Shown: positions 1 through 6,992 of the stretch, piece by piece
Numbering within the stretch: the first letter of the stretch is position 1
Layout of the letters: each line of letters starts with the position of its first letter
Source: Chlorokybus atmophyticus
Lineage: Eukaryota > Plantae > Mesostigma and Chlorokybus algae
Length of the DNA: 6,992 nucleotides
Assembly: GCA_009103225.1 (NCBI GenBank)
Contig: RHPI01000249.1
Span: forward strand, 21,999-28,990
Direction: 5' to 3'
Program-made: the position numbers and the translations under genes
Notes under the pieces: model-generated
Database searches by the model: none
What the model was told of the DNA's origin: nothing
Seen by the model: the letters and a program-made list of their open reading frames with translations, nothing else

Positions 1-295
1 CTCTCTCTCTCGCTCTCTCGCTCTCTCGCTCTCTCGCTCTCGCTCGCTCTCGCTCGCTCTCTCTCGCTCTCTCGCTCTCGCTCTCTCTCGCTCTCTCTCG
101 CTCTCGCTCTCTCTCGCGCTCTCTCTCTCTCTCGCTCTCTCTCTCGCTCTCGCTCTCGCTCTCTCTCTCTCTCGCTCTCTCTCTCGCTCTCGCTCTCGCT
201 CTCGCTCTCGCTCTCTCGCTCTCTCGCTCTCTCGCTCTCTCGCTCTCGCGCTCTCGCTCTCTCGCTCTCTCGCTCTCCCTCCCTCCCTCCCTCCC
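1..295 (+). repeat. Compound (CT)n/(CTCG)n then (CCCT)n microsatellite
   Basis: Seen directly; runs off the window start. Confidence 0.95.
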
Positions 296-317
296 GGGGC
301 CGTTTTTATCTGTGCAG

Positions 318-399
318 GATGCTTGTGAGCGACGCAGCAGCTGCCATGAACCAGAGAGACATTGCCTCCCAGGCAAAGAAGCAGAAGGTTTCAAACTAG
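318..399 (+). CDS. Possible 3' exon of a convergent neighbouring gene (…MLVSDAAAAMNQRDIASQAKKQKVSN*)
   Basis: An acceptor-like TTTTTATCTGTGCAG ends at 317, directly after the pyrimidine tract. An open frame ends in a basic KKQKV motif and TAG at 397-399, followed by AT-richer sequence. A second acceptor-like site (CTCTCTCCTGCTTGCACCAG, ending 530) might extend the gene. No homology recognised. Confidence 0.3.
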
Positions 400-583
400 C
401 TTTATACACAAAGTTTACTTCTTGTCAATGTGACCAATAATGTTATCAACACAGCTCGCTCACATCCAACACTGCTCCCATGCAAGCACGCATGCTTCAA
501 GATTACTCAACTCTCTCCTGCTTGCACCAGGTGGACTGGCTGCCTGCAGTGGAAACAGTGCAGGCATGGACAGGGCAGCCGCT

Positions 584-616
584 CAACAACATTAACAACA
601 ACAACAACGACAACAA
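584..616 (+). repeat. Imperfect (CAA)n trinucleotide tract
   Basis: caacaacattaacaacaacaacaacgacaacaa. Confidence 0.8.
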
Positions 617-1099
617 GGTTCAGGTTCATCTCCCACCACACGATCTCCCAAGAAACACGCGTCATTGGAGACGGCTGCGGCTGTCCGCGTGGGCGTGCAG
701 AGCATGTTGGGGTGGAGCGCATCCATGCACAACTTCAACGCTGAGAGTTGTTGTGGTTGTGTTGTTGAATTGGAGCGTGAAACGATAAGTGGTGATGCGA
801 TATGTGACGCAGTTGAAGGTTGCGTGTCTGTTAGCTGATGCTAGCTCACGCTGGCGCTGAGCCTGCCTTGATGGTGTGTTGCATGCGCTGTGCATGTGTT
901 GGGATGCCTCGCACAAGTGCAAACGCATGCATGCACACATGTGCACACAATCTGTAGTAGTAGCATACAGCCTGTTGTCACCTGATTGACATGTTGGTGT
1001 TAGTTAGTAGTTGCAATAGTCCTGTAGTCAGTGACCATGGCTATGTGTTCATCAATGTTCTCAACCAGCCCGACCTTAACATCCTCAACACATGCCAGC

Positions 1100-4000
1100 T
1101 CAATTCAACTCGTCGAGAAGGCGGATGGCTCCCTCCTCGCGAATCAGGCGCTTTGCGTCATTGTCCAATGCAACATTGCCAAGTGCGCGTGCAGCCCAGG
1201 CCTTGCCTTTGTCCGTGCCGGATGTGAGCAGCGCGACCAACGGGGGTATGCCACTCGCCTCGCGGATAAGGCGATTTGCGTCAAAGTTTAATGCAACTGT
1301 GCCCAGTGCGTATGCAGCCCAGTCCTTGCCGTCGTCCGTGCCGGATGTGAGCAGCGCGACCAATGGGGGTATGCCACTCGCCTCGCGGATCAGGCGCTCT
1401 GCGTCATTATCAAATGCAACTGTGCCCAGTGCGTATGCAGCCCAGGCCTTGCCTTTGTCCGTGCCGGATGTGAGCAGCGCGATCAGTGGGGGTATGCCAC
1501 CCTCCTCGAGAATCAGGCGCTCTGCGTCATCGTCAAGTGCAACATTTCCTAGTGCGCGTGCAGCCCAGGCCTTGCCGTCGTTCGTGCCGGATGTGAGCAG
1601 CGCGACCAACGGGGGTATGCCACTCGCCTCGCGGATCAGGCGCTTTGCGTCCTTATCAAATGCAACATTGCCCAGTGCGTGTGCAGCCCAGGCCTTGCCG
1701 TCGTCCGTGCCGGATGTGAGCAGCGCGACCAGCGGGGGTATGCCACCCTCCTCGCGAATCAGGCGCTTTGCGTCATCGTCACGTGCAACATTGCCCAGTG
1801 CGCGTGCAGCCCAGGCCTTGCCGTCGTCCGTGCCGGATGTGAGCAGCGCGACCAATGGGGGTATGCCACGCGCCTCGCGGATCAGGCGCTTGGCGTCCTT
1901 ATCAAATGCAACATTGCCCAGTGCGTGTGCAGCCCAGGCCTTGCCGTCGTCCGTGCTGGATGTGAGCAGCCCGACCAGCGGGGGTATGCCACCCTCCTCG
2001 CGAAGCAGGCGCTTTGCGTCATCGTCACGTGCAACATTGCCAAGTGCGCGTGCAGCCCAGGCCTTGCCGTCGTCCGTGCCGGATGTGAGCAGCGCGACCA
2101 ACGGGGGTATGCCACTCGCCTCGCGGATCAGGCGCTTTGCGTCATCGTCAAATGCAACATTGCCCAGTGCGTGTGCAGCCCAGGCCTTGCCGTCGTCCGT
2201 GCCGGATGTGAGCAGCGCGACCAACGGGGGTATGCCACTCGCCTCGCGGATCAGGCGCTTTGCGTCATTATCAGATGCAACAATGCCAAGTGCGCGTGCA
2301 GCCCAGGCCTTGCCTTTGTCCGTGCCGGATGTGAGCAGCGCGACCAATGGGGGTATGCCACGCGCCTCGCGGATCAGGCGCTTGGCGTCCTTATCAAATG
2401 CAACATTGCCCAGTGCGTGTGCAGCCCAGGCCTTGCCGTCGTCCGTGCTGGATGTGAGCAGCCCGACCAGCGGGGGTATGCCACCCTCCTCGCGAAGCAG
2501 GCGCTTTGCGTCATCGTCACGTGCAACATTGCCAAGTGCGCGTGCAGCCCAGGCCTTGCCGTCGTCCGTGCCGGATGTGAGCAGCGCGACCAATGGGGGT
2601 ATGCCACGCGCCTCGCGGATCAGGCGCTTGGCGTCCTTATCAAATGCAACATTGCCCAGTGCGTGTGCAGCCCAGGCCTTGCCGTCGTCCGTGCTGGATG
2701 TGAGCAGCCCGACCAGCGGGGGTATGCCACCCTCCTCGCGAAGCAGGCGCTTTGCGTCATCGTCACGTGCAACATTGCCAAGTGCGCGTGCAGCCCAGGC
2801 CTTGCCGTCGTCCGTGCCGGATGTGAGCAGCGCGACCAATGGGGGTATGCCACGCGCCTCGCGGATCAGGCGCTTGGCGTCCTTATCAAATGCAACATTG
2901 CCCAGTGCGTGTGCAGCCCAGGCCTTGCCGTCGTCCGTGCTGGATGTGAGCAGCCCGACCAGCGGGGGTATGCCACCCTCCTCGCGAAGCAGGCGCTTTG
3001 CGTCATCGTCACGTGCAACATTGCCAAGTGCGCGTGCAGCCCAGGCCTTGCCGTCGTCCGTGCCGGATGTGAGCAGCGCGACCAATGGGGGTATGCCACG
3101 CGCCTCGCGGATCAGGCGCTTGGCGTCCTTATCAAATGCAACATTGCCCAGTGCGTGTGCAGCCCAGGCCTTGCCGTCGTCCGTGCTGGATGTGAGCAGC
3201 CCGACCAGCGGGGGTATGCCACCCTCCTCGCGAAGCAGGCGCTTTGCGTCATCGTCACGTGCAACATTGCCAAGTGCGCGTGCAGCCCAGGCCTTGCCGT
3301 CGTCCGTGCCGGATGTGAGCAGCGCGACCAACGGGGGTATGCCACTCGCCTCGCGGATCAGGCGCTTTGCGTCCTTATCAAATGCAACATTGCCCAGTGC
3401 GTGTGCAGCCCAGGCCTTGCCGTCGTCCGTGCTGGATGTGAGCAGCGCGACCAGCGGGGGTATGCCACCCTCCTCGCGAATCAGGCGCTTTGCGTCATCG
3501 TCACGTGCAACATTGCCCAGTGCGCGTGCAGCCCAGGCCTTGCCGTCGTCCGTGCCGGATGTGAGCAGCGCGACCAACGGGGGTATGCCACGCGCCTCGC
3601 GGATCAGGCGCTTTGCGTCATTATCAGATGCAACATTGCCAAGTGCGCGTGCAGCCCAGGCCTTGCCGTCGTCCGTGCCGGATGTGAGCAGCGCGACCAA
3701 CGGGGGTATGCCACTCGCCTCGCGGATCAGGCGCTTTACGTCATTATCAGATGCAACAATGCCAAGTGCGCGTGCAGCCCAGGCCTTGCCTTTGTCCGTG
3801 CCGGATGTGAGCAGCGCGACCAGCGGGGGTATGCCACCCGCCTCGCGGATCAGGCGCTTTGCGTCATCGTCACATGCAACATTGCCCAGTGCGTGTGCAG
3901 CCCAGGCCTTGCCGCCGTCCGTGCCGGATGTGAGCAACGCGACCAGTGGGGGTATGCCACCCTCCTCGAGAATCAGGCGCTCTGCGTCATCGTCAACTGC

Positions 4001-5187
4001 AACATTGCCTAGTGCGCGTGCAGCCCAGGCCTTGCCGTCGTTCGTGCCGGATGTGAGCAGCGCGACCAACGGGGGTATGCCACCGGCCTTGCGAATCAAC
4101 ACTCTCGAATTTACACCTTCCTGGACTGACCGCGCCAATTCCGACAACGCCCGAGCGGCTTGCTCCTTGACGTTGTTTGCGCCACCTCTGACCAGTGCAA
4201 TCAGCTGTGGAATCGCCCCAGCCAGGACAATGCCCACTGCACTACAAGAGTCCTCACCGAGCAGGTCCGCCAATGCTCCCGCCGCAACCTCTTTGCTGTT
4301 GGGCGTGCCGTGGTGGAGTGTGTCGACAAAGTCCATTATCCTATTGTTGACACCTTCAATTGGCACAGCTTCAACAGGCTCTTCACTTGCGGATAGCCTC
4401 ATGAGATAACTATCCAGATGTTGCAGTATGGATGAGAGAATGTCATTGGGGCGTTGTTCGACAGCCAGTCGCAGCAGGTCCAGTTGTTGCTGCAGAGCGC
4501 GACGCCCCTCGTCAGACTGCGCGACGCCAAGCAGACCGGCAGCCGCTAAGTTGCTGGCAGAGCGCAGCTTCAGCTCCTCGAGTAGCGTCTTCACAAAGCT
4601 ATCAATGCCTTGCGATTGGCAAATGCACTCCAACCAGTAGTGCATGCTGTTGATGTCGCCTATGCATGCATCCACCCGCATGGAGCCATCCAATACGTGT
4701 TGCTCGTTGCGTCCTGCCAACCCTAGGATAAGTAACATAGCCATGTGCACGGATCCAGACCCAGTACTGGCCAGGTATATAAGCAATGAACACATAACCA
4801 TGACGCCAACAAGCATACCAGAAGTCGCTGCGAGTGGAGGCTGCCCAGTGAGGCCCTCCGTTGCTGGAGCACGAATCTCCCCCGCCAACGATCCCATGTT
4901 TACTTCGTCAGTATCCGAGATTGAGCCTGGTTCCGACCGCCGTCCGTGGCTCAGGTCCTAAGATGCAGGTAGGGTGCAATCAGCATCTTGTAAAAACCAG
5001 GCATGAAGGCTGTACTTAGACACAATAGCGATTAGGGCCGGGCTGAGATTGCACCAAGGTGGGGTTTGGTGGGTATGTTGAAGAAACGCACCTGCTCCTG
5101 AAGTTGCGGCTGTGGTTGAAGAATTTGGGCATTGTGCTGACTTGAGAATTGCAGATTCATGAGGAAAGGATGCTGCGACATGACACA

Positions 5188-5218
<31 letters not shown>

Positions 5219-6814
5219 GAGAGACAGTCAGAAGAAACCTCGAGTCATGCCAACCTGTAATGGCAACCTGTGTTTGGCACCTGTAGCAACTCCTCAGCCG
5301 TTGGGCGCTCTTGAGGATTGCTGCACAATGTGGCAAAGTGAGCACCCGCAAGAAAGATGCACGATCACAAAAAGATTGATTCAAACATGATTCCAACGTC
5401 TGACCGCCTGAAGCAACGCTGAAGAAAGTCCTTGCACTCTGGTGACAGATGCTCTGGAATCTCGGGACAGTCATCTTCGCTGAAGATGCGTTTCCCAATA
5501 GCATAAAAATTCAACTGTTGCAAGCGTGTCCATAAGAACATGCAACCCGACAAGATGGAGAGATACAGCAGAGGGACGTCACTTACCCCGCTACGGTTAA
5601 CTCCTTGATACGAAGGAGGATTCCCAGTAGCCATCTCTATCACCGTGCAGCCTATACTCCAAATGTCCGCCCGGCAGTCAGCTCCGACTTGTCGGAGCAC
5701 CTCCGGCGCCATGAATGGCACTGTGCCCAGTAGTGTCCTATGTTTCACTTGCGAGTTCTGCACAGGCGCCAGCGCACAACACACTGATGAGAACTTGGGG
5801 ATTGAGCGTTGTGGTTGTTGAACGAACCGACACTGACAAATGAGCTTTGCAAAGACAATGATAATCAGACATACACGTGCAGGACTTACCACGGCCTTGG
5901 AAGCGCCAAAATCAGCAAGCTTGATGACAGTACCATTCCACTGCTTGTCCAGCAATATGTTCGCGCCTTTGATGTCGCGATGCATGATATTCACCCCATG
6001 CATGCAATTCACTGCCTCCAACAGTAGCCGCGTATATCTTTGGACAGCCTGCACGTGCGTAGTCAGAGGCGACACCAACGTGCACTAAGCCTTGCCATGA
6101 ACCCACCGTTTCATCAAAGCCTGATGGGTGGAAGGTTCTCAGCTCCTTCTCGATAGATCCAGCTGGAAGGTACTCCATCACAATGTGAAGAAAGTCACCT
6201 GCCTCCTTCCACCCGTAGTAACGCTGGCACACCAATCGTAAGACAACATGTTAGCACTGTTGGCATCAAGAACCCTGCAACGGCATGATTCGGCCAACAC
6301 TGACTAAGTCATGGTATGCTGATTTGACAGGGGTGACAGGAAGTACTGATGTACAGAGCAGCAGGTGCGACAAGGAAGCAGCATACCACAATGTTGGGAT
6401 GCATGATCTCGCTTAGAGTGTTGACCTCTCGTTTCGCTGCTTCCAGCGCCTCGCGCTCTCTGCTACCTCGCTCGTTGGCTGGACCAATGTAAATCTGGTA
6501 CAGCAACACCATTGAATATGCGCATCGTCATGCATGATGTGCGCGGCGCAGCAAAATGATGATGTTAACGTGACGACATGTCATATCACTCACCAGCTTT
6601 ACCGCTAGAACACTCCCATTCCCTTGCCTAACCTTCACCACTGTACCGCACGCTCCAATCCCTATGACTTCTTCGCTTCCCACAATGTCGTACTCGGGTA
6701 GCTCCTGCGGCGCTGTCACACAATCAGGGGAGTTGCTTATCAGAGTGGCCACGCGCGCGAAAGTACCTCTCGATTAGGGGTCATGGAGGTCAAGCCAGGG
6801 TCAACAGGGAGCAT
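1100..6814 (-). CDS. Spliced gene: STE11/MEKK (MAP3K)-like Ser/Thr kinase fused to a C-terminal array of 24 near-identical Armadillo repeats (~1,560-1,600 aa)
   Basis: Hand-built exons (minus strand): 6814-6767, 6704-6594, 6494-6387, 6223-6107, 6048-5890, 5757-5587, 5514-5405, 5320-5281, 5172-5092, 4957-4819, 4722-1100 (stop TGA 1102-1100). All introns are GT..AG, 58-163 nt, and the exons join in frame to give all kinase subdomains in order, then the long ARM frame. The start is uncertain: there are in-frame ATGs at 6814 and 6784, and the frame is open further upstream. The last intron (4818-4723) is optional because it is in frame and stop-free. Confidence 0.85.
1130..4081 (-). repeat. Coding tandem array of 24 x 123-bp (41-aa) Armadillo repeats
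   Basis: The GGCATACCCCC (GIPP) motif recurs every 123 bp from 4081 to 1252, with no indels. Consensus GIPPLVALLTSGTDDGKAWAARALGNVAxDxDAKRLIREx(G/S/R) matches the ARM pattern (G-x-I-P-x-L-V-x-L-L ... A-x-x-A-L-x-N-x-A). Confidence 0.95.
2360..3343 (-). repeat. Higher-order 246-bp (two-ARM) tandem repeat, four copies
   Basis: Units 7-14 alternate between two types with identical amino acids. The off-frame 77-aa ORFs at 2374, 2620, 2866 and 3112 are spaced 246 bp apart. A fifth copy lies at 1868-2113. Confidence 0.9.
4082..4342 (-). other. Two diverged Armadillo repeats preceding the homogeneous array
   Basis: RIMDFVDTLHHGTPNSKEVAAGALADLLGEDSCSAVGIVLAG (4342-4217) and AIPQLIALVRGGANNVKEQAARALSELARSVQEGVNSRVLIRKAG (4216-4082) align to the unit consensus but are far more divergent. 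Confidence 0.75.
5092..5172 (-). CDS. Exon 9: kinase C-terminus (HPFL) and Gln-rich linker
   Basis: Acceptor TCGCAG|CAT; HPFLMNLQFSSQHNAQILQPQPQLQEQ; donor GTGCGT at 5091. The next acceptor TCTTAG|GAC at 4958 is exactly 60 nt, in frame, before the ATG at 4897 of the long ORF. Confidence 0.8.
5183..5217 (+). repeat. (AC)n/(GCAC)n microsatellite inside intron 8
   Basis: acacacac followed by about 6.75 copies of gcac; lies just upstream (on the gene strand) of the acceptor at 5173. Confidence 0.9.
5281..5320 (-). CDS. Kinase exon 8 (40 nt, missed by the ORF track): subdomain XI
   Basis: Acceptor GTGCAG|C completes the Arg codon, then NPQERPTAEELLQ (canonical xDPxxRPTAxELL motif); donor GTGCCA at 5280. 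Confidence 0.88.
5405..5514 (-). CDS. Kinase exon 7: subdomains X-XI
   Basis: Acceptor CAACAG|TTG; LNFYAIGKRIFSEDDCPEIPEHLSPECKDFLQRCFR plus CG; phase-2 donor GTCAGA at 5404. Confidence 0.82.
5587..5757 (-). CDS. Kinase exon 6: activation segment, APE, subdomain IX
   Basis: Acceptor GTGCAG|AAC; NSQVKHRTLLGTVPFMAPEVLRQVGADCRADIWSIGCTVIEMATGNPPSYQGVNRSG; donor GTAAGT at 5586. DIWSxGCTVIEMATG is a MAP3K-like signature. Confidence 0.88.
5890..6048 (-). CDS. Kinase exon 5: catalytic loop and DFG (subdomains VI-VII)
   Basis: Acceptor GTGCAG|GCT with CTGAC branch-like motif upstream; AVQRYTRLLLEAVNCMHGVNIMHRDIKGANILLDKQWNGTVIKLADFGASKAV; donor GTAAGT at 5889. HRDIKGANIL is typical of STE11/MEKK-type kinases. 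Confidence 0.92.
6107..6223 (-). CDS. Kinase exon 4: hinge (subdomain V)
   Basis: Acceptor TGCCAG|CGT; RYYGWKEAGDFLHIVMEYLPAGSIEKELRTFHPSGFDET; donor GTGGGT at 6106. Confidence 0.88.
6387..6494 (-). CDS. Kinase exon 3: alphaC and HPNIV (subdomains III-IV)
   Basis: Acceptor TACCAG|ATT; IYIGPANERGSREREALEAAKREVNTLSEIMHPNIV; donor GTATGC at 6386. Confidence 0.88.
6594..6704 (-). CDS. Kinase exon 2: subdomains I-II
   Basis: ELPEYDIVGSEEVIGIGACGTVVKVRQGNGSVLAVKL contains the GxGxxG loop and the AVK lysine. Followed by donor GTGAGT at 6593. Confidence 0.85.
6767..6814 (-). CDS. Putative exon 1 (MLPVDPGLTSMTPNRE)
   Basis: In-frame ATGs at 6814 and 6784. Donor GAG|GTACTT at 6766 and acceptor CCGCAG ending at 6705 give a 62-nt phase-0 intron that joins to ELPEYD. 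Confidence 0.55.
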
Positions 6815-6923
6815 GCGCACTACCGGCGACCCTCCTTGCCCTTGAGCTGCGAGTGTCTGTGGGGGACTGCACGCATGCTCGAACGCGCCAAGCAGCACCT
6901 AGCATGCCAACGACAGTGCCATT

Positions 6924-6992
6924 AGAGGGGGAGAGAGAGGGAGAGAGAGAGGGAGAGAGAGGGAGAGAGAGAGAGAGGGAGGGAGAGAGAGA
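6924..6992 (+). repeat. Pure-purine (GA)n/(GGGA) microsatellite
   Basis: Seen directly; only G and A from 6924 to the window end. Confidence 0.95.

What the first reader, a model, noticed from the sequence alone, without database searches (positions are those of the whole stretch)
1100..6814. MAP3K-like kinase fused to 24 near-identical ARM repeats: candidate repeat-shuffling sensor kinase
Seen: an intact STE11/MEKK-like kinase (AVK, HRDIKGAN, DFG, APE) sits in one reading frame with 24 ARM units that are nearly identical at the DNA level, including most synonymous sites, with no indels or stops over ~3 kb. Established: kinase+ARM fusions exist (S. pombe Cdc7, Aspergillus SepH, plant MAP3K-epsilon), but their ARM repeats are old and divergent. 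Highly internally conserved repeats maintained by concerted evolution are characteristic of non-self sensors such as fungal HET-E-type WD40 NLRs, and of TAL effectors. Inference: this may be a sensor+kinase receptor whose specificity is reshuffled by unequal recombination in the ARM array, possibly in innate immunity or allorecognition of a protist or alga.
Basis: partly seen in the sequence, partly recalled or inferred. Interest (0 to 1): 0.8.

Follow-up and report, generated by a model that had tools for sequence, protein, structure and literature searches.

The report
Algal MAP3K kinase with 24 near-identical ARM repeats
An early-branching green alga (Chlorokybus) expresses a signalling kinase joined to 24 almost identical protein-binding repeats that differ mainly at the residues expected to touch a partner, as in fungal immune receptors; what it binds and what it does are unknown.

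Summary
On the minus strand lies one expressed, spliced gene. Ten short exons in the window (4818-6899) encode an N-terminal stretch, an intact MEKK/STE11-type kinase and part of a linker. A last exon (1100-4712) holds two degenerate ARM repeats and 24 tandem 123-bp ARM units. The units are 83-100% identical in DNA (mean 91%). Transcript contigs from two studies join all kinase exons to the ARM exon.

The long ORF 1100-4897 contains an in-frame intron (4713-4817). The 5' exon(s) lie beyond the window. The public gene model (Chlat1 7328, 941 aa) wrongly splices out 18 units.

The kinase is closest to plant ANP/NPK1-type MAP3Ks (42-47% identity) rather than Cdc15-type kinases, and has no close orthologue among 1.84 billion representative proteins.

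Variation among units is mosaic and concentrates on the helix-3 groove positions that bind ligand in importin-alpha. Six other repeat-homogenised ARM arrays, from oomycetes, a volvocine alga, a dinoflagellate and one unnamed source, vary at the same positions; some are fused to kinase or HET domains.

The "repeat-shuffling sensor kinase" idea is partly supported. An immune role, strain polymorphism and a paralogue family sharing the unit are not shown.

The scan had already noted this stretch (s1-079240) and a similar TPR array in the same genome (s1-177205).

The parts
6766..6899 (-). Exon encoding part of the N-terminal extension (residues 99-142 of P0001). The transcript continues into a 5' exon outside the window.
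   Evidence: Spliced RNA contigs and their loose end. The exon translation matches P0001 exactly.
6594..6703 (-). Kinase exon: Gly-rich loop and the AVK lysine (subdomains I-II).
6387..6494 (-). Kinase exon: alpha-C glutamate region (subdomains III-IV).
6106..6223 (-). Kinase exon: hinge region (subdomain V).
5890..6047 (-). Kinase exon: HRDIKGAN catalytic loop and DFG.
5587..5757 (-). Kinase exon: activation segment, APE, subdomain IX.
5405..5514 (-). Kinase exon: subdomains X-XI.
5281..5320 (-). Exon of 40 nt: end of the kinase domain.
5091..5172 (-). Exon of 82 nt: start of the linker after the kinase.
4818..4956 (-). Linker exon.
4713..4817 (-). In-frame 105-nt intron inside the long ORF 1100-4897. 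Its hydrophobic translation is not part of the protein.
   Evidence: The joint is present in three RNA runs, and P0001 lacks these residues.
4082..4712 (-). First part of the last exon: helical linker plus two degenerate ARM repeats (N-terminal cap). It is 41% identical to the matching part of the paralogue P0026.
1130..4081 (-). 24 tandem ARM units of 123 bp (41 aa), 83-100% identical, with no indels.
2360..3343 (-). Units 7-14: four copies of a 246-bp two-unit (A-B) block that differ by one base. This is the most recent expansion, or the part most exposed to assembly error.
1817..4066 (-). The 2250 nt (18 units' worth) that the public gene model P0001 treats as an intron. RNA contigs run past its supposed donor site.
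1100..1129 (-). Short C-terminal cap (9 codons) and stop codon.

Best explanation
This is one expressed, Chlorokybus-specific gene for a cytoplasmic MEKK/STE11-type MAP3K. The kinase has every catalytic motif. Its C-terminal regulatory part is an armadillo solenoid of about 26 repeats.

Shown here:
- The gene structure and the kinase-to-ARM transcript.
- The MEKK-type kinase.
- The canonical ARM fold.
- The homogenised, mosaic array, with a very recent four-fold expansion of a two-unit block.
- The concentration of differences on the helix-3 groove positions.

Inferred:
- The array is kept uniform and reshuffled by unequal crossing-over and gene conversion.
- The groove binds an extended peptide or protein. 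The backbone-binding Asn ladder is kept in 20 of 24 units, an invariant Trp/Lys lies beside it, and the pocket residues at unit positions 15, 22, 26 and 29 vary.
- Ligand binding recruits or activates the kinase, which then feeds a MAPK cascade.

The ligand is unknown. A non-self ligand is possible but not demonstrated.
For: - Transcript: spliced RNA contigs from two studies (2086 and 1996 nt) cover all kinase exons and run into the ARM exon. All nine listed joints have GT..AG ends on the minus strand, and a tenth intron (5173-5280) was read from the sequence, where a skipped repeat hid the joint. Every exon matches the public protein P0001 exactly.
- Kinase type: the best solved relatives are MAP3K2 and MAP3K5. 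The best database hits are ANP/NPK1-type MAP3Ks at 42-47% identity. The ML tree puts the kinase inside that set (SH-aLRT 97), apart from a Cdc15/MEN-type clade and from the kinases of other ARM fusions.
- Lineage specificity: no closer relative exists among 1.84 billion representatives. The linker has no orthologue.
- Fold: the AlphaFold model of the cap plus 8 units has pLDDT 90 and TM 0.8-0.9 to a consensus-designed ARM protein and to ODAD2.
- Contact positions: from the alignment to 4RV1 and the importin-alpha motif as I recall it, unit position 22 falls at the Trp and position 26 at the Asn of the WxxxN motif.
- Selection: pN/pS is 3.2 on six of the seven face codons (15, 18, 19, 22, 26, 29), against 0.49 on the rest. 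Entropy on the seven-position face is higher than elsewhere (p 0.002).
- Mosaic: all four gametes occur in 39 of 120 site pairs, giving Rm of at least 6.
- Other lineages: six other homogenised ARM arrays vary at the same positions (p 2e-6 to 0.0075).
Against: - No ligand, phenotype or expression response is known.
- The selection signal is weak when counted as events: 15 non-synonymous to 2 synonymous on the face, against 17 to 10 elsewhere (Fisher p 0.066). Exposed positions evolve faster anyway.
- The face was set by helical periodicity around the WxxxN motif. It was not measured on model coordinates, which were not available to scripts.
- The number of units rests on one assembly.
- RNA contigs break at the first unit, so a 24-unit mRNA is supported only by roughly 15-20 times higher word depth over the unit than over the unique part. 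The tool warns that this depth is not a copy number.
- The AU test does not reject a Cdc15-type placement of the kinase (p 0.23), because the branch is very long.
Confidence: 0.6

Rival explanations
1. Non-self sensor. The ARM array recognises pathogen or conspecific molecules, and the kinase starts an immune or cell-death response. This would be analogous to fungal HET-E-type receptors but without a NOD domain.
For: - Internal repeat conservation reaches the threshold used for fungal NLRs, over 85% (PMC4986451).
- The hypervariable positions lie on the binding face.
- Related ARM arrays are fused to HET (P0054, P0069), TIR (P0081, P0086) and MLKL_N (P0057; marginal in P0003).
- An earlier scan note reports a TIR-NB-ARC-TPR gene with 40 near-identical repeats in the same genome (s1-177205; not tested here).
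Against: - No NOD domain, and no paralogue family sharing the unit.
- No strain polymorphism data and no expression data under challenge.
- The partner-domain argument rests on distant proteins (25-48% identity) whose kinases are unrelated to this one (25-29% identity).
- Several homogenised ARM arrays have no known effector domain.
Confidence: 0.25
2. Scaffold or targeting domain for a periodic self ligand. The long uniform solenoid, with its alternating A/B units, docks the MAP3K on a repetitive or polymeric cellular partner, such as a cytoskeletal or flagellar structure or a long disordered repeat protein. It would give localisation and would not be a receptor.
For: - The alternating two-unit periodicity and the strictly conserved scaffold, Lys17, Trp19 and Asn ladder fit a periodic ligand.
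- The second-best structural and sequence match is the axonemal docking protein ODAD2/ARMC4.
- From my own knowledge: ANP/NPK1-type MAP3Ks are localised through C-terminal partner-binding regions, and mammalian MEKK1 carries a tubulin-binding helical-repeat domain.
Against: - A conserved self ligand predicts purifying selection on the contact positions. Those positions are the most variable ones here and in six other arrays.
- There is no orthologue outside Chlorokybus, which is unusual for a core cytoskeletal function.
Confidence: 0.2
3. Neutral runaway expansion. The array is an unstable coding minisatellite that grew recently, and the variation pattern only reflects which surface positions tolerate change.
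For: - Four two-unit blocks differ by one base in 984 bp, which implies very recent duplication.
- Overall pN/pS is 0.80, which is also compatible with relaxed constraint.
- The event-count test is only marginal.
Against: - The frame is intact over 2952 bp, with no indel or stop.
- Non-face codons are under purifying selection (0.49).
- The same positions vary in independent arrays of distant lineages.
- The gene is expressed.
Confidence: 0.12
4. The unit count or order is partly an assembly artefact. The gene is real, but the true array is shorter or differently ordered, as in the 941-aa public model.
For: - Perfectly repeated 246-bp blocks are the kind of sequence that assemblers mis-size.
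- Short-read DNA and RNA contigs all break at the array.
- The public model has only about six units.
Against: - The public model's deletion has exact GT..AG, in-frame ends inside this same sequence. That points to a collapsed-transcript alignment and not to a shorter genome.
- RNA contigs read through its donor site.
- Word depth over the unit is roughly 15-20 times that of the unique part in three RNA runs. This is only a rough measure.
Confidence: 0.15
5. It is the Chlorokybus orthologue of Cdc7/SepH/Cdc15/MAP3K-epsilon, a cytokinesis kinase with an ARM tail.
For: - The domain order is the same (kinase, then ARM).
- The AU test does not reject grouping with Cdc15-type kinases (p 0.23).
Against: - None of the top 120 kinase hits carries an ARM-type Pfam domain or a MAP3K-epsilon/Cdc7 name. 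Most are named ANP/NPK1-type and the rest carry no source name.
- Cdc15-type representatives are 33-36% identical, against 42-47% for the ANP-like set, and form a separate clade with SH-aLRT 99.
- The ARM region's relatives are not MAP3K-epsilon tails.
- An earlier scan note reports separate MAP3K-epsilon homologues in this genome (s1-190635; not tested here).
- No plant MAP3K-epsilon sequence could be fetched for the tree.
Confidence: 0.04

Closest known systems
Plant ANP/NPK1-type MEKK MAP3Ks (STE11 group)
   Same: The catalytic domain is closest to these: 42-47% identity, and the ML tree places it in the same clade at SH-aLRT 97. It has the HRDIKGAN/DFG/APE motifs, and its best solved relatives are MAP3K2 and MAP3K5.
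   Different: It sits on a very long branch and falls outside the Chara-plus-land-plant ANP clade in the first tree. It has a 150-aa N-terminal extension and an ARM array where ANP/NPK1 kinases have their regulatory tail. No orthologue is known outside Chlorokybus.
MAP3K-epsilon / S. pombe Cdc7 / Aspergillus SepH / Cdc15 (kinase plus ARM-like tail)
   Same: An N-terminal STE-group kinase followed by armadillo-type helical repeats.
   Different: The kinase is less similar (33-36% to Cdc15-type representatives) and lies in another clade in the ML tree. From my own knowledge, the tails of those proteins are old and divergent. Here 24 units are 83-100% identical.
Fungal NLRs with highly internally conserved WD40/ANK/TPR repeats (HET-E/HNWD; Dyrka et al. 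2014, PMC4986451)
   Same: Repeats about 85% or more identical, a mosaic of units, and hypervariable positions on the binding surface. The inferred mechanism, unequal recombination plus diversifying selection, is also the same.
   Different: The repeat type is ARM. There is no NACHT or NB-ARC domain, and the effector is a MAP3K kinase. No paralogue family exchanging repeats was found, and repeat-number polymorphism was not tested.
Importin-alpha and designed armadillo repeat proteins (peptide binders)
   Same: The same fold: TM 0.6-0.8 to these proteins, and the best sequence match is the consensus design 4RV1. The Asn of the WxxxN motif is kept in 20 of 24 units, which suggests binding of an extended peptide.
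   Different: The Trp position is Arg, His or Tyr, and an invariant Trp sits one turn earlier. The array has 24 uniform units, against about 10 diverged ones in importin-alpha. It is fused to a kinase.
Homogenised ARM arrays of other protists: Nothophytophthora TKL kinase-ARM (P0003, P0037), Pleodorina HET-ARM (P0054, P0069), Cladocopium ARM protein (P0002), unnamed P0083
   Same: A 41-42-aa unit with the same scaffold motifs. Identity between successive repeats is 63-85%. The same positions (19, 22, 25, 26, 29) are hypervariable.
   Different: They have other or no effector domains. Their kinases are unrelated (25-29% identity, TKL-like). They belong to other lineages, so the fusions arose independently.

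Membership tests
Armadillo repeat proteins (Pfam PF00514) | Tandem units of about 42 aa with three helices, matching the Arm profile and forming a right-handed superhelix. | tested here: met
   Arm at E 1e-148 with 19 stretches. The AlphaFold model has pLDDT 90 with a regular H2-H3-H1 pattern. TM is 0.8-0.9 to solved ARM proteins.
MEKK/STE11-group MAP3K | Active Ser/Thr kinase domain with STE11-type motifs, closest to known MAP3Ks. | tested here: met
   Pkinase at E 2e-62. The Gly loop, AVK, HRDIKGAN, DFG and APE are all present. The best PDB hits are MAP3K2 and MAP3K5, and the best database hits are named MAP3Ks.
ANP/NPK1 orthologue group | Placement inside the streptophyte ANP/NPK1 clade. 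| tested here: inconclusive
   The kinase is inside the broad viridiplant ANP-like set (SH-aLRT 88 and 97). Its position within that set is unstable on a very long branch: outside Chara plus embryophytes, and beside Thecamonas.
MAP3K-epsilon / Cdc7 / SepH / Cdc15 | Kinase domain orthologous to the Cdc15/Cdc7/MAP3K-epsilon clade. | tested here: not met
   No top-120 hit carries an ARM-type Pfam domain or a MAP3K-epsilon/Cdc7 name. Cdc15-type representatives are 33-36% identical and form a separate clade at SH-aLRT 99. Caveats: the AU test gives p 0.23, and no plant MAP3K-epsilon sequence was in the tree.
MAP3K-epsilon / Cdc7 / SepH / Cdc15 | Long, divergent, non-periodic ARM/HEAT tail conserved across eukaryotes. 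| tested here: not met
   The tail is a uniform 24-unit array. The linker and cap have no orthologue.
Receptors with highly internally conserved repeats (fungal HET-E/HNWD type) | Repeats over 85% identical across at least 100 aa (criterion of PMC4986451). | tested here: met
   Mean pairwise amino-acid identity is 85.6% over 984 aa, and many unit pairs are 95-100% identical.
Receptors with highly internally conserved repeats (fungal HET-E/HNWD type) | Hypervariable, positively selected positions on the ligand-binding surface. | tested here: inconclusive
   Variation is concentrated on the helix-3 face (entropy p 0.002; pN/pS 3.2 against 0.49). The event count is marginal (p 0.066), and no multi-allele site test was possible.
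Receptors with highly internally conserved repeats (fungal HET-E/HNWD type) | Central NOD (NACHT or NB-ARC) domain. | tested here: not met
   Pfam finds only the kinase and ARM/HEAT-type families in P0001 and in the window ORFs.
Receptors with highly internally conserved repeats (fungal HET-E/HNWD type) | Repeat-number polymorphism between strains. | not testable with these tools
Receptors with highly internally conserved repeats (fungal HET-E/HNWD type) | A paralogue family that exchanges repeats. | tested here: not met
   Among proteins of 662-2107 aa, only P0001 itself carries this unit. The one Chlorokybus relative (P0026, 47% identity) has divergent repeats. Shorter paralogues would have been missed.

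The most novel reading that the evidence does not exclude
This gene may be one example of an undescribed receptor class found in several protist lineages. The class would have no NOD domain and would use an armadillo array. The array would be kept uniform and reshuffled by recombination, with its specificity set by a few helix-3 groove residues per repeat. It would be coupled directly to an effector: a MAP3K here, TKL kinases in oomycetes, HET in a volvocine alga. The class would have arisen several times independently, as a parallel to NLR-type receptors.
Probability: 0.25. Interest if true: 0.85.

Novelty: new variant of a known kind. Interest (0 to 1): 0.62.

Why it matters
Homogenised repeat arrays with hypervariable contact residues are a hallmark of receptors that must keep generating new specificities, such as fungal HET-E-type NLRs and TAL effectors. 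In six full-text paper searches I found no description of this pattern for armadillo repeats, for a receptor wired directly to a MAP3K, or for a streptophyte alga near the base of the plant lineage.

If the array senses variable ligands, it offers a simple sensor-to-MAPK route that bypasses NOD domains. It also offers a natural counterpart to designed modular armadillo peptide binders. The same positional pattern in oomycete, volvocine and dinoflagellate proteins makes the idea testable across lineages.

There is also a practical point. The public gene model is wrong by 18 repeats, so surveys based on annotated proteomes will miss arrays like this one.

Tried and rejected
- **Cdc15/MAP3K-epsilon orthology.** The ML tree and similarity scores argue against it, but the AU test was inconclusive (p 0.23). 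Plant MAP3K-epsilon sequences could not be fetched by name, so they are not in the tree.
- **Orthologues of the linker and cap (P0001 455-700).** Only the protein itself and two weak ARM hits were found.
- **Exhaustive scan with the kinase domain.** No close relative. Higher total scores belong to proteins with several kinase domains.
- **Genomic context and other assemblies.** The look-up of encoding contigs has neither P0001 nor P0026 on record.
- **N-terminal domain of the paralogue P0026.** Pfam gives only a weak coiled-coil hit. AlphaFold on the single sequence failed (pLDDT 39), so no fold search was run. The Atlas feature search gives sub-threshold leads only (0.87).
- **Rfam scan of the window.** Nothing.
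- **Repeats outside the array.** Only microsatellites.
- **Literature.** No paper was found on homogenised ARM arrays, on Chlorokybus ARM kinases, or on oomycete kinase-ARM or MLKL-ARM proteins. The Chlorokybus genome paper was not among the listed results, so I make no claim about the sequencing technology.
- **Groove-facing residues from model coordinates.** Not possible, because model files are not exposed to scripts. The face was defined from helical periodicity anchored on the WxxxN alignment instead.
- **Joined spliced model.** Exons were checked one by one against P0001, and domain searches used the database protein P0001 by reference.
- **Complex prediction.** Not used, because no candidate partner exists.
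Full report
**What is in the window**

The window comes from the streptophyte alga Chlorokybus. Earlier notes of the scan say so, and the best protein match is model 7328 of the Chlat1 proteome (P0001).

Tandem Repeats Finder reports a 123-bp period with 24.1 copies and no indels at 1131-4098. A minus-strand ORF runs from 4897 down to the stop at 1100. Cut in register, the array is 24 units of 41 codons at 1130-4081.
- Pairwise DNA identity is 83-100%, mean 91%. Mean amino-acid identity is 85.6%.
- There are 17 distinct DNA units.
- Units 8, 10, 12, 14 and 18 are identical to each other. So are 9, 11 and 13, and so are 7 and 17. Units 7-14 are therefore four copies of a 246-bp A-B block that differ by one base.

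Pfam gives Arm at E 1e-148 on this ORF and Pkinase on the upstream ORF pieces.

**Gene structure and expression**

Contigs of four public runs were laid on 4000-6900. Two runs from different studies each hold one spliced contig (2086 and 1996 nt), and a third run holds shorter ones.
- The contigs list nine joints, all with GT..AG ends on the minus strand. The intron between the 40-nt and 82-nt exons (5173-5280) was not listed, because the tool skipped the repeat at 5178-5232. I read its GT..AG ends from the sequence, and the unaccounted contig length (122 nt) equals the two exons together.
- The exons in the window are 6766-6899, 6594-6703, 6387-6494, 6106-6223, 5890-6047, 5587-5757, 5405-5514, 5281-5320, 5091-5172 and 4818-4956. 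The last exon starts at 4712.
- The kinase and the ARM exon are therefore on one mRNA.

Three corrections follow.
- The long ORF contains an in-frame 105-nt intron (4713-4817), so its hydrophobic stretch is intronic.
- The transcript continues 5' of 6899 into sequence that is not in the window. Reverse-complemented, its loose end reads as the residues that precede this exon in P0001.
- The contigs stop at 4054, just inside unit 1, as expected when short reads meet a repeat.

A fourth run is DNA-like. It covers introns and is identical to the window.

**The public model is wrong in the array**

Each window exon, translated on its own, is an exact substring of P0001. Whole-domain searches used P0001 by reference.

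P0001 jumps from position 5 of unit 1 to position 18 of unit 19. That amounts to a 2250-nt "intron" (4066 down to 1817) with GT..AG ends, in frame.
- The RNA contigs read 12 nt past that donor site in the unspliced form.
- Word depth over the unit is about 15-20 times that of the unique part of the same transcript in three runs. This is a rough figure, and the tool warns it is not a copy number. It fits many units in the mRNA better than six.

The exact count of 24 still rests on one assembly.

**The kinase**

P0001 residues 153-418 match Pkinase at E 2e-62. The Gly loop, AVK, the alpha-C Glu, HRDIKGAN, DFG and APE are all intact.
- The best solved relatives are MAP3K2 and MAP3K5, followed by STE20-type kinases.
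- In the 5.8-billion-protein search, most named hits are ANP/NPK1-type plant and green-algal MAP3Ks at 42-47% identity. None of the top 120 carries ARM domains, and none is a MAP3K-epsilon-type protein.
- An exhaustive HMMER scan of 1.84 billion representatives finds no closer relative.
- Three fungal representatives served as the Cdc15-type reference. One is named "Protein kinase of the Mitotic Exit Network" by its source. The other two carry only generic names and were taken as Cdc15-type because their kinase sits at the N-terminus and they group with it. They are 33-36% identical to the query.
- In the ML tree these three form a clade of their own (SH-aLRT 99). The Chlorokybus kinase falls inside the ANP-like set (SH-aLRT 97) on a very long branch.
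- The AU test does not reject forcing it together with the Cdc15-type clade (p 0.23). The phylogenetic exclusion is therefore likely but not proven.
I could not test that.
- Kinases of other kinase-ARM proteins (oomycete and unnamed) are only 25-29% identical and sit far away in the tree. Such fusions arose independently.

**The ARM solenoid**

An AlphaFold model was made of the cap plus units 1-8 (425 aa, single sequence).
- It has pLDDT 90 and pTM 0.85, with a regular three-helix pattern per unit.
- It superposes on a consensus-designed ARM protein (4RV1) and on ODAD2/ARMC4 at TM 0.8-0.9, and on importin-alpha and Vac8 at about 0.73.
- In unit numbering (position 1 is the Gly of GIPPL), helix 2 covers 2-11, helix 3 covers 14-27, and helix 1 of the next repeat covers 31-39.

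The sequence alignment to 4RV1, combined with the well-known importin-alpha motif (my own knowledge), maps the contact positions.
- Position 22 falls at the Trp and position 26 at the Asn of WxxxN.
- Positions 19, 25 and 29 complete the groove face.

**Where the units differ**

Of the 41 codons, 17 vary in amino acid and 6 vary only synonymously. The most variable positions are:
- 29, with six residues;
- 31, with four residues;
- 22, with R, H or Y;
- 41, 15 and 26.

Lys17 and Trp19 are invariant. Asn26 is kept in 20 of 24 units, so a backbone-binding Asn ladder is largely preserved.

Between distinct units pS is 0.10 and pN is 0.083, giving a ratio of 0.80. On six face codons (15, 18, 19, 22, 26, 29) the ratio is 3.2, against 0.49 elsewhere.

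For the later tests the face was fixed in advance at seven positions (15, 18, 19, 22, 25, 26, 29).
- Entropy is higher on the face than at the other positions 1-30 (p 0.002).
- Counted as minimum mutational events, the contrast is 15 non-synonymous to 2 synonymous on the face, against 17 to 10 elsewhere. The Fisher test is only marginal (p 0.066).

The units are mosaics. All four gametes occur in 39 of 120 pairs of informative sites, and Rm is at least 6 within 123 bp. Look-alike units are scattered along the array (1 resembles 21, 3 resembles 15, 5-6 resemble 19-20, 7-8 equal 17-18). This is what unequal crossing-over and gene conversion produce. Recurrent mutation cannot be fully excluded.

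**Relatives of the array**

The ARM exon finds 1165 proteins.
- Only one other Chlorokybus protein is among the best 120. P0026 shares the linker and cap (41% over 214 aa, E 4e-27) and a divergent ARM region, but has a different helical N-terminal part of about 320 aa in place of the kinase. The ARM module has therefore been combined with two different heads in this genome.
- No paralogue carrying the same uniform unit was seen.

Other lineages have homogenised ARM arrays of their own. Identity between successive repeats is 63-85%.
- Nothophytophthora P0003 (TKL-like kinase, plus an MLKL_N match just below threshold) and P0037 (kinase).
- Pleodorina P0054 and P0069 (HET domain above threshold).
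- Cladocopium P0002, unnamed P0083 and unnamed P0048, with no recognised effector.
- ARM proteins with TIR (P0081, P0086) and MLKL_N (P0057) also occur, but their repeats are not uniform.

In all six arrays tested, the same helix-3 face positions are the variable ones (p 2e-6 to 0.0075), and position 22 or 29, usually both, ranks among the top five. These arrays lie in different lineages and have different or no partner domains. The shared pattern is therefore independent support that the groove is where they diversify.

**Interpretation**

Settled:
- A real, expressed, lineage-specific MEKK-type MAP3K fused to a long, recently expanded, homogenised ARM solenoid.

Likely:
- The array evolves by unequal recombination.
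- Its peptide-binding groove is where the units are allowed, or driven, to differ.

Inferred only:
- Ligand binding by the array controls or localises the kinase.

It rests on analogy with fungal receptors that have highly conserved repeats (PMC4986451), on the partner domains of distant arrays, and on an untested note that this genome also holds a TIR-NB-ARC-TPR gene with 40 near-identical repeats (s1-177205). Against it:
- there is no NOD domain;
- no family shares the unit;
- there are no polymorphism data.

I rate that narrower claim at about 0.25.

The rivals are these:
- A scaffold for a periodic self ligand. The A/B alternation and the invariant Lys/Trp/Asn fit, but variable contact residues do not.
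- Neutral runaway expansion. The intact frame, the purifying selection off the face and the cross-lineage pattern argue against it.
- An inflated unit count in the assembly.

**Novelty**

The gene is in a public proteome, but mis-modelled and uncharacterised. In six searches of the paper library I found no description of homogenised ARM arrays, of their groove-position variability, or of a MEKK-ARM fusion of this kind.

I class it as a new variant of a known kind: a receptor-like protein with highly internally conserved repeats. The new elements are the repeat type, the effector and the absence of a NOD domain.

The same scan had already flagged this stretch for its helix-3 variation (s1-079240), which I tested and confirm.

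Noticed in passing
window 1817-4066 (minus strand): The public Chlat1 gene model 7328 (P0001, 941 aa) removes 2250 nt of the array, 18 units' worth, as an in-frame GT..AG 'intron'. RNA contigs read through the supposed donor. Proteome-based surveys will therefore under-count such repeats.
   Followed up: yes
P0026 (Chlat1 338), residues 1-320 and 317-521: A second Chlorokybus protein shares the pre-array linker and cap (41% identity) and a divergent ARM region. In place of the kinase it has an all-helical N-terminal part with a Gly/Ala-rich hydrophobic segment. The Atlas feature search gives only sub-threshold leads (0.87) to cephalotoxin-like/rapunzel and Cry-toxin N-terminal helical domains. 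The AlphaFold model failed (pLDDT 39).
   Followed up: partly
P0003, P0037, P0054, P0069, P0083, P0002, P0048 (database proteins): Homogenised 41-42-aa ARM arrays occur in an oomycete genus, a volvocine alga, a dinoflagellate and unnamed samples. Some are fused to TKL-like kinase or HET domains. In the six arrays tested (all but P0048) they vary at the same helix-3 positions (19, 22, 25, 26, 29) as the Chlorokybus array.
   Followed up: partly
window 1-293, 5184-5217 and 6924-6992: Long CT-rich microsatellite (CTCTCGCT-type) downstream of the gene's 3' end. A GA-rich microsatellite, its complement, lies in the intron at the right end. A (CACG)n run lies inside the intron 5173-5280, and the reads tool skipped around it.
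   Followed up: no
window 1092-4409 (+) and 1679-4012 (+): Two very long plus-strand ORFs (1105 and 777 aa) run antisense through the array. They are a by-product of a stop-free repeat unit in several frames. They have no other support, and the transcripts are spliced on the minus strand.
   Followed up: partly
window 5281-5393: One RNA contig of run X3 runs from the 40-nt exon on into the intron 5321-5404. This is either an unspliced precursor or intron retention.
   Followed up: no

Follow-up and report, generated by a model that had tools for sequence, protein, structure and literature searches.

A homogenized armadillo array in the tail of a MAP3K-like kinase of Chlorokybus varies mainly along a putative ligand groove

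Introduction

In the streptophyte alga Chlorokybus atmophyticus, a window of 6,992 nucleotides (the whole stretch of DNA analyzed here; contig RHPI01000249.1, positions 21,999 to 28,990 of the forward strand) carries a long tandem array whose units are nearly identical and differ mainly at a few columns. This raises the question of whether the differences were favored by selection on a binding surface or were left over from the amplification of the repeats. An earlier note, made from the sequence alone, had proposed diversifying selection on a modular ligand-reading surface, analogous to the repeats of TALE proteins. We examined the gene, the predicted fold, the distribution of variation among units, and the ratio of nonsynonymous to synonymous changes (omega).

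Results

The array at 1130..4081 forms an armadillo solenoid at the C-terminus of a MAP3K/STE-like kinase. The minus strand is the coding one, and on it 24 in-frame armadillo units of exactly 41 codons (123 bp) run from 4081 to 1130; the column numbers used throughout follow this register, from unit 1 (start at 4081) to unit 24 (end at 1130). The open reading frame that holds them (4897..1100, minus strand) matched the Pfam Arm model (PF00514) with an E value of 9.6e-149, in 19 stretches that covered profile positions 1 to 41 in full. Its translation ends in a shortened 25th unit, a remnant of a C-terminal cap, followed by the stop codon (1100..1132, minus strand), and the array is preceded by a degenerate, N-terminal cap-like armadillo unit of 45 residues (4085..4219, minus strand). 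Upstream of this unit, a linker and helical region (4220..4672, minus strand) shows 41% identity (E value of 1e-26) to paralog P0030, which has this region in common with the Chlorokybus protein but carries another N-terminal domain.

The final exon, which bears the array, begins near 4711 (minus strand). Ten upstream exons (4817..6898, minus strand) encode the N-terminal region and an STE/MAP3K-like protein kinase domain, exons 1 to 5 at 6898..6767, 6704..6594, 6494..6387, 6223..6107, and 6048..5890 and exons 6 to 10 at 5757..5587, 5514..5404, 5319..5281, 5172..5092, and 4957..4817. They were placed by exact match to the gene model (tblastn gave two exons only); this mapping is ambiguous within the repeats and was disregarded there. 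The kinase domain was detected with a Pkinase E value of 2.3e-62, and its closest solved relatives were MAP3K2, MST3, and ASK1 (E values of ca. 1e-41 to 1e-42). Judged by these similarities, it is an STE-group/MAP3K-like domain nearest to MAP3K and STE20 kinases, an assignment that stops above the level of any finer subfamily. The public model of the locus, P0001, splices out 1817..4066 (minus strand; 2250 nt, 18 units) as a GT..AG intron, which is probably an annotation artefact within the repeats and leaves 6 units in that model; the repeat codons that bear on this intron are GTC (column 6) and AAG (column 17). A plus-strand open reading frame of 1105 amino acids (1092..4409) was rejected as coding, because both the Arm match and the continuation of the kinase gene model lie in the minus frame. 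The plus frame reads as a Ser/Ala/Arg-rich mirror of the repeats.

The AlphaFold model of the array had a pLDDT of 93.9 and gave every unit the same three helices, H2 (10 residues), H3 (14 residues), and H1 (9 residues). In Foldseek searches, it reached TM scores of 0.81 to the designed armadillo protein 4rv1, 0.92 to ODAD2, and 0.7 to beta-catenin, and its alignment with 4rv1 showed 39% identity, in keeping with a near-consensus scaffold. Columns 15, 22, and 26 fall on one face of helix 3 (AlphaFold secondary structure and helical wheel), column 29 lies in the H3-H1 turn of the model, and column 31 begins H1. Columns 15, 22, 26, and 29 fit within a helical arc of 60 degrees, a clustering matched by only 10 of 1820 four-column subsets, and the pattern of variable columns exceeds chance. 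Since column 26 aligns to the Asn of both the Pfam Arm model and 4rv1, it can be equated by homology with the conserved armadillo Asn (position 37). For columns 29 and 31, homology together with helical phase suggests a groove-facing placement. The Pfam Arm register and the 4rv1 alignment also support the correspondence, first put forward in the earlier note, of the five columns with armadillo positions 26, 33, 37, 40, and 42, and both agree with the AlphaFold secondary structure and the helical-wheel clustering in setting these columns on or beside the groove face of helix 3.

At the protein level, 24 of the 41 columns were invariant, while columns 15, 22, 26, 29, and 31 held 6.9 of the 14.3 bits of summed entropy (48%). 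The description of these columns as among the most diverse over an invariant core is to that extent correct, but it had overlooked columns 40 and 41. Column 41 (G/S/R; 1.53 bits) has the third highest entropy of all, column 40 (E/A) reaches 0.98 bits, and both are outside the groove, in the H1-H2 loop. The residues found were R (13 units), H (9), and Y (2) at column 22; N (20), I (2), and T (2) at column 26; D (11), N (5), K (7), and F (1) at column 31; V (1), C (1), S (3), R (7), F (9), and L (3) at column 29; and D (19), G (1), and K (4) at column 15. We recovered the same residue sets, the same eight codons at column 29, the same two-step codon changes (GAC/AAA, AAT/ACA, and AAT/TTT), and, in all 24 units, the same strings at columns 22/26/29/31 that had been read from the sequence before. 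Eleven distinct four-letter words were present, two of which, RNRD and HNFK, occurred seven times each and accounted for 14 of the 24 units; in mid-array, these two simply alternate. The column 26 Asn ladder is nearly complete (20 of 24 units) and unbroken over units 4 to 14 and 16 to 21, and an invariant Trp at column 19 (position 30) adjoins the variable stripe.

The 24 units had a mean pairwise identity of 85.6% in protein (over 984 residues) and 91.3% in DNA, the internal unit identity of this array being the highest among 187 related ARM proteins. Merely 17 of the units were distinct in DNA (units 8, 10, 12, 14, and 18 were identical, as were 9, 11, and 13, and 7 and 17), and therefore the 24 units cannot be treated as independent. 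The array core, units 7 to 14 (2363..3346 in the GG register, minus strand), consists of four 246-bp two-unit blocks, RNRD plus HNFK, that differ by 0 to 1 base, and units 17 and 18 are identical to units 7 and 8, the same 246-bp block thus appearing at separate places. In the four-gamete test, 39 of 120 site pairs showed all four combinations (Rmin of at least 6). The units have evidently undergone widespread gene conversion.

Selection was tested with single repeats as sequences after removal of duplicates (17 distinct units of a single allele), following the design of Dyrka et al. (2014, PMC4986451). Under a single-tree model, which gene conversion violates, parsimony on a maximum likelihood tree gave an omega of 3.0 at the five columns versus 0.32 elsewhere, and per-site likelihood gave beta values of 15 for column 29 (P = 3.7e-7), 4.6 for column 15 (P = 1e-3), and 6 for column 31 (P = 1.2e-3). 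The signal at column 15 may stem from repeated transfer of one AAA codon. Tree-free minimum counts gave an omega of 3.5 at the five columns, a post hoc set, and of 2.2 (P = 0.0017) versus 0.45 elsewhere for a set of nine columns defined from other proteins alone. Column 29 was the only one individually significant in the tree-free count (P = 3.3e-4, or ca. 0.014 corrected for 41 columns); it uses 8 codons for 6 residues in the 17 distinct units, with at least 6 nonsynonymous steps versus 0.9 expected at the synonymous rate. Among the youngest duplicates, 2 of 7 nonsynonymous differences fell in the five columns, with no strong focus there. An excess of nonsynonymous over synonymous changes is present at the groove columns of this array, which is the part of the claim of diversifying selection that stood. 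The claim is weakened by the survival of just one column after multiple-test correction in the tree-free analysis, by the extent of gene conversion, and by the youngest duplicates.

In order to put these columns into perspective, we ranked the variability of all 41 columns in eight other armadillo arrays, whose units were taken by ungapped anchoring on columns 1 to 28 (with hmmsearch, most units were missed because the hits were local and incomplete). Columns 15, 22, 26, 29, and 31 ranked 8, 2, 3, 1, and 6, respectively, and the top ranks were occupied by columns 29, 22, 26, 19, 30, 31, 18, 15, and 25. Variability at the groove columns is generic to the armadillo subfamily of the Chlorokybus array. 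The same selection test applied to an oomycete array (L001) gave an omega of ca. 1 at the groove columns; the synonymous sites of this array are near saturation, and it therefore neither confirms nor refutes an omega above 1. Searches for orthologs by protein (whole open reading frame; linker plus units 1 to 4) returned just P0001, from the same locus, and relatives of at most 50% identity, and no between-species dN/dS was obtained for this reason.

Discussion

The explanation that we favor, with a probability of about 0.6, is a homogenized armadillo array in the tail of a kinase, in which selection acts on residues of a putative ligand groove whose specificity is set between neighboring repeats. 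Units, chiefly as two-unit 246-bp blocks, duplicated recently and are still trading sequence by gene conversion, and the scaffold is homogenized because of both processes. The residues that still differ are mainly those of the groove stripe of helix 3 (columns 15, 22, and 26) and of the H3-H1 turn (columns 29 and 31). By analogy with importin-alpha and designed armadillo proteins, the groove may bind an extended segment from one partner protein or several (a substrate, a regulator, or a foreign ligand), and this binding could place or control the kinase. Selection may have favored or kept differing pocket residues along the groove, with specificity set pocket by pocket between adjoining repeats and not by one repeat acting as one letter.

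The armadillo proteins with known ligands provide the basis for this view. In related proteins, every second peptide bond is held by an Asn ladder, at one dipeptide for each repeat (PMC6838082); the residues at positions 30 and 33 lie on the surface and matter for peptide binding (PMC4756613); and two neighboring repeats each contribute their helix 3 to a pocket (PMC11228518). Importin-alpha and dArmRP (e.g., PDB 5AEI and 5MFM) share with the Chlorokybus array the three-helix units of 41 to 42 residues and the Asn ladder of helix 3, and the dArmRP specificity positions on helix 3 (26, 30, 33, 36/37, and 40) are those that vary in the Chlorokybus array. They differ at position 33, which is Trp in importin-alpha and dArmRP and R/H/Y (column 22) in Chlorokybus, whose invariant Trp is at position 30, and in size, with 4 to 10 units versus 24 kinase-fused units in Chlorokybus, for which the peptide groove is predicted from homology.

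An alternative that we regard as unlikely, yet deserving serious weight, is tolerated drift followed by amplification. An old two-unit dimorphism at surface sites tolerant of change (type A, R..R.D; type B, H..F.K) would have been copied often, with no selection for diversity, and the nonsynonymous excess would be an artefact of small samples, of post hoc choice, or of gene conversion. The dominance of two words in 14 of 24 units, the identical 246-bp blocks, and the strength of recombination are what such a history would leave. Along similar lines, constraint on these columns is also lowest in other arrays, omega is ca. 1 in the oomycete array, and differences among the youngest duplicates fall just as frequently on synonymous sites and beyond the five columns. 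What drift does not account for is the number of nonsynonymous steps at column 29, at least 6 versus 0.9 expected, or the persistence of the excess in the column set picked from other proteins (omega of 2.2), given that an omega above 1 is beyond the reach of relaxed constraint alone. If the selection is not real, the array is an ordinary armadillo tail that expanded recently.

A similar combination of homogenization and surface variability is found in the highly internally conserved (HIC) WD, ANK, and TPR repeats of fungal NLRs (Podospora HNWD/HET-E/HET-D type), which are ca. 85% or more identical, undergo concerted evolution and reshuffling, and show a nonsynonymous excess at a few hypervariable positions of the predicted binding surface (Dyrka et al. 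2014, PMC4986451). The Chlorokybus array likewise exceeds the HIC threshold (at least 85% identity over at least 100 residues) and shows concerted evolution and reshuffling. Its omega values of 2.2 to 3.5 at groove columns, from a single allele and under tests that ignore recombination, may reflect binding-surface selection of the kind seen in fungal NLRs. The architectures differ, with armadillo repeats and a protein kinase in a streptophyte alga versus WD/ANK/TPR repeats and a NOD domain (NACHT or NB-ARC) in fungi; a domain scan of the region upstream of the Chlorokybus array found no NOD domain. Armadillo repeats are unreported in Dyrka et al. (2014, PMC4986451), and our literature search found no link between armadillo and HIC repeats.

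A bolder version of the preferred reading, which we consider improbable, would have the array read a long linear ligand in modular fashion, as a natural, kinase-coupled, and rapidly reprogrammable sensor and an armadillo counterpart of the repeat-shuffling domains of fungal NLRs. The Asn/Trp ladder would grip an extended chain, whose successive side chains would be read in pockets formed by the variable residues of neighboring units. A ligand of short sequence period would then match the alternating core, and the register would depend on the diverse end units.

Slightly less probable still is structural co-adaptation, according to which the alternation of types A and B reflects packing or salt bridges between adjacent repeats (one case would be R29/D31 of one unit facing F29/K31 and the E-G or A-R junction of the following unit), so that the variable residues serve solenoid geometry and not ligand reading. 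Designed armadillo proteins do couple side-chain states at positions 32/33 across repeats (PMC4756613), and in the Chlorokybus array columns 7, 12, 37, 40, and 41 switch between types A and B along with the groove columns, with columns 40 and 41 situated at the unit junction. However, toward either end of the array the alternation gives way to many different words on one and the same scaffold. The variable columns correspond to ligand contacts in relatives, where they are exposed, and the core columns are invariant.

TALE RVD, PUF, and PPR arrays, like that of Chlorokybus, are long series of near-identical helical repeats in which a few fixed ligand-facing positions vary. Their codes assign one nucleic-acid base to each repeat and were proven on known targets. 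The Chlorokybus array differs in its armadillo fold, in pockets that span repeats, in its periodic center, and in its near-neutral units. The per-repeat code proposed in the earlier note, in which a unit or unit pair would read one or more defined ligand residues and the order of words would spell the target, is about as doubtful as co-adaptation: a near-identical scaffold, fixed hypervariable positions, and the unbroken stretches of the Asn ladder would suit it, and designed armadillo proteins make it physically possible (PMC6838082, PMC11228518), but the periodic array center is poor in information, adjoining repeats share their pockets, there are only about 11 words, and the variability of these columns is generic to the subfamily. 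Reading of nucleic acids in the style of PUF proteins, suggested by R/H/Y at column 22, was set aside given the canonical ARM fold and a net charge per unit of about -1 to +1.

If selection at the groove is confirmed, the array would be a natural counterpart of the designed modular armadillo peptide binders and an armadillo, kinase-coupled case of a homogenized scaffold with a hypervariable surface, documented so far for the WD/ANK/TPR repeats of fungal NLRs. As Chlorokybus is an early-branching relative of land plants, the array also offers a testable handle on fast-evolving sensors in algae. The combination of domains is found elsewhere. Plant and algal MAP3K-epsilon proteins with an ARM tail and oomycete proteins (e.g., P0005 of Nothophytophthora, P0025, P0038, and P0107) have the same order of an N-terminal kinase and an array of similar armadillo units, in which the same columns vary. 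Their units are more diverged, with a protein identity of 69% in P0005 versus the 85.6% of Chlorokybus.

Variation among the repeat units

The single gene in the window lies on the minus strand and contains a tandem array with a period of 123 bp (24.1 copies, 1131-4098, by Tandem Repeats Finder). The minus-strand open reading frame (ORF) from 4897 to 1100 translated this array into 24 exact units of 41 residues (4081 down to 1130) plus a truncated 25th, with a Pfam Arm match at an E value of 9.6e-149. A plus-strand ORF across the same repeat DNA was discarded as a mirror artifact of the repeats. Mean identity between units was 91.3% for DNA and 85.6% for protein, and 24 of the 41 residue columns were invariant, as had been noticed for most of the core. 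Only 17 of the 24 units were distinct at the DNA level, and the 24 are not independent samples: units 8, 10, 12, 14, and 18 were identical, as were units 9, 11, and 13 and units 7 and 17, with repeated 246-bp blocks (9-10 = 11-12 = 13-14 and 7-8 = 17-18).

The earlier note had located the variation mainly at columns 15, 22, 26, 29, and 31 (here, the groove columns) and had read columns 22/26/29/31 as a four-letter word for each unit. In its register, all 24 words were correct, together with the residue sets at the named columns, the eight codons of column 29, and the three codon changes that require two steps. The five columns held 48% of the total entropy (2.18 bits at column 29, 1.70 at column 31, 1.31 at column 22, 0.89 at column 15, and 0.82 at column 26) and are indeed among the most diverse, although columns 41 (1.53 bits) and 40 (0.98 bits), left unmentioned there, vary to a similar degree. 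At column 41, where Pfam Arm (position 12) has a conserved Gly in the H1-H2 turn, 13 of the 24 units carried Ser or Arg.

Structural placement of the variable columns

An AlphaFold model of units 3 to 12, computed without an alignment (mean pLDDT, 93.9), assigned columns 2-11 of each unit to H2, 14-27 to H3, 28-30 to a three-residue turn, 31-39 to H1, and 40, 41, and 1 to the H1-H2 loop. Columns 15, 22, and 26 fell on H3 at positions i, i+7, and i+11, with column 29 in the middle of the turn directly after H3 and column 31 opening H1. In helical-wheel projection, the span of columns 15, 22, 26, and 29 was 60 degrees, a value shared by only 10 of the 1,820 sets of four columns that can be drawn from columns 14-29. 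The same stripe contained the invariant Trp of column 19, and the invariant Ala, Leu, and Val lay opposite it. Column 26 was identified as the conserved armadillo Asn both in the Pfam register and by aligning the array to 4rv1, a designed armadillo protein; the resulting offset of +11 supports the proposed equivalence to armadillo positions 26, 33, 37, 40, and 42. The mapping of the variable columns to the groove is thus supported, and we infer that columns 29 and 31 also face it. The Asn ladder of designed armadillo proteins holds every second peptide bond, each repeat taking one dipeptide (PMC6838082); exposed residues at positions 30 and 33 contact the peptide (PMC4756613), and the H3 helices of two adjacent repeats together form each pocket (PMC11228518).

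Evidence for selection on the groove columns

Distinct units were taken as sequences, following the approach applied to the repeats of fungal NLRs (PMC4986451). Parsimony on the maximum likelihood tree gave 21.5 synonymous and 40.5 nonsynonymous changes, with an omega of 3.0 at the groove columns and 0.32 elsewhere. When sites were tested individually by likelihood under one common synonymous rate, beta was highest at column 29 (15; P = 3.7e-7), followed by columns 31 (6; P = 1.2e-3), 41 (4.8; P = 0.016), 15 (4.6; P = 1e-3), 26 (3.7; P = 0.05), and 22 (2.6; P = 0.08). These tree-based figures are compromised, because all four gametes were found in 39 of the 120 pairs of informative sites, implying at least six exchange events within 123 bp. 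A tree-free minimum count (the minimum spanning tree over the codons found in each column) gave an omega of 3.5 at the five columns, versus 0.46 at the others, in a test that is post hoc and draws on a single allele. With nine columns chosen only from other proteins, the values were 2.2 (P = 0.0017) and 0.45. Column 29 required at least 6 nonsynonymous steps versus 0.9 expected (P = 3.3e-4; ca. 0.014 when corrected for 41 columns).

Other results speak against a strong claim. Among the youngest duplicates, only two of the seven nonsynonymous differences fell within the five columns and synonymous differences were equally frequent, including a CCG/CCA change that recurred at column 4, a CpG site. 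The same analysis of an intronless array from an oomycete yielded an omega of ca. 1 at the groove columns, with synonymous sites near saturation. The search for orthologs found none above 50% identity to the Chlorokybus protein. Taken together, there is moderate evidence that groove differences were favored or shielded from homogenization while the remainder of the unit was conserved. The diversifying selection proposed earlier finds moderate support in the contrast between omega values (2.2 to 3.5 in the groove versus 0.32 to 0.46 elsewhere), tempered by the post hoc design, the single allele, the exchange among units, and the results for the youngest duplicates, the oomycete array, and the ortholog search.

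Comparison with other repeat arrays

Eight other arrays, from a dinoflagellate, oomycetes, Pleodorina, two metagenome proteins, and the Chlorokybus paralog P0030, were cut into units in the same register. Their most variable columns were 29, 22, 26, 19, 30, 31, 18, 15, and 25, so that the groove columns ranked 1, 2, 3, 6, and 8 of 41; five columns drawn at random would all rank this high with a probability of 56 in 749,398. Given this agreement, the pattern of variable columns is common to this armadillo subfamily in general; what sets the Chlorokybus gene apart is its degree of homogenization. Of the 187 related proteins in which four or more units were recognizable, its product had the longest array (25 units) and also the highest internal conservation (0.84 over columns 1-31, followed by 0.81 for an array of 8 units). 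Over the same columns, internal conservation was also high (0.73 to 0.81) in P0076, P0061 (Pleodorina starrii), P0122, and P0003 (Cladocopium goreaui); homogenized armadillo arrays thus occur in several protist lineages. The intronless gene of Nothophytophthora sp. Chile5 (L001:501-4508) combines a weak MLKL_N match, a kinase, and 16 armadillo units that vary at the same columns as the Chlorokybus array. Several Phytophthora and Pythium proteins also show the kinase-plus-armadillo arrangement.

In evolutionary behavior, the best match was provided by the highly internally conserved WD, ANK, and TPR repeats of fungal NLRs, which are characterized by internal identity of at least 85%, concerted evolution, and positive selection at a small number of binding-surface positions (PMC4986451). 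The Chlorokybus array agrees with them in identity and reshuffling, but its front domain is a kinase and not a NOD. None of the papers searched tied this phenomenon to armadillo repeats. We class this streptophyte algal array as a kinase-coupled, armadillo-type representative of highly internally conserved repeats.

Unit types and the proposed code

Eleven distinct words were present. Two of them, RNRD (type A, R..R.D) and HNFK (type B, H..F.K), accounted for 14 of the 24 units and alternated through the middle of the array (units 5-14 and 17-20), with diverse words at both ends. The two types further differed at columns 7, 12, 37, 40, and 41, with linked synonymous differences, which makes them two old unit lineages amplified pairwise. 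The analogy with TALE RVDs drawn in the earlier note holds for near-identical repeats with fixed variable positions. However, since the periodic center is information-poor and pockets of this fold span neighboring repeats, the likeness is only formal, and the one-to-one reading rule of a TALE-like code is unproven. Column 41 tracked unit type, with E-G preceding type B units and A-R or A-S preceding type A units.

Gene model and linker

The array is preceded on its strand by ten short exons, which together code for an STE/MAP3K-like kinase. The public model of the locus (P0001; JGI Chlat1 7328, Chlorokybus; 941 aa) comprises this kinase and only six units, and it splices out 2250 nt of the array (4066 to 1817, minus strand), equivalent to 18 of the 24 units, with GT..AG ends supplied by a GTC codon at one end and an AAG codon at the other. 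This intron is probably an annotation artifact from the spliced alignment of collapsed transcripts, in which case the true product would have ca. 1680 aa. By the public model, in which exons stop at 4817 and restart at 4711, a hydrophobic segment early in the long ORF (4712-4816, minus strand) is an intron and not a membrane helix. Simple repeats were found at the window start [(CT)n, ca. 290 bp, 1-293], at its end (GA rich, 6924-6992), and within a kinase intron [(CACG)8, 5184-5217].

The 150-residue linker before the array (4220-4672, minus strand) had 41% identity (E value, 1e-26) to that of the paralog P0030 (Chlat1 338), the N-terminal 340 residues of which are not a kinase and gave only weak leads (0.87 to 0.91, atlas features) to cephalotoxin-like and Cry-endotoxin N-terminal helical domains. 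As the linker is common to a kinase protein and a nonkinase protein, it forms with the armadillo units a cassette joined to different front ends.
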